From Chloroflexota bacterium (lineage in GTDB: Bacteria > Chloroflexota > Dehalococcoidia > Lucifugimonadales > UBA826), in NCBI GenBank assembly GCA_003228105.1, contig QGNN01000002.1:26-64025 (forward strand): 64,000 bases of DNA, read 5' to 3'. Shown piece after piece: positions 1-64,000 of the stretch (position 1 is the first letter of the stretch; each line of letters begins with the position of its first letter). The notes below the pieces were generated by a model, which worked only from the letters and a program-made list of their open reading frames with translations, was not told the DNA's origin and searched no databases. Made by a program: the position numbers and the translations under genes.

Positions 1-286
1 CAGTAACGTTAATGTTTGCCCTAACGCACTCTGGCATGATGGAAGCGTCGACGACTCTCAAACTTTTAATGCCGTGGACTTTTCCCGTTTGACCAACCAC
101 TGAATGGAGATCAGATTTAGGCCCCATTTTATTAGTGCAGGAGATATGATGACCTGTCGTGACCTCCTTCATGAACCAGTAGTTTAGCGATTCATCAGAT
201 TGCAAATCAGAGCCTAGCGGGGTTAATCGGGTAGCTAAGATGGATCCGGCGGAACCTGCACCGATTATGATTGTGTCGTATTTCAT
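1..286 (-). pseudogene. GMC-family (choline dehydrogenase-like) oxidoreductase relic with an in-frame internal deletion; the 3' end runs off the window
   Basis: My translation of the minus strand from the ATG at 286..284 gives MKYDTIIIGAGSAGSILATRL (FAD GxGxxG N-terminus). About 10 aa later it joins the GMC C-terminal signature HHISCTNKMGPKSDLHSVVGQTGKVHGIKSLRVVDASIMPE. The roughly 400-aa middle of the protein is absent. Confidence 0.6.
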
Positions 287-335
287 GCTGTGACCATTCC
301 TTAAGTCAATTTTTATTTATTTAGAACGTTAAAAC

Positions 336-1460
336 TTATTCGTCTATAAAATTTTTAAGTGCGTCAGGGTCAACTTCCAAACCCAGACCAGGTCTTTCTG
401 GTAGAGAGATAACCCCATTTTTCGGCAGCACTGGTTCCTTATACAGCCTAGATACCTCCTCGGCTGGGCCTGTGAACTCCTCTGAAAATTCATGAGGTCG
501 GACCGCATTTGTAATGGTGGAATAGAGATGAAGGCTGGCCATTGAATTCGCTCCAATACTTGGACTGTGTGGCATAACAATTTTATTGTGAACCACCGCT
601 AACTCATAAACACGTATCATTTCTGATAAACCACCAACGTTTAATACATCTGGTTGGAGTATGTCCGGGTTGCCGAGCTCTATAAGGTCTCGAAACCTCC
701 ACGACGATATTTCCTGTTCACCTGTAGAAACTGCACAATCAAGAGCATCAACGACTTGCTTCAGGCCTGGGAAATCATATTGTGGGAGTGGTTCTTCAAA
801 ATGCGCTATTCCTAATTGTTCGAATCTTCTTCCTTGTTCAATCGCTGTAGGGACCGAATACCCACAATTAGCATCAAAGCTTAACGGGCAGTCATCTGGT
901 AACCATTCGCGACATTTTTGGAAAATGGCCAAATCCTTTTTTGGATCTGAATCTTGTCGATAATCTCTCCAATCCATTCTTACCTTGAACGCTCTATAAC
1001 CCTTGTCAAATCCCTCTTGTACCTCTTCCAACATTTCTTCAGGACTTTTGCTCCATCCATTGCCCCTGCTCCAATAAAGAGGAATATCGGTTCTGCTGGC
1101 ACCACCTAGAAGCTGGAATATCGGTAAATTAGTTGACTTACCGGCTATATCCCAAAGGGCCACATCAACCGAACCGACAATTTGTGAAGGAAAACGTGTT
1201 GCTTGCTGCCCTTCGCCTAAGGTTAACAACTCCCATACCTTTCGAGGTCGGGTGGGGTCAGCTCCGACTAATAGAGGCTTTATCAATTCCTCCAAATAGG
1301 CTCTTACAACTTTTAAATTTCTTCCTGCCTCGGAAATTCCGGTTATACCTTCGTCAGTGTGTACTTGCAAAAGAAGACGGCCCGGCTTGCCCACAAAGCT
1401 TCTCGCATTGTCTTCCTGAGGAGCTCGGATACGATTTACGGTGATATCAGTGATTTTCAA
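336..1460 (-). CDS. enolase-superfamily enzyme (mandelate racemase / acid-sugar dehydratase type)
   Basis: 374-aa ORF. Capping domain MKITDITVNRI...TDEGITGISE; barrel strands with FKVRMD; metal-ligand contexts FDANCGY, FEEPL, STGEQE; IVMPHSP near the end. Confidence 0.85.
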   Translation of the reverse strand: MKITDITVNRIRAPQEDNARSFVGKPGRLLLQVHTDEGITGISEAGRNLKVVRAYLEELIKPLLVGADPTRPRKVWELLTLGEGQQATRFPSQIVGSVDVALWDIAGKSTNLPIFQLLGGASRTDIPLYWSRGNGWSKSPEEMLEEVQEGFDKGYRAFKVRMDWRDYRQDSDPKKDLAIFQKCREWLPDDCPLSFDANCGYSVPTAIEQGRRFEQLGIAHFEEPLPQYDFPGLKQVVDALDCAVSTGEQEISSWRFRDLIELGNPDILQPDVLNVGGLSEMIRVYELAVVHNKIVMPHSPSIGANSMASLHLYSTITNAVRPHEFSEEFTGPAEEVSRLYKEPVLPKNGVISLPERPGLGLEVDPDALKNFIDE

Positions 1461-1503
1461 GTTAACCTTCCGCTTGTATGTAGAAATTCGTTATTAATGT
1501 CGA

Positions 1504-2055
1504 TCATTTCTTTTTTTTGATCAATAGAACTGCGACCGCAGTGGACAGTATGCCAAAGGCTGAGCCGACAACGACCTTCAGAGAATGCTTTTTAGCTGAT
1601 TTATACAATGGTATGAATTTGTTTCCTATGGCTGCGGAAGTCTCTTTTCCTGCAGCTACAGTATTTCTTACATAACTAGCTCTCGAGCTTTTTGAACCTG
1701 GATCAGAAATGCGGGTTGGAATGTTAATGGAACGGATGATCTTTTTCGCCTCTTGAGATAAAAGTTCGGGATTGGAGGAAAATTCTTTCCATATTGCCAA
1801 TTCCATTCTGCTTCCTTTTTGCATGCCAGAGGCTTTTCTAGGATCCAACGCTGCAAATTTCCGAAGCTTTAGGGCAATGGCATCAGGATTTCTAAATTTA
1901 ATAGGATCAGATGTAGTATATGGGTCTGTAAGATGCCTCAAACAGGCGCTTAACTCTTTGGCTTCAATACTATTTTCCCGTATACGGCCATGGTTCATAT
2001 ACGTGTGAAGCGCCAGGATTGTTTCCTCTCTGCTCCACGGGGGTATCCTTACCAT
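1504..2055 (-). CDS. hypothetical tail-anchored protein; its N-terminal domain resembles the one that precedes HNH nucleases (COG3183-type), but no HNH domain is present
   Basis: PPWSREETILALHTYMNHG...FRNPDAIALKLRKFAALDP...AIWKEFSSNPELL matches, from memory, the W-x-EE-LAL...FRN...KL-NF-LDP...WxEF module. The C-terminus VVVGSAFGILSTAVAVLLIKKKK is a single TM helix. Confidence 0.5.
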   Translation of the reverse strand: MVRIPPWSREETILALHTYMNHGRIRENSIEAKELSACLRHLTDPYTTSDPIKFRNPDAIALKLRKFAALDPRKASGMQKGSRMELAIWKEFSSNPELLSQEAKKIIRSINIPTRISDPGSKSSRASYVRNTVAAGKETSAAIGNKFIPLYKSAKKHSLKVVVGSAFGILSTAVAVLLIKKKK

Positions 2056-2170
2056 ATTATTATCCTTGCTTATTAAATGGATTTGAAACTTACATAAAGA
2101 TCAAAAATTCTGCAAATTTATAAGGTGGATTCTATTAGGTTATACTTCATGTAATAAATAAAAATCATAA

Positions 2171-3328
2171 ATGAGTTTAAGAACCATAGACGAGACACCC
2201 AAAATTCTAACTTCTTCAGATGATCTAGAGAAGATCATTGAGGATTCATTGTCTAACCGTTACGTAAGCATTGACATAGAAGGAAACGGTTTCTTCCGAT
2301 ATCCAGAATATGTATGTTTGATCCAACTTTGTGTAGGTGAAGATATATACCTTGTTGATCCGCTAGCAATAGATGACTTATCTTCCCTAGGTAAAGTGCT
2401 CGATAACGATAAAATTGTCAAAATCCTTCATGCTGGTGATTATGATGTTCGTAGTCTGAATAGAGATTATGATTTTTCATTTCGCAATGTTTTCGACACC
2501 AGCCTAGCCGCTGCTCTTTTAGGATCAAAGAAATTGGGACTCGATTCGGTTTTGAAAGAATATATCGATGCTGATGTGACCAAAGATAAAAAGCTTCAGA
2601 GGAGCGACTGGAGTATACGACCCCTTAGTAAAGAGGCTAGAAAGTATGCGGCGGATGACGTCAGGTATTTATTCCGAGCTATGGAAGTTATGACAAACAA
2701 ACTCGAAAGCCTCGGACGGATTTCATGGTTGAAAGAGGAGTGTGAGAGGCTGCAACTTGTAAAGTTCAATCCTAGAGATGAGGACACCGCCTTTTTGGAA
2801 GTTAAAGGAAGTAAAAACTTAGATGGTAAGGCTTTGTCAGTGTTGCAATCGTTATATTCCGTCCGAGAAGATGAGGCTATAGGCAGGGATCGACCACCTT
2901 TTAAAATCGTAGGAGATTCAGTGTTAGTGGCTATTGCCAGGGAACCTTATTCCAATTATTCAGAGATTAAGGGGATTGGTATGTGGGGTCGCCTCGAAGT
3001 GTCGAAACGGATTAGAAAAGTAGTGACAGAAGCCCTCAATCAGCCCCCGGTTGAACGACCTCGCAGGCAAAACACAAGAACGAATGTAATGTCGAGTAAA
3101 GAAAGAGAAAAGGCTAATACCAGATTGAAAGAATTAAAGGAATGGAGGAAGGCGCTGGGGGAAAATATTGGTATAGATCCTAGCCTTTTATGGCCAACTA
3201 TTAGTCTTGACAGACTTTCCAGAGATCCAAGTAGGTTTGGGGAAGAGGTATCAGAACCTCAGGTAAGGAAATGGCAATATCTAGAATTCGGGAAAAAATT
3301 AGAAGCTAAATTAGCCTGTATACTGTAG
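2171..3328 (+). CDS. rnd: ribonuclease D (DEDDy 3'-5' exonuclease plus HRDC domain)
   Basis: 385 aa. Exo motifs SIDIEGNG, KILHAGDYDVRSL, YAADDVRYL; C-terminal HRDC-like region. Confidence 0.85.
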   Translation: MSLRTIDETPKILTSSDDLEKIIEDSLSNRYVSIDIEGNGFFRYPEYVCLIQLCVGEDIYLVDPLAIDDLSSLGKVLDNDKIVKILHAGDYDVRSLNRDYDFSFRNVFDTSLAAALLGSKKLGLDSVLKEYIDADVTKDKKLQRSDWSIRPLSKEARKYAADDVRYLFRAMEVMTNKLESLGRISWLKEECERLQLVKFNPRDEDTAFLEVKGSKNLDGKALSVLQSLYSVREDEAIGRDRPPFKIVGDSVLVAIAREPYSNYSEIKGIGMWGRLEVSKRIRKVVTEALNQPPVERPRRQNTRTNVMSSKEREKANTRLKELKEWRKALGENIGIDPSLLWPTISLDRLSRDPSRFGEEVSEPQVRKWQYLEFGKKLEAKLACIL

Positions 3329-3376
3329 ACTACGCCCCCATTTACTAAGAGGTATACGTATGGATTTTTTGGTCTC

Positions 3377-3718
3377 GTGGTGGTTATTATTTATTTTATT
3401 TCGATCTTTTTTTTTGTTACCAGTTTGTGTTTCAAACTTAAATCCGCAGTCTCGGAGCTGAAATCACGACTTAGGAGTCAGTCCACCCGATACGGCCAAA
3501 TAACCGAACAGTTTTTACCTTTAGTTGAAGCTTACCCTTGGGATAGCAAACAATTTAGATTTCTCGGCAGCCCAATCGATGGGATACAGTTCGAAGAAGA
3601 CAAAATAGTTTTGGTGGAATTCAAGTCTTCTTTTAGTCAGATGTCTGTCAAGCAGAGAAAAATAAAGGAATTGGTTGAACAAGGGAAAGTTGAATTTGAA
3701 TTGATAAGAGTAGGATAA
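3377..3718 (+). CDS. membrane-anchored endonuclease related to archaeal Holliday-junction resolvase (COG4741 / Endonuc_Holl-like)
   Basis: Hydrophobic N-terminus, coiled segment, then GQITEQFLPL...FRFLGSPIDGIQFEEDKIVLVEFKS...QRKIKELVEQGKVEFELIRV. The start is uncertain: GTG at 3377 has no SD, while an SD-preceded ATG at 3360 is one frame off across a T9 run. Confidence 0.55.
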   Translation: MVVIIYFISIFFFVTSLCFKLKSAVSELKSRLRSQSTRYGQITEQFLPLVEAYPWDSKQFRFLGSPIDGIQFEEDKIVLVEFKSSFSQMSVKQRKIKELVEQGKVEFELIRVG

Positions 3719-3742
3719 AAAGTACAAAAGAGTTTTAATGAT

Positions 3743-4816
3743 ATGAGCAATTTATTTACCCCTATCACGATAAGAGGGGAAAAAATACGGAACAGGCTTT
3801 TCGTAGCACCTATGTGTCAATATTCAGCTAATAATGAAGATGGCGTGGCAACAGATTGGCATATGGTTCATTTAGGGACTAGAGCTGTGGGAGGTGCTGG
3901 ACTTGTCATGGCTGAGGCGACGGCGGTATCCCCTGAGGGAAGAATATCCCCGCAAGATCTGGGTATTTGGTCTGATGAACAGGCTTCTGTATTGCAGCCG
4001 ATTGCCAGTTTTATTGATTCGCAAGGGGCAACTCCCTCTATTCAACTGGCCCATGCAGGTAGGAAAGCATCACACAAAAGACCATGGGAAGGTGGCGATG
4101 TTTTAACAAAAGAGAAGGGTGGATGGGATATAGTCGGACCTAGTTCGCTTGAATTTGACGAAGGGTGGGTTGTCCCTGATGAACTGACAATGGAGGATAT
4201 AGATTCAATAATCTCAGCCTTCTCCATATCTGCAGTTCGGTCTGTTGAAGCGGGATTTAGAGTATTGGAATTACATTTAGCTCATGGATACTTGGCTTGT
4301 GAGTTCATGTCACCCCTATCCAATAATAGGAACGACAGGTATGGAGGAACACTGAGGAATAGGTGTCGATTACCCATAGACATTGTCTCTGCAGTAAGAA
4401 AGTCTATTCCAGAGTCTATGCCGTTATTGGTTCGCATATCTGCAACGGAATATATGCCAGACGGGTGGTCGCTTGAAGATTCAATAGAACTTTCAGGTTG
4501 GTTAAAGGAGGAGGGTGTTGATATGATAGATTGTTCCTCCGGTGGAAATTCACCGTCTCAAAACTTGGATGCATTCCCTGGATATCAGGTACCGTTTGCA
4601 GCTGCCATAAAAAAAGAAGTTGGAATTTTAACTGGAGCAGTTGGTTTGATTACCGACGCTTCTCAAGCTGAGCAAACTCTGCGGAATGGAGAGGCAGATG
4701 CTATTCTTCTGGGAAGAGAACTACTCAGGAATCCTTACTGGCCGTTGAACGCGCAGGTTGAGTTAGATGGTCAAGATTCTGTATGGCCACCTCAGTATGT
4801 GAGGGCGAGGCGGTAG
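3743..4816 (+). CDS. namA: NADPH dehydrogenase, Old Yellow Enzyme family (YqjM/NamA type)
   Basis: 357 aa. LFTPITIRGEKIRNRLFVAPMCQYSA, HLAHGYL, RNDRYGG, LLGRELLRNPYWP. Confidence 0.85.
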   Translation: MSNLFTPITIRGEKIRNRLFVAPMCQYSANNEDGVATDWHMVHLGTRAVGGAGLVMAEATAVSPEGRISPQDLGIWSDEQASVLQPIASFIDSQGATPSIQLAHAGRKASHKRPWEGGDVLTKEKGGWDIVGPSSLEFDEGWVVPDELTMEDIDSIISAFSISAVRSVEAGFRVLELHLAHGYLACEFMSPLSNNRNDRYGGTLRNRCRLPIDIVSAVRKSIPESMPLLVRISATEYMPDGWSLEDSIELSGWLKEEGVDMIDCSSGGNSPSQNLDAFPGYQVPFAAAIKKEVGILTGAVGLITDASQAEQTLRNGEADAILLGRELLRNPYWPLNAQVELDGQDSVWPPQYVRARR

Positions 4817-4831
4817 ATAATAAATATAGAT

Positions 4832-4981
4832 CTATTTAAGCCAGTTCCGGATCAAAAAAATACCGATTCCAATTACGAAGCCGACCGCTGTCATTTCAAT
4901 ATTTCCTTTTATGAGTCCTCCAGTAACGAGCCCCAATGACACAGAAAATGCGCCGACAAGAATAAACCAACCCCTACTCAT
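4832..4981 (-). CDS. small (49 aa) two-helix membrane protein, hypothetical
   Basis: My translation: MSRGWFILVGAFSVSLGLVTGGLIKGNIEMTAVGFVIGIGIFLIRNWLK*. AAGGA lies about 10 nt upstream. It falls below the ORF-track length cutoff. Confidence 0.35.
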   Translation of the reverse strand: MSRGWFILVGAFSVSLGLVTGGLIKGNIEMTAVGFVIGIGIFLIRNWLK

Positions 4982-5091
4982 AAAATATTTTCCTTTGTAA
5001 TAATTGACTTTAACGTTTATCTTAACCCCTAGAGAACATTACAAATAGATTTTTTTGGGGCAGTCTTTATTAGGTATATTAAGGAGCAGGT

Positions 5092-5583
5092 ATGGATACG
5101 GAAATTTTGCGATTAGCGAACCTGACAGCGGATCTTCTAATTGAATCTAATCAAACTATTGGAATTGCAGAATCATCTTCTGGTGGTTTAATTTCAGCGC
5201 ATTTGCTGGCTATACCCGGGGCTTCTAAATATTTTGTGGGTGGATCCGTCATATATACCAGAGTGGCGCAACGCAATTTATTAGCGGTAAATGATGAACA
5301 AATGGAAGGATTGAGAGCTTCCACAGAGCAATATGCCTCCCTGAATGCCAAAACGATACGGGAATTGCTAGGTACTACATGGGGGTTGAGTGAGACTGGA
5401 GCCACGGGCCCTACAGGGAACCGGTATGGAGATTCTGCTGGTCATTCCTGCATTGGTGTTTCAGGCCCTTTATCCCGCTCCAAAACTTTGGAAACCGGGA
5501 TCGAAAAAAGAGAAGAAAATATGGTCTCTTTTACCAAGGGGTCTTTAGCGTTTCTAATAGAGTGCCTGGAAGAGAATCGGTAA
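5092..5583 (+). CDS. CinA-family protein (stand-alone C-terminal domain, PncC-like nicotinamide-nucleotide amidohydrolase)
   Basis: 163 aa. IGIAESSSGGLISAHLLAIPGASKYFVGGSVIYT motif; AAGGAG SD upstream of the ATG. Confidence 0.8.
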   Translation: MDTEILRLANLTADLLIESNQTIGIAESSSGGLISAHLLAIPGASKYFVGGSVIYTRVAQRNLLAVNDEQMEGLRASTEQYASLNAKTIRELLGTTWGLSETGATGPTGNRYGDSAGHSCIGVSGPLSRSKTLETGIEKREENMVSFTKGSLAFLIECLEENR

Positions 5584-5584
5584 C

Positions 5585-5908
5585 TTTACTTCGATATTTA
5601 TTTCATTATCGGTTTTTGGCCTCGGAATGGGGGGTATAGGTGCTCTCGGGCCATTGGCAGTAACTGAACTTTTCGGTATGAAAAATTACGGGACTCTGAA
5701 CGGTTTAATTCGGCAGGGAGTTATTATTCCTGGGATAGCCGGTCCTTTATTAGCTGGGGCTATTTATGACAGTCAAGGTAGTTACGATCTAGCTTTCAAA
5801 ATAATTTTGGGGTTTCTGTTTTTATCGTTTTTGTGTTTTATTTTAGCTAGTCCTCCGGCAAGGGAAGAAGATTCCCGAAACCGAAGAACTGGAAACGCTA
5901 AACTCTAA
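5585..5908 (+). pseudogene. 3' stump of an MFS (oxalate/formate antiporter-like) transporter gene, last 3 or so TM helices only
   Basis: The open frame starts right at the stop of the upstream gene. NLTSIFISLSVFGLGMGGIGALGPLAVTELFGMKNYGTLNGLI...AGPLLAGAIYDSQGSYDLAF parallels the C-terminus of the intact MFS at 18229..19431 (FGVKHFGTIMGVI...GPIIAGMSFDATGSYAVAF). There is no N-terminal half. Confidence 0.65.
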
Positions 5909-6815
5909 TAAATTTTTGAAGTCGGGCACCGTCCAAAGTTTCACCGACGTATAGGCTTCCCTCTGAGTCAATCCCAACTGCGTGAGCGGCCACTATATCA
6001 CCAGCGGTATGTGTGTCCGCGCCCCATCCACCTAGCCACTGTCCATTTTTTGTCATAATTTTGACTCCAGAATGAGGAGTAACAACGGTGACTTCATCAG
6101 GATCAGCCCCTTGCCTCATGCCAAGTTCAGTCACGTACATCGCTCCGTCTTTACCATGCAAAATTTCATTTGGCTTGTGAACTCCTTTCCATTCTGAGAC
6201 ATATTGTCCTGATGATGTAAAAATCTGAATTCGGTTGTTCTCACGATCTGCCACATAAACAAGACCAGAAGGGTCTACCTCAACGCCGTGTGGAAGCATA
6301 AATTGTCCGGGTCCAGTTCCTCTTTCACCCCATGACCCAATTAACTTTCCTTCAGGCGTGTAATGATGAATTCTGGAGTTACCGTATCCGTCAGAAATAT
6401 AAATCGAGCCGTTTAGACCAAAAGCTATGTCAGTGGGTTTGTTAAAGGGCTCGCCACTTTGCTCAGGGGCGGGTTCATTTGGGGTACCCAACATCATCAA
6501 TTGTTCGCCTTCAGCCGACCACTTACGTACAGTATGGTCACCTATATCGGTTGTCCATATGGAATCGGCGGGCCCAACTTGCACGTGATGTGCTGATGAG
6601 AAACTATCCTCACCCCACGTGGCTAAAATAGTTCCGTCTTTATCTAATACAATCATTGGGTGCTCGCTTCTGTTGTAGGCGAAAATACGATCCTGACTAT
6701 CAACACAAACCCCCACCACGTGATTCCATTCCCATCCACTCGGTAAAGGGGCCCAGCCAGGAACATTTTCATATGTGTACTCGCCGTAGCTCACTCGTAA
6801 AGGTTTGGTTGCCAT
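5898..6815 (-). CDS. NHL-repeat six-bladed beta-propeller protein
   Basis: 305 aa with repeated blades (GVCVDSQDRIF, PTDIAFGLNGSIYISD, PHGVEVDPSGLVYVADRENNRIQIF, AHAVGIDSEGSLYVGE). Confidence 0.75.
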   Translation of the reverse strand: MATKPLRVSYGEYTYENVPGWAPLPSGWEWNHVVGVCVDSQDRIFAYNRSEHPMIVLDKDGTILATWGEDSFSSAHHVQVGPADSIWTTDIGDHTVRKWSAEGEQLMMLGTPNEPAPEQSGEPFNKPTDIAFGLNGSIYISDGYGNSRIHHYTPEGKLIGSWGERGTGPGQFMLPHGVEVDPSGLVYVADRENNRIQIFTSSGQYVSEWKGVHKPNEILHGKDGAMYVTELGMRQGADPDEVTVVTPHSGVKIMTKNGQWLGGWGADTHTAGDIVAAHAVGIDSEGSLYVGETLDGARLQKFIRV

Positions 6816-7036
6816 TACTTTCTCCCTGAAATATTCGTTATCTGGTTACAGAAACATAGTTTACGTAGAGGTCTTTTGTAGGCTTGGAACTATACTTTGT
6901 TGATTGAATCTATTCAAGATATAGAATTTCCTTTTCTATTGATTGACAGTGTTTTTAGTGAACGATAGACTCTTTTGAGACGAACGACAGTCAACGGATA
7001 CTGTTTTATTAAGGATCATGAATTAAGGAGAATATA

Positions 7037-7228
7037 ATGGGGAAATATAGTTGTGGTGATTGCGGAATGGAAGTACATCCTATTACTTGCGGGAAATGTG
7101 GAACAGAATTGACTCATGTAAATATTGAGAAAGATGACGGTACGACAGTTGGTGTAGCAGAATGTACTAACGGTTGTGGCAAAATTAAGTCACCGATGTG
7201 CTGTGGACACGATATGGCTGCCGCGTAG
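7037..7228 (+). CDS. small Cys-rich metalloprotein (63 aa, 12 Cys), desulforedoxin-like CxxC...CCGxDM signature with an inserted Cys knuckle
   Basis: AAGGAG lies 7 nt upstream of the ATG and a strong terminator lies downstream. YSCGDCGMEV...CGKCG...CTNGCG...MCCGHDM. Confidence 0.7.
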   Translation: MGKYSCGDCGMEVHPITCGKCGTELTHVNIEKDDGTTVGVAECTNGCGKIKSPMCCGHDMAAA

Positions 7229-7254
7229 CTGGACTAACTTGAACAAAGTAATGA

Positions 7255-7288
7255 AATGGGTCGCTTTTGAGCGACCCATTTTTATTTG
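7255..7288 (+). terminator. Rho-independent terminator
   Basis: Perfect 10-bp stem aatgggtcgc / gcgacccatt (7255-7264 / 7271-7280), 6-nt loop, followed by tttatttg. Confidence 0.8.
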
Positions 7289-7297
7289 ACTCCTTTT

Positions 7298-7783
7298 ATG
7301 TTTACTTTCTTAAATCAATATTCATACATATTGGTTTCTCTTTTCATAGTGACCATAGCTTTCTTTTTGGTCTACCGCGCTTTTTCGATAAAACCCGCTT
7401 TACTATCGATTCTAATTCTTGTGCTAGTTGTAGTGTTTTTCCAGAATTCCTTGACGAGTTCCCCTGATGAGTTAAAGGATATTTCTGCTTGGGACTCATT
7501 ACACAATTCTGGTCGCCCCGTCTTACTGTATTTATATTCCGATCTTTGAATTGGATGCCTATCTATGAAACCTGCCGTTGACAGGTTGGAAGTGCAACTG
7601 GATCAGGAATTAATATTCGTTAGGCTAGAAGTGCAAAGCCATGTCGGCAAGATTTTATATAGTAAATACGATGCAAAGCGGGTACCAACTTTCATAATTT
7701 TCGACCAATCTGGAGCTATTCGTTACAGAACTAATGGTGTCCCTGCATACGCTTCAATTAATTATATGTTGGTTGATAATTGA
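7298..7783 (+). CDS. membrane-anchored thioredoxin-fold protein with one in-frame TGA (7547-7549) at the first Cys position of CxxC; candidate selenoprotein (UxxC), alternatively a nonsense pseudogene
   Basis: Track ORFs 7286..7549 and 7565..7783 share a frame. The joined sequence is ...GRPVLLYLYSDL-TGA-IGCLSMKPAVDRLE...KRVPTFIIFDQSG, which matches the thioredoxin core (W-C-G-P-C-K-x-x-x-P ... cis-Pro PT). Two N-terminal TM helices. Confidence 0.55.
7569..7587 (+). promoter_or_regulatory. candidate bacterial SECIS-like hairpin
   Basis: 6-bp stem AACCUG/CAGGUU with a 7-nt loop CCGUUGA (contains GU), starting 19 nt after the in-frame UGA. Confidence 0.3.
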
Positions 7784-7790
7784 TCAGGAC

Positions 7791-8960
7791 TCAACTAGTG
7801 TTTTTGGTAATAATTGTTGACCCAAATGAAAGTGCAATACACAAAGAGGAGAGAAAAAATAATCCAGGATTAAACCCATTGAATATATCGGCAGAAAAGC
7901 CTAATAAAATTGGACCTAACACTCCACCTACTTCTCCTGCTGTGAAATAGAGTCCTCCGGCCGCACCTGTTTTTTCACCCCCTACCATTGATATTAATGT
8001 AAGCATGATGATCGGCATAACACCTCTTGATGCAATTCCCAGAACGATGAGTACACTCAGAAGCAGAGAGTTTTCAAAATATATTAAACAGATAGTACAG
8101 GCTGCGGCGATCCAAAAAAGCGTAAAAACAATTTTCTTATGTGCGTTGGGTTTCGCAAACTGTGGGATGACTGCTGTCCCTGCTGCCCCCGTAGCAATCG
8201 GTATTGCTGCTAACAACCCGGCTTTTGAGGAGCTTAAACTTTTTTCAATCAGTATTTCAGGAAGCCAATTATTAGTTGCATGATTGAAAAAAAACATTCC
8301 AAGTACGATGATTAGAATTAAACGTACTTCTCTCACTCTAACTAGGTCAGGGAAAGTTTTCATACTTGCTAAGAGATCTTTTTTATCACCGGGGTTTAAG
8401 ATGTCAGGTTTGAGGTCTCTAGCAATTAATATCCAGATTATTGCTGTAATAAAAGCCATGCCAGCCAGTGTCAATAAAGTTAATCTCCAACTATGATCAT
8501 AAAGAGGCATTAGGAGACTGTTGGTAGCTGATAACACAAGTATCCTCCCGACCGCAGGGACAGTCAGATATATTCCCATTGCACGGCCCCGGTCGGATTC
8601 AGAAAACCATGTGCTAATTAATTTTGGTGCGCCAATCGATATGAACGGGCCACCTAAACCAAATACCATTACCGCAAAAAGTAGCGTTTTGTAATCGATG
8701 GCTATGGCCCTAAGGAGTCCGGAAATACCAATAAAGATAACCCCAATCATAATTGTGAATTTCAGATCGAATCTATCTAATAAAGCCCCGGCTGGAATTG
8801 CGGTCAATATATAAATTAGTGGCCATGCGCCCAATACAGTTCCCATCGTCGTACGGCTCAAGCCTAGGTCCTGGCTAACCGGCCCAATTAGAGGAGGTAT
8901 GCCTCCCTGCACTACCCCAATGAGAAATAGGCTAGCCAAACACCTGCGAGCATTACCCAT
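7791..8960 (-). CDS. MFS transporter
   Basis: 389 aa, about 12 hydrophobic helices; LDRFDLK and ESDRGRAMG loop motifs. Confidence 0.8.
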   Translation of the reverse strand: MGNARRCLASLFLIGVVQGGIPPLIGPVSQDLGLSRTTMGTVLGAWPLIYILTAIPAGALLDRFDLKFTIMIGVIFIGISGLLRAIAIDYKTLLFAVMVFGLGGPFISIGAPKLISTWFSESDRGRAMGIYLTVPAVGRILVLSATNSLLMPLYDHSWRLTLLTLAGMAFITAIIWILIARDLKPDILNPGDKKDLLASMKTFPDLVRVREVRLILIIVLGMFFFNHATNNWLPEILIEKSLSSSKAGLLAAIPIATGAAGTAVIPQFAKPNAHKKIVFTLFWIAAACTICLIYFENSLLLSVLIVLGIASRGVMPIIMLTLISMVGGEKTGAAGGLYFTAGEVGGVLGPILLGFSADIFNGFNPGLFFLSSLCIALSFGSTIITKNTS

Positions 8961-9165
8961 CTATATGAAATATTTTGTTGTGGGGATTCTTTCATTAACG
9001 AGCGATATTTCCTGTGGGATACGAAATTGCCCACGCATCAATAAGATTTTGAGGCACTAACTCCGCCAGCGCAAGGCATAAACTCCAACACTAGTTTAGT
9101 ATTTAATGTATAGGTGTATACTTTTTCGCTCTAGCATGTGATGAAGATGAATAGGAGATTTATAT

Positions 9166-10146
9166 ATGTCAGAAAAGAAAATATTTGTTACTAGAAACAT
9201 AGTTCCAGATGCAATTGCCAAGTTGCAACAAAATTTTGAAGTAGAGATCTGGGATCAGGTAACACCTCCACCAAAGGAATTGGTTATACAGAAAGCAGAA
9301 GATTGTGATGGAATGATGATCGAGTCTAATGACATCATGGATGACGAAGTGTTTTCCGCCGCCGAGCGTTTGAAAGTTGTGGGAACCAGGGCAATTGGAA
9401 TTGACAATATAGATCTGGAATCAGCAACCAAAAACGGTGTTCTTGTGGGTAATACTCCCGGAATATTACATGAGTCGTGCGCCGACTTTACGATGGGATT
9501 GATACTTTCTTTAGCTCGTCAAGTAACCCGCTCTAATAGAAAGGTTATTGCGGGGGAATGGAAGTTTTTTGATCAGACGCCATATTTAGGCACCGATGTA
9601 TACGGTAAAACTTTGGGTTTGGTTGGTTTGGGCTTGATAGGTACAGCGGTTGCCAAACGGGCAAGAGGATTTGATATGGAGATCCTTTATCACTCCAGAA
9701 CACGTAAACCAGATGTTGAAGATATGTATGGACTTAAGTGGGTTTCTGATTTGGATAGACTTTTGTCTGCATCCGATTATGTATCTGTTCATGTTCCCCT
9801 CGGACCGGAAACTCAAGGATTTATTGGTTCAAAAGAAATTGGAAAGATGAATGAGAGTGCTTTTTTAATAAATACTTCCAGAGGAGGGACAGTAGACCCA
9901 GATGCCCTACGCGAAGCGTTAACTGCTGGGAAAATAGCAGGAGCAGCTTTGGATGTTACTTTACCTGAACCAATATCGCCGGATGATCCTTTGATCCACA
10001 TGGAGAACGTCATTATTACCCCTCATATCGCTAGTGCCAGCGCGGCCACGCTTAGAAGAATGGGCTTGATGGCAGCCGATAATGTTATTTCACACCTCAT
10101 AGGAAAACCGATGCCCGCTTGTTTGAATCCTGAGGCAGCTGGGTAG
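9166..10146 (+). CDS. D-isomer-specific 2-hydroxyacid dehydrogenase (glyoxylate/hydroxypyruvate reductase-like)
   Basis: 326 aa. GLVGLGLIGTAVAKR NAD motif, INTSRGG, ITPHIASA. Confidence 0.85.
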   Translation: MSEKKIFVTRNIVPDAIAKLQQNFEVEIWDQVTPPPKELVIQKAEDCDGMMIESNDIMDDEVFSAAERLKVVGTRAIGIDNIDLESATKNGVLVGNTPGILHESCADFTMGLILSLARQVTRSNRKVIAGEWKFFDQTPYLGTDVYGKTLGLVGLGLIGTAVAKRARGFDMEILYHSRTRKPDVEDMYGLKWVSDLDRLLSASDYVSVHVPLGPETQGFIGSKEIGKMNESAFLINTSRGGTVDPDALREALTAGKIAGAALDVTLPEPISPDDPLIHMENVIITPHIASASAATLRRMGLMAADNVISHLIGKPMPACLNPEAAG

Positions 10147-10157
10147 CGCGTGGCCTT

Positions 10158-11114
10158 TTGCTGCTGATGAGTATCCGATCTTTAAGCCATACATGTATGG
10201 GTATTCTTGTGATTCTTACCATTCCAGGATGTTTTTTGGTGGAGTCGGAGGAAGCGGAACCTATTACACCCACTCAGGAGCCAACATTTGTAGCGGTAAT
10301 TGTTCCTGTCGCTGCTGCTGAAGATAAACATTCTGTCACTCTGGGCCCATCACCGATATCTATTGCCACCTCCGTTCCTATACCGACAGTGCCCCCTGTA
10401 AATATCAGAGAAATACTCAAACCTGAAGTTGAGGATAAAACTCTTCAGGAAAAAACGTTGGACTCTGTTTCTAAAGTAAATTCGTTTAAATATATTCTTG
10501 AAGGTATTGCTCGAGTTGATGCTGGAGGTATTTTGGTTGCGGTACCACTTTCAGCAACGGGAGCTGTAACTTCTTCCGCCTCCATATCTAAATTTGAAGC
10601 CAATTTATTAGGGATAAGGTTGTATGTGGAATCTGCAAAATCGGGAGATAATATCTATACTAGGGAATCTTCTTTAGAGGAATGGAAAGATAGTCAAAAC
10701 TTGGCTATCGGACATATATCGGATGATTTTTTTAAAGCTATCGGGGATTCTTTTTTGAAATCTGATCTTAGTGGAAGCCATATTCTGATAACGCAAGAAA
10801 AAACCACTTTTTTATTTAGTGATAGTGGACCGGTTGGTTCTGTCACTCCATTATTTGAACTAATTGCTACCGAAGAGGAGTCCCGAAGATTCTCTCCTGA
10901 AAAATGGAAGGTTAATTTGGAGGTAGATTCTGATAATTACGAAATTTCCAAAATCATTTCCGAATTTTCTTTAAGTAACGGTGGCCAATTCCTTTCAGAG
11001 GTATTTGGTATGGAAGGATTATCAGGGGTGGGCAGTACCGATGTTGAACTCGTAATAAGGTTCAGCCAAATTGGCGAGGATTTCCCTGTCGTGATTCCTC
11101 AACCAACTCATTAG
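10158..11114 (+). CDS. hypothetical lipoprotein
   Basis: Signal peptide with lipobox-like LTIPGC, then a Pro/Thr/Val-rich linker. No family recognised. The start may be the ATG at 10167. Confidence 0.5.
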   Translation: MLLMSIRSLSHTCMGILVILTIPGCFLVESEEAEPITPTQEPTFVAVIVPVAAAEDKHSVTLGPSPISIATSVPIPTVPPVNIREILKPEVEDKTLQEKTLDSVSKVNSFKYILEGIARVDAGGILVAVPLSATGAVTSSASISKFEANLLGIRLYVESAKSGDNIYTRESSLEEWKDSQNLAIGHISDDFFKAIGDSFLKSDLSGSHILITQEKTTFLFSDSGPVGSVTPLFELIATEEESRRFSPEKWKVNLEVDSDNYEISKIISEFSLSNGGQFLSEVFGMEGLSGVGSTDVELVIRFSQIGEDFPVVIPQPTH

Positions 11115-11404
11115 CCGTCATACCCTAATACGACGAACCCTTCGGTGTCAGCCGCTTTGTGCCTCAAAGCTGCTACCGGTTTGTATTCCTTTGAATTTCT
11201 AAATTTATCCATATCTTCCCGTGTAGGGAACTCCAATATTACTATTCTTTCAGGTTGCCAGGTAGTGTCATCTGCTAAAATTTCTCCTCCCCGTACTAGG
11301 TATTTCCCACCATATTTTTCGATAATGCTTGGAACCTTTTCCATATATTTCTCGTAGGTTTCCCAATCTTTAACATTAATGCTACTTATTGAATAAACGG
11401 CCAT
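11111..11404 (-). CDS. DUF1330 domain protein
   Basis: 97 aa. YSISSINVKDWETYEKYMEKVPSIIEKYGGKYLVRGG...ILEFPTREDMDKFRNSKEY. Confidence 0.75.
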   Translation of the reverse strand: MAVYSISSINVKDWETYEKYMEKVPSIIEKYGGKYLVRGGEILADDTTWQPERIVILEFPTREDMDKFRNSKEYKPVAALRHKAADTEGFVVLGYDG

Positions 11405-11417
11405 TTTGTTCTCCTGC

Positions 11418-12794
11418 TCATTTGATTTTTGCTCGGATGCCCTTGCCAGGTAATGCGCCTTCTTCTAATTTTGAGTTGGATACCACAGGAATCCCATTAA
11501 CAATCACATGGTTTAGACCTATAGGTGGTTTGATCGGGTCTGTGTAGGTCGATTGATCTTTTACAGTCAACGGGTCAAAAACTACTATGTCAGCGTCTGC
11601 TCCCTGTTTTATTCTACCTTTGTTCAAAAAGGCTGGAGCTCGCCCCTGAAGTCTCCTAGCGGGCATAATAGTCATTTTTGAAAGAGCGGACATTAGATCT
11701 AAATCACCGTTTTCTCTCACATGTTCTCCAAGCACTTTGGTGTAAGAGCCGGCTGTCCTCGGATGCCCTTTCCCATCCTCAATAATACTATCGGTCGCAA
11801 TCATGGTTAAGGGACTTTTCACAGCAGCTTTCATCGATTCTTCCGGAGTAGAGAACGTTATTATCCAGCCCCCACTTTCCCTATACTCTGAGAATGTTTT
11901 AGCAGTTAAATATTCGCCCGTATCAGGCCGCATAAGTTGTTCATAGTCGATGCCGTAATTCTCTTGCCATCCATCGTCAAATAATGCTGATTCTATCTTT
12001 GTCATCCCAGCAGTGTATGGATAGCACTCGGTAGTGACATCTAGACCCGACTGGTTTGCCCCTGAAATCATATCCAAAAGTTGTGGAACCGCTCTCATTC
12101 CCGTGCTATTTATATGGACCACATGTAAGGGAGCCCCTGTAATCGCTGCTGCTGCTATAACTTCTTCCAAAGCCTCTATAGCGTTGGATGGTTCCAGATG
12201 GCCTTTGCCTCTGAGATGCACATGGCAGGAGGCAGCAAATTCCGCTGCAACTTTAAACATCTGTATGACTTCCCATCGACTAGCACCTCTTGTGTAATCT
12301 AGCCCGAAACCTACTGCCAGGGCCCCTTTTTCTAAACCTTTCCTTATAAGATGCTGCATCTCCACTATTTCTGGGTTGCTTGCTAGTTTTCTGCCGGCAT
12401 CTCCTGAGGGTAGAAATACCCCAGGATCATTCATTACTTTCATTCTAACCGGTATGTGCCCTATGCTTGCGCCGAAATTTATAGGCGACTGATTTTCCCA
12501 TTTGGAATAGAAATGCTCTATATCACTTGTTCCTACTTCAAGTTCTAGGGTAGTTGTAACACCATCTAATGCTTGCACTTCAAAAATTTGAGTATCTTGG
12601 GGATGACAATGCAAATCAATAAATCCTGGACATAATATTTGCCCTGGAGCATCTATCATCTGCTCACCATGTAATGGTGAGTCACTGATCATCGCTATTT
12701 TCCCTTGAGATATACCCACATTTTGTAATTGGTCAAGTTTCGATTCTGGGTCCATTACGCGAGCTTGGTTGATAACTATGTCGTAATTGGTCAT
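11418..12794 (-). CDS. amidohydrolase-superfamily enzyme (D-aminoacylase / N-acyl-D-amino-acid deacylase-like)
   Basis: 458 aa. YDIVINQARVMDP...GKI...PGFIDLHCH metal motif; C-terminal ADIVVFDP...VNG beta-sandwich. Confidence 0.65.
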   Translation of the reverse strand: MTNYDIVINQARVMDPESKLDQLQNVGISQGKIAMISDSPLHGEQMIDAPGQILCPGFIDLHCHPQDTQIFEVQALDGVTTTLELEVGTSDIEHFYSKWENQSPINFGASIGHIPVRMKVMNDPGVFLPSGDAGRKLASNPEIVEMQHLIRKGLEKGALAVGFGLDYTRGASRWEVIQMFKVAAEFAASCHVHLRGKGHLEPSNAIEALEEVIAAAAITGAPLHVVHINSTGMRAVPQLLDMISGANQSGLDVTTECYPYTAGMTKIESALFDDGWQENYGIDYEQLMRPDTGEYLTAKTFSEYRESGGWIITFSTPEESMKAAVKSPLTMIATDSIIEDGKGHPRTAGSYTKVLGEHVRENGDLDLMSALSKMTIMPARRLQGRAPAFLNKGRIKQGADADIVVFDPLTVKDQSTYTDPIKPPIGLNHVIVNGIPVVSNSKLEEGALPGKGIRAKIK

Positions 12795-12813
12795 GTTGTG
12801 TTCTTTTACTGGT

Positions 12814-13713
12814 TTAGTTTTTGTTTATGGGAAGCGATGTGTCCCCTTTGGAATTTAGCCTAATTTTATATAGCCCTGTTCTGGCCGTCATGAACAAGGT
12901 ATGGCCATCTTCTCCCCAGCCGCAATTTGCTGGAATTTCTGGCATAAGTATTTTTCCCAGTAGTTCGGATTTTGCTGAGAATACCCATATCCCCCCTGGT
13001 CCAGTTGAATAAACCCGTCCTTCTGTATCAATTTTCATACCGTCTGGGGCGCCTTCTTCACCCGTGTCCAAATTTGCAAATTGCTTGCCATTGACTGGAT
13101 AGCCATCATCATCTATCTCATATACATTGATAAATTTTTCCATTGAATCGGCCACATATAATTTTTTTTCATCGGGTGAAAAGGCTATTCCGTTCGGGCC
13201 TGCCATATCTTTGATTAATAGTTCCAGCCCCGTACCGTTAGAAGACACTCTAAAGACACCGTTAAAATCTAATTCTTTCCCTTGGGTTCTATTCATTAAA
13301 CCATATGGAGGATCAGTGAAGTAAATCCAACCGTCTGATTTCACAACCACGTCGTTCGGACTATTTAATCTTTTTCCCTTGTAACGAGTGGCTACTGCCT
13401 TTATATTGCCATTGGAATCAGTCATGGATACACGCCGGTTGGTATGTTCGCAAGCTATTAGGTTACCGTCATGATCAAGTGTTAAACCATTTGAATTGCC
13501 ACTTGGGTATTTGTACGTAGATATACTTGTCCCTTCCTCTTCAACGTGATATCGAACAATCCTGCTATTCGGAATGTCCGAGAAAAGGAGACATCCACCC
13601 ACCCATATTGGTCCTTCAGTGAATGCAAATCCTGTTGCTATGTGTTCGAGGGAAGAGTCCTTGTTGAGTATTTCTGAGAATGTATCAGAACGAATATCAA
13701 AAGATGAAGTCAT
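12814..13713 (-). CDS. SMP-30/gluconolactonase/LRE-family lactonase
   Basis: 299 aa. TEGPIW...LLFSDIPNSRI, NGLTLDHDGNLIACEH, RLNSPNDVVV, PNGIAFSPDEKKLYVADS, APDGMKID. Confidence 0.85.
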   Translation of the reverse strand: MTSSFDIRSDTFSEILNKDSSLEHIATGFAFTEGPIWVGGCLLFSDIPNSRIVRYHVEEEGTSISTYKYPSGNSNGLTLDHDGNLIACEHTNRRVSMTDSNGNIKAVATRYKGKRLNSPNDVVVKSDGWIYFTDPPYGLMNRTQGKELDFNGVFRVSSNGTGLELLIKDMAGPNGIAFSPDEKKLYVADSMEKFINVYEIDDDGYPVNGKQFANLDTGEEGAPDGMKIDTEGRVYSTGPGGIWVFSAKSELLGKILMPEIPANCGWGEDGHTLFMTARTGLYKIRLNSKGDTSLPINKN

Positions 13714-13825
13714 AGCTGGTACTCCTTGTTATTTTAAAAGCTTGTTGACCATGGACCTATTTCTGGTTTTGCTTCGGACTGGCCCGGCCATGGAGGCATA
13801 GTGGAAATAATAAATTTGAGGCGTT

Positions 13826-14125
13826 TTATCCGGTGTTTCTAAATTGAAATTTGGTATGCTTTGGGATAGTAAGGGGCACCCCGGTTCCAACCTTTACCGT
13901 TTCCTTCATATATCCCTGTTGGCGCCAAACTAAACCAGAACCTTCAGTAAAAAACCATATTTCTTCAACACTTCTATGGGATATAGAGCTAGAAGTTAGC
14001 CCTGGGGCCAGGGTGCACTCGCTTAACCTTCCTCCTTTCACTTCGTGAAATATTCTTATTCCCGAACCATCAGGAGTTTTAACGTGACTTGAAGGAATAT
14101 GACCGGTTTGGAATTTAGAAGGCAT
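13826..14125 (-). CDS. cupin-domain protein
   Basis: 99 aa. G...H.H...EIWFFTEGSG pattern of the cupin_2 fold. Confidence 0.6.
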   Translation of the reverse strand: MPSKFQTGHIPSSHVKTPDGSGIRIFHEVKGGRLSECTLAPGLTSSSISHRSVEEIWFFTEGSGLVWRQQGYMKETVKVGTGVPLTIPKHTKFQFRNTG

Positions 14126-14155
14126 ACATAGGTCTGCGATGTTAATTATTGGGTA

Positions 14156-14476
14156 TTAATCACCCATTAGGGATGGATCAACAGTTTCATAAAATTCTAT
14201 GTGTTGGCTTTCAAGAAGAGGCCTATATTTGGCTCCTGCTTCCATTGCTTCCTTAGGAATGTTATTCCCTTCCCTACCTGGAGACATGATTGCATCATCA
14301 AACCATTCTAATGTTACGATATTTTGTTCACCTGGTAGGGTATATCCATTGTATGAAACCGTGAATTCCCCCCTGTGCCCCGAATCGTGATAAATTTTTG
14401 CTTGTTGATAGACAAGTTTTGCCACGTTACCTGCTTCACCAGGCTTGGTTCTATAAACGCGTCTGATTCTGTACAT
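14156..14476 (-). CDS. hypothetical protein (106 aa)
   Basis: Clean ORF in an operon context; no family recognised. Confidence 0.45.
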   Translation of the reverse strand: MYRIRRVYRTKPGEAGNVAKLVYQQAKIYHDSGHRGEFTVSYNGYTLPGEQNIVTLEWFDDAIMSPGREGNNIPKEAMEAGAKYRPLLESQHIEFYETVDPSLMGD

Positions 14477-14544
14477 TGATTAACTCCATTTTAATTATTT
14501 TGATTACATATTAACTGACGAGACGTTTGCAGGGTATGGATAGG

Positions 14545-15528
14545 TCAAAGTAATCCAATAAAATCCTCAATTTCCGCGAGTGTAGGCATCGCAGCAGTAT
14601 CCCCTTTTTTGGTGCAGGTAAGGGCCCCGCAGATATTTCCTACTTTTAATGCTTTGGTCAGTGGCTCTACCTGGCTTTTATACTCAGCTTTAAGAAAATC
14701 ACGCAAGGAAATGTTCTGCCGAATTAAGGTGCCGAGAAAGCCGGCAACAAACGCGTCACCGGCACCAACGGGGTCAATAACCTCGATTTCGATGCTGGGT
14801 TCACGGATGTGGTTGGTTCCATTGAAAAGTACTGCTCCCGATTCTCCATCTGTCACGATAGTTAGCGTGCCGGGCCCTTGATAGAAGTTAGCAGCATATT
14901 CATCTGCTGAAAGGTTTTGCTGCCAAATCGTTTCTGCCTCATCGTGGCCCACTTTAAATATAGATATGAATGGCAAAAGTTCTTCCAATGTATTTTTGGC
15001 TTCAGTTGGGTTCCAAAGTTGCTCTCGGTAATTAACATCTAGACAAACAGGAATATCCACTTGATCACAGAATTCTAGAGTCTTGACCACGGTTTCCAAG
15101 TTCGTCTTACTGAGCGCCGGTGTGATCCCTGTAATATGCATCATGTCCGCTTTTTGTAAGTGCTTTTTTACTTGCTGAAATGGTATCTCACTTGCGGCAC
15201 TTCCTTTTCTGAAATACGTTTTTATATGTTGACCGTCTTTATGGTGATTCAGATAGGAAATTCCCGTTTTTTCACCAAAATAAGTGGGGGCATCAATATT
15301 GATATGTTGCGAAATATTTTTTTGGATTATCCTACCTGCATCATCTTCGCCGAGACGGCTGATCCAAAAAATTTCTGCGTGATCTTTAGTTATTTTGGAC
15401 AGATTAATTGCAACATTCGATTCAGCGCCTGCCACATCAAGGAAATATCGTTTCTTGGGGTCAAATGATCCAGTGTATTCCGCGTTGTACTGGACCATGG
15501 TTTCCCCAAAAGTTATGAATTTTTGCAC
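14545..15528 (-). CDS. PfkB-family sugar(-acid) kinase (2-dehydro-3-deoxygluconokinase-like)
   Basis: 327 aa. GAESNVAINL; C-terminal DPVGAGDAFVAGFL motif. Confidence 0.8.
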   Translation of the reverse strand: MQKFITFGETMVQYNAEYTGSFDPKKRYFLDVAGAESNVAINLSKITKDHAEIFWISRLGEDDAGRIIQKNISQHINIDAPTYFGEKTGISYLNHHKDGQHIKTYFRKGSAASEIPFQQVKKHLQKADMMHITGITPALSKTNLETVVKTLEFCDQVDIPVCLDVNYREQLWNPTEAKNTLEELLPFISIFKVGHDEAETIWQQNLSADEYAANFYQGPGTLTIVTDGESGAVLFNGTNHIREPSIEIEVIDPVGAGDAFVAGFLGTLIRQNISLRDFLKAEYKSQVEPLTKALKVGNICGALTCTKKGDTAAMPTLAEIEDFIGLL

Positions 15529-15562
15529 GGGTACTTCCCTTGAAAAATTATTATGGAGTTTT

Positions 15563-16321
15563 TTATTTAGTCGCCTTTGTTACAGCTTTGTGGAATTTTT
15601 CTGCCCCTTCAGCTAACCATGGGAGATAGCTGAATGAAAAAAAACGGGCACCTAAATCTATATATTTTCCTACTGCATCAGTTCCAGCTAGGGTGCCTGC
15701 GGTTCTACCCGAGGAGCTGATTTTTTTGATAGCACCTTCCACAACTTCGTTTACTTCCCTCCGGTCCGCTCCTCCTGGATAGCCCATGGTTTGCGCTAGA
15801 TCTCCTGGGGCTACAAAGAACACATCAATGTTTTCAACTTCAAGTATCTCATCGAGATTATTGATCGCAATGATGTCTTCGATCAAGATAATCAGCATGG
15901 TTTGATCATTTGCTTGACTGAAATAGTCATCCACCCCTATACCCTGCCTACTGGTGAAGGAACCTCTGTTCCCTATTGGCCCGAATTTACCAGAATCCAC
16001 TACTGAAAGTGCCTCCTCTTTAGTATTTATGTGAGGGACTGTGATTGCTTGGGCGCCAAGATCGAAAGTTCTGTAGATGGTGGCCGGGTCATTTTGGTGA
16101 ACCCGCACAATAGGAGTCATATCCCAGAGGTCACAGGCTCTTGTTAAATCGGGTATGTTGTTGAAATCTACAGGACCATGCTCCCCTTCTAGCCACATTG
16201 CGTCAAATCCCAAAGGACCAAAATGTTCTATTAAATCTCCATTCATAGGCCCCATAGGGACTGACACTATTTTCCCATCGCTTAAATTCTTTTTTGCTTT
16301 ATTTTGTCTCAAGTTAGTCAT
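15563..16321 (-). CDS. HpcH/HpaI-family class II aldolase (2-keto-3-deoxy-acid aldolase)
   Basis: 252 aa. WLEGEHGP, VRV, ILIEDI, FFVAPGDLAQTMG. Confidence 0.8.
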   Translation of the reverse strand: MTNLRQNKAKKNLSDGKIVSVPMGPMNGDLIEHFGPLGFDAMWLEGEHGPVDFNNIPDLTRACDLWDMTPIVRVHQNDPATIYRTFDLGAQAITVPHINTKEEALSVVDSGKFGPIGNRGSFTSRQGIGVDDYFSQANDQTMLIILIEDIIAINNLDEILEVENIDVFFVAPGDLAQTMGYPGGADRREVNEVVEGAIKKISSSGRTAGTLAGTDAVGKYIDLGARFFSFSYLPWLAEGAEKFHKAVTKATK

Positions 16322-16345
16322 TATTTTCCTCTAGTTTGTTTGTTC

Positions 16346-17311
16346 TTAGAACCATTTTTCTTTATCAACGATATTATTTAGTTCAGCGTTACCTAGAAAT
16401 AGTCGGGCATTTTCTATCAATATTTGATACCTACGTTCAGATAAGTTCTCTGCGTCTGCCACTGCAATGTGAGGCGTCATGAGAACGTTGTCTAGGCCCC
16501 ACAATTTATGGTCTGAAGGTAAAGGTTCTGTTTCATAAACGTCAAGCCCACATCCCGCAATAACCCTTTTTTCCACCGCTTCAGCTAAGTCATCTAACTT
16601 GCAGACCATACCTCTACCTATATTTATAAAATAGGAGGTTTTTTTCATGAGGCTGAAGGTAGCTTTGTTGAATGAAAATTCAGTCTCAGGTGTGTGAGGT
16701 ACAGTGGTGATCACAAAATCGGCTTGAGGAAGAAGTTCGGCAAGGGATTCAGGCTGGTACATCTCTACACCTTCAATTTTATATTCCTGCCTCGGGTCAA
16801 TTCCGATCACCCGCATTCCAAGTTCTCGACATAATCTCGCGGTCTCATGCCCTATTCCACCTACCCCGTTAATTAAAGCAGTGGAGTTTCCGAGAAAAAC
16901 GTAAGGTGTTTTTCGGGCATTTTTATCCCATATACGATCTCTTTTTGCGTCCATATACCATGGCAACCCTCGGGATAACGCCAGTATAAACATTAGGATG
17001 TGATGAGAGATGTGATCCGAATAAATCCCTCTAGGATTTGTGATCGTTAGAGAATGCTTACACAGATCTTCGTAGTAATATCCGAAGAAAGGCCCAGCGT
17101 CAGGATTGTGTAACCACTGGATTTTGGAAGCTGCCTCAAGAGCTTCAGGAGGTATCCATCCCATAGCTGCATCAGCATCTTTGATCATTCCTATAGCATC
17201 CTCATCTGTTTCAGGGGAATGAACATCATATTCGGGCAAAGTGTCAGAAAGTCTGGCGGCGAACTCCCGCTTTAGATCATCTTGGGGCGGCATAAAAACG
17301 AATTTTGGCAT
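16346..17311 (-). CDS. D-2-hydroxyacid dehydrogenase-family NAD-binding oxidoreductase
   Basis: 321 aa. INGVGGIGHETARL, INIGRG, TPHIA. Confidence 0.8.
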   Translation of the reverse strand: MPKFVFMPPQDDLKREFAARLSDTLPEYDVHSPETDEDAIGMIKDADAAMGWIPPEALEAASKIQWLHNPDAGPFFGYYYEDLCKHSLTITNPRGIYSDHISHHILMFILALSRGLPWYMDAKRDRIWDKNARKTPYVFLGNSTALINGVGGIGHETARLCRELGMRVIGIDPRQEYKIEGVEMYQPESLAELLPQADFVITTVPHTPETEFSFNKATFSLMKKTSYFINIGRGMVCKLDDLAEAVEKRVIAGCGLDVYETEPLPSDHKLWGLDNVLMTPHIAVADAENLSERRYQILIENARLFLGNAELNNIVDKEKWF

Positions 17312-17405
17312 ATCCTACTCCTAAGGATTCCTTGATATAAACCTGGAAACTTAATGAGGATATAACACTTACCAAAATCGGTAAATTGAAAGGCTGGAGA
17401 TTTTA

Positions 17406-18236
17406 ATGACCGTCGTGGATACTCACACCCATGCTGGAGCCAACTAGTTTGAACCCCTGGAAACCTTGTTGTACCAAATGACTTTGAACCAGATGGATCA
17501 TGCTGTTCTAATACAACATGGTAGACCAGAACAGGGGACATATGACCATAGTTACCTATACGAATGCGACAAAAGGTTTCCAGGAAAATTCAACATAATA
17601 GTCATGGTAGATTCTGGTAAGAAGGATTCAGTAAGGAAATTGGAAGAACATAGGGAAAAAGGAGCCGTGGGCGTTCGTCTCACAACAACAACCCGTTCCC
17701 TCGGACCAGACCGGTTTGCCATTTGGCGAAAAGCTGCTGAAATTGACATGGTTGTTAGTTGCATGGGCACCGTAGAGGGTTTCTCGTCTGATCAATTTGC
17801 AGAACTCGTATCTGAATTCCCCAAAATGCCTATAATAATTGAGCATTTAGCAGGTGGGGGAGAAGAGAGTGCATTTCCAAGAAATGGGAAGGCTTCGGCT
17901 GCCCCGTATTCTAAATTTTAAAAGGCTATGCAATTGGCTGATTTTGGGAACACATATTTAAAAATTCATGGTCTAGGCGAGTTTAACAATAGACCAAATG
18001 CCTTAAAGGAAAAATCCAGCCATTTTTCGGATGATACCCCTCCCCTTTTAAACATGGCGAAAGACTCTTTCGGATACAAGGAGATTATGTGGGGTAGTGA
18101 TTACCCTCCCCTTAGTGGCCGGGAGGGCTATAGAAATGTAATGAAGACAGCTATGGACAATACGGTCTTCACGAAACCCACGGAAATTGATTGGATTATG
18201 GGTAAAACTGCTCTAACTTTGTTCGATTTTGTATAA
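17406..18236 (+). pseudogene. amidohydrolase_2 (PF04909-type metal-dependent hydrolase) gene with two in-frame stops and no frameshift
   Basis: ATG at 17406 gives MTVVDTHTHAGAN-TAG(17445)-FEPLE...IIIEHLAGG...YSKF-TAA(17919)-KAMQLADFGNTYLKIHGLGE...MWGSDYPP. All three pieces are in one frame. The total of 277 codons is the normal family length. Confidence 0.7.
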
Positions 18237-19431
18237 CATTAATTTTCATAGAGGCTGGCCTATCGCTGCAGCGTGCTTTTTGGCTTCTTCTGTTGCAGTA
18301 GGTGGATCCCAATACTCATTTGGTCATTTCGTTGAACCTCTGGAAAATACTTTTGGTTGGACGCGTACCCAGATAGGGTTGTCCTTGTCTTTAATCGCAT
18401 TAGGATCATTAATATCACCATTGATCGGGTCACTAATAGATAAACACGGATCAAGGCGAATAATGGCTTTTTCTATGGCGATATTTGGCATTAGTTATCT
18501 TGTTAGGCCGTTCATGACAGAACTATGGCATTGGTATTTCCTAAGTGTTGTCCAATCTTTCTCTATCGTCGGGGCCGCAATGTTGCCTCCAGGTAAATTG
18601 GTCGGGTTGTGGTTTCCTGAAAACCGAGGAAGAGTGATCGGCATAACTGCAATGGGAAATAATTTTGGCGGAATGGTAATACAACCAATCATTGCATTTT
18701 TGGTCACGGTATATAACTGGAGAATTGCTTATGCAGTTGTGGGGGCTTTGGGAATTTTGGTATCCATATATTCCTATTTGATTGTAAAAAATCCGGATAC
18801 TGTAAGTAAAGGAGTGGTAGAACCGGAAAAGAAGGCTGAAATTTTGACTGGATTTACTTTAAAAGAGGCAATCCGAACAAAAACTTTTTATGCTATTACC
18901 TTTGCGATACTATGCGGGACATTTACTTATAGTTCATTATTACCTCAAGTTTCTTCCCACCTCATCATTAACGGTGTGAGAGAAAGCACTGCATCCATAG
19001 CTGTAAGCTTGTTTGCCGCCTGTGGAATGGTGGGCAAATTTATCTTTGGAAACCTGTCCGATAAATATGGCCCACGCATGGCTTTGGTTTTAGATCTGTG
19101 CGGACAAGCAATTTTTGCATCCCTACTTATCTACGCAGGAGATGGACTTCCAGTGTGGGTAATTGTCCCCGCCATGGGGTTTTTTCTAGGAGCTTTTGGA
19201 GCTCTTTATCAACTAATAGTGATCGACGCATTTGGTGTGAAACATTTTGGCACGATAATGGGCGTTATTGCTATATCCAATGCTGTACCTTCCTTTTTGG
19301 GACCCATCATAGCGGGAATGAGTTTCGATGCCACGGGTAGCTATGCAGTTGCCTTTGTTATCACGTCTATAATATTTGTGCTTGGTGCAGTATCACTGAA
19401 ATTGACCAGTGAAAGTAGTGCTAAAATTTAA
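18229..19431 (+). CDS. MFS transporter (oxalate/formate antiporter-like)
   Basis: 400 aa, 12 TM; DKHGSRR loop; C-terminal FGVKHFGTIMG...FDATGSY. TTG start is uncertain. Confidence 0.8.
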   Translation: MYNINFHRGWPIAAACFLASSVAVGGSQYSFGHFVEPLENTFGWTRTQIGLSLSLIALGSLISPLIGSLIDKHGSRRIMAFSMAIFGISYLVRPFMTELWHWYFLSVVQSFSIVGAAMLPPGKLVGLWFPENRGRVIGITAMGNNFGGMVIQPIIAFLVTVYNWRIAYAVVGALGILVSIYSYLIVKNPDTVSKGVVEPEKKAEILTGFTLKEAIRTKTFYAITFAILCGTFTYSSLLPQVSSHLIINGVRESTASIAVSLFAACGMVGKFIFGNLSDKYGPRMALVLDLCGQAIFASLLIYAGDGLPVWVIVPAMGFFLGAFGALYQLIVIDAFGVKHFGTIMGVIAISNAVPSFLGPIIAGMSFDATGSYAVAFVITSIIFVLGAVSLKLTSESSAKI

Positions 19432-19442
19432 GCTGCCTTGTT

Positions 19443-20198
19443 CTATAGTGAACGTAGGTAATCCACTACTGGATATGATTCCCAGTTGTTCGGGGAGGAG
19501 TCACTGACGGCGAATGATTCAAAGTGAGGACCTTTTCTTTCGGAAAGGTGTGCTGCAAATTCTTGGGCGTCTTCTTGACTCTTATAATTTTTTAGTCCTT
19601 CTATTTTGTATCCAATGGTGTCATTAATACCTATGATTAAGTCCATATTTTTTTCAACTGCGCTTAATTGTAGGTTCCACATTTTGGCTATATCTTCTGG
19701 AATGGACTGGTAGATCAGAAGCGGTGAGTTTTCACTTGTAGGATTAAAATATTTTTTATAGGCAATCAGAGTGGATTTGTGGATTGCTATGTGATCTGAA
19801 TGGTTAGATATGCCGCTTGGACCGAAGGTCGATACAACATCTGGTTCAACCAGATGCATTATGTCTAGAATTTTTATGGCTAAAACCTCAGGATCTTCTT
19901 TTTCTAGCTCCTGGTCCACGTATCGCAACATAAAAGGTGGATTTGCTCCGTAGGCTTTCATATTTGCTTTTAATTCGGATTCTCTAACGGAGGCAAGATC
20001 CTCTCTTCTGATCTTTGTGTCACCGGTTCCCAATGTACCTAATTCCCCACCCGTAGCTGTAATGACGTAGACTTGGTTGCCTTTGCTACTTAGTTTCACC
20101 ATAGTGCCGGCACTGGCAGAGGTTTCGTCATCTGGGTGTCCATACACCCCCAACCAGACAATGCTCTCTTTATTCGTCGATGTCATGGGTAATTCCAT
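19443..20198 (-). CDS. PIG-L/LmbE-family N-acetylglucosaminyl deacetylase
   Basis: 251 aa. VYGHPDDETS zinc motif and HSDHIAIH. Confidence 0.8.
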   Translation of the reverse strand: MELPMTSTNKESIVWLGVYGHPDDETSASAGTMVKLSSKGNQVYVITATGGELGTLGTGDTKIRREDLASVRESELKANMKAYGANPPFMLRYVDQELEKEDPEVLAIKILDIMHLVEPDVVSTFGPSGISNHSDHIAIHKSTLIAYKKYFNPTSENSPLLIYQSIPEDIAKMWNLQLSAVEKNMDLIIGINDTIGYKIEGLKNYKSQEDAQEFAAHLSERKGPHFESFAVSDSSPNNWESYPVVDYLRSL

Positions 20199-20901
20199 AA
20201 GTCATTTGCACAATCATCTCATCCAGTCTCACACAGTTTCGGCATCTATGTCTTCCTTCCGGGGGTATTTTCATTTTGGACACAGAATGGACTAATTCTA
20301 GTATAGGTGGTATCAGTTTTTCTGGCCTTCTTTCAACTTCAATTATATTGGATTTAAATCCCAGAGCCATTCCCATCTCTGAAATAGCTGAACTAGATGA
20401 TGCGAACTCTTTTTGACTTTCCGGTTCCATGAATATCAGATAAAGACGACTGATAGGACTGTACCCGGAGGATTCGGCTATCCATGCGTAAGCATTCAAC
20501 TGTATTTGATACGGCAGCAGGGCATATTTTCTTTCAGGGTTGTAGCGTGAGGTTTTGTAATCGACAATCACATAGGACCCGTCTGAAAGGCGAAATATGG
20601 CGTCTGCTTCTCCTCTCACTCTTACGCCGGTGGGTTCATCATCTTTGTAAAATCTCCTCCAATTTGGAGGTTTTATATTCTCAGTGATCTCTCCAATTTC
20701 TTCTAACCAATCGGGCAACCGGGAAAATTTTTGGAAAAATTCAGAAATGACGTTTTTAGTAAAACTGTCTATTGAACTAAATATTGAAGGGAACGTTTGA
20801 TAAGGAAGATCCTTGACGTGCATCCTTATCCAGGCACACCTTAAACAAGGGTATCGTGTCGCATAGTTGCCTAATTCAGTTGCTGAAATTGTAATAGTCA
20901 T
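20170..20901 (-). CDS. PD-(D/E)xK nuclease, Cas4/RecB-like, with CxxC pairs at both ends
   Basis: 243 aa. GEADAIF...VIVDYKTSR...YQIQLNAY core motifs; N-terminal CLRC and C-terminal CRNC. Its 3' end overlaps the LmbE gene by 29 nt. Confidence 0.65.
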   Translation of the reverse strand: MTITISATELGNYATRYPCLRCAWIRMHVKDLPYQTFPSIFSSIDSFTKNVISEFFQKFSRLPDWLEEIGEITENIKPPNWRRFYKDDEPTGVRVRGEADAIFRLSDGSYVIVDYKTSRYNPERKYALLPYQIQLNAYAWIAESSGYSPISRLYLIFMEPESQKEFASSSSAISEMGMALGFKSNIIEVERRPEKLIPPILELVHSVSKMKIPPEGRHRCRNCVRLDEMIVQMTYGITHDIDE

Positions 20902-20966
20902 TTGGGGTTTTTCGTTATACTAGAGCGAATATATTTCTGAACATTATTGCAAAAAAGAGGCAAGTT

Positions 20967-21833
20967 GTGGAGAAACGTCGACTTGGGAGAACCGGACACA
21001 GCAGTACAGTAATTACCTTCGGGGCCTATTCGATAGGAAAATTGAGTCAGCCAGATGCCGATGCTGCTATCCAAATGTGCTTGGACTACGGAGTCAATCA
21101 TATGGATATAGCCCCTGGGTATTCTGAATCAATGGAGCGTGTTGCACCATGGATGCCGGAGTTACGCTCAAAGATGTTTTTGGGTTGTAAGACTCCAATG
21201 AGAACTAGGGATGATGTGTGGAGTAATGTTCAAGACATAATGGGCCGTATGAATGTGAGTTCTTTTGATTTGTTCCAATTGCATTCGGTAATAGATCTTG
21301 AAACTCTAGATCGGGTGACAGCAAAAGGCGGGGCCTTGGAGGCGTTAGTAGAGATGAGGGAACAAGGGCTGACGAAATGGCTCGGTATCACAGGACATGG
21401 TCCTTCTTCACCGTCTATACATCTGGAGGCGCTGAGGAGGTTTGATTTCGACACAGTGATGTTTCCGGTAAATGCTTCAATGTATAGAAATCCTGAATAC
21501 CAGAAAAATTCAGATACCTTAATTCAATTTTGTAATCAAAATGATGTAGGAATTCAGACAATAAAGATGATAGCCAGAGGTGGATGGGCCGATACCCAAA
21601 AAGACTGTGCGACCTGGTACGACCCTTATAGGGAACAGAAAGAAATAGATGAGGCTTTGTGGTGGCAGTTGTCGCAAAAAATAGATACGGCTCCTAGCTG
21701 TGGAGAGTTCTCATTACTTGAAAAAGTTTTAGATGCCGGGTCCCGCTTCCAACAGTTATCCACAGAGGAGCAGGAAAACATAACTTCAACAAGGGTTTCC
21801 ATTAATCCAGAGCCCAAATTAGCAATAATCTAA
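20967..21833 (+). CDS. aldo/keto reductase
   Basis: 288 aa. RRLGRTGHSSTVITFG, MDIAPGY, LFQLH, WLGITGH. GTG start lies 6 nt after AAGAGG. Confidence 0.8.
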   Translation: MEKRRLGRTGHSSTVITFGAYSIGKLSQPDADAAIQMCLDYGVNHMDIAPGYSESMERVAPWMPELRSKMFLGCKTPMRTRDDVWSNVQDIMGRMNVSSFDLFQLHSVIDLETLDRVTAKGGALEALVEMREQGLTKWLGITGHGPSSPSIHLEALRRFDFDTVMFPVNASMYRNPEYQKNSDTLIQFCNQNDVGIQTIKMIARGGWADTQKDCATWYDPYREQKEIDEALWWQLSQKIDTAPSCGEFSLLEKVLDAGSRFQQLSTEEQENITSTRVSINPEPKLAII

Positions 21834-23098
21834 GGGTATCTATAATTTCTTAACCCGGTTATTAGACGCCATACAAGAAGAACTACGCAAACGGATACTG
21901 CTCCACCCAATAGCATAGTGTTTCCAGCTCCAATTCGTTCAGACATGAAGCCAACTTCGAATGTTCCTATATTATTTGCTGCCATCGCGCTAAAAGCATG
22001 AAAACTTACAGCTCTACCTCTCATATGGTCGGGAGTTGTTAATTGCACTGTGGTTTGTCTGGTAGTCATACCTATAGCGTCAGTCGCACCCAGTCCGGAA
22101 ATTATTCCTCCCCCTATTAATAATAAAAGCAATGGATGTACGTTGAGAAATTGAATTGAGCCGAAGCCGAACAACAGAAGAGAATATATTCCTGTAGCGT
22201 ATAGAACCAACATCCCTTTGGAGCGATATTTAGCCAAGAAGAGGACAAGGAAACTTCCGGAAACTCCGCCTAGAGAATTGGCGGCGGAAAGAGGCCCTAT
22301 AGCCCAGGCACCTTGCTGGAATAATTTATTCACTATTAAAGGCATGATTTCTCTGTAAAAGCTTACGACTGTAACCCCTAGGTCCATGATATAGAGTCCA
22401 GGAAGTATGGGGTGGTTTCTAACAAATGTGAATCCTTCCCATAATCTTGAAGCCATAGAGCCTTTTAAAGGTCTGTCAGACTCATCGGTGCCGTAGTTGG
22501 CATTAATAAATAACGGTATTATTGAGGCTGGCAGGGAGAAACAGACACCTATCAAAAATACAGCAGGTAACCCGACTAATTTATATGCAACGGAAAATAA
22601 TAAAGGTGTCAGGATGGAGCTTATTTGGTATGTAGCTGTATTAGAAGTAACAGCATGCAGCAGGTGAGAAGTGGGCACTACATTGGCTGTAATTGCCGAA
22701 CGGGCTGGCCCACCCAACGTGCTCGTCACTCCAAGTATTGCCACCATTGCATATATGTGCCAAGGCTTCAAAGAATCGCTGATTAATAGAATTGTGGCAA
22801 AGGTTATTAAAAAGAAGCTGAAGCATTGGGTGATCGATATTAGCTTTTTGCGATCAAACTGGTCAGCGAATGCTCCTCCAAACAATGTGGCCGGCATTTG
22901 GACAGCGAGTTGCACTAATCCTAGTAATCCGAGTTGTATTCCTGAACCTGTCTCCGCATAAAGCCACACACCGAATCCAAGCAGCCGGATCTGCATGGTA
23001 ACTGAAGCAGACAACCCTGATATCCATAGCATTCTGAAATTTGGAAACCTGAAAGCAGACCAAGGTTTTATATTGTTGGAGTCTTCTATATTACGCAA
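21830..23098 (-). CDS. MFS transporter (MFS_3 / EntS-like)
   Basis: 422 aa. FRMLWISGLSASVTMQ, GAFADQFDRKKL. Confidence 0.8.
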   Translation of the reverse strand: MRNIEDSNNIKPWSAFRFPNFRMLWISGLSASVTMQIRLLGFGVWLYAETGSGIQLGLLGLVQLAVQMPATLFGGAFADQFDRKKLISITQCFSFFLITFATILLISDSLKPWHIYAMVAILGVTSTLGGPARSAITANVVPTSHLLHAVTSNTATYQISSILTPLLFSVAYKLVGLPAVFLIGVCFSLPASIIPLFINANYGTDESDRPLKGSMASRLWEGFTFVRNHPILPGLYIMDLGVTVVSFYREIMPLIVNKLFQQGAWAIGPLSAANSLGGVSGSFLVLFLAKYRSKGMLVLYATGIYSLLLFGFGSIQFLNVHPLLLLLIGGGIISGLGATDAIGMTTRQTTVQLTTPDHMRGRAVSFHAFSAMAANNIGTFEVGFMSERIGAGNTMLLGGAVSVCVVLLVWRLITGLRNYRYP

Positions 23099-23159
23099 AA
23101 AGTATAAAACCTAATGGCGCATTCGGTTGGGGGGGGCTGCTTCTGATTTTTATATGGTT

Positions 23160-23975
23160 TCACGAAGAGCCATTATAGACTAAGTTATAGGTCCAAGGTG
23201 TCCAGTTATATGCTGCGCTTGTTGCACCGTCTACAAGCAAGCTCGCTCCTGTTACAAAAGATGACTCTTCAGAGGCGAAAAACAAAGCTGCATATGCAAT
23301 ATCAACTGGCAGACCCATTCTGGAAATGGGTTGCATTTTGCTCCGACGGACATTTACATCCTCGTTGTTAAGGTCATTCCAATCGACGCCTGACATCTCG
23401 GTTGCAATTGCTCCAGGCTGGATAGAATTTACTCTAATATTGTATTTGGCGTATGAAAGGGAAGATTTTTTGGTTAGCATTGCCATTCCCCCCTTTGATA
23501 CATGGTAAGAAGTTGAAGAACTGTCAGTGGCTCGGGTGTCTAATACTGAAGAGTTATTTATTATCGAACCGAAGCGAGTTGTTATCATATGCCCTACCGT
23601 GTATTTAGTGCATAAAAAGGCCCCTTTGAGATTTACATCCAATACTGATTCAAATATAATTGCACCCTTTTGATGAGGGTCTTGTTGGGATGGGTTATTT
23701 ATCCTGGCATTGTTAAATAAAATATCTAATTTCCCAAAATTATCCATCGTGATATTGACTAGTTTTTGGACATCACTAGAGACTGACACATCAGTATTAA
23801 CAAACATACATTCACCCTGATCATGTTTAATTTCGCTCGCCACTTGGATTCCTAAGTTTTCCCTGCGTCCAGCTATAACTACTATGCACCCTTCCGAAGC
23901 AAAAAGTTCAGCTGCAGCTCTCCCCATTCCTGACGAGCCCCCTGTTATAACGACAACCTTGTTTTGTAACCTAAT
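23160..23975 (-). CDS. SDR-family oxidoreductase, probably initiated at a non-canonical ATT
   Basis: The track ORF starts at the ATG at 23927 (MGRAAAELF), but the in-frame upstream codons read (I)RLQNKVVVITGGSSG-M. That restores the TGxxxGxG Rossmann motif. There is no ATG/GTG/TTG between it and the upstream stop. AGGAG (23987..23983) lies 7 nt before the ATT at 23975..23973. Confidence 0.7.
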   Translation of the reverse strand: MRLQNKVVVITGGSSGMGRAAAELFASEGCIVVIAGRRENLGIQVASEIKHDQGECMFVNTDVSVSSDVQKLVNITMDNFGKLDILFNNARINNPSQQDPHQKGAIIFESVLDVNLKGAFLCTKYTVGHMITTRFGSIINNSSVLDTRATDSSSTSYHVSKGGMAMLTKKSSLSYAKYNIRVNSIQPGAIATEMSGVDWNDLNNEDVNVRRSKMQPISRMGLPVDIAYAALFFASEESSFVTGASLLVDGATSAAYNWTPWTYNLVYNGSS

Positions 23976-24288
23976 TAATTCGCTCCTATTGAGAGTATTG
24001 GTATTTATAAATTCTAAAAATTAGGTTGATATATCGTAAAAATCACTTAATCCCTCACTAAAGACGGCCGTAAGAAGTTAGTTCGTTTGCCCTGCCATAA
24101 ATTCTGCGAATCCTGACACTCGATTGGCTTCCACCGATCTCCGTAAAATATGCTTGATCTCGGCTGTATAACTCTTCCAAAGCCCCTGAGCAGTTTGAAT
24201 TAAATGATGGGCAAACCACCATTTTGGAGTTTATTTAGAGCTGTTTCGGGCTCTAATGATTCATGGTAGGCTGTTTGAGTAAGATAGC

Positions 24289-24684
24289 ATGAGGAGTTCG
24301 ACTGTTCTGTTTATTAAATTTAAGAAGACAATTCTTTATTTCATCGGTTTGGTGTTTTTAGGAATAGGAATAGCTGGATATTTTCTTCCCGGGTTGCCTG
24401 GTACAGTTTTTCTTATTCTTTCTGCGGTCTGTTTCATGCGGTCAAACGAGAAAATGTATCGCTGGGTTACAGAACACCGGCTATTTGGAAGCCAGGTAAA
24501 ACAATTCTTGGAAACGGGCGCTATGCCTAAAAGAGCCAAAATAATCTCTGTTAGCTGTGTATGGTTTTTTTCAGCAATATCAATATCTCCTATCACGCCT
24601 TATGGTTGGATATTTAAAGCTACAGTTATCTCTCTTGCCGTTATAGGTACGTTGTATATACTGACGCGTCCAACTTCCAAATAG
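24289..24684 (+). CDS. DUF454 (YbaN-like) inner-membrane protein
   Basis: 131 aa. GIAGYFLPGLPGTVFLILSAVCFMRSNEKMYRWV...RLFG...MPKRAK. Confidence 0.75.
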   Translation: MRSSTVLFIKFKKTILYFIGLVFLGIGIAGYFLPGLPGTVFLILSAVCFMRSNEKMYRWVTEHRLFGSQVKQFLETGAMPKRAKIISVSCVWFFSAISISPITPYGWIFKATVISLAVIGTLYILTRPTSK

Positions 24685-24694
24685 AAATTGCTTA

Positions 24695-24973
24695 CTATAG
24701 AACCGAAACTTTGATTTGTGGGTCAGCTTCTCCCCTCTTAAGTGCCTCCATTATGGTTTCAGCAAGCCTTTTTGCCGACTGGGGACTTAATTCCACAGCG
24801 ACTCTCGATCCAACCCCCTGAGATTGGTTAACAAAATCTATATTCAATCCATATTCCCAAGGGGCATTAAAAGGATGATCATAGGATACGTTTGCCATTT
24901 CTAGTGGAAACCAGCCATCCCTGCCTTTGGCGCTTCCTTCCATCTCAGCTCTTTCACATATCATTGTGCACAT
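24695..24973 (-). CDS. hypothetical protein (92 aa)
   Basis: ORF packed 16 nt downstream of the dienelactone hydrolase gene on the same strand; no family recognised. Confidence 0.4.
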   Translation of the reverse strand: MCTMICERAEMEGSAKGRDGWFPLEMANVSYDHPFNAPWEYGLNIDFVNQSQGVGSRVAVELSPQSAKRLAETIMEALKRGEADPQIKVSVL

Positions 24974-24989
24974 AGGGTGTTTTTCCTTT

Positions 24990-25745
24990 TTAAGCTAATT
25001 TCTTACCCAGGAACGTTAACATTTTGCTCCACCCGTCAACCGCAGAGCTTTGATGGTAAATAGGTCGGTCAAAATAAAAGAAACCATGTCCTGCTTCAGG
25101 GTACCTATGAAATTCGATGTCCTTTCCTGCTGCCTTCAATTCTTCTTCATGTTGATTAACTTGTTCAGGGGTAGGGCTTTGGTCCAGATCTCCGAAAAGC
25201 CCTAGTAGCGGTGCATTCAAATCTTTTGTATATGAATTTGGAGATACAGGTTGTTTGTCGGTAAGTTGGTCGTCAGACATAATTACGTTTCCGCCCCAGC
25301 ATTCCACTATGGCATCGAAACAGTCGAGTCTACATCCAGCTAGAAATACATGCCTACCGCCGGAGCATGTTCCGAATATTCCCACTTTGCCATTTGAACT
25401 TGGCAGTGACCTAATGTACTTAGCTGCGGCGTCTAGATCCCCTATCACTTGATCGTCTGAAACTCCACCATCTGCCCTGACTGCAGCTGCAACATCTTCC
25501 GGGGCACCGTGTGCCTCTCTGCAATACAGGTCTGGGGAAATCGCAAGATATCCGTGATGTGCTAGTTTGCGGGTAAATTCACGATACAGTTCATCCCATC
25601 CTGGTAAATGATGGGCTAGAATTACTGCAGGGAACGGCCCCGGCCCCATAGGTCTTGCAAGGTAGGTGTGAATTGCGTCGCCGCCCGTTCCGTTGATAGT
25701 GATAGTCTCAGCTATGATCCCTTCGTATTGTTCTGTTGTATACAT
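24990..25745 (-). CDS. dienelactone hydrolase family (carboxymethylenebutenolidase-like)
   Basis: 251 aa. alpha/beta-hydrolase with GIFGTCSGG nucleophile elbow and GHGFF C-terminal His. Confidence 0.8.
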   Translation of the reverse strand: MYTTEQYEGIIAETITINGTGGDAIHTYLARPMGPGPFPAVILAHHLPGWDELYREFTRKLAHHGYLAISPDLYCREAHGAPEDVAAAVRADGGVSDDQVIGDLDAAAKYIRSLPSSNGKVGIFGTCSGGRHVFLAGCRLDCFDAIVECWGGNVIMSDDQLTDKQPVSPNSYTKDLNAPLLGLFGDLDQSPTPEQVNQHEEELKAAGKDIEFHRYPEAGHGFFYFDRPIYHQSSAVDGWSKMLTFLGKKLA

Positions 25746-25779
25746 TTTTACCCTTCTAATTTGATTTGGGAATTAATTA

Positions 25780-26574
25780 TTAGGAAAACACGGCGGAACC
25801 TACACCACCACCTGCAGCTATTGATTCCCCAGTTATAGCGGAGGCTCTCGGAGAACATAAGAATACCGCTAGATAGGCTATTTCTTCGGCCTCCACCATC
25901 CTTTTTATATCAATAAATTGTGTAGCCTTCCTTTCGATATCCTCGACCGATAAGCCTTGGGTATGGGCGATGTTTGCCTGCATAGGCTGTGTTCTTTCTG
26001 TTCTGGTGGCACCTGGATGGATAATATTGGCCGTTATGCCAAATTGGCCTAATTCATTGGAAAGAGTCTTTGTTAGGTGGACTAGAGCTAGGTTTCGCAT
26101 GCCGCTGATAGCTCCTCCACTTCTTGCCGCCAAACCACCAATATTTATTATTCTGCCCCATTGTGCTTTTTTCATGTAAGGTACAGACCTTTTTGTCGAT
26201 CGCAGGTATCCAACAACTTTGGTGTCTATGTCGTTTATGAGTTCTAATGGGTCGGCTTGGTCTAACGGACCCATGACCAAACCGCCTGGGGCGGCGGCAT
26301 TGTTTATTAAAATATCCAGCCCCCCAAGATCGGAAACGGCACCATCTATGAACGTGGAAATTGAGCTATCATCTCGGGTATCTGCAACGGCAGTAAAAAC
26401 CCTCACACCATAGTTGGAAGCTATCTCGTCAGCAGTTTCTATTAAGTCGGATTCATTTCTAGCACACAATCCCAAATCAACGCCTTCTTTAGCCAATTCC
26501 CTCGCAATAGCTTTACCAATTCCTTTGCTGCCGCCGGTGATGATCGCCTTTTTACCGCTTATGGAAAGTTCCAT
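25780..26574 (-). CDS. SDR-family oxidoreductase
   Basis: 264 aa. KKAIITGGSKGIGKAIA, NNAA, IHPG. Confidence 0.85.
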   Translation of the reverse strand: MELSISGKKAIITGGSKGIGKAIARELAKEGVDLGLCARNESDLIETADEIASNYGVRVFTAVADTRDDSSISTFIDGAVSDLGGLDILINNAAAPGGLVMGPLDQADPLELINDIDTKVVGYLRSTKRSVPYMKKAQWGRIINIGGLAARSGGAISGMRNLALVHLTKTLSNELGQFGITANIIHPGATRTERTQPMQANIAHTQGLSVEDIERKATQFIDIKRMVEAEEIAYLAVFLCSPRASAITGESIAAGGGVGSAVFS

Positions 26575-26583
26575 GACAGTTAA

Positions 26584-27387
26584 CTACTCCCCTTCCATTG
26601 CTCTGAGTACTTTCTCACCTTCGTTCTTCCAAAATGAGAAAAGTATTGATATATCTGTACCGAGCGAGAAATCTCTTACTCCCATATCTAGATACTCTTT
26701 CATTTCGTCGGACGATTGAATTTCAGCCCTTGGAGGAACTCCCATTTTTATTCCTAATTCAAAAGTCTTCTTTTTTGCCGCTTGCACTTCCGGATCGTTC
26801 ATTTGTCTTGGTTTGCCTATGTTCATTGAAAAATCTGCACCGCCCCATTGGATCATCTCCACACCTGGCTCAGATAAAATTTCTTCGAGATTATCAACAG
26901 CGCCTTTTTTTTCGATCATGAAGGCTAATACCACATCCCCAAGCATATCTACATATTCTTGAGTACCTCCATATTCCATGTAGGAGTTTCTCCTGGTGGC
27001 AACACCATAGAGGCCTCCATGATCAGGGTGATCGGGCCTGGCTGATTTGATGCATTCCCGGACTTCTTCTATGCTTCGTACGTCTGTAAATAGCACGCTT
27101 TCGTAACCAGATCCTATTCCTCGTTGAGCAAGGAAGGGCATAAGGCTTTGATCTATCTTAATCATGCTGCCAAGATTGTGTAGTTCGGATGTTCGGCACA
27201 TGTTGTCAAGGTCGTGCAAGTCTGATGGCCCATACTCCGCCACGAATTCAACATAGTCATATATACCTGCATGTCCAATGGCTTCTATTTCTGCCGGCCA
27301 CACACTGTGTATATGGGTACTAAGGGTGGGTTTTCCCTCTTTTAATTTTTGTCTGATTGAGTTAGTCCTAAGCATTGCATCCTCCAT
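26584..27387 (-). CDS. HpcH/HpaI aldolase / citrate-lyase-beta family protein
   Basis: 267 aa; second paralog of the family in the window. FMIEKKGAV, MIQWGGADFSM. Confidence 0.7.
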   Translation of the reverse strand: MEDAMLRTNSIRQKLKEGKPTLSTHIHSVWPAEIEAIGHAGIYDYVEFVAEYGPSDLHDLDNMCRTSELHNLGSMIKIDQSLMPFLAQRGIGSGYESVLFTDVRSIEEVRECIKSARPDHPDHGGLYGVATRRNSYMEYGGTQEYVDMLGDVVLAFMIEKKGAVDNLEEILSEPGVEMIQWGGADFSMNIGKPRQMNDPEVQAAKKKTFELGIKMGVPPRAEIQSSDEMKEYLDMGVRDFSLGTDISILFSFWKNEGEKVLRAMEGE

Positions 27388-27567
27388 GATGTTTATGTTT
27401 CTATGGTATCGGTAGGTTATCAGAAAGATTACCTACAATTCATCTGTTTTAAATTAAGACTTTAAACTCACCGTTTTTAACCTAGTCATGAGAGTTAGTT
27501 ACGGAATATAATCCCCACATAAATTTCATGAAACAATTTTCTGTTCTTGCTTAAATGTAGTGAATAA

Positions 27568-27768
27568 TTGTTAAAAAACACCTTTATTTTAGGAATGCCA
27601 TTACAATTTATTTCAGTTGTTTTAGTTGCGGGATTGCTTGTTATTTATGTGCTTGCGATATCAGCTTCGACACGGATAGAAAAACGGAAAGATGCTCGAT
27701 ATGAAATAGGGCAAACGGAAATTTATACCTGGGAATCGGCAGCGATTTGGATGTGCCCTCTTCACTGA
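27568..27768 (+). CDS. possible small membrane protein upstream of an MFS gene
   Basis: One TM helix (ISVVLVAGLLVIYVLAI). Likely ATG at 27595. No convincing SD. Confidence 0.25.
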   Translation: MLKNTFILGMPLQFISVVLVAGLLVIYVLAISASTRIEKRKDARYEIGQTEIYTWESAAIWMCPLH

Positions 27769-27789
27769 GGTCGGAGAATTCTTAAAAAA

Positions 27790-29112
27790 ATGATTCAAGA
27801 TAAATTAGAAGCTTCTGAGCTAAAAACTTTTTACTGGCATTATGCCTGGGTGGTGGTTGCTATTATTGGTGGGATGCAGATAGTGGGTACATCTATCAGA
27901 ATGGCTTTTGGGGTGTTCATTGAGCCATTGCAGAATCAATTTGGATGGAGTCAGGGTGCAATTGGTTTCGCCTATGCAATTTGTAGCATAGTGTCAGCTG
28001 TTGTGTCTCCCTGGGCAGGTAACTTGGGAGATAGGTTTGGGGCAAAAAAATCGATGCTTGTCGGGACTTTTGTTTTTTTGATTGGTATGTTGACTACCGC
28101 TTTTGTAAAAAGTCTGTGGCAATTTTGGCTTACATTTGGGGTCATACTCGGTATTGCTCAGGCAATTTTTCTTGTACCTCTTATTCCCGCAGCTATGATC
28201 TGGTTTAGAAGGCACCTAGGGTTAGCTATGGGCCTCATTATGGCCTCATGGGGAATAGGGCCTGCATTGGCCACACCTCTTGTAGCCTTTATGATTCAAA
28301 CATTTGGTTGGACTGTTGCTTTTGTCTCCATAGGGATTGCCTCGACATTAATCATGTTGGCCTTGGTTTCTGTATTTAAAAACAGACCCACAGATGTAGG
28401 ACTTATGGCGTATGGTACTTTTAAAAGTGATCCACCACTTAGCGACAGACTCCCTCCTGCTATTCTTCTCGATGAGTTCAAAAGGCACATGAAAAAAACA
28501 ACCGCCTATTGGAATATGAGTTCTATTCATTTCCTTGGTTGTGTGGGGCATGCAGTGATCTTGATTTGGATAATTCCAATGGCCACTAGTAAGGGTATGA
28601 ACCTAATAGATGCTTCGCTAATTTTGACATTATTTTCGGCAGTCAGCATAGTCAGCAGATTAACAACTCCGGTTTTATGTGAAAGGCTGGGCGTGCGAAC
28701 TGTAATGACTGGGTTTTACATTTTGCAGGGAGCACCGGTATTACTTTTGATATTCTCATCGATGGATGGATGGGAGTTTTTAATATTTGCAGTCAGTTTT
28801 GGGATTGGATATGGAGGAGAAACTGGGGGATTCCCAATCCTTAATAGGAAATACTTCGGGCATGCGCCTATGGGAGGAGCTCATGGGTTTCAAATGCTGG
28901 GAGCTGGCATGGGCATGGCATTCGGGGGTTGGATTGGAGGCCCAGTTTTTGATATTTTTGATTCCTATAATGCTGCATTCGCTATTAGTGTAGTAGCTAG
29001 CTTTGCAGGTGCCGTGAGTATTATTCTGCTAGAGAATCCGGCCAAACTATTGATACCGGATTGGCAAAAATTAGAAGACGAATTCGAACCAAATTTGAAA
29101 ATCGCCACATGA
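27790..29112 (+). CDS. MFS transporter (oxalate/formate antiporter-like)
   Basis: 440 aa, 12 TM; GNLGDRFGAKK loop. Confidence 0.8.
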   Translation: MIQDKLEASELKTFYWHYAWVVVAIIGGMQIVGTSIRMAFGVFIEPLQNQFGWSQGAIGFAYAICSIVSAVVSPWAGNLGDRFGAKKSMLVGTFVFLIGMLTTAFVKSLWQFWLTFGVILGIAQAIFLVPLIPAAMIWFRRHLGLAMGLIMASWGIGPALATPLVAFMIQTFGWTVAFVSIGIASTLIMLALVSVFKNRPTDVGLMAYGTFKSDPPLSDRLPPAILLDEFKRHMKKTTAYWNMSSIHFLGCVGHAVILIWIIPMATSKGMNLIDASLILTLFSAVSIVSRLTTPVLCERLGVRTVMTGFYILQGAPVLLLIFSSMDGWEFLIFAVSFGIGYGGETGGFPILNRKYFGHAPMGGAHGFQMLGAGMGMAFGGWIGGPVFDIFDSYNAAFAISVVASFAGAVSIILLENPAKLLIPDWQKLEDEFEPNLKIAT

Positions 29113-29128
29113 GAATGGAGTTATTTAT

Positions 29129-30547
29129 ATGTCTAAATCGGAAATAGTAAATATGACGGCCACTGAAATGGTTGGATTAATTAAAAATAAGGACATTTCA
29201 GCATCAGAGGTGATGGATGCCCACCTAAGTCAAATAAATTCTGTGAATCCTAAAGTCAACGCCATAGTTACTATTCATCCCGAGCTAGGAATTGACGGAG
29301 CCAGACTCGCAGATGAAGCAATTGCCAAAGGAGAAAAATTAGGGATATTACATGGACTTCCTACCGCTCATAAGGATTTGGTTCCAACTAAAGGTATTCG
29401 GACGACATACGGTTCACCTTTGTATGCTGACTACATACCTGACTACAGCGCATTAATAGTGGAGAGGATGCAGAAGGCTGGGGCTATCACAATTGGCAAA
29501 ACCAACACGCCAGAGTTTGGAGCGGGGTCTCAAACTTACAATGAGGTTTTTGGGGAAACGTTGAATCCTTATGACACCAGCACAACCTGCGGCGGCAGTA
29601 GCGGCGGTGCAGCTGTGGCCCTCGCTACTAGAATGGTCCCGATTGCTGATGGAAGTGATACCGGAGGGTCTCTACGTAACCCAGCAAATTTTTGTAATGT
29701 TGTCGGATTCAGAACATCTCCTGGCCGAGTTCCTACTTATCCATCTAAGGTGGGTTGGAGTCCAATATCAGTACAAGGTCCTATGGCCCGAACGGTTTCT
29801 GACTGTGCCCTTTTTCTGGCAGCTATAGCCGGACCTGATTCTAGGGTCCCCATCTCAATAAGTGAAAAAGGTGAAGTTTTTTTGGAATCGCTGGACAGGG
29901 ATTTTAAGAATGTGAAAATTGCATGGAGCCAAGATTTGGGAGGATTACCAATTGATCCCCGAACCACCGCTGTAATTGAATCTCAGAGGTCAGTTTTTAA
30001 AGATATAGGATGCTTAATTGCGGAAACGGAGCCGGATTTTTCGGATGTAAACGAGCAGTTTTTGATTTGGCGAGGATGGGGAAGGGAAATAAATCAGGGA
30101 GATACTCTAAGGAACAACAGAGATAAATTGAAAGATACAATGATTTGGGATATTGAGCAGGGGGTCAAATTATCTGGACCAGACGTGGGATGGGCCGAAG
30201 CTAAAAGAATGGAATTGTTCCAACGCATGAACCAATTTATGGATGAATATGAATTTCTTATATGCCCTGTGAGTCAAAGGCCCCCTTTTAATATTGAGCA
30301 AAGATGGGTTTCTGAGATAAACGGTGTGGAAATGGAAAACTTTATTGCTTGGATGAAATCCTGTTATTACATAACAGCCACGGGACATCCTGCGATTTCG
30401 GTTCCTTGTGGGTTTACTCCTGAAGGACTTCCAGTTGGAGTTCAGATTGTTGGGAGATATAGGGATGAATTTGGGGTCTTACAACTTGCTAAAGCTTTTG
30501 AAGACGCCACTGGATTCTGGAAATCAATCCCTTCTGTTTGCCATTGA
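29129..30547 (+). CDS. amidase (amidase-signature family)
   Basis: 472 aa. GGSSGGAAVALA and GSDTGGSLRNPA signature. Confidence 0.9.
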   Translation: MSKSEIVNMTATEMVGLIKNKDISASEVMDAHLSQINSVNPKVNAIVTIHPELGIDGARLADEAIAKGEKLGILHGLPTAHKDLVPTKGIRTTYGSPLYADYIPDYSALIVERMQKAGAITIGKTNTPEFGAGSQTYNEVFGETLNPYDTSTTCGGSSGGAAVALATRMVPIADGSDTGGSLRNPANFCNVVGFRTSPGRVPTYPSKVGWSPISVQGPMARTVSDCALFLAAIAGPDSRVPISISEKGEVFLESLDRDFKNVKIAWSQDLGGLPIDPRTTAVIESQRSVFKDIGCLIAETEPDFSDVNEQFLIWRGWGREINQGDTLRNNRDKLKDTMIWDIEQGVKLSGPDVGWAEAKRMELFQRMNQFMDEYEFLICPVSQRPPFNIEQRWVSEINGVEMENFIAWMKSCYYITATGHPAISVPCGFTPEGLPVGVQIVGRYRDEFGVLQLAKAFEDATGFWKSIPSVCH

Positions 30548-30551
30548 TGTT

Positions 30552-31232
30552 TCAATTTATGTTGGATGAAATCTCTCCAAGTGACATTTTTTGGATATCC
30601 GGGACTTGAGCTCCTTTTTCTGCGTAGCCTGCTACAAGGAGTAAGAATGGGCGTTCGTTTTTTGGTCGCTTAAATATTTTGTTTAGAAACCCCATAGGGC
30701 TAGGGGTATGCGTAAGAGTGGACAACCCTGCGTTATGAAGGGCGGTTATTAGAATGCCAGTCGCTATACCTACCGATTCTGTTGCGTAATAGTGTTTCAC
30801 CCGGGAACCGTCCGGCAATATCCCGTAACTTTTAACAAATATGGCAATCAGGAATGGTGCGGTTTCTAGAAAAGATTTATTGGCGTCTGTCCCTAACGGT
30901 TCCAAAGCCTTTAGCCATTCTGGGGACGCTTTTGTTTGATAGAAGTCCCGTTCTTCTTTCTCAGCTTCCTCCCGAATGATTTCACGAGCCTCCCCCTGAC
31001 CCGAAACAGCGAAATGCCAAGGTTGCATATTTGCTCCGCTTGGAGCTGTCCCCGCGGCTAAAATGCAATTATCGATTATGGACCTGGATACTCCTTCCGA
31101 AGAAAAATCGCGCACAGTTCGACGCTGTCTGATGTGCATATAGAATTCTTCAGATCTAGATTCCATTTCTTTATTACTAAAATGTTTTGCATTAGGCAAT
31201 GGAATTAATCTTGCATCCACTTTGTCCTCCAT
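30552..31232 (-). CDS. nitroreductase-family flavoprotein
   Basis: 226 aa. RRTVRDFS, APSGANMQPWHF. Confidence 0.8.
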   Translation of the reverse strand: MEDKVDARLIPLPNAKHFSNKEMESRSEEFYMHIRQRRTVRDFSSEGVSRSIIDNCILAAGTAPSGANMQPWHFAVSGQGEAREIIREEAEKEERDFYQTKASPEWLKALEPLGTDANKSFLETAPFLIAIFVKSYGILPDGSRVKHYYATESVGIATGILITALHNAGLSTLTHTPSPMGFLNKIFKRPKNERPFLLLVAGYAEKGAQVPDIQKMSLGEISSNIN

Positions 31233-31345
31233 TAAATTAGGTCATAGCAATTCTTAGGTTCTTCTATCATCTGCACGGTTTCTCATCACGCTGATGTTAT
31301 CCTAGGTGAAATACGCGACGATAATCCAGACCCGAAAGGCATATT

Positions 31346-32446
31346 ATGAAAATAACGAATGTTAAAGTTGAAATGTTCAATTGGACCACAGAAGCTTGGA
31401 CAATTGGTGTGGGCACCTCATTTGGCAACACACGCCAACTCGGGATTGTTACTGTCGAGACAGATGAAGGTATAAGTGGCAATTCGTTTTTGGGTTCTTC
31501 ACGGGTTGGGGCAGATCATTTTGCTCCTGGACTAATAGAATTTATCAAACCATTGATTATGGGCCGGAATCCCCAGGATATCGGTGCCATTTGGTGGGAT
31601 ATGTGGAAAATGAATCGGTCTGTGTCCACGAATGTAATTGGGGCTATCGATATTTGCCTGTGGGATATAAATGGGAAAATAGCCCAGCAGCCAATACATC
31701 GACTATTAGGTACCTGTAAAGAATCAGTTCCTGTTTACTCTAGTACCGCATTTCACGCCACAAAAGAAGAATATGCGGAAGAAGCAATCAAATTTAAGGA
31801 GATGGGTTGGACTGCACACAAGATCCATCCACATGGGAATCCTGCTTACGATATTGAAATATCGCAGGCAGTGCGGGAAGCGGTAGGAGGTGATATGAAA
31901 CTCATGTTGGATTCAATGTGGGCCTACCAATATGAAGATGCAATGAGAGTAGGGAGGGCCATTGAAGAACTGGATTTCTACTGGTACGAGGATCCTTTGG
32001 TAGAAGAAGATATTTATAACTATGTAAAATTGCACGATAAATTAGATATACCGATTATGTCTACTGAATATGCTCCAGGAAGATATTATGGAATGACCCA
32101 GTGGATAACCCAGTATGCAACTGACATACTAAGGGGAGATGTGGCCGTGACTGGAGGAATTACCCCGATGGTTCGTCTTTGCCATCTTGCCGAAGGGTTC
32201 AATATGAAATGTGAGATTCACCATGGTGGTAACTCATTAAACAACGTGGCGAATTTGCACGTAACTATGGCAGTACCTAACTGTGAATTTTTTGAATTTT
32301 TCCCATGTACAGGAGCCAATATGTTTGGGCTTGCGGAGGATATCCAATTTGAAGGTGGTGTGGTTTATGCACCGACAAAACCGGGACTTGGATATGAGAT
32401 TGACTGGGATATGTTGAAAAACGAATATACAGCTACAGCTGAATAA
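31346..32446 (+). CDS. enolase-superfamily enzyme (mandelate racemase subgroup-like)
   Basis: 366 aa. MKITNVKVEMF..., DICLWDINGK, HKIHPHG, LMLDSMWAY, YWYEDP, MSTEY, EIHHGG. Confidence 0.85.
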   Translation: MKITNVKVEMFNWTTEAWTIGVGTSFGNTRQLGIVTVETDEGISGNSFLGSSRVGADHFAPGLIEFIKPLIMGRNPQDIGAIWWDMWKMNRSVSTNVIGAIDICLWDINGKIAQQPIHRLLGTCKESVPVYSSTAFHATKEEYAEEAIKFKEMGWTAHKIHPHGNPAYDIEISQAVREAVGGDMKLMLDSMWAYQYEDAMRVGRAIEELDFYWYEDPLVEEDIYNYVKLHDKLDIPIMSTEYAPGRYYGMTQWITQYATDILRGDVAVTGGITPMVRLCHLAEGFNMKCEIHHGGNSLNNVANLHVTMAVPNCEFFEFFPCTGANMFGLAEDIQFEGGVVYAPTKPGLGYEIDWDMLKNEYTATAE

Positions 32447-32521
32447 AAAATGCCTGTCAGGTTAATTGAAAATTAAGACATCATTTAGTTTGGGAAAGCC
32501 TTTGACCGCGTTTGAACGGGT

Positions 32522-33772
32522 ATGAAATTACCCACCATACACACCTTAGATTCATTGCGGGCTTATCCTGATTATCGATATTTGTGGGCGGCAAATTTTT
32601 GCGCAAATACTGCACAATGGTTGCAGCTACTTACCTTAGGATGGCTAGTAAAATCCCTTACTGAAGATGGTTCTAATTCTGCCTTGCTTGTAGTGGGTGT
32701 AGGCGGGGCTGCAGCTCTACCTGGGATTATCATTGGCCCTTGGGGTGGGGTTTTAGGCGACCGGTTAAATCGTAAGAAGTTGGTCATTTTTCTTGAAATA
32801 TTTATGGTTTTGCTGGCTCTTTCCTTCGCTTTGTTGCTTTGGGCAGGATTCGTCCTTGTGTGGCATGTGTATACATTTGCACTGTTGGCAGGGTGCTGTG
32901 AAGCACTAAAAATGCCGATCCGCCAAGCACTTATTGCTAATACCGTTCCCTTCCATGCTCTTAGTAACGCATATGCTACTAGTGTTCTTACGATACCTGG
33001 CACCAGAATGATTGGCCCATTCATTGGAGGTATCATAGTTTCGAATGTGGGATTTTTTTGGAATTTCACCATTGAAGCACTTCTCTATCTAGGGGTCATA
33101 GTGGCTCTAATCCCGATGGCCACTCCTTATTTCATAAAACGAGAATTTGTTACGAGTTTTGGAATGTCACAGATGTTTACCGACATGGTGGATGGGTTTA
33201 AGTATCTGTGGAAACAACAGCGTCCTTTGACCTTGATTTATATGTTGTCTACCGCGCCAAATGTTGTTTTGCATCCTGTCATATTTTTGTTGCCTTTGTT
33301 TACTACAGACGTGCTTCATAGAGATGTTGATTATGGCGGCTACATGATGGCGGTTAATGGAGCTGGTGGATTGTTAATGGTGTTTGTATTTTCTGCATTT
33401 GGATTTCCAAAATGGCGGGGCCTACTTTGTATTCTTTCTGCTCTTGGTGGTGCCATTATGATTCTTTTATTGAGTCAATCTTTGTGGATAGTTCCAGCTT
33501 TTTTGGTCCTCGCAATTTTTGGTGCTACCCAGACCGCATTTCGAACGACAAATGGTGTTTTAACTCAAACATTGACGGAAGACCAATACAGGGTCCGGGC
33601 GATGAGTGCTTACCGAATTGGTATGGGTATGGTCGTCTTCTTTAGCCTTTTTGTGGGTTGGATGGCAGGGATCACGTCGGTTCGATCAAGTTTAGTGTTC
33701 ATGGGGGTTCTTGGGGTTGTTATTTCAATAGTTTTTTGGATCTTCTCCCCTTCAGTGCGAAACCAGGATTAA
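32522..33772 (+). CDS. MFS transporter (MFS_3 / EntS-like)
   Basis: 416 aa. YRYLWAANFCANTAQW, GVLGDRLNRKKL. Confidence 0.8.
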   Translation: MKLPTIHTLDSLRAYPDYRYLWAANFCANTAQWLQLLTLGWLVKSLTEDGSNSALLVVGVGGAAALPGIIIGPWGGVLGDRLNRKKLVIFLEIFMVLLALSFALLLWAGFVLVWHVYTFALLAGCCEALKMPIRQALIANTVPFHALSNAYATSVLTIPGTRMIGPFIGGIIVSNVGFFWNFTIEALLYLGVIVALIPMATPYFIKREFVTSFGMSQMFTDMVDGFKYLWKQQRPLTLIYMLSTAPNVVLHPVIFLLPLFTTDVLHRDVDYGGYMMAVNGAGGLLMVFVFSAFGFPKWRGLLCILSALGGAIMILLLSQSLWIVPAFLVLAIFGATQTAFRTTNGVLTQTLTEDQYRVRAMSAYRIGMGMVVFFSLFVGWMAGITSVRSSLVFMGVLGVVISIVFWIFSPSVRNQD

Positions 33773-33830
33773 ATCACATATTAACTTCCTCCTGAGACTC
33801 AGCTCCATGCCGTGGGACTGAACTTTACCA

Positions 33831-33858
33831 GTTAGTATTTGTGAGTTAGTATTTGTGA
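33831..33858. repeat. perfect 14-bp tandem duplication (gttagtatttgtga x2) in an intergenic region
   Basis: Read directly: 33831-33844 is identical to 33845-33858. Confidence 0.9.
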
Positions 33859-33925
33859 ATCTTAATTCCTGTATCTAATAACAAATTCATACCGGCAGAC
33901 TAATAGTTCCACCAAAAAACTGTAG

Positions 33926-35266
33926 TTGGAAAGTACTCAAACTTTGTTTCAAAATGCCAAAAATAAATTAGGCGACAAGCAAAAAAACACATTCTATGGT
34001 TGGTATCTAGTTCCAGTCTTTGGTGCTGTAATGTTGGTAGCCACTACCCCTCTTTTCCATGCCATGGGCATCTGGGCAGTTGCAATGGAAAGAGCCTTTG
34101 GGTGGAATAGGACTCAACTGTCTTTAGCATTATCGTTTACGAGGGTGGAAGGCGGTATTTTAGGCCCTCTTGAAGGTTACCTAGTGGATAGGTTTGGCAC
34201 TAAACGCATGGTTTTAATAGGAATGATAATCATGGGGTGTGGATGGATAGTGTTTAGCCGTATAAATCATTTGTTAATCTTCTATTTTTCTTATTTGGTT
34301 ATAGCTCTTGGTCAGGGCCTAGGTAGTTGGTTGGCTTTAAATACCATGATGAACAATTGGTTTGTTAGAAGACGATCGTTTGCCATGGGTCTGTCTAATG
34401 CCATTTCTAGGTTTGGGGCATTATTCCTTGTACCACTGCTGGCCTGGCTTGTAGACCCAGACTTTTTAGATAGGCCAGGTTGGAGTTTAACTGCGTTCAT
34501 CCTAGGTATAGTCACTATATTGCTGGCCCTTCCGTTGACTAGCCTCCTTAGAAATAAACCGGAAGATTATGGATTGCTTCCGGACGGCGATACGGAAGAA
34601 GGCATTGAAAGACGGAACAAGGAAGCTTTAATCAGTGGTGTAACAATCGAGCAAGAGTATGACTTCACGGTATCACAGGCTTTGAGAACCCCGGCCTTTT
34701 GGTTTATAAGCCTTGGTCATGGATTCACATCGATGGTTTTGTTGGCATTTATGTTACATCTTGCGCCTATGATGACAGATCAAGGATACAGTTTGCAGAC
34801 GGCTGCGTTTGTTGTTTCAGCCTATACAGCAGTTTCTATGGTATTCCAATTGGTTGGAGGGTATGTTGGGGACCGGATGCCGAAAAATGTGGCATTAATG
34901 ATTTTTACTCTATGTCAGGCCCTTGGGGTTTTTGTTTTAACTTTCGGGCCTTCCAATCTTTTTGCGGCCTACGGGTTTGCTTTGCTGTTCGGGATAGGAT
35001 TTGGTGGAAGGAATCCTATATCCTCTTCCATACGAGGAGATTATTTTGGCAGAAAAAATTATGGCAAGATAATGGGGATATCTCAGGTGCCAATGAACGT
35101 GCTGTTGCTGATCGGACCGGTTTTTGCTGGGTTAATGCGTGACTCAACTGGCACCTATCAAACAGCGTTCGCCGTACTTGGTATACTGGCAGTCATTGGA
35201 GGATTTTGTTTCCTGTTTGCAAAAAAGCCTGTTCGTCCTGATGCCTATATAGCCACTCCCAATTAA
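33926..35266 (+). CDS. MFS transporter (oxalate/formate antiporter-like)
   Basis: 446 aa, 12 TM; GYLVDRFGTKR loop. TTG start directly after an in-frame stop. Confidence 0.8.
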   Translation: MESTQTLFQNAKNKLGDKQKNTFYGWYLVPVFGAVMLVATTPLFHAMGIWAVAMERAFGWNRTQLSLALSFTRVEGGILGPLEGYLVDRFGTKRMVLIGMIIMGCGWIVFSRINHLLIFYFSYLVIALGQGLGSWLALNTMMNNWFVRRRSFAMGLSNAISRFGALFLVPLLAWLVDPDFLDRPGWSLTAFILGIVTILLALPLTSLLRNKPEDYGLLPDGDTEEGIERRNKEALISGVTIEQEYDFTVSQALRTPAFWFISLGHGFTSMVLLAFMLHLAPMMTDQGYSLQTAAFVVSAYTAVSMVFQLVGGYVGDRMPKNVALMIFTLCQALGVFVLTFGPSNLFAAYGFALLFGIGFGGRNPISSSIRGDYFGRKNYGKIMGISQVPMNVLLLIGPVFAGLMRDSTGTYQTAFAVLGILAVIGGFCFLFAKKPVRPDAYIATPN

Positions 35267-36333
35267 AATTCTGCAGTAGCTACATTGGTTTTTGGATTCG
35301 GATGAACACCCACAGATTCTGCAACTAAAGAGTATGATTTTTTTCTGTCATCAAAGTAATAACAATTGGATACTATCCCTATATCAGGGGTTTGATAGCG
35401 TTCTGATGATGAGATAATTCCTTCTCTTACTTGGTCGGGGTCACCTTCTATATAGCTTTGGGTGGTTTGTTCCATATAGGCCCTGGCCTGATCGTCTAAT
35501 GGCCATACGGAAGCTTCTTCTGGGGGTAACAAACCTTTCGTTGTGATCCCCATCGTGGATATAATTTTGTTAATGCTCCTTGAAGATCCAACGAATTTAG
35601 CTTTTTCCTCTGTATCGGCGCATATCACCTGCAGGCTCACATTTACTTTGGGTTCTGATAAATAGTCAGATGGTTTGAAGTTATTTCTATATAAATCAGT
35701 AACCTGAGGACCGTATTCTGAGGTGTTTCCAAAAAAATCCGCGAAACTAAACGGAAGGCCCATTTCTGCTGCTAATCTAGCGCTATAATCACTCGATCCC
35801 AGAAGCCACACTGACGGGTATGTATCTTTACCCGAAGATTGAGCTCTAATACCTGAGAGAGGATGATCATCTTCCACGGCATCTTCTAGAAAACTTAACA
35901 GGTCTTTGACCATTTGAGGAAAGTCACTGAAAACGTCCATTGTTGGTCTTGGGTATGTTAGAGCAGCGGCAGTTCTTCTATCACTACCAGGGGCTCTGCC
36001 AATTCCCAGGTCAATTCTGCTTGGATGGAAAGAATCCAATACACTGAATTGTTCAGCCACTTTAAGTGCAGAGTAATGGCTTAACATAACACCGCCGCTT
36101 CCTACACGGATAGTAGAGGTTTTTGCTGCTATCTGCCCTATTAGAATTTCTGGACTCGTTCCGGAAAAAGAGTTGGAATTGTGGTGTTCCGATACCCAAT
36201 ACCGGGAATATCCAAGGTTTTCTGTATGTACTGCTAGGTCAACTGACTCATTTAACGCATCGGCAGGGGTGCCGCCACGCCGAATCGGTGATTGGTCTAC
36301 CACCGTTAGCTTTATGTCTTTCATAGATACCAT
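35263..36333 (-). CDS. LLM-class flavin-dependent oxidoreductase (luciferase family, group 1 / YhbW-like)
   Basis: 356 aa. LTVVDQSPI...GYSRYWVSEHHN, GSGGVMLSHYS, IDLGIGRAPG. Confidence 0.85.
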   Translation of the reverse strand: MVSMKDIKLTVVDQSPIRRGGTPADALNESVDLAVHTENLGYSRYWVSEHHNSNSFSGTSPEILIGQIAAKTSTIRVGSGGVMLSHYSALKVAEQFSVLDSFHPSRIDLGIGRAPGSDRRTAAALTYPRPTMDVFSDFPQMVKDLLSFLEDAVEDDHPLSGIRAQSSGKDTYPSVWLLGSSDYSARLAAEMGLPFSFADFFGNTSEYGPQVTDLYRNNFKPSDYLSEPKVNVSLQVICADTEEKAKFVGSSRSINKIISTMGITTKGLLPPEEASVWPLDDQARAYMEQTTQSYIEGDPDQVREGIISSSERYQTPDIGIVSNCYYFDDRKKSYSLVAESVGVHPNPKTNVATAEF

Positions 36334-36406
36334 ATTTGTTCAGAAAGGATAACAAAGTACCTACCTAGCTGTCTCCATTGGGCTGGGTGAGGTAAAATTC
36401 TTTTTT

Positions 36407-37360
36407 ATGGTACCCCCACAACCGGAAGAAAAAATAGATACGCTTGAAAAAAGAAAGCCAGCGGGACTGATGCCCACTGTTTTTCAGATATTCCTATCTT
36501 TGTTTTGGGGAGGTAATCACGTAAGTATAAAAGCATCTCTTGAGTATGGATCACCTTTGCAAGTTGGATGGATGAGGTTTGTGCTCGGAGGGACGGTAAC
36601 TTTTGCTTATATGCTCCTCAGAAAAGAGTCTTTTAAAGTTAACAAAAATGAAATTCGCCCCATTTTGATAATAGGGACTCTTTTCACAGTACAGATTATG
36701 TTCATGAATGTAGGTCAATATTTGACTACTGCTGGGCATGCCACCGCGCTAAATTCCACTTACCCCATTTGGGCGGCAGTAATAGCCCATTTCTTAGTTC
36801 CAACCGATACTCTTACTCGATGGAAAGTATTGGCAATTGTTCTGTCCTACCTAGGTATACTGACGATAGTTTTTGGGGATGCGGGAATTGTCATACCAGG
36901 TGTTTCGATAAAAGGTGACTTGATGAGCCTTTTGTCAGCCATTTTGTTGGGGTTGCGGCTGGTTTTGATGTCCAATTTTGCACAAAGTATGTCTGAGGCG
37001 AAAATTATGTTTGGGCAACTTGTTATAGGAGTAACGCTGTTTTTCATAGGCAGTTTGCTTTTTGAATCCCCACAATACAGCATTGAGTTAAGATTTTGGT
37101 TAGCACTTGCCTATCAAGGATTTGTGATCGCTGGATTCGGATTTCTTGCAAATGCATGGTTGGTAAAGAAATATCTACCTTCAACAGTAACATTTTACTC
37201 ATTTATACAACCGGCTGCGGGGGTCCTATTGGCATGGTTGGTTCTTTCAGAGGATCCAGGCCGAGGATTGCTAGGAGGCCTTGTATTTGTAGTTGCGGGT
37301 GCTGTTACGTTTGGTTCTGAGTCGTTCATTAAATCCAAGAGACGGAAGGTTTTAGCATAA
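36407..37360 (+). CDS. DMT-superfamily (EamA-like) transporter
   Basis: 317 aa, 10 TM in two EamA halves. The stop overlaps the next ATG by 1 nt. Confidence 0.8.
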   Translation: MVPPQPEEKIDTLEKRKPAGLMPTVFQIFLSLFWGGNHVSIKASLEYGSPLQVGWMRFVLGGTVTFAYMLLRKESFKVNKNEIRPILIIGTLFTVQIMFMNVGQYLTTAGHATALNSTYPIWAAVIAHFLVPTDTLTRWKVLAIVLSYLGILTIVFGDAGIVIPGVSIKGDLMSLLSAILLGLRLVLMSNFAQSMSEAKIMFGQLVIGVTLFFIGSLLFESPQYSIELRFWLALAYQGFVIAGFGFLANAWLVKKYLPSTVTFYSFIQPAAGVLLAWLVLSEDPGRGLLGGLVFVVAGAVTFGSESFIKSKRRKVLA

Positions 37361-38478
37361 TGAAAATTACTGATGTAATAAGTGAAGTTTTTGAGTGGGA
37401 AAGGCCAGGAATTTGGAATGGAGGCCACTTTTATGGCCCAGGTAGACTCCATAAAGTCACAGTTAAGACGGATGAAGGAACTGATGGGTTTGGTTGGAAT
37501 GGTGGTACTGCTGCTGAAAGGCCTTTGAATGTGTTTCCTCCTTTTGTCGATTATTTTCGTGACTTGTTGATTGGAAGAGATCCGCTTGAAACTAGGAAGA
37601 TAACGGAAGATTTGGGTGAAAAACACATAAAAATACTTGGTCCAGGGGGAGTTAATACACAAGTTTTAGCAGCAATAAACATCGCCTGTTGGGATATAAA
37701 AGGTAAAGCATTAGGAAAATCAGTCCATGAATTACTAGGAGGGAGCCAAGACCGTATTAGAACATATATTGCTGGAGGTTATTATGCCGAGGGGAAAGGA
37801 CTCAAAGAACTTCAAGATGAGGTTCTTTTCAATATTAATGAAATGAATGCTGGTGCTGTGAAGATTAAAATCGGGGATCCAAATCAAGGTATTAGAGGTG
37901 ATATGCTCAGGGTGGAGGCAGCTAGAAAGGCTGTAGGGGATGATGTGGTTTTGATGGTTGATGCAAATTGTGCTTTAGATTTGAATCAATCATTAAAATT
38001 TGCTCATGAACTAGATAAATTTGGAGTGTATTGGTTTGAGGAACCTATGCCAATACATCGATATAGAGAACATGGTGTTTTGAAAGAAAACTCGAAGGTG
38101 AAAATTGCTACTGGCGAAAACGGATACCACCTTTCTCATTTCGAAACCCTCCTTGATCATCAGGGAGCTGATATTCTGAACGTTGACGTTGCAATTTGCT
38201 CTGGATATGACATTGCTAAAGATATAACCGATCTAGCTAAAGAAAAAGGTGTATCGATAGCTCCGCATGGCTGCCAAGAACTTCAATTACCTCTTGCTGC
38301 TGGTATACCTCATGGGGAATTCTTGGAATACTATCCAGTTGCGGTTGACCCACTTAGGTCAGATATGTTTATACCACGAATGACTCCCGACACTGATGGA
38401 TATGTTACTGTGCCTGACAGACCCGGGATTGGATTTGAATTGAATATGGAGCTGTTGGATAGGTACAAATTGTCATGA
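37360..38478 (+). CDS. enolase-superfamily enzyme (mandelate racemase subgroup: KxK, D-E-E ligands, His base)
   Basis: 372 aa. AVKIKIG, MVDANCA, WFEEP, ATGENG, IAPHG. Confidence 0.85.
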   Translation: MKITDVISEVFEWERPGIWNGGHFYGPGRLHKVTVKTDEGTDGFGWNGGTAAERPLNVFPPFVDYFRDLLIGRDPLETRKITEDLGEKHIKILGPGGVNTQVLAAINIACWDIKGKALGKSVHELLGGSQDRIRTYIAGGYYAEGKGLKELQDEVLFNINEMNAGAVKIKIGDPNQGIRGDMLRVEAARKAVGDDVVLMVDANCALDLNQSLKFAHELDKFGVYWFEEPMPIHRYREHGVLKENSKVKIATGENGYHLSHFETLLDHQGADILNVDVAICSGYDIAKDITDLAKEKGVSIAPHGCQELQLPLAAGIPHGEFLEYYPVAVDPLRSDMFIPRMTPDTDGYVTVPDRPGIGFELNMELLDRYKLS

Positions 38479-39017
38479 TAGATTTTCCTATCACCGTGCA
38501 TTATCTGGAAATATTTTCTCGGGAAAATATCAAGCAAAAGTTGGTCGTTCAAACCGATTTGAAAATAACCCAAGTCAGAGAACCAGATCCTGCTTTTGCT
38601 CAATGGCTCTATAGGACAGTTGGTAGGGAATGGTACTGGGTTGATAGGTATTACTGGAGTTTAAGTGAATGGGAGGAATGGATTTCAGATTCATGCGTAT
38701 CTTTGTGGATCATGGAACTTTCAGGTAAACCTATTGGGTTTTATATGTTGTATCCCCAAGATAATAAAAATGTGGAAGTATCCTACTTCGGATTAATTCC
38801 GGGATACCTTGGAAGCGGGTTGGGGGGTCACCTTCTGACAAATGCTTTAGACGACGCATTTTCCATGGGAGCATCTAGGGTATGGCTGCATACTTGTAGT
38901 CTAGATCATCCATACGCTTTGTCCAATTACGAGGCGCGCGGAATGAATGTGTACAAGGTAGAAGATGACTTGCAACATATACCCGATGGGTGGCCTATAC
39001 CTGACGATCTGGCTTAA
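38475..39017 (+). CDS. GNAT-family N-acetyltransferase
   Basis: 180 aa. GLIPGYLGSGLGGHLL acetyl-CoA loop. ATGA overlap with the upstream stop. Confidence 0.75.
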   Translation: MIDFPITVHYLEIFSRENIKQKLVVQTDLKITQVREPDPAFAQWLYRTVGREWYWVDRYYWSLSEWEEWISDSCVSLWIMELSGKPIGFYMLYPQDNKNVEVSYFGLIPGYLGSGLGGHLLTNALDDAFSMGASRVWLHTCSLDHPYALSNYEARGMNVYKVEDDLQHIPDGWPIPDDLA

Positions 39018-39021
39018 AAAG

Positions 39022-39588
39022 CTAAATTACTTTTCTAAGTTTACTTAGGCTACGAAGTTCCTTTGGTGGAGTCATATGGCTGCCCCTGATCGTATATGAA
39101 ACTTCACCAGCATATATATCTCCGTGTGAATCTACACCAATACCATGAGGTGCTATGAATTTACCAGGTTCTTCACCTTCTTCAGGATGAACAATTCTCC
39201 CGAGTTTTTCACCAGAAGGGCTGATGATATTTATATTGTGTCCATGGTTAGGAAGAGTAGGATCTGCTTGTGTCATACCTGGTAGTTCGCCAATATATAT
39301 GTTTCCGTCTGGGCCGATAGTCAGCCCGTCGGGCATGAATATATTGTTTCAAACGTCTATAACATTGCCATCTCTATTAAAAACTATCACTGAATAGTCA
39401 GTATTACGGCTGAATGTGTATATTTCATCTTGTGAATCCACTGCCACTCCGGGCCTTTATATGAGTGTGGCTCCATCAGGGAGTGTTGGCCATTGGTCTA
39501 CGGTTTCATATTTAAAATTACCAATGCCTACCGTAACACTCCTTTTGTTCCTTGCTATTGTGAAAATATATTTCTCTACGCTGAACAT
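39022..39588 (-). pseudogene. decayed paralog of the NHL propeller gene: two in-frame stops plus an internal deletion
   Basis: One frame from the ATG at 39588 reads ...VTVGIGNFKYETVDQWPTLPDGATLI-TAA(39457)-RPGVAVDSQDEIYTFSRNTDYSVIVFNRDGNVIDV-TGA(39349)-NNIFMPDGLTIGPDGNIYIGE.... It aligns to the N- and C-terminal blades of 5898..6815, and the TGA sits where that paralog has Trp. The middle blades are missing. Confidence 0.7.
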
Positions 39589-39650
39589 AACATTAGCTAG
39601 AAACACAGTCATTTTGTTGAAATACACAAAAACAGTTTATTATTCTAATG

Positions 39651-39680
39651 TTGAAAACAGAACATAAGTTCTATTATAAT
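39651..39680 (+). promoter_or_regulatory. sigma70-like promoter (TTGAAA, 18 nt, TATAAT) with an embedded LexA (SOS/Cheo-type) box AGAACATAAGTTCT at 39659-39672
   Basis: Perfect GAAC-N4-GTTC palindrome between the -35 and -10 hexamers, 52 nt upstream of the imuB ATG. Confidence 0.65.
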
Positions 39681-39723
39681 TACACTCTTAACTTTATTCG
39701 CACATGAAAATGAATTTAATAAT

Positions 39724-41193
39724 ATGTCTAACAGAAATTCTAAAATCGGATGCCTTTTAATAACTCATTTTGGGGTTAAATCAGAGATTAATAAAAACCC
39801 TGCACTCTCCGATAATGAGATTATTTTATATTCTTGCGAATCTTCTAAATTACCTGTAGTTGAAGATTTTTCTAAAACTATAAAGAATATTTCAAAAGGA
39901 ATTCCACTTTCATCGGCATTGTCTAGATATCCAGATTCCGTAAGATTTGAATTTGATCGTAAAAATTATGAACAAATCTTTGCTTCAGTCATATCAAATA
40001 TTGCACGAATAACTCCAAAAATTGAGAGATCAGGTTTGGGGATTATTTATTTAAATATACATGGGTTGAGTGAAATGTATGGAAGTGAAGCTAAATTAGT
40101 TACCCATATATTGGATTCAATTCCATATTTTCTAGAACCAAGATTTGGGATATCTGTAAATAAATTTTCTGCATATGCCGCAGCCATTTCTTCTACCCCG
40201 GGTGGGTCTACAAAAATATTGAAAAATATCGATGCTTTTTTAGCTACTTTCAATGTGGATATATTACCTGTAAAAAAAAGCACTATTATTAATTTCCATA
40301 AATTTGGCATGCATACAATTGGTGATATAGCGGCTCAAGATTACGGGTTGATTTATTCTAAATTTGGGGATGACGGTTCTAGAGCCTTATCGCTGTCTCG
40401 CGCTGAAAATAGTGATTACATTTCTTTTAATAAACCTGTTCAGAATATAACTGAACACGTATCTTTACCATTTCCTTCTGATTCTCTTTCGATTCTTTTT
40501 ACAACGTTAGATTTTTTGATACAGAAGGCTTTTATGCGATCTGTGTTGAAAAATAAATACGTTAGAAAAATATCTATTTTGCTTGAACTTGTTGGATCTC
40601 AAGTTTGGATCAAGAATTTGATCTTAAAAAGACCGCTTGGTAATTCCAATGATTTATGTTTATTACTTAGATCAGAGTTAGAAGATTTGGAATTGCCCGG
40701 ATCAGTTGACGATATCTCGATTACAATTTCAGATTTTGTTGGAGAGCATGGTATTCAATATCGTGCTTTCAAAGAAATTCACGATCACCTTGATGGACAG
40801 AGAGATCAGTTGATTAAAGTAGACCGTCACATTCGCAAAAAAATACCTGCCAAAAACTCTCTTTACAAGCTCCTTACTGTGAATGCAGAGCATCCGGTTC
40901 CTGAGCGAAGGGCATTACAGATTTCTATAGACCCTGATACGGAATTTTCTGTTAGGTCTATTAATCTACCTCAAAAAATCACAGTTCAAGAGGTAAATAA
41001 TACCCCTAAATTTCTATCTTTACCTAATGGAGATAATCTAAAAGTTAAAGTTTTAGACATCTGGAAGATTGACTTATGGTGGATCCCGGATCCGATTAGT
41101 CGTACCTATTATAGTATCAGTACATCTGACCATAAGATCATGACGATATTTAAAGATAGTGTTGGAAAACGTTGGTATCGTCAAAACTACTGA
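39724..41193 (+). CDS. imuB: ImuB, catalytically inactive Y-family polymerase-like protein of the SOS mutagenesis cassette
   Basis: 489 aa, Y-family-like layout. The catalytic acidic motifs are replaced (CLLITHFGV for DMDxF; IYLNIHGL for SIDE). Immediately precedes and overlaps dnaE2. Confidence 0.7.
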   Translation: MSNRNSKIGCLLITHFGVKSEINKNPALSDNEIILYSCESSKLPVVEDFSKTIKNISKGIPLSSALSRYPDSVRFEFDRKNYEQIFASVISNIARITPKIERSGLGIIYLNIHGLSEMYGSEAKLVTHILDSIPYFLEPRFGISVNKFSAYAAAISSTPGGSTKILKNIDAFLATFNVDILPVKKSTIINFHKFGMHTIGDIAAQDYGLIYSKFGDDGSRALSLSRAENSDYISFNKPVQNITEHVSLPFPSDSLSILFTTLDFLIQKAFMRSVLKNKYVRKISILLELVGSQVWIKNLILKRPLGNSNDLCLLLRSELEDLELPGSVDDISITISDFVGEHGIQYRAFKEIHDHLDGQRDQLIKVDRHIRKKIPAKNSLYKLLTVNAEHPVPERRALQISIDPDTEFSVRSINLPQKITVQEVNNTPKFLSLPNGDNLKVKVLDIWKIDLWWIPDPISRTYYSISTSDHKIMTIFKDSVGKRWYRQNY

Positions 41194-44100
41194 TGCACGC
41201 TAGCTCTAAATATGTGGAACTACATGCGCATAGTTTTTACTCTTTTGGTGAAGGGGCTTCTCATATAGATGAACTCCTTACTAGAGCTTATGAACTAGCC
41301 TATCCTGCGATGGCGCTTACGGATTACAACATGTGTGGGGCTTTAGAATTCTCTAGGCAATCTGATCATTTTGGGATAAAACCTATAACGGGTGCTGAAA
41401 TCATCCTCGAGGATGATTCTCACATAGTTTTACTAGCTAAGAACAGGATCGGATATTCCAACATATCACGATTACTCACTTTAGCTAATGGATCGGACCG
41501 TAGGGAACCCAGGTTAGACCCTATGCATATACCTGAATATGCCTCTGGAATCATACTACTTACTGGTGCACAGAATGGCCTAATTTCCAATGCTATTAAA
41601 GAACACAAAATAGAAAAAGCAAAAATCATGCTTAATAAATATAGGGAGTATTTTGAAGATGATTCCATCTATATAGAGTTAAATCGTAACTTTATGTATG
41701 GTGATTCTAATCGTATAAATTCATTAATTTCTATAGGGTCCGATATGAAACTTCCGTTAGTTGCAACTAATAATGTTCATTACCATATTGCTGATAGATA
41801 CAAGTTACAAAATGCACTCACTTCAATTAGAAGTAATACGAATTTAGATAAATTAACCCACCTTCTTAAGATAAATTCCGAATTTTATCTAAAATCAGAA
41901 TCACAAATGCAACGGTTGTTTAAATCTATACCCAAGGCCCTTACAAATACACTCGCTATATCTGATATGTGCGAATTCAATTTATCTTCTGATCTTGGTT
42001 ATGAACTACCCTCACCCAGTGTTCCAGATGGATTTACTCCTTTTACGTACCTTAGTCACCTTTGTTATGAAGCTGCACAAAGACGCTATGGCGAGGTGAA
42101 TAATTCTGTAGACAATAGATTGAGAGAGGAGTTGAGACTTATAAAAAAACATAACTTAGCAGGCTTTATGCTTTTATACCGGGAAATCGTTCTTATAGCA
42201 CGAGAAATAAGTGTTGATATGGGTAAATTGGATTCAGAGGAACCTATAGAAATTAGGTCACCTGGAAGAGGTAGGGGATCTTCGGTTGCCATGCTAACTG
42301 GATATTTAATAGGTATATCTCATGTCGACCCTTTATTGTACAACTTAACGTTAGAGAGATTTGTACCAGAAGATTTAAAAACATTACCTGACATAGATAT
42401 AGATTTTCCTAGATCAATAAGAGAGAAATTAATACCGAGAATTCATGAATATTTTGGACCTCAGTTTGCAGTGCTCACAGGTATGATAACTAGGTATAAA
42501 CTAAAGGGAATTTTAAAAGATTTAGGTAAAGTTTTCGGAATACCAGATGCAGATATCAGTAATCTTTCAAAAAAAATTCATACTTCAGATCCTACCTCCT
42601 TGAAAGATGAGATGTTGTCTATTCCAGAATTTAAAAATGCTGTTGATTTACCAGAATGGAAAAATATTATTTCTCTTGCCTCTCAGCTTAAAAATGCTCC
42701 CAAGGCTTTGGGTCAGCATGTAGGGGGAATGGTTCTAAGTTCCTCTCCCATTTCAGATATGGTCCCTTTTAGAAAGAGTGCACTCGAAGGTAGATACATC
42801 ATTGATTGGGATAAAGATAGTGTTGCTGATGCAGGGTTTGCAAAAATAGACATACTCTCTCTTCCTGTTTTGGATCAAATAGATGAATCCATATCTTTAA
42901 TTCGAGATACAACAGGTAAGTTAGTTGACATTAGCCAGATAGATCCAAAAGATAATAAGGTCTTTGACATGATAAACACAGGTTTGTCAAAAGGTGTGTT
43001 TCTTCTCCAATCACCTGCACAGTTAAAGATGGGCCAACGTCTTCTATCAAGAAGTTTAAATGACCTTGCTTATCAAGTTGCTTTAATAAGACCTGGAGTA
43101 GGTGTGCAGGGGAATTCAGTTTCACAATTTGTGGAACGCTATCAACATGGAATATCGTGGCAATATGATCATCATCTAGAACAACGTGCTCTTGAGCGGA
43201 CTTGTGGGATTATTGTGTGGCAGGAACAGGTAGTACAGCTAATATCGGATATATCAGGAATAAGTCAGGCTGAATCAGATGAGATACGGAGAGGATTTGC
43301 TAAAACTAATAATGAGGGTCTCATTAAAGCTTACTGGGAGAAATTTGTAAAAGGTGCCATTAAAAATGGGGTTTCAGAAGAGATAGCTTACAAAATATTT
43401 TCTAAAATAAACGGGCAATATATGTTTCCGGAGTCTCACTCTCATGCTTTTGCTGTTTCAGCGTACCAGTCAGCGTGGCTAAAAACTCATTATCCATTAG
43501 AGTTCTATGTCAGTCTTATGAATAATCAGCCTATGGGATTTTATCCTTTGGAGACTATTAAACAAGATGCGAGGAAATTTGGAGTCGATTTTTATAACCC
43601 TGATATTAATCATAGCCAAAACAAATGTACGGTTAACGGCAATTCACTTTTAATTGGGTTGGAATTTGTTAAAGATATTGGGATACAGAATTCTAAAAAT
43701 ATTATAGATGAGCGTGATGTTCGAGGTCCTTTTAATTCTATGGGTGATTTTATTCGCAGGGTTCAAATAAAACCAGATTCAGTGGAATCATTAATTTTTT
43801 CTGGAGCATTTGATTCGCTTATATCTAATCGTAGACTGGCTTTATGGGAATCAGGACTTTATAAAGGTCCATCTGGGGCGCAAATAACTTTACCTATTTC
43901 AATGGACGACAATATACCTAGCTTAGTCGACTTTTCCAGCTATGAAAAAATGATATTGGAATATAAGGTCCTAAATATGTACCCTAAAGGCCATATCATG
44001 GATTTTATTAGGCCTTTTCTGCCTTCGGATGTTTCGAGTACTTACGAGGTTTATTCAATGAGAGAGGGTGAATTAGTATCTGTGTGTGGAATAGGAATTG

Positions 44101-44342
44101 CTAGGCAACATCCAAGAGGGCATAAGGGGACCATCTTTGTTACCGTAGAGGATGAAAGTTCAGATATTCAATTAATACTTTGGCCGGACATATACAAAAA
44201 ATATATGAAGGTTTTAGAAGACCCTATTATTTTGGCTACAGGAAAAATATCACAACAGGATGGTACTACTAGTGTGGTTGTATCTCATTTAGAAACCCTA
44301 GAACCGAAGATTGGATTACCTTCTGCACATAATTGGTACTAA
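41193..44342 (+). CDS. dnaE2: error-prone DNA polymerase III alpha-like subunit DnaE2 (ImuC)
   Basis: PHP domain YVELHAHSFYSFGEGAS, pol III alpha core, C-terminal OB fold; about 1050 aa. The ATG at 41193 overlaps the imuB TGA (TGATG). The track ORF opens at the TTG at 41172. Confidence 0.85.
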   Translation: MHASSKYVELHAHSFYSFGEGASHIDELLTRAYELAYPAMALTDYNMCGALEFSRQSDHFGIKPITGAEIILEDDSHIVLLAKNRIGYSNISRLLTLANGSDRREPRLDPMHIPEYASGIILLTGAQNGLISNAIKEHKIEKAKIMLNKYREYFEDDSIYIELNRNFMYGDSNRINSLISIGSDMKLPLVATNNVHYHIADRYKLQNALTSIRSNTNLDKLTHLLKINSEFYLKSESQMQRLFKSIPKALTNTLAISDMCEFNLSSDLGYELPSPSVPDGFTPFTYLSHLCYEAAQRRYGEVNNSVDNRLREELRLIKKHNLAGFMLLYREIVLIAREISVDMGKLDSEEPIEIRSPGRGRGSSVAMLTGYLIGISHVDPLLYNLTLERFVPEDLKTLPDIDIDFPRSIREKLIPRIHEYFGPQFAVLTGMITRYKLKGILKDLGKVFGIPDADISNLSKKIHTSDPTSLKDEMLSIPEFKNAVDLPEWKNIISLASQLKNAPKALGQHVGGMVLSSSPISDMVPFRKSALEGRYIIDWDKDSVADAGFAKIDILSLPVLDQIDESISLIRDTTGKLVDISQIDPKDNKVFDMINTGLSKGVFLLQSPAQLKMGQRLLSRSLNDLAYQVALIRPGVGVQGNSVSQFVERYQHGISWQYDHHLEQRALERTCGIIVWQEQVVQLISDISGISQAESDEIRRGFAKTNNEGLIKAYWEKFVKGAIKNGVSEEIAYKIFSKINGQYMFPESHSHAFAVSAYQSAWLKTHYPLEFYVSLMNNQPMGFYPLETIKQDARKFGVDFYNPDINHSQNKCTVNGNSLLIGLEFVKDIGIQNSKNIIDERDVRGPFNSMGDFIRRVQIKPDSVESLIFSGAFDSLISNRRLALWESGLYKGPSGAQITLPISMDDNIPSLVDFSSYEKMILEYKVLNMYPKGHIMDFIRPFLPSDVSSTYEVYSMREGELVSVCGIGIARQHPRGHKGTIFVTVEDESSDIQLILWPDIYKKYMKVLEDPIILATGKISQQDGTTSVVVSHLETLEPKIGLPSAHNWY

Positions 44343-44361
44343 TTTCCAGTTAGAGAGATAT

Positions 44362-44985
44362 CTAATTGGTGGCTAAGAGCTCTCTCACAATATTTCTTTC
44401 AAGTTCCAGACCCAGCATGGTAGTGAGCTCTGTTCTACCATGGTCACCAATAGTTACTACAAAAGAAACTCCTAAAAGACGGCCAATTTTAAAATCGATG
44501 ACAGTCGTGGATAATATTCCCTCCTCACCAGATTGAACCGCTCTTATCCCAACGGATCTGTCGTAAAAATCATCGATTTCGAGTTCTTCAACAGCAACTA
44601 AAGTTTGGTTTTCTCCAATTTCATTACCTACGTTATTTCTAAATTGTGTAACAAACGTATCTGTCATCCATTTTTCAGAGTATTTTTGGTCTTTGAAAAG
44701 GTGAACAACTGTAGCGGCCACAATATCTGAACCATCCTCACTTTGTGGTACCGCAGACGGTGAGGCGAATTCCCTTAAGTACCCAGTAAGTCGACCTTCC
44801 TCATCATATCTTTCTTTTGTATTACCAGGGAATCCGTGAATGGCCATGGTTTTATTATCCAAAATACTCTCTCTGAGTAGTGAGAATCCAGCCAGCTCAT
44901 TTGGAAGCTGACCTAAATCCAAGGTCATATTTTGGAGTGATTCACTTGAGAGTTCGTATGTTGCTTGCGCTAATGAATTCGTCAT
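44362..44985 (-). CDS. hypothetical protein
   Basis: The ORF is open to 45117, but the first 44 codons look non-coding. I prefer the ATG at 44985 (MTNSLAQATYELSS...). No family recognised. Confidence 0.45.
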   Translation of the reverse strand: MTNSLAQATYELSSESLQNMTLDLGQLPNELAGFSLLRESILDNKTMAIHGFPGNTKERYDEEGRLTGYLREFASPSAVPQSEDGSDIVAATVVHLFKDQKYSEKWMTDTFVTQFRNNVGNEIGENQTLVAVEELEIDDFYDRSVGIRAVQSGEEGILSTTVIDFKIGRLLGVSFVVTIGDHGRTELTTMLGLELERNIVRELLATN

Positions 44986-45152
44986 TTTTATTACTGTTAA
45001 CTTTTTAGCCCACATCAATGTACACCTTAAGTATAAACTGTTGCCCATATCGTAGGTAACTGCTAAGCAGATGTTAAAAGGCTCGCTAAGTGCTTTGAAC
45101 ATGCACCTGTAGTGCACCGTTATGCTCTATCAGTCAAAACTTCGACACCTGA

Positions 45153-45431
45153 TATGCCAGAAGCAAGGTCACACTAGTCCGAGATAATTTTAAGGATGAA
45201 AATATTCTTATCACTGGAGGAAACCCGGACTATAACACCCCTTCAGTCACCGCAGAATTATTCGATATAAAATCTGGGCAGTGGAAATCGGATGGAAGTA
45301 TGAGGGAAGCAAGGATGGCCCATGTGTCTTATCAGGTTGATAGTAAAAATGGGTTTAATTGCCCTGATTTTAATATTCATGGCGAGGTATTTATCATGGA
45401 AGGATATGGTCTGAGTGTGATGGACTCTTAA
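45153..45431 (+). pseudogene. start-less Kelch-repeat fragment
   Basis: My translation: ...KDENILITGGNPDYNTPSVTAELFDIKSGQWKSDGSMREARMAHVS... matches the Kelch blade pattern (vLv-GG...aElyD...g-W...gsM..aR..H). An out-of-frame MPEARSH lies just upstream. There is no start codon or N-terminus. Confidence 0.35.
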
Positions 45432-45434
45432 GGA

Positions 45435-45470
45435 AGTTGAAATCTTCGGTGGTAGAGGAAGATTTCAACT
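45435..45470. repeat. perfect 13-bp inverted repeat (hairpin) at the junction of two gene relics
   Basis: agttgaaatcttc (45435-45447), 10-nt loop, gaagatttcaact (45458-45470). No T-tract follows. Confidence 0.85.
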
Positions 45471-45492
45471 GTCTCCTACGCGACCACTGACA

Positions 45493-46517
45493 TTGATGTC
45501 GATAGGTATAGTTGAAACTGTTCCCCAAAAAAAATTAACTTCCGGTTCTATTTTGATAGATAGCGTGAGGGTAAGGCTGGCAACCGGTGAAGTGGTTAAT
45601 TTGGAAGATTTCAGGGATATTGATGATTGGCAAATAATAGATTCATCAATATCGTCCTCAAACGATAGGTTAGGAAGTTCAGAAATAAGTGCGAAATCAG
45701 ATTCTTCAGCTATTTTTACCTGGTCGGAAGGTCCTCCAATTACAATGCGAGGTATTTATCCTTCTACGAATTTAAAATCTATTTCCGCCATCGTTAATTC
45801 CGATTTCTTAATTAACACCCAATATTCTTTGGGCGATCAGCTAAAGTTATCGGTACATGGTCACCGAATTGATGTGGTATTACGTGATAAAGTCAGGTAT
45901 TTTCCTACCATTAATCCTATCGAGGACGATTTTATAGTAGTTGGGCTGGATTCACTGATTCACAGGCTTAATATTGGTTCTTTGTTCGGAAGTACCGATC
46001 CAAATGAATTTTGGATCGATTACGAGGACGGAATTACAAATGAAACGAAGAAGGGACTCAAAGAGAATTTGATTAATGATCCTCCTTTTCCCTATGGTAA
46101 ATTATGGGATACAGAATCCATGCTTGAGATCAATTGCGTTGACCCATTAGTCAAAGCTGGTTGGCATGCCATATTGGTAATCGTTTTTGGTTCCAGTTCG
46201 CGTTACTTAGAACCCTTGGGTTTTCTACCCGTCAGCTCATAACAACTATTTGGGTGGAACAGGTTTTAATAATCACGCTAGGAATGATTATTGGAACCTG
46301 GATGGGAGGAAGGTTATCAGAGGCGGTTATGCCGTTTTTGAGCAGTGATGATTATGGGAACCAGGTAATTCCACCGTTTGTGATACAAGTAGATTGGGTT
46401 AATCTATTGATAACTTATGGGGTGATGATCCTAATTTTTGCTGCCGTCATAGGATCCCTGATTTTCTTAGCACGGAGACTCGTATTAAACAAAATGTTGA
46501 GTCTTGGAGACACTTAA
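45493..46517 (+). pseudogene. 3' part of an FtsX-family ABC-transporter permease, frameshifted near 46170-46240 and lacking its 5' part
   Basis: Track ORFs 45493..46242 (periplasmic-domain-like, ...AIVNSDFLINTQYSLGDQLKL...) and 46161..46517 (FALLRTLGFSTRQLITTIWVEQVLIITLGMIIGTWMGG, the FtsX motif) overlap in different frames. The TM1-to-LRxLG spacing is too short. Confidence 0.6.
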
Positions 46518-47440
46518 CTCAAAATGGAATTTTCAAAATCCCTGTGACCTCTGGCAAAGTCAGTTGCCGAAGTAATTTTTGAACCTTCGCTTTGTATTTG
46601 CGACAGGAGTAAGGAACCATCAGAAGTGCCAACATACACTGCATTTCCATGAATTGAGACGCACCCGGGAGGTGATTTGTAATTTTCTGAAATTCTTGCT
46701 TCTATGATTTTTAAATTTCCCCCATTGAAATGAGTGTATGAACCAGGCCAAGGGTGATGTGCCCTGATTTTTTTCCATATTACTTCAGCTCCTTCTTTCC
46801 AATCTACCAGACCGTCTTTACGGACTAGTTTTTTTGTATACGTGGCATTTTCATGATTCTGTTGTCGGGATACTATTGTCCCTTTAGCCAGTTTTGAAAT
46901 TGTTTCTACTATTAAGTCGGAACCTATATAAAATAATTTCTCTGTTAATTCGTTACACAGATCCTCTTCACCGATTGGGGTCTCTTTTTGGGCTAGTATA
47001 GGGCCCGAATCCATTCCGGAATCTAGTTGCATAATTGTAATTCCAGTAACTTTTTCCGATTCAAGAATAGCTGTAGATACGGGTGAAGCTCCTCGGTATT
47101 TTGGCAGTAGAGACGGGTGGAGGTTTATGCAACCATGTGGAAACATACCCAATATTTCAGATGGCAGGAGTGTTCCATATGCGGCAACTACAGCGATGTC
47201 GGCTTTAAAATTGTCTAATGTATGAACCTGGGAAGGTTCACCTCGAAAATTTCCCGGCTGTAACACCTGGAAATTTTTAGATATAGCATGCTTCTTTACC
47301 GCACTCATGGTGATTTTTCTTCCTCGACCTGAAGTTCTGTCCGGTTGGGTGTAGACAGCTACTATGTCGTGACCATTAGCTGAAATTTTGTCTAGAACAG
47401 GGATGGCGAAATACGGTGTCCCCATAAATACTATTTTCAT
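46514..47440 (-). CDS. fmt: methionyl-tRNA formyltransferase
   Basis: 308 aa. MKIVFMGTPYFAIPVL, INLHPSLLPKYRGASP. Confidence 0.9.
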   Translation of the reverse strand: MKIVFMGTPYFAIPVLDKISANGHDIVAVYTQPDRTSGRGRKITMSAVKKHAISKNFQVLQPGNFRGEPSQVHTLDNFKADIAVVAAYGTLLPSEILGMFPHGCINLHPSLLPKYRGASPVSTAILESEKVTGITIMQLDSGMDSGPILAQKETPIGEEDLCNELTEKLFYIGSDLIVETISKLAKGTIVSRQQNHENATYTKKLVRKDGLVDWKEGAEVIWKKIRAHHPWPGSYTHFNGGNLKIIEARISENYKSPPGCVSIHGNAVYVGTSDGSLLLSQIQSEGSKITSATDFARGHRDFENSILS

Positions 47441-47573
47441 AAATAAAATTAACTCCTGCGGTCGGGCTTATGAATTATAAGACCCTCTATCCCTTTGTGG
47501 ATATTTTGTGGGACTATTAAAGTAAGACTTTTGCTGATGGTTCTTTTCTAGTTTGTCAGGGAATGCCAGTTAA

Positions 47574-50354
47574 TTGAAATTAAATCGAGTTATAGCCAAC
47601 TTCCTTGCGAATCACCCGTATTTGATTTTAATAATAACGTTGTTTATGACCTTGATTTTGGCTTTCCCGTTGTTTTTTGGGGCTCCTAAAGAACAAGCCT
47701 CTCCCAATCCTCCAGATGAAGTTTATGAACTTCAGGAAGAAATTGACGATAAATTTCCTACTCCATTTCATTTTGCTAGTTTTGTGTTGGAGGCAAAAAA
47801 AGGCGATGTTATGTCTCGGGAAGTGCTTTTAGAGTTGAGCTTAAATAAGGATCGTTTAATTGCATTAGATATTGAGGGCGAATTATCTGTCACAGAAGAA
47901 GATAAACCAAGGGGAACTTTAGAAAAACAATCATATCTTGCTAGCTATTATGATTTTGATCTAGCAACGCAAGTCAATGGGATCATTTCTGTTTTGGATA
48001 CTGTTGAGGTTTTTCTTGCCGCTCAAGGGTTGAATCTGGAATCAGCTAATGAGGAACAGATAAAGACGGTTTTCCATCACATAATGTCTGATTCCCGAGT
48101 GGCTAGTGTAAAAGATTTGATCTCGACTCAGGCTTCTTCAACAAAAAAGGTTGTTCTAGGTCAAGAGATTGATTATTGGGTTTCTCCAGCGATGGTTTTT
48201 CATGTTATAGCCGATAATTCCAAACTTGGTGGAGCCGGTTTGCAGATCGGCTTGGGAGGAGGTCCAGATGTTATCAATAAGGAACATTTGAACCGGAGTG
48301 TAGGTTCGGTTATGTCAGGTTCCAGCCAAAACTATGAAATATGGGGAATTGCAATAGATGCAAATTTGGAATCATTGGACGAAGGGAAAACAGCGGGCAT
48401 ATTCATAATGTTTACAGCTATTGCTGCAGTTTTAGTAGTTGGGTTTAGCCTTGGTTCTTATTGGGCTACAGCGATCACTGGGGTCGGGATTGCAATTCTG
48501 ATGGTGTGGCTAAAAGGATTTTCAGCCTTAATAGGTTTAAAAAGCGGCCTGGTTATAGATCTGGTGGTTCCGATTGGAATGATTTCATTAGGTGTTGATT
48601 TTGTTGTACATGCGGTTCGTCGATACCGTGAGGAGTTACTTCAAGATAATAATCCTCAAATTAGTTTCACCTTGGGCTATGCCTCAGTTCTCGGGGCCCT
48701 CCTTTTGGCTATGGCGAGTGATAGTATCGCTTTCCTCTCGAATTTATCGTCCAATATTGAAGCCGTAATTCACTTTGGGTGTGCTGCTGCCATCGCAGTG
48801 ATAGCTTCTTTTTGGATTTTAGGTGTAGCCGCCCCACTTCTAACCATGAAAGTTGATCAATTGATTATTCAAAGTCGGTATGATTTTCAATCGAGAAGAT
48901 GGTTGGTTTATCGAATCTTAGGTTCAATCCTTGTCGCCTCAATATCGGGAGCTTCCATAATTATGATGGTGGCCGTGAGTAAGTCGATAGGGTTGGCACT
49001 CCTCGTAGGCTGCATTCTTTTATTGATTCTCCTACCTATTATTATTTTAGGGAGAAGTGGGTCTAATGTAGTTTTTGAAAACACGAAAAATATAGCAAGG
49101 ATAGCGCCACGCCAAGAAAGATTTGCCCAAATTGTCGCCAGAATCGTCACCTACTCAGCTGAAAATTCGGGTAAAGTAATTTTTTTAACTGCGCTGGTAA
49201 CCACGTATGCAGTCTATTTTGCTTTACAGTTGACTCCTTCTTTTGACGTAAAAGATTTTTTCGATTCTAAATCAGATTTCGTGGTGGGGTTGGATAAGTT
49301 TGATGAACTCATAGCTGGAGGCGAACCGGGGGTTACCTTTGTTAAAGGTGATTTGACAGACCCTACAGTTTATGACGATATAAATGTCTATATTGACAGC
49401 CTAAGGGGAATTGGGTTTGTAGAGGAAACCCCAAGTGGAGACGTTACTTTTGGTCTGAATGCTCTTAATGTGTTGACTACCATAGTGCATAACCCGTTTT
49501 CTGTTGCGTCAATTGAGGAAGCTACAGGGATAACAATTACCGATTCCAATTCGAACGGTATTCCCGACACGAAACAACAGATATCGACTATATTCGAATA
49601 TTCTCTACTCGAAGGTGTGTGGGGTGATGGCCAAAATTTGATTTTAACACCTGATCAGGTACAGGGCGCAGTATATTTCAGAAGAAACGAAGAAGCATTA
49701 ACCACTATTCAGTTCCAGATGCCAGGTACTAGGGATCAGGCTGTTGTGACTGCTGCCCTTAAGGAAATTACTCCCTCAGTTCTGAAATTAGAAAATCATC
49801 CATCTCTGTCTAAAGTGGCATTGACTGGATCAGCATTCCAACGGGAGGTTCAATTATCTGAGTCTACCCGCACTCTATATACCTCTCTTCCAATAGCTAT
49901 AGTGGCTGCCACGATATTACTCTTAATAACCATGCGATCTTTTCGATATGCGATAGTCACAGTAATCCCCATTGGATTGGTTGTAGCTTGGCTTTATGGT
50001 GTTATGTGTGTTTTTGGATTTTCTTTAAATTTCGTGACAGCTATGATAGGGGCAATTTCTATAGGGATTGGAATTGATTATTCTATCCACATGACCATAA
50101 GATTCCGAGAAGAATTGGACAGAAATGAATCAAAAATATTAGCGGTTCAAAAAGCGGCGGGTGGAACCGGAGTCGCTTTGGTTGCCTCAGCTGCATCAAG
50201 TATAGTTGGGTTCGCTATAATGGGGTTTGCCCCTATGCCTATGTTCGCTGCCTATGGCCAGCTGACCTCTCTAATGATATTTTTCGCTTTAATATCTTCC
50301 TTGGTGGTATTACCTGCTCTTTTAACGTTGGTCACACCAGAACTAGAAAAGTAA
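47574..50354 (+). CDS. MMPL/RND-superfamily exporter (two 6-TM bundles, two large external domains)
   Basis: 926 aa. Duplicated TM blocks, including GIGIDYSIHMTIRFREE. Confidence 0.75.
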   Translation: MKLNRVIANFLANHPYLILIITLFMTLILAFPLFFGAPKEQASPNPPDEVYELQEEIDDKFPTPFHFASFVLEAKKGDVMSREVLLELSLNKDRLIALDIEGELSVTEEDKPRGTLEKQSYLASYYDFDLATQVNGIISVLDTVEVFLAAQGLNLESANEEQIKTVFHHIMSDSRVASVKDLISTQASSTKKVVLGQEIDYWVSPAMVFHVIADNSKLGGAGLQIGLGGGPDVINKEHLNRSVGSVMSGSSQNYEIWGIAIDANLESLDEGKTAGIFIMFTAIAAVLVVGFSLGSYWATAITGVGIAILMVWLKGFSALIGLKSGLVIDLVVPIGMISLGVDFVVHAVRRYREELLQDNNPQISFTLGYASVLGALLLAMASDSIAFLSNLSSNIEAVIHFGCAAAIAVIASFWILGVAAPLLTMKVDQLIIQSRYDFQSRRWLVYRILGSILVASISGASIIMMVAVSKSIGLALLVGCILLLILLPIIILGRSGSNVVFENTKNIARIAPRQERFAQIVARIVTYSAENSGKVIFLTALVTTYAVYFALQLTPSFDVKDFFDSKSDFVVGLDKFDELIAGGEPGVTFVKGDLTDPTVYDDINVYIDSLRGIGFVEETPSGDVTFGLNALNVLTTIVHNPFSVASIEEATGITITDSNSNGIPDTKQQISTIFEYSLLEGVWGDGQNLILTPDQVQGAVYFRRNEEALTTIQFQMPGTRDQAVVTAALKEITPSVLKLENHPSLSKVALTGSAFQREVQLSESTRTLYTSLPIAIVAATILLLITMRSFRYAIVTVIPIGLVVAWLYGVMCVFGFSLNFVTAMIGAISIGIGIDYSIHMTIRFREELDRNESKILAVQKAAGGTGVALVASAASSIVGFAIMGFAPMPMFAAYGQLTSLMIFFALISSLVVLPALLTLVTPELEK

Positions 50355-50371
50355 AATAACCTGGAATAGAA

Positions 50372-52816
50372 TTAGTTCAGTACGACGTATGTCGCTCCAT
50401 CCTCACCTAAAGCGTCAGGCTCTGAACCGAAGCTATTAACCAAGGGATGCCCTTCCAGAGACTCTCGTATCGCTTTTCTTAAAGCACCTGTTCCTTTTCC
50501 ATGGACAATGAATACTTTACTTAACCCATTTTTCAGAGATTCATCTAAAAAGGTTTCCATTACCTGCAATGAAGGCTCTGCCCTCATGCCTCTTATGTCT
50601 ATTTTATTACTGAATGAAATATTTTCAATCAGACTTGTATTGTGGCCTAATCTGGTTGGCTCAGTAGAACTAGAAGTTTTATCTTCAGACGTATCTTTAC
50701 TTAATCTTGAGATGTCTACATCCATTCTGAGATTGCCGATTTTTAGTTCCGTGATTTGGGTTAATTGATTGTATTTGGTGATCACACCCGTTAGATTCAA
50801 CCCTCTTACAGTGACCGTGTCACCGGCCTGGAATTCCTCATTGTTGGGTTTCTGGATAGTAGAGTCGGATTTCTCAATTTCTAGACTTTTTAATTCTTTT
50901 GCAGTTTCATCAATGTCTTGCTCAATGCTATCGGGGCTTTCGTTGGTATGCTTTACCCAGGAATAGGCCATTTGGGCTTTTTTTAGAAGAGTTTCAATAT
51001 CCTTATATTTTTCTTCGGCAGTGTGATGAATTGAATCTAATATCGTTTGTCTATTCTGGATTAGGTAATCTATTTGTTCATTTAATTCAGATCTTATAGA
51101 TTCAACTTCTTTATACTGGCTTTCGATTTCACCCATGGTTTCTGAAATTCTGTTCTTTTCATCAGTTACTCTTGTGATCCAATCTGATATTTCCTTAAAC
51201 TCCGCAGATAGGTATTTATCTGCCTTCTTAACTATTTCGTCTTTCAACCCTAATCTTGTGGCAACTGCCATAGCATAGCTTTGACCAGGTAGGCCTAGAA
51301 CCATTTTGTAGGTTGGTTTTAAATCTTTAGGGTCTAACTGAAAACTTGCATTCCTCATCCTATCGTCTGATTCGGCCATTAAAGTAACTGTGTTGTGATG
51401 AGTCGTAATTAACGTTTGTATTTTATTCTCAGCTAAATACTCCAAAACTGCCTTGGCTATTGCGGATCCTTCCTCAGGATCTGTACTGGAGCCTACCTCA
51501 TCTAAAAGTAGTAGAGATTGGGAAGAACAATTATCCAAAATATCATTAAGATTCGTAATATGGGAACTGAATGTGGATACTGAATTTGTTATACTCTGCT
51601 GATCTCCTATATCTGCATATATACCGTCGAAAATTGGGAGTTCGCTACCAGCAGCAGCAGGAATTTGTATGCCAGATTGGTTCATGGCTGCCAGAAGCCC
51701 AACGGTCTTGATTGCTACAGTTTTACCACCAGTGTTTGGGCCGGTTATGACTAAAACAGTCCAGTTCGGACCCATTTGCAATGATAAAGGGACTCCATCT
51801 TCACCCAGCATAGGGTGACGAGCATCAATGAGATTTATCGCATCCTTCTTACCTGAATGACCATTTATTTCGCCATCTGGTTCTAATCTATTTAATGAGA
51901 TACTGTATTTTGATTTAGCGATCACAAAATCTAAGTTTGCGGCACTTGTAATCGCTGAATCTATCTCATTTGATAATGATCCGACCTGTGAAGATAAATC
52001 TTGAAGGACTTTTTGAACTTCACGCTCCTCTTCCAATGTGAATTCCCTCCAAGAATTACACAAACTGACTGTTTTGAAAGGTTCGATGAATAAGGTCATC
52101 CCTGTGTTGGATGCATCATGGACAATGCCAGGTACGCGGCTTCGCATATTTGATTTTACTTGCACCACCAAACGATCTCCGCGGGTGGATATCACATCAT
52201 CTTGAATTGTTCCTAACATTTCTGATTCGGAGATAATAGATTCAAGTGCGCCGGTGACTCTAGAGTATGATTCTCTAACTTGGCGTCGAATATTACCAAG
52301 GTTAGGTGTTGCATTATCCAACACCAAACCATTACCAGCAATTTTTGATGTGATCGAGTACGCGAGATAGGAAAGATCAGGTATTTCTTTTGCCAACTCC
52401 AATAAAACCGGTAATTCCTCTGGGTACTCCATAAGGGTACTTCTAGCGTTGGATAAGGCCTCGATAGTATTTGCGATTATTAGAAGTTCCTGCCCTGTTA
52501 GGGCACCTCCTAAGTCGGCTATTTTTATACTATCCCCATGGTCTTTAATTCCTCGCAGTGAAAAAGAGCCGGTGTTTGAAATCAACCTTATCCCTTCTTC
52601 TGTCTCGATTTGGAGTTGAGAAACTGTTGGTTGGAAATATGAAGGGAACATTTTATTAGCGATCTTTCTGGACCCAGAGAAAGTACAGAAATCCCCTAAT
52701 TTCTGTTTGATGAAGTCATAGTCAACTAAATCTAGACTTCTGGATAGGACTTGTTTTTTTCTATAGGACTGATCGGGCTCTGTACTTAGTTTTATAGCCA
52801 ATGATTTTTGCCGCAT
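50372..52816 (-). CDS. mutS2: endonuclease MutS2 (MutS ATPase plus C-terminal Smr domain)
   Basis: Walker A ITGPNTGGKT, DEVGSSTDP, Smr IDIRGMRAE...VHGKGTGALR. The start is set at the ATG at 52816 (814 aa). The longer track ORF to 53044 would overlap thrB. Confidence 0.85.
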   Translation of the reverse strand: MRQKSLAIKLSTEPDQSYRKKQVLSRSLDLVDYDFIKQKLGDFCTFSGSRKIANKMFPSYFQPTVSQLQIETEEGIRLISNTGSFSLRGIKDHGDSIKIADLGGALTGQELLIIANTIEALSNARSTLMEYPEELPVLLELAKEIPDLSYLAYSITSKIAGNGLVLDNATPNLGNIRRQVRESYSRVTGALESIISESEMLGTIQDDVISTRGDRLVVQVKSNMRSRVPGIVHDASNTGMTLFIEPFKTVSLCNSWREFTLEEEREVQKVLQDLSSQVGSLSNEIDSAITSAANLDFVIAKSKYSISLNRLEPDGEINGHSGKKDAINLIDARHPMLGEDGVPLSLQMGPNWTVLVITGPNTGGKTVAIKTVGLLAAMNQSGIQIPAAAGSELPIFDGIYADIGDQQSITNSVSTFSSHITNLNDILDNCSSQSLLLLDEVGSSTDPEEGSAIAKAVLEYLAENKIQTLITTHHNTVTLMAESDDRMRNASFQLDPKDLKPTYKMVLGLPGQSYAMAVATRLGLKDEIVKKADKYLSAEFKEISDWITRVTDEKNRISETMGEIESQYKEVESIRSELNEQIDYLIQNRQTILDSIHHTAEEKYKDIETLLKKAQMAYSWVKHTNESPDSIEQDIDETAKELKSLEIEKSDSTIQKPNNEEFQAGDTVTVRGLNLTGVITKYNQLTQITELKIGNLRMDVDISRLSKDTSEDKTSSSTEPTRLGHNTSLIENISFSNKIDIRGMRAEPSLQVMETFLDESLKNGLSKVFIVHGKGTGALRKAIRESLEGHPLVNSFGSEPDALGEDGATYVVLN

Positions 52817-52897
52817 AGGTGTAAAGATTGGATCATATACTGCTATTTTATCAGCACTGATATGTATAGTTATGAATGATATAATCTTGGGATTGAA

Positions 52898-53800
52898 ATG
52901 AATGAGAACATTGTAGTAAAAGTGCCGGCAACTTCCGCAAATATGGGACCAGGGTTTGACTGCCTTGGGATTGCCCTTAATGTTTGGAACGAAGTAAAAG
53001 TTACCAAAGGCGCCTTTTCCATTAAAATAATTGGAAAAGGGCAAGATGAATTGCCTACCGACGAAAACAATTTTGTCTATAAAAGTTTCTGCAAAGTATT
53101 TGAGAAAATTGGCGAAGATGTTCCTGAAGTCAAACTGGAATGCACTAATGGAATACCATTGACTCGTGGTATGGGTAGCAGCTCTGCTGCATTAATAGGT
53201 GGTTTGATGAGCGGGAACGCCATTGCAGGATTTCCACTCTCTGTTCCAGAGATACTTCAAATGGGGGCAGAGATTGAAAAACATCCCGACAATGTGGCGC
53301 CAGCTTTGTTGGGTGGGGTTCAAATTGGGATTTACGATCAAGGAGAATTAGTCACCGCTAGCGTTCCGTTTCCGGAAGATATTAACGTTGTTTTGTACGT
53401 TCCTTCCCAGACAATGCCAACGGACCAGGCTAGGAATATACTGTCTCCAGAAATAGAAAGAAAAGACGCCGTTTATAATATCGGAAGGGCAGCTCTGCTA
53501 GTCCAATGCCTGATGACAGGAGATTTGGGTAATCTTAAGTATGCTACACAAGATATGCTTCATCAGCCTGATCGGCAAAAACAATTTTTCCCTATGAAAA
53601 ATATCATTAGAGCTGCTATGGCATCAGGAGCATTGGGTGCTTTTTTATCGGGGGCTGGAAGTTCAATAATGGCTCTTACTAAAGGTAGAGAATATACGAT
53701 CGGCTATGAAATGGCTGATGCAGCTATGAAATCTGGTCTTGACGGAGAGATTGTTTTCACGACCCCTACTGCAAGGGGCACATACATAGAAAAAGATTAA
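52898..53800 (+). CDS. thrB: homoserine kinase
   Basis: 300 aa. PATSANMGPGFDCLG, GMGSSSA GHMP motif. Confidence 0.9.
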   Translation: MNENIVVKVPATSANMGPGFDCLGIALNVWNEVKVTKGAFSIKIIGKGQDELPTDENNFVYKSFCKVFEKIGEDVPEVKLECTNGIPLTRGMGSSSAALIGGLMSGNAIAGFPLSVPEILQMGAEIEKHPDNVAPALLGGVQIGIYDQGELVTASVPFPEDINVVLYVPSQTMPTDQARNILSPEIERKDAVYNIGRAALLVQCLMTGDLGNLKYATQDMLHQPDRQKQFFPMKNIIRAAMASGALGAFLSGAGSSIMALTKGREYTIGYEMADAAMKSGLDGEIVFTTPTARGTYIEKD

Positions 53801-53809
53801 AGGATTACT

Positions 53810-55042
53810 TTGTCGCTCGTAATACAGAAATACGGTGGATCATCCTTAGCTACCCCTGAGCTGATTAAAAATGTAGCTGCCAGAATACGATCGGCACATG
53901 ACTCAGAAGGAAATGTTGTTGCAACTGTTTCTGCAATGGGTGACTCCACGGATAACCTATTGTCTATTGCTTCCAAGGTATCAGAAACGCCTGATTTGAG
54001 GGAACTCGATGTGTTGCTATCAACGGGGGAACTTCAATCATGTGCGCTTGTTGCTATGGCCCTTAAATCTATGGGCAAAAAGGCTGTTAGTTTAAGCGGT
54101 GCTCAAGCGGGGATTCGGACTGATTCTTCTTATGGGAAAGCTAAAATCGCTGGTATAGATACCCGCAGGATTAATGAGGAGTTAGAGAGAGGGAATATAG
54201 TAATTGTTGCGGGCTTCCAAGGAGTGACTAATGATAGTGATATTACAACCTTAGGGAGGGGAGCATCAGATTTAACTGCTGTGGCTTTAGCTGCAGGGCT
54301 AAATGCTGATCGTTGTGAGATTTATACTGACGTGGAGGGAATTTATACCGCCGATCCTCGTTTAGTCCCAGGTGCTAGGAAAATGACTCAAGTCGGATTT
54401 GAAGAAATGCTGGAATTGGCGAGCTATGGTGCCAAAATGAATCCTCGTTCAATTGAATTGGGCATGGTTTACCAGGTGCCAATATTAGTTGCTTCAAGTT
54501 TTAATAATGAACCAGGTACTCTAATTCATGATGGAGAAAATATGGATACTACAGTTGGGGAAATACGAAATAGGGTAAGAGGTATCGCTACGGATAAAGA
54601 TGTTGCCAAAATAACGGTTTTTTCGGTGGTTGATAGGCCGGGAATTGCAGCGGCATTATTTGACCCTTTGGCTGAATCTGATATTAGCGTAGATGTCATA
54701 GTGCAAAACGCTAGTGTATCAGGTACCACAGACCTGACTTTCACGATAAAGCAGTCTGATGTAGATAGAGCTATGAAAGTGGTTGAGAAAGTCGCCCAGG
54801 ACCTTGGTATAACTAATGTTGGCAAAGCTGAAAATTTGGCCAAAATAAGTATAGTTGGTACTGGTATGCAAGATTCTCCTGGGTATGCCTCGACTATGTT
54901 TAGGTCTCTTGCCGAGGCTAGGATTAATATCGAAATGATTACCACCTCGGAAATTAGGATTACCTGCATAATTGGATCGGATCAGGTAGCAAAAGCAGCG
55001 GAGGTACTGCATGCAGCGTTTGAGTTGGAGAAATATGATTAA
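53810..55042 (+). CDS. lysC: aspartate kinase with tandem ACT domains
   Basis: 410 aa. VIQKYGGSSL, GRGASDLTA, C-terminal ACT repeats. TTG start. Confidence 0.9.
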   Translation: MSLVIQKYGGSSLATPELIKNVAARIRSAHDSEGNVVATVSAMGDSTDNLLSIASKVSETPDLRELDVLLSTGELQSCALVAMALKSMGKKAVSLSGAQAGIRTDSSYGKAKIAGIDTRRINEELERGNIVIVAGFQGVTNDSDITTLGRGASDLTAVALAAGLNADRCEIYTDVEGIYTADPRLVPGARKMTQVGFEEMLELASYGAKMNPRSIELGMVYQVPILVASSFNNEPGTLIHDGENMDTTVGEIRNRVRGIATDKDVAKITVFSVVDRPGIAAALFDPLAESDISVDVIVQNASVSGTTDLTFTIKQSDVDRAMKVVEKVAQDLGITNVGKAENLAKISIVGTGMQDSPGYASTMFRSLAEARINIEMITTSEIRITCIIGSDQVAKAAEVLHAAFELEKYD

Positions 55043-55066
55043 TATCAAAACTTATTAGTTAATGAA

Positions 55067-55789
55067 GTGACTGATATCCATCTCTCCATAGTGATTCCTA
55101 CCTATAATGAATCGCATAAGATAAAACATACTCTTGATGCTATTTATGAATATCTTGGTAATCAAAATTATTCCTATGAAGTTATATTGTGTGACGATGG
55201 CAGTTATGATCTAACCACCAAGATAGCGAAGGAATATTTCGGGGGAAAAAGTAATTTTCGAATTCTATCCCTTTCTCATAAAGGAAAAGGATCAGCTGTG
55301 AAAACAGGAATGATGACTGCCCAGGGCCGATATAGGTTTATGTGTGATGCCGATCTGGCCATGCCATTGGATCAAATTGGAAGGTTCCTCAAAGAAATGA
55401 CGAACGATTGCGATATTGCGATAGGATCAAGGGAATTAACCGATTCAAAAAGATTTGGGGAGCCCATGCTTCGCTATTTTGCAGGCAGGGTTTTTAATTT
55501 ATTTGTAAAATTTGCTGCCATTAGAAAATATCAAGACACTCAATGTGGCTTTAAATGTTTTTCCTCCGAGGCCGGCGATAAAATTTTCCCATTGGTTAGG
55601 ACTAACGGTTGGGCATTTGATGTGGAGGTTTTATTGTTGGCTGATAAGTATGGGTTTTCAGTCTCTCAGGTACCAATTGATTGGCGCCATGGAGAAGATA
55701 GTAAAGTCGACCTCAGGTCGGCAGCTCTACAGATGATAAGGGACATATTTCTTACGAGAGTCAGATTATTGATGTCCTATAGGAAGTGA
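55067..55789 (+). CDS. family-2 glycosyltransferase (polyprenyl-phosphate glucosyltransferase-like)
   Basis: 240 aa. SIVIPTYNES, LCDDGS, CDADL. Confidence 0.75.
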   Translation: MTDIHLSIVIPTYNESHKIKHTLDAIYEYLGNQNYSYEVILCDDGSYDLTTKIAKEYFGGKSNFRILSLSHKGKGSAVKTGMMTAQGRYRFMCDADLAMPLDQIGRFLKEMTNDCDIAIGSRELTDSKRFGEPMLRYFAGRVFNLFVKFAAIRKYQDTQCGFKCFSSEAGDKIFPLVRTNGWAFDVEVLLLADKYGFSVSQVPIDWRHGEDSKVDLRSAALQMIRDIFLTRVRLLMSYRK

Positions 55790-55827
55790 AGTTTCACAAA
55801 TAAATAAAGCTGTTTTGGGAATAGAAG

Positions 55828-56592
55828 ATGAATGTTGATCTGGTTCCTGTTTACGTGGTAGTACCCACCTACAATGAAGCTCAGAGCATACCTGTTCTGT
55901 TGAGAGAAATTTTCGAACTGGGAATAAAAAATATTAATGTTTTAATAGTTGACGATAATTCACCGGACTGCACCGCCAAAGTGGCCCGATGCTATGCCCG
56001 CGATAATGGACTTTCAGTTTCAATATTAAATCGCCGTACCAAAAAAGGTTTGGGATCCGCATATGTTGAAGGGTTTAAAGAGGTTTTACTGGGACACCCT
56101 GAAGAAGAAGTTTTCGTTGTGCAAATGGATGCAGATATGTCTCACAACCCTAGCTATTTACCCAGCATGATTGAACTGCTTGCGAGAAATGATGTCGTTG
56201 TAGGGTCTCGCTACTGTCAAGAAGGAGGATCTGATGAAAAATGGAGTGTATACAGAAAAAGGTTAAGTGCCTGCGGTAATTGGGCGATTCGATTCGTCTC
56301 TGGTTTGAAAGTGAATGATTGTACATCTGGGTTTAAAGTTTTTAGAATGCAGGTTCTAAAAGATATTTCTTGGGATGAAATTCGGTGTTCTGGGTTTGGG
56401 TTTCAAATTGAAATTGCCATGCAATGTGAGAATCATGACTTTAGAATTCAAGAGTACCCCATCATTTTCAATGATCGGGTATCTGGGGATTCAAAGATGT
56501 CTATTTCAATAGTGCTAGAAGCAATATTCAAGATAATTTGTGAAAGATTCAAAATTTTTAAAGTTATTAAGACCCTTAAACCTTACACATAA
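55828..56592 (+). CDS. family-2 glycosyltransferase (polyprenol-monophosphomannose synthase-like)
   Basis: 254 aa. VVVPTYNEAQSI, IVDDNSPD, KGLGSAY, MDADMSH. Confidence 0.8.
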   Translation: MNVDLVPVYVVVPTYNEAQSIPVLLREIFELGIKNINVLIVDDNSPDCTAKVARCYARDNGLSVSILNRRTKKGLGSAYVEGFKEVLLGHPEEEVFVVQMDADMSHNPSYLPSMIELLARNDVVVGSRYCQEGGSDEKWSVYRKRLSACGNWAIRFVSGLKVNDCTSGFKVFRMQVLKDISWDEIRCSGFGFQIEIAMQCENHDFRIQEYPIIFNDRVSGDSKMSISIVLEAIFKIICERFKIFKVIKTLKPYT

Positions 56593-56680
56593 CTCGAACT
56601 TTGCTGCGATTATGGGTGCAAAATATATTGCACTGATAAAAAACTCCCAATTAGAATGCCCTCATGAAATCAAAAGATGA

Positions 56681-57733
56681 GTGGAAAGGGTGAATGAAGT
56701 GAACGCAAAAGAATTGTCTTCTATTTTAAGTCTTAGAAAAGAAAAATCTAAAGAATCTGATCAAATGATGCATTACGGTCTTTTTCAAGAGGCGATAGAT
56801 GTGAATCTAACCCTGATTGATATCTATCAAGGTGATCAAAAGGCATATAGTAGACTTGGAGACGCCCTACTCAAGATGGGGAAAAGTGCGGAAGCCCATG
56901 ATGCTTACCAATCCTCCATATACCTAGAAAAGACAAAGAAAGAAAACACACAAATTGCGGTGGATAGTGCCATGCGAGCTGATTGGAACAAAGCCATTCA
57001 AATCAATTTTGACATCATTGACAAATTCCCATGGGATCCAGAGCCATACAATCGGCTCGGGAAAGCTTTGAGTGAAAAGGGACAAAATAAAAAGGCTATC
57101 CAAGCTTTCCAGTGTGCTCTTGTTATTTCTCCTAATAGTCCAATAGCCAAAAAGAATATGAAACGCCTAGAGAAAACCTCTGGACTTAAAGCAAGTATGG
57201 CGGTTGCAAGCACAACGCCAGGGAGGTCGTTTATTGAGGAGACAGGCCGTACTGGGATTACGAAATTAGTAAATATTCCCCGAAATTTTGATGTGACTGA
57301 TTTGATTGCTGGCCATGGCGTAGATTTGATCTCGGTAGATAGAGGTATGAGGATATTGGATAGTAAAGGGAAAGAAATTGGCAGTATAGAACCAAAGCTT
57401 GCCCTACGGCTGAAAAAATTAGTGGAGGGAGGGAACACTTATTCTGCAAATATAACAAGCGCAGGAGAAGGCGGTGTCACTGTTATTATTAGAGAAACCT
57501 ATAGGCATCCAACTCAATCCAATAAACCCTCATTTCCCGCCAAATCCAGCGTTTTGGGTGATGTTTCTATGGCAGCTCTGGGCTATGGGCTCAACGACGC
57601 AGGTAAACAAACACACCTTAAGGATTGGTCTGATGATGATACAGAATCTGGAGATGATGAGGTGTTTTCACCTATGATCCCTAAAATTTTGTTGGGTGGT
57701 TCAACCTTGGAGGGTCGGGGTGTATTGGACTGA
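56681..57733 (+). CDS. TPR-repeat protein with an uncharacterised C-terminal domain
   Basis: 350 aa. Three or more TPR-like helices (AYSRLGDALLKMGKSAEAHDAYQ; PYNRLGKALSEKGQNKKAIQAFQ). GTG start. Confidence 0.6.
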   Translation: MERVNEVNAKELSSILSLRKEKSKESDQMMHYGLFQEAIDVNLTLIDIYQGDQKAYSRLGDALLKMGKSAEAHDAYQSSIYLEKTKKENTQIAVDSAMRADWNKAIQINFDIIDKFPWDPEPYNRLGKALSEKGQNKKAIQAFQCALVISPNSPIAKKNMKRLEKTSGLKASMAVASTTPGRSFIEETGRTGITKLVNIPRNFDVTDLIAGHGVDLISVDRGMRILDSKGKEIGSIEPKLALRLKKLVEGGNTYSANITSAGEGGVTVIIRETYRHPTQSNKPSFPAKSSVLGDVSMAALGYGLNDAGKQTHLKDWSDDDTESGDDEVFSPMIPKILLGGSTLEGRGVLD

Positions 57734-57747
57734 ATTTGGAAACGTCA

Positions 57748-57996
57748 TTATTCGATAACATCCAGTGTTCGATAATAAAGTCCCCATTTTTGCATTAGTG
57801 CCACTATCTGTGTGTTTTCCATGCTAGTAAGATCCTCTAAAAAACCAGAGATTGCATGAGCGCCTATATTTTCCTTGCTGCACACCCAATTTGATTCGCT
57901 AGGAACTATGTATATTACCCCGCCGTTGTGCTCGCATGTGAGGGTGATACGTTTCCCTTCAGAGGTATTTTTTATTGTGATTCCATATGTGCTCAT
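57748..57996 (-). CDS. hypothetical protein (82 aa)
   Basis: Isolated ORF convergent with the TPR gene; no family recognised. Confidence 0.4.
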   Translation of the reverse strand: MSTYGITIKNTSEGKRITLTCEHNGGVIYIVPSESNWVCSKENIGAHAISGFLEDLTSMENTQIVALMQKWGLYYRTLDVIE

Positions 57997-58124
57997 TGTC
58001 CTTCCTTACGGTTTTATTTATGCGGTTTCCCTAGGGCTATTTGAGTAATTAAAAAAACTGACTGATATAATTCCATTAACTACTAAGGCGACGTAAATAG
58101 TAATATAAAAAAATCTAGGATTGA

Positions 58125-58769
58125 ATGATGAAGCCACATTACACTGATTCCCAGCTTACTATCCATAAAATTACGTGCGGACCATACGATAATAATGCTT
58201 ACATAGTGATATGTAATCGAACCAACGAAAGCCTTTTGATAGACACTCCAGCTGAACCTTCCGTTTTGGTTGCCATAGCATCTACTACCCAAGTTAAATA
58301 TATCGCAATTACTCATAATCATATGGATCATTTACTTGGTTTTGAAGAAGTTACGAAAGCTTTTCAAGCTAAAGTTGTAATTGGAGAATCTGATTCTAGT
58401 GAGCTTCCAGTAGTTCCTGATTTGTTCTTAGAGGATGGTAAAGAGATAAGGGTAGGAGATTTATCGGTTAGAGCAATTCACACCCCCGGTCATACTAAGG
58501 GGTCTACATGTTTACTTGTGAACGGACATCTGTTTACTGGAGATACTCTTTTTCCTGGTGGCCCAGGTAAAACTAAATCGCCTGATAGCCTAAAAGAGAT
58601 CATTGTGAGCATAACAAGCAGGCTATTTAGTTTGGGAGACGACGTTTTTGTCTACCCAGGACATGGGGATGATGGTTTGTTGGGAACAGCAAGAAAAGAA
58701 TATGAAATCTATTCCTCTAAAACCCACCCAGACGATTTATTTGGCGATGTTGAGTGGCTAAAAAGTTAA
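58125..58769 (+). CDS. MBL-fold metallo-hydrolase (glyoxalase II-like)
   Basis: 214 aa. ITHNHMDH (HxHxDH), HTPGHT, GDTLF. Confidence 0.85.
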   Translation: MMKPHYTDSQLTIHKITCGPYDNNAYIVICNRTNESLLIDTPAEPSVLVAIASTTQVKYIAITHNHMDHLLGFEEVTKAFQAKVVIGESDSSELPVVPDLFLEDGKEIRVGDLSVRAIHTPGHTKGSTCLLVNGHLFTGDTLFPGGPGKTKSPDSLKEIIVSITSRLFSLGDDVFVYPGHGDDGLLGTARKEYEIYSSKTHPDDLFGDVEWLKS

Positions 58770-59461
58770 AATCCCATTTGCCTTTCATAGGGCAATTGCC
58801 CTTTTCGCCTAATTTGAATTTAATTGCTCTCTTTGCTCTATTGGTAACGCTAACCGTTACAATTTCATTAAGGATAGTCTTTGGTTCTACTACTCTATAT
58901 TTACCGGTTCCTTGGTATTACCCATGGGTATTAGCTGTACCTCAATTGATTCTGTTGTTGTTTGTAGTTTCGATTTCTAAAGATGATCGTAAACTTATAA
59001 GGGCGGTTCTTCACATACCAAATAGCGAAGGATGGCTTCGCCGCTCAAGTGTGACTGTTTTGGCTAGTATTGTCGCGATATTCCTATACTCATTCACTAT
59101 CTATAAAATAGATGTTTCTTATTTGATGCCGCCTCAAGTTCCCAAAAACATACTGGGTGAGAATGGATTTATGGTGGTTAATTTATTCGCAATAGTGGTT
59201 TGGGTACCTTTTGTCGAGGAACTTTTTTTTAGAGGTTTTTTGTTAACCTCTTGGGTTGCCAAATATGGTCAGGCGAAATCGATATTGCTAGTTTCATTGG
59301 TATTTATGTTTGTACATTCGCACCCAGGATTGTATTTTCCAGTGTTTATGAGTTCTGTATTGATCTCATATCTTTTCATAAAGACTAAGTCTTTGTGGCC
59401 GGCCTTTCTATCACATGCATCCCTGAATTTGTTAGTTGTGATAGTTGCGGCTTCTGCTTGA
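58754..59461 (+). CDS. CPBP-family intramembrane glutamic endopeptidase
   Basis: 235 aa, multi-TM. EELFFRG motif and downstream FxxxH / H motifs. Confidence 0.75.
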   Translation: MAKKLKSHLPFIGQLPFSPNLNLIALFALLVTLTVTISLRIVFGSTTLYLPVPWYYPWVLAVPQLILLLFVVSISKDDRKLIRAVLHIPNSEGWLRRSSVTVLASIVAIFLYSFTIYKIDVSYLMPPQVPKNILGENGFMVVNLFAIVVWVPFVEELFFRGFLLTSWVAKYGQAKSILLVSLVFMFVHSHPGLYFPVFMSSVLISYLFIKTKSLWPAFLSHASLNLLVVIVAASA

Positions 59462-59501
59462 ATTGGGCAGAATGTTGTGCATGTAATCCTTTATTGATCA
59501 G

Positions 59502-60305
59502 GTGGGTAACCAAGTGGAAAATAGAATCGACTTAAAACTCCTCAATGTGAAATCAGAGAATAGGCCGGCTTTAGTGCCTTATATAACTGTCGGATATCCC
59601 ACTATAAAACTGTCAGCCGAAATAGCTTTGAAGACCCTTGGATCCGGGGCCGATATGTTGGAATTAGGAATACCTTTTAGCGATCCCATAGCTGACGGGC
59701 CAACTATTCAGAAAACTGGCTTCAAAGCCCTCGAAAATGGCGTTAACCTTTCGGTATGTATGGATGTTTTAACTAAAATTCGGGAAAAAAACGATGACTC
59801 CCCTATTATATTTATGGGGTATTTCAACCCATTTTTTCAATTTGGGCTAGAACGTTTTATGGAAGAAGCATCGGACCGTGGTCTCGATGGTTTGATAATT
59901 CCTGATCTACCGATGGAAGAGTCGATGGTTATATCTGAGCAGTGCAGGAAAAACAAAATACACCATATTCCTTTATTGGCTCCGACCAGTACCGAGGAAA
60001 GAATAAAATCTTCTTGTGAACATGCAGGTGGGTTCATATATTGTGTCAGCCTCACAGGTGTAACTGGAGCCCGTGACGGGTTATCTATTGGTGTAGAAAG
60101 TTTGGTTGAGAGAATCAGAGTTCACACGGATTTGCCTGTGTTGGTTGGGTTTGGAGTTTCTCAAAAAAAAGATGTTGAGATGATATCTAAATTTGCAGAG
60201 GGTGCGGTCGTTGGTAGTGCTTTTTTGGATCATATAGCGAGCTCCAGTGAGGGGAGTGAAATATCGGCAGCTGGAGCATTTATCGAGAGTATATTGGTGA
60301 AATAA
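59502..60305 (+). CDS. trpA: tryptophan synthase alpha chain
   Basis: 267 aa. LELGIPFSDPIADGPTIQ, GFIYCVSLTGVTG, GFGVS. Confidence 0.9.
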   Translation: MGNQVENRIDLKLLNVKSENRPALVPYITVGYPTIKLSAEIALKTLGSGADMLELGIPFSDPIADGPTIQKTGFKALENGVNLSVCMDVLTKIREKNDDSPIIFMGYFNPFFQFGLERFMEEASDRGLDGLIIPDLPMEESMVISEQCRKNKIHHIPLLAPTSTEERIKSSCEHAGGFIYCVSLTGVTGARDGLSIGVESLVERIRVHTDLPVLVGFGVSQKKDVEMISKFAEGAVVGSAFLDHIASSSEGSEISAAGAFIESILVK

Positions 60306-60320
60306 AACGGAGAGGTTGTA

Positions 60321-60692
60321 ATGTCTGAAGTACGGGCCATAAGGGGGGCAACAACATCCCCCGGTAATAGTTCGGAGGAAATTCTTGCTGCTACTGCCGA
60401 AATGTTGGATTTGATGACAAAAGAAAACTCACTGAAGATGGATGATATTATCAGCGCATTTTTTACAACAACTCAAGATTTAAATGCTGAATTTCCTCCC
60501 GTAGCTGCTAGGCAAATGGGGTGGATAAATGTTGCTCTTATGTGTTCCCATGAAATGAAAGTCCCGGGGGCATTGCAGAAATGCATTCGTGTTATGGTTC
60601 ACGTGAATACTGATAAGAACCCTACTGATATTGTGAATATATATCTTCGAGATGCTGTAAACCTGAGGGTACGAGGGTTTGAGGATGGTTAG
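60321..60692 (+). CDS. aroH: chorismate mutase, AroH class
   Basis: 123 aa. VRAIRGATT N-terminus and RVMVHVN core typical of the AroH fold. Confidence 0.8.
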   Translation: MSEVRAIRGATTSPGNSSEEILAATAEMLDLMTKENSLKMDDIISAFFTTTQDLNAEFPPVAARQMGWINVALMCSHEMKVPGALQKCIRVMVHVNTDKNPTDIVNIYLRDAVNLRVRGFEDG

Positions 60693-61048
60693 TGGCCAGG
60701 TTGTTGAAGAAGTTGGATGGTATTACCGTCTGGGTCTTGAAATGTGCAGATCCATCCGCCCCAATGTTCTTCTTCCGGGTCCCTAAGAAACTTTATACCG
60801 TTATTTTTGAGACTATTGGTGAAGTTTTTAATATCTTTGACATTAAAATTCAACATTATTCTTAGAGGTTCTATAGAATTACCTGTTATCTCTGAATGTG
60901 ATCCGATACTAAACCGGAGATCCTCCCATTTGTAGGCAATGAAATGTTCTCTCACAGAGTGGGGTTTAAGACCTAGGATATCCTCATAAAAATGCCTTAG
61001 GCGGGCTAAGTCATATGTCCATATGATTGCTCCAGAAAATTTGATCAT
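60689..61048 (-). CDS. VOC-family (glyoxalase/bleomycin-resistance fold) protein
   Basis: 119 aa. FYEDILGLKP...FQDPDGNTIQL. Confidence 0.75.
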   Translation of the reverse strand: MIKFSGAIIWTYDLARLRHFYEDILGLKPHSVREHFIAYKWEDLRFSIGSHSEITGNSIEPLRIMLNFNVKDIKNFTNSLKNNGIKFLRDPEEEHWGGWICTFQDPDGNTIQLLQQPGH

Positions 61049-61249
61049 GATTCCTCTATTTTACTTTGAATTTGGTCAATAATCGATTTCCAATTTTATT
61101 ATGCCCATGTATATAATGATCATGGAAGACAGAAACGCATGGGTGGATGAAAGTTTACAGAGGGTCTTCTAAAAGGAGGTAAGTAGAGTTGGATAGTAGT
61201 AGTAGGAGGCCGACCAGGTAGGTGTTCTCTGGAACGCCTCCACATGTAA

Positions 61250-61282
61250 AGCGCCCGGAGTAGGTTTACTGCTCCGGGCGCT
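61250..61282 (-). terminator. GC-rich hairpin directly after the stop of the phosphotriesterase-like gene (possibly bidirectional)
   Basis: 11-bp perfect stem agcgcccggag / ctccgggcgct with an 11-nt loop. The U-tract is short on the minus strand (UUUACAUG); there is a T-rich run on the plus strand. Confidence 0.55.
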
Positions 61283-61283
61283 T

Positions 61284-62240
61284 TTAGTTTTTGCCCTCAA
61301 AAAAACTTCTTGGGTTGTTAACCATAATGTTTTGTATATCTTCTTCTGATGCTCCCAAGTTTTTAAGTCTAGGGAGAACTTGCCGGGTTATGAATAAATA
61401 TCCGTCTGGATTATACTTTGATCGACTCGTTTGCCCTTCTTTTGGATCTATGTTGAGCCTGACTGACCAGTCATGCCCTAACATGATTCTTTTTCCATAT
61501 CCATCTGCTATCAGTCTCATGGCAGTTTCGGTTCTTTGTTCCCAATCCGGAGTTCCCATAGCTCTTCCCCCTGGATACCGATCCAGCCCTACCCAAACAC
61601 CTTTATCGAGTAGACTTTCTAGGTAATGTATGTCCATGGTGTCGTTACTGTGTCCGATGTAAATTCTATTTAAGTCAACCTTCTCATCTTCAAAAATTCT
61701 GACCTGTTGCTCACCAACACGATCAGGGGCCCAGGTATGGGTGGATATTGGAACCCCAGTTTCTTTTTGGGCCCGTGCTGCTGCCCTGAGTATGATTTCT
61801 CCCTCTCTGGTAACTCCGCCAACATCATTAGCCACTTTAATTATCCCAGCCTTTATATGGGTACCTTCAATTCCTGTTGTTATTTCTCTCTTGTACAGGG
61901 TGGCAACACTATCTACAGAAGCATTCCAAAATACTCTAGGTATGTCCCTCCATGTTCCAGTAGCACATATTATGTTTACACCTGATTCCTTTGACACTTT
62001 TGCCAGCATATCGATATCCCTGCCGAGGTCGAGCGTCGTCACATCAATTATCGAATCAAGCCCTTCATTTTTTGCTTCGGAAAGGACCTTTATTGCCTCA
62101 GCTATTGAATCTTCTCGGTGTATGAATTCCGGATATATTTGAGGTATGCCGGCAGAGCTGACTACGATGTGTTCATGCGATAAGGTGAAACCTAAGTCAG
62201 AAGTTTCCATCGGGCCCAAAACTGATTCTATCTTGCTCAT
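61284..62240 (-). CDS. phosphotriesterase-family (PTER/Php-like) metal-dependent hydrolase
   Basis: 318 aa. LGFTLSHEHI, ISTHT, IGHSND, LGHD. Confidence 0.85.
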   Translation of the reverse strand: MSKIESVLGPMETSDLGFTLSHEHIVVSSAGIPQIYPEFIHREDSIAEAIKVLSEAKNEGLDSIIDVTTLDLGRDIDMLAKVSKESGVNIICATGTWRDIPRVFWNASVDSVATLYKREITTGIEGTHIKAGIIKVANDVGGVTREGEIILRAAARAQKETGVPISTHTWAPDRVGEQQVRIFEDEKVDLNRIYIGHSNDTMDIHYLESLLDKGVWVGLDRYPGGRAMGTPDWEQRTETAMRLIADGYGKRIMLGHDWSVRLNIDPKEGQTSRSKYNPDGYLFITRQVLPRLKNLGASEEDIQNIMVNNPRSFFEGKN

Positions 62241-62278
62241 AGTACCTTCCTCCCATAAATCGTATTTTTTGACGGCCC

Positions 62279-63061
62279 CTAACTATCCCTGATGACGGGA
62301 TTACTAAGTGTGCCCACACCTGAAATCTCAATTTCACACGTATCGCCATTTTTCATATCCTTGGACGTACCATCAGTTCCCATCCAGATCACGTCTCCAG
62401 GATATAAAGTTAGGTACCTGGTAATTTCTGATATGTATTTTTCTACTCCAAAAATCATGTCGTTAGTTTTAAATGAAATGGTTTCCTGGCCGTTAAGCCT
62501 TACGGTTGTCATCATGTCATTGAGGATTGCTTCTGTTTCAATCCATGGTCCCATAGGCTTAAAGGTGTCAGTATTTTTGGCACGCCATAAAGTTCTATCA
62601 GAGGCTTGCCATGTTCTCTCGCTGACGTCATTACCCACGGTATATCCCAAAACATACTTTAGGGAATCCTCCATTGAAACATTTTTGGCGACTTTCCCAA
62701 TAACCACTACCAGCTCAGCTTCGTAATGAATTTTATCTGTTGCGTCCTTGGGTATGATTATGGGATCTCCGTGGCCTATGATTGCATTATTGGCTCTATA
62801 TCCAATATCAGCCTTTTCAGGTAAATTGGGTTCCCTGTTCAGTAGAGATGCCGCCTCTAAAACATGTTTTTTGTAATTTACCCCCGCGGCGTAGAAAGTT
62901 TTCGGTATAACCGGAGGTAGTATTTTCACTTCTTCAACCGAAAATGTTTGAGTGGTTTTCTCATAACCATCAAATGGTGATCCATGAACTTTGCATACGA
63001 TATTATTGTTCAAAATACCATAGAACAGCTCATCTTTTGTCTGGCACTTTAGCCATCTCAT
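62279..63061 (-). CDS. fumarylacetoacetate hydrolase (FAH)-family protein
   Basis: 260 aa. YEAELVVVIGK, GYTVGNDVSER, GTPxG-like WMGTDG. Confidence 0.85.
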   Translation of the reverse strand: MRWLKCQTKDELFYGILNNNIVCKVHGSPFDGYEKTTQTFSVEEVKILPPVIPKTFYAAGVNYKKHVLEAASLLNREPNLPEKADIGYRANNAIIGHGDPIIIPKDATDKIHYEAELVVVIGKVAKNVSMEDSLKYVLGYTVGNDVSERTWQASDRTLWRAKNTDTFKPMGPWIETEAILNDMMTTVRLNGQETISFKTNDMIFGVEKYISEITRYLTLYPGDVIWMGTDGTSKDMKNGDTCEIEISGVGTLSNPVIRDS

Positions 63062-63617
63062 ACGCTTGACTCCTCGTTTATTTTGTCTATAAGGACAGGC
63101 AAAACTTCCTCTGAAACTATGTTGTATTCGTTAACATGAGGGAATCCGGACAATATAAACTTATTTATTCCAAGTTGCCAATAGCTTAGTAGTTCTTCTG
63201 AGGCCTGCCCCACATTTCCGAGAACAGCTGTCTCGTAATTCATCTGAACATTGGATAGGCCATTCCACAAATGTGTGACCATTTGGTTATTTCCATATCG
63301 TTGAAATTGATATCGTGGACCTACCATGCGGGTGTTTTAGGAGGACTTGCTCTTTTATTTCAAGACAGATGTAGAAATTTGAGATAACAGGGTATTTGCA
63401 ATTTTCCATGCTTTTCTTTCGGGTTGCCTGACTATTAAATGAGTTTTTAAACCAAAACAAGTAGGTCATCCTTTACCCATGCGCTTTTTTTGAGATAACC
63501 AAATATTGGAAGGAATCCTGCCTTGGCTGTGCCTATGTGCTTCCCATCTCCATCGATAAGTATGAACCAATTAAAATTAGGTTTGCTGCGCGGTTCAAAT
63601 ACCTCTTATACCTGCAC
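63058..63617 (-). pseudogene. relic of an SsuD-like FMNH2-dependent (LLM) monooxygenase: N- and C-terminal pieces in different frames, middle lost
   Basis: The C-terminal ORF GNVGQASEELLSYWQLGINKFILSGFPHVNEYNIVSEEVLPVL mirrors the SsuD C-terminus (...GIDSFVLSGYPHLEE...). Upstream in another frame: GTG(63617)-Q-V-TAA-...KPNFNWFILIDGDGKHIGT..., which is the SsuD N-terminal FWFxPxxGDGxxxGT block. The 560-nt span compares with about 1.1 kb expected. Confidence 0.65.
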
Positions 63618-63695
63618 GTTCTCCTTACTACGGTGGGTTTATTACATTATGGAACATAACCAGTAGCAAGACCCTTAATTAAGATACTGGGCCAA

Positions 63696-64000
63696 CTAAA
63701 CTTTGGAATATTCTGGATATGTTATTTGGGTGCCATCATCTAGTTCCTCAATTAGGAAATCCCCAAATAATAATGGGGCTTCAACCTGAAGTAATTTAAG
63801 TATTTCAATTGCGAGGAATCGTATTTCCCAATCAGCAAAAATGGCGCCCCTCATTTCGATGAAATGCCTTAATGCCCTCACATTTGCGGTAATAAAAATT
63901 TTTGTTTCAGTTGCATTCGGCAAAACCGATCTGGCGGCCTGTCTTATAGCTTTTCTTCTATCGGTATTGCTATCAAATATTGATTTTGGTAGAGATTTTT
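63696..64000 (-). CDS. thyX: FAD-dependent thymidylate synthase ThyX, C-terminal part (5' end beyond the window)
   Basis: The frame stays open to the window edge: ...[37 protein letters not shown]...[10 protein letters not shown]..., the typical ThyX C-terminal half. Confidence 0.7.

Follow-up and report, generated by a model that had tools for sequence, protein, structure and literature searches.

A thioredoxin-like selenoprotein candidate of SAR202 bacteria with an in-frame UGA at its catalytic cysteine position

Introduction

Does an in-frame TGA in a thioredoxin-like reading frame of a SAR202 bacterium end one gene, mark a dead one, or encode selenocysteine (Sec)? The TGA lies at 7547-7549 on the forward strand of the 64-kb stretch of DNA analyzed here, referred to as the window, whose closest genomes are Dehalococcoidia/SAR202 metagenome-assembled genomes (MAGs) and whose gene content is typical of SAR202. 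An earlier note on this DNA described two open reading frames (ORFs), 7286..7549 and 7565..7783, that share one frame and are split only by the TGA and five sense codons, and it proposed a selenoprotein with a dead gene as the main alternative. We found both ORFs as described. Our data indicate that together they probably form an intact gene for a thioredoxin-like selenoprotein candidate with Sec at the UGA, rather than a dead gene, and that this candidate is likely a real further member of the thioredoxin-fold UxxC selenoproteins, a well-known kind of protein.

Gene model and neighborhood

The joined translation across the TGA reads ...GRPVLLYLYSDL*IGCLSMKPAVDRLE...RVPTFIIFDQSG..., with the five codons between the TGA and the ATG at 7565 (ATT GGA TGC CTA TCT) supplying I-G-C-L-S. 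The earlier note gave a 161-residue product within an ORF that starts at TTG 7286. The length of the product stands, but translation most likely begins at ATG 7298, since the distant homologs all share the N-terminus M-F/x-x-x-L-N-Q-Y-S. With this start, the complete gene spans 7298..7783 on the forward strand and comprises 161 codons, one of them the internal TGA (codon 84), followed by a terminal TGA at 7781..7783 (forward strand) that is the true stop of the selenoprotein-candidate gene. Public gene calls wrongly begin the N-terminal fragment at ATG 7256, inside a 12-bp terminator-like hairpin (7254..7281, no strand assigned) that forms the 5' boundary of the gene, and the NCBI and JGI entries split the locus into two hypothetical proteins.

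On the other side of the terminator-like hairpin, the ORF list contains a Cys-rich (zinc-ribbon-like) 63-aa gene (7037..7228, forward strand). This neighbor is found wherever SAR202 loci show upstream sequence (L001-L011 and L017, while L018 has a 58-aa call there). A profile search gave it only weak, sub-threshold zinc-ribbon matches, it has no detectable homology to the Zn_ribbon_8 neighbor found in Anaerolineae, and a comparison across lineages found no conserved operon partners. A functional tie between the 63-aa gene and the TGA gene is only a guess. The window also holds a real gene remnant, an MFS 3' fragment, at 5581-5908.

The TGA occupies the catalytic cysteine column of a thioredoxin fold

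The earlier note placed the TGA on the N-terminal catalytic Cys of a thioredoxin core, and profile searches and structure prediction agree with this placement. With U replaced by C, the protein matches Pfam PF00085 at 28.9 bits against a cut-off of 23.5. A family profile searched against solved thioredoxins in the PDB gave an E-value of 2.8e-16, aligning 'ySnyCvaC...tPtF' to 'WAPWCGPC...IPTL', with the first Cys of CGPC in the TGA column. The AlphaFold model (pLDDT 93.9) contains two N-terminal transmembrane (TM) helices followed by a thioredoxin fold, with residue 84 immediately before the active-site helix (residues 85-101), and Foldseek returned TM-scores of about 0.75-0.79 to thioredoxins when normalized to thioredoxin length. 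Taken from the Pfam match, the PDB profile search, the secondary structure of the model, and Foldseek, the thioredoxin-fold domain covers residues 62-159 (7481..7774, forward strand). It has what is expected of this fold: a profile score above cut-off, the CxxC column at the N-terminus of a helix, and a cis-proline. Alignment and modeling thus show that the TGA stands in the column of the catalytic Cys.

The resolving Cys, the cis-proline, and the two TM helices that the earlier note pointed out are all present. The resolving Cys of the U-I-G-C motif, C87, is encoded by TGC at 7556..7558 (forward strand); its column is near-invariant in a 74-sequence family alignment, and its codon varies only synonymously (TGC/TGT) among SAR202 sequences. 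The cis-proline of V-P-T, P130, is encoded by CCA at 7685..7687 (forward strand), aligns to the proline of the thioredoxin I-P-T, and is the sole fully invariant column of the same alignment. In the AlphaFold model, the TM helices (residues 9-28 and 31-52; 7322..7453, forward strand) form a hairpin anchor with pLDDT above 88. The loop between them is rich in K and R across the family, with a mean of 2.2 K+R in 7 residues compared to 0.5 in the N-terminal tail. According to the positive-inside rule, this suggests that the thioredoxin domain probably faces outward.

We asked which residues distant homologs carry in the TGA column, a comparison that the earlier note had recommended. A full HMMER search yielded 240 relatives, 88 of them full-length. 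Among these 88, the column contains Cys, as part of CxxC, in 74, an apparent 'W' in 11, Ser in two, and a gap in one. We fetched DNA for five of the 11 'W' homologs, and in all five the 'W' is a TGA read under genetic code 4. Outside the SAR202 sequences, TGA stands in this column in six further lineages (L028, L029, L030-32, L033, L034/35, and L036), at identities of 30-40%; L028 has 71% GC and 30% identity. In a rough neighbor-joining tree, the Sec and Cys forms are interleaved. Since the TGA recurs in this column both in orthologs and in distant lineages, the pattern is beyond chance. A tblastn search against plasmids returned generic thioredoxins only.

A conserved hairpin follows the UGA

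The earlier note reported a 6-bp stem, AACCUG/CAGGUU, with a 7-nt loop, CCGUUGA, 19 nt after the UGA. This hairpin is indeed present at 7569..7587 (forward strand; arms 7569-7574 and 7582-7587, loop 7575-7581), and its first loop base lies 25 nt after the UGA. It is kept at the same position in lineages ranging from 26% to 71% GC, as 6 bp with a 7-nt loop of the form nnGUnnn, and with pairing in 98.5% of cells; in a single lineage, L034, pair 2 is an A-C mismatch. Compensatory changes occur at four of the six pairs, which none of 500 shuffles reached, and they include swaps at the amino acid level (Pro/Arg to Phe/Glu in L033, G-C to A-U in L034, and G-C to U-A in L036). For a 66-nt alignment, RNAalifold predicted the helix at 7569-7587 and no other conserved helix. 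Variability at third codon positions, i.e., synonymous variability, is lowest over codons 88-96, exactly over the hairpin. Conditional on the peptide and on local codon usage, a fully paired stem is expected by chance with a probability of 0.03-0.08 in each lineage except L033, where the value is 0.70. A full stem could be encoded by 10 of 12 TGA-type peptides versus 12 of 74 Cys-type peptides (Fisher p = 9e-6). Single-sequence folding did not place the stability of the hairpin above that of shuffled sequence (-6.3 kcal/mol and z = -1.5 for the hairpin alone; -11.1 kcal/mol and z = -0.9 with 54 nt of context). The significance of the hairpin therefore comes from its conservation and covariation, both evident in the alignments, and not from its stability.

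We asked whether the hairpin resembles a bacterial SECIS (bSECIS), as the earlier note had suggested. The bSECIS model has a loop of 3-9 nt, an upper stem of 4-16 bp, a UGA-to-loop distance of 16-37 nt, and a minimum free energy (MFE) no higher than -7.5 kcal/mol (PMC13188914, Fig. 2). The window hairpin falls within these limits, with its 7-nt loop, 6 bp, spacing of 25 nt, and -11.1 kcal/mol for the UGA plus 51 nt (the hairpin alone gives -6.3). The model also places a G within the first two loop positions, usually in the pattern N1-G-U-N-N2 (PMC13188914). Here the agreement is loose, since the first G of CCGUUGA is at position 3 and the usual pattern fits only if C7576 pairs with G7580. The loop of L029 (GAGUUGA) does have such a G, and extended stems give 5-nt loops that have it in L030 (AGUUG), L033 (AGUUG), and L036 (CGUGA). 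The spacing, size, and energy of a bSECIS are thus borne out in the window, and its loop G only in part. Compared to the consensus and its example in Escherichia coli fdhF, the hairpin is alike in lying within the coding region, in its small apical G-U loop, in its spacing and 6-bp upper stem, and in having enough folding energy once context is included. It is unlike them in its loop G at position 3 of 7, in having no conserved bulged U like that of fdhF, and in its short stem, and SelB binding is predicted only. An Rfam scan of 7200-7850 (E up to 10) found no SECIS and no other credible family.

It is possible, if unlikely, that Sec is inserted but that the hairpin at 7569-7587 is not the SelB-binding element, or not the sole one. 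The hairpin would then be an older mRNA feature or partly a by-product of the peptide motif KPxVDRL, and the true signal would lie in the wider fold or in some other element. This conserved peptide does force part of the stem: pair 1 (A-U) and pair 4 (C-G), two of the six, follow from second codon positions of K-P-x-V-D-R-L. In the MFE fold of 7547-7600, a lower stem surrounds the hairpin, and the position of the loop G points the same way. Furthermore, the Cys-type homolog P0159 (Anaerolineae; L037-L040) forms the hairpin at the same offset with six of six pairs, including one G-U, so that the hairpin is not demonstrably exclusive to UGA forms. P0159 was the only Cys-type homolog with DNA obtained and was picked for its stem-compatible peptide, with a chance expectation of about 0.09. 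Against this explanation, TGA-type lineages show compensation through both synonymous sites and paired amino acid replacements, 62 of the 74 Cys-type peptides could not encode the full stem, and both the minimum of synonymous variability and the single conserved helix in the RNAalifold prediction coincide with the hairpin.

Decoding of the UGA

We propose that 7298-7783 is one intact SAR202 gene for a 161-residue thiol:disulfide oxidoreductase, in which the two N-terminal TM helices anchor a thioredoxin-fold domain with the active site U-I-G-C. The UGA at 7547-7549 would be decoded as Sec, replacing the nucleophilic first Cys of CxxC, and C87, as the resolving residue, would form a selenenylsulfide with Sec. 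The hairpin at 7569-7587 would direct this recoding in the role of a bacterial SECIS, to which SelB-GTP-Sec-tRNA(Sec) would bind with the UGA positioned in the A site. In this proposal we infer Sec as the inserted residue, the hairpin as the SelB-binding element, the topology, and the physiological substrate.

The UGA might instead be read through without Sec, by a near-cognate tRNA (Trp, Cys, or Arg) that is perhaps stimulated by the hairpin, or by reassignment in some low-GC lineages. The 64-kb window contains no selA, selB, selD, or tRNA-Sec (ARAGORN found no tRNAs, and Pfam was run on 30 further ORFs). Gene callers chose code 4 for several low-GC contigs, and these contigs are too short to establish their own genetic code. 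Despite these points, read-through without Sec is distinctly unlikely. In the window, TGA terminates 12 of 47 long ORFs as well as the TGA gene itself, and for this reason TGA is not reassigned in SAR202, where it still terminates. Low-GC genes that contain Trp encode it by TGG (four in L034/L035, one in L036, and one in L029; L030 and L033 have no Trp). Reassignment under code 4 or 25 was rejected for SAR202 on the first of these grounds and is unlikely for the low-GC lineages on the second. The sole in-frame TGA of each lineage sits in the catalytic Cys column, and a CxxC site would lose its activity if its nucleophilic Cys were exchanged for Trp, Gly, or Arg, yet the gene is under purifying selection. 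Interchange of Sec and Cys in a thioredoxin-fold CxxC is, moreover, the classic signature of selenoproteins (PMC1794560).

A related explanation is that SAR202 and the other carriers read the UGA without canonical Sec machinery, the hairpin then being an older element in the mRNA of this family, one that favors read-through or was co-opted later for recoding. Such a history would, if true, explain the repeated switching between Cys and UGA. We regard this explanation as very unlikely and favor canonical decoding of the UGA as Sec. In BSepDB, the ten bacteria richest in selenoproteins include two Dehalococcoidia MAGs (PMC13326102), and SelA, SelB, and SelD COGs occur in sponge-associated bins whose nearest 16S relative is SAR202, with an identity of only about 83% (PMC5649159, Table S4). 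Our reading of the literature is that its support for a Sec trait is at the level of the class or of a loose clade only. The literature searched contained no paper with both 'SAR202' and 'selenoprotein' and no discussion of SAR202 as a Sec-using host, and the supplements of SAR202 genome papers that were searched contained no selenium-related terms.

We also screened the window from end to end for hairpins downstream of an in-frame TGA, requiring an open frame on both sides, and the site at 7547 was the only sensible match. Two screens found no other selenoprotein candidates in the 64 kb.

Selection across the TGA

The TGA is kept in all 14 distinct TGA-bearing SAR202/Dehalococcoidia orthologs (61-98% amino acid identity), which come from more than 25 independent assemblies, and all 14 are colinear and free of indels. 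The C-terminal fragment alone was seen on 364 contigs. We found that dN/dS is 0.07-0.48 downstream of the TGA versus 0.11-0.35 upstream. Synonymous sites are saturated between SAR202 subgroups (dS above 1.3), and despite this divergence there are no frameshifts or extra stops. Between the TGA and ATG 7565, all differences in the five codons are synonymous (GGA/GGG/GGT, TGC/TGT, and CTA/TTA), except for a Ser-to-Tyr change in L026. A single 1.1-kb contig (L018/P0001) departs from the pattern, with AGA AAT (Arg-Asn) in place of TGA ATT. These data show both read-through of the TGA and selection on the gene. The earlier note had listed, as findings that would speak against a selenoprotein, homologs with neither Cys nor Sec in this column and neutral evolution or further lesions downstream of the TGA. 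Where such findings could be looked for they mostly did not appear, and the downstream part proved to be under purifying selection, in support of the selenoprotein interpretation.

The conservation of the five codons also bears on whether the locus holds two small genes, i.e., an 83-residue two-helix membrane peptide that ends at the TGA and a 72-residue protein that starts at ATG 7565. This ATG is conserved in SAR202, and NCBI and JGI annotate separate hypothetical proteins. Two genes are nonetheless highly improbable, and we rejected the split. The codons between the two ORFs are conserved at the protein level with synonymous change, and in the remaining TGA lineages the position of the Met is occupied by Ala, Leu, or Tyr, with no alternative start there. 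A split would also cut the thioredoxin fold after its first strand and remove CxxC from both products, and 74 homologs consist of one full-length protein each.

Decay of a thioredoxin-like gene through a nonsense mutation has the least probability of all, hardly any: a real gene remnant elsewhere in the window and the different codon at the TGA site of L018 lend it some color, but the pseudogene is refuted by a TGA column that is identical in the TGA-bearing orthologs and in lineages at 30-40% identity, by dN/dS as low downstream as upstream, and by the lack of indels, frameshifts, and further stops among assemblies that are not one clonal sequence (dS reaches values above 2).

Discussion

In the dark ocean, SAR202 belongs to the most abundant clades of bacteria. 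A conserved and widespread Sec-type gene, with a fragment on 364 contigs, would imply that SAR202 depends on selenium for at least one membrane-associated redox function. The gene is currently annotated as two 'hypothetical proteins' or, elsewhere, as read-through under a wrong code, and a correction would touch hundreds of database entries. The family combines numerous Cys forms with several independent UGA forms and keeps its hairpin at one fixed position. It therefore offers a compact natural system for the study of Cys/Sec interchange, and it also suits the study of how a SECIS coexists with coding constraints.

How does the candidate compare to known proteins? Like bacterial thioredoxin-fold UxxC selenoproteins, a group that takes in thioredoxin, thioredoxin-like, and thiol:disulfide interchange selenoproteins (Zhang et al. 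2006, PMC1794560; reviewed in PMC13188914), it has Sec, as proposed here, in place of the N-terminal Cys of CxxC at the start of the active-site helix, Cys homologs in the majority with Sec and Cys forms interleaved, and a small hairpin within the coding region shortly downstream of the UGA. Unlike them, the present family carries an N-terminal membrane anchor of two helices and the motif YS-x-x-U/C-x-x-C-x-x-x-KP. No dedicated selenoprotein model in NCBIfam matched the SAR202 protein, only generic thioredoxin models. The NCBIfam families of thioredoxin-like selenoproteins listed in PMC13188914, namely SaoT (NF040730), the HUIPC-motif family (NF047660), VPGUxxT (NF041383), and TsoB (NF045694), resemble the candidate in their thioredoxin-like fold and in a U in or beside the redox motif. 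The candidate belongs to none of them: hmmscan (E up to 1) returned only TsoB, at 17.8 bits against a cut-off of 805, and this match covers only the DsbD-like thioredoxin domain of TsoB.

Proteins of the TlpA/ResA/CcmG type and the cyanobacterial slr1796 likewise join a CxxC thioredoxin-fold domain to an N-terminal membrane anchor, the domain probably lying on the outward side of the membrane. Membership in this type was rejected, as the NCBIfam TlpA model scored 12.9 bits against a cut-off of 230 and the slr1796 model fell far below its cut-off; Pfam gave no Redoxin or AhpC-TSA match for the protein. The SAR202 protein has two anchor helices where the TlpA/ResA/CcmG type has one, and unlike the TlpA/Redoxin type, its domain is closest to classical thioredoxin, which provided its best Foldseek and PDB matches.

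Conservation of the TGA-interrupted gene

The earlier note described two ORFs on the + strand, 7286..7549 and 7565..7783, that share a frame and are split by a TGA (7547-7549) and five sense codons, and our data agree with that layout. The joined product of this TGA gene (7298-7783; TGA at codon 84) reads MFTFLNQYSY...GRPVLLYLYSDL-[TGA]-IGCLSMKPAVDRLE...KRVPTFIIFDQSG...VDN. Since distant homologs all open with M-x-x-x-L-N-Q-Y-S, ATG 7298 appears better placed as the start than the ORF start at 7286. Database gene calls begin the N-terminal fragment at ATG 7256, within a 12-bp terminator-like hairpin (7254-7281) that lies just 5' of the TGA gene and belongs to the preceding 63-aa gene, and yield 97-aa 'MGRSKATHFYL...' products. 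This extension, within 7254-7297, has its own TGA in the window (7268-7270) and is an annotation artefact.

A word-indexed protein search returned eleven N-terminal fragments (97-98 aa, 65-98% identity) that all stop at the same residue, ...YSD[LF]. DNA was fetched for about 30 loci, giving 14 distinct SAR202 sequences. The TGA at codon 84 is present in 14 of 14, and all are colinear, with zero indels and zero extra stops. Pairwise Nei-Gojobori dN/dS is 0.07-0.48 3' of the TGA versus 0.11-0.35 5' of it (inter-subgroup dS >1.3), which indicates purifying selection on an intact frame downstream. The five codons from the TGA to ATG 7565 vary synonymously (GGA/GGG/GGT, TGC/TGT, CTA/TTA; one Ser-to-Tyr change, in locus L026) and are therefore translated in the frame of the TGA gene. 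Together these comparisons rule out a pseudogene, which had been named as the main alternative, and likewise a pair of separate small genes. A single contig of 1.1 kb, L018 (ena:ERZ23496476 scaffold_54637), reads AGA AAT (Arg-Asn) at codons 84-85 where all relatives read TGA ATT. L018 differs from its nearest relative, L012, at five sites, four of them changes to A, so the Arg reading probably represents either an error or a rare variant that inactivates the gene; no second Arg variant at codon 84 was found among the sequences examined.

The TGA occupies a catalytic cysteine position

The thioredoxin identity proposed in the earlier note was supported by Pfam (28.9 bits against a threshold of 23.5, after substituting C for U). 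With P0001, the read-through protein of L018, as query, exhaustive HMMER searching recovered 240 relatives, mostly about 160 aa with the same two-helix N-terminus. Across 88 aligned full-length members the TGA column holds Cys (as CxxC) in 74, Trp in 11, Ser in 2 and a gap in 1. In the DNA of five 'Trp' proteins the codon was TGA in all five, gene callers having applied genetic code 4, and a sixth lineage with TGA in this column was L028 (71% GC, 30% identity). When the family profile is aligned with solved thioredoxins (E 2.8e-16), their first CGPC cysteine corresponds to the TGA/Cys column and their cis-proline to the invariant Pro130, as had been claimed. The AlphaFold model, built from the family alignment (pLDDT 93.9), contains the two anticipated transmembrane helices (9-28 and 31-52) ahead of the fold, sets residue 84 directly before helix 85-101, and has classical thioredoxins as its best structural matches. 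TGA and Cys forms are interleaved in a rough neighbour-joining tree, which suggests that the two forms switched repeatedly. Very long distant relatives (P0033, P0092, P0103 and P0133; 878-1642 aa) carry 5-7 tandem copies of the thioredoxin-like domain.

Thioredoxin-fold UxxC selenoproteins are an established class (PMC1794560; PMC13188914), of which the TGA gene is probably a further member. No dedicated selenoprotein model in NCBIfam matched the family, the NCBI entry consists of two adjacent hypothetical proteins (e.g., HAT22329.1/HAT22330.1), and the searched literature made no link between SAR202 and selenoproteins.

A conserved hairpin follows the TGA

The stem AACCTG/CAGGTT (7569-7574 / 7582-7587) encloses the loop CCGTTGA and starts 19 nt past the TGA, as first described. 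The hairpin agrees with the bSECIS model of PMC13188914 in stem length, in the size of its loop, in its spacing of 25 nt and, once context is included, in its energy (-11.1 kcal/mol). The model's G at loop position 1 or 2 is matched only loosely in the window and clearly in the further TGA lineages L029, L030, L033 and L036. Among SAR202 sequences the minimum of third-codon-position variability falls exactly on codons 88-96. In the other TGA lineages the offset is unchanged and GU always occupies loop positions 3-4, while the stems differ: AGCCCG/CGGGCU (L028), AGCCUG/CAGGCU (L029), AGCCUG/UAGGCU (L030), AGUUCG/CGAGCU (L033), AACCUA/UAGGCU (L034) and AGCCUU/AAGGUU (L036). In an 11-sequence alignment 98.5% of cells are paired, with both-sided changes in 4 of 6 pairs; 0 of 500 shuffles did as well, and with the 3' arm shifted out of register pairing was at most 54%. 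RNAalifold predicted this helix and no other. Compensation extends to amino-acid replacement (Pro/Arg to Phe/Glu in L033, Ala/Asp to Thr/Ser in L034, Ala/Asp to Phe/Lys in L036). The full pairing expected from peptide and local codon usage is 3-8% per lineage, except for L033 (70%), and peptides able to encode the full stem occur in 10 of 12 TGA-type versus 12 of 74 Cys-type members (Fisher p = 9e-6).

The isolated hairpin is weak (-6.3 kcal/mol), its stability is no higher than that of shuffled sequence, Rfam returned nothing for it, and the conserved peptide KPxVDRL dictates part of the stem. The most important weakening of the SECIS case is that the DNA of the Anaerolineae Cys-type protein P0159, the sole Cys-type homolog whose DNA was read and one picked for its stem-compatible peptide, also forms a hairpin (AGCCCG...UGGGCU) at the same offset after its TGC. 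This hairpin may reflect chance (about 9%), may have been retained following a Sec-to-Cys switch, or may be a sign of a UGA-independent role. The 14 SAR202 sequences show a second variability minimum of equal depth at 7307-7342 (codons 4-15, L-N-Q-Y-S-Y), which could reflect translation-initiation constraint or RNA structure.

Decoding of the UGA

We propose that, at UGA84, SelB-GTP-Sec-tRNA(Sec) held on the downstream hairpin would deliver selenocysteine to the ribosome. Near-cognate read-through with a standard residue is a formal possibility, although it would put a non-catalytic residue within an active site under selection. A reassigned code in the low-GC lineages is unlikely, as their sole in-frame TGA is in the Cys column and Trp, where present in these genes, is TGG. 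In SAR202 reassignment is excluded, TGA terminating the gene itself and 12 of 47 long ORFs in the window. Code-4 gene calling produced an artefact around 1030-1414 of L030/L031, a 'gene' containing two in-frame TGAs; the real ORF lies on the opposite strand, spans 162 codons and is still open where the contig ends.

The 64-kb window encodes no tRNA, SelA, SelB or SelD. Indirect indications of Sec machinery, at the level of wider or loosely related clades, come from the literature: two Dehalococcoidia MAGs are in the top ten of BSepDB bacteria by selenoprotein richness (PMC13326102), Chloroflexi single-cell genomes have Sec-specific elongation factors (PMC4959059), and SelA, SelB and SelD COGs occur in two sponge-associated bins that are closest to SAR202 by 16S, though with an identity of only about 83% (PMC5649159, Table S4).

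Proposed function and genomic context

A hairpin of two helices would anchor the mature protein in the membrane. Family-wide, the loop joining these helices is rich in K and R (2.2 K+R versus 0.5 in the N-tail), so the thioredoxin domain probably faces outward. By thioredoxin chemistry, Sec84 would attack disulfides or oxidised thiols of the substrate, and the intermediate would be resolved by Cys87 via a selenenylsulfide. In all SAR202 loci with upstream sequence, the gene is preceded by that of a 63-aa Cys-rich protein (7037-7228; CxxC-8-CxxC ... C-3-C ... CC; weak, sub-threshold zinc-ribbon matches), which could be a partner or substrate. The Anaerolineae Cys form (L037-L040, around 2660-3962) lies in a tight cluster of a classical thioredoxin, the family member, a 64-aa Zn_ribbon_8 protein and a CsoR-like metal-sensing repressor. 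This setting hints at thiol or metal stress, but no relatedness was detectable between the two small proteins.

The nearest genome records are Dehalococcoidia/SAR202 MAGs (94, 84 and 81% identity across the joined protein). The window is rich in MFS transporters, enolase-superfamily enzymes, short-chain dehydrogenases and amidohydrolases and also encodes a luciferase-like monooxygenase, a content typical of SAR202. In contrast to the TGA gene, the leftover 3' end of an MFS transporter gene at 5581-5908 (ORF 5627..5908) is a real deletion scar. L001 has a full MFS / AcrB-like / MFS block (L001 2713-8648) between CinA and NHL-repeat genes, of which the window retains the last ~330 nt only; L007 also lacks the block. 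At 39724-44342, in the lowest-GC part of the window (35-39% versus about 42% elsewhere), an imuB-like gene of the IMS family and a dnaE2-like gene for an error-prone DNA polymerase III alpha overlap each other.
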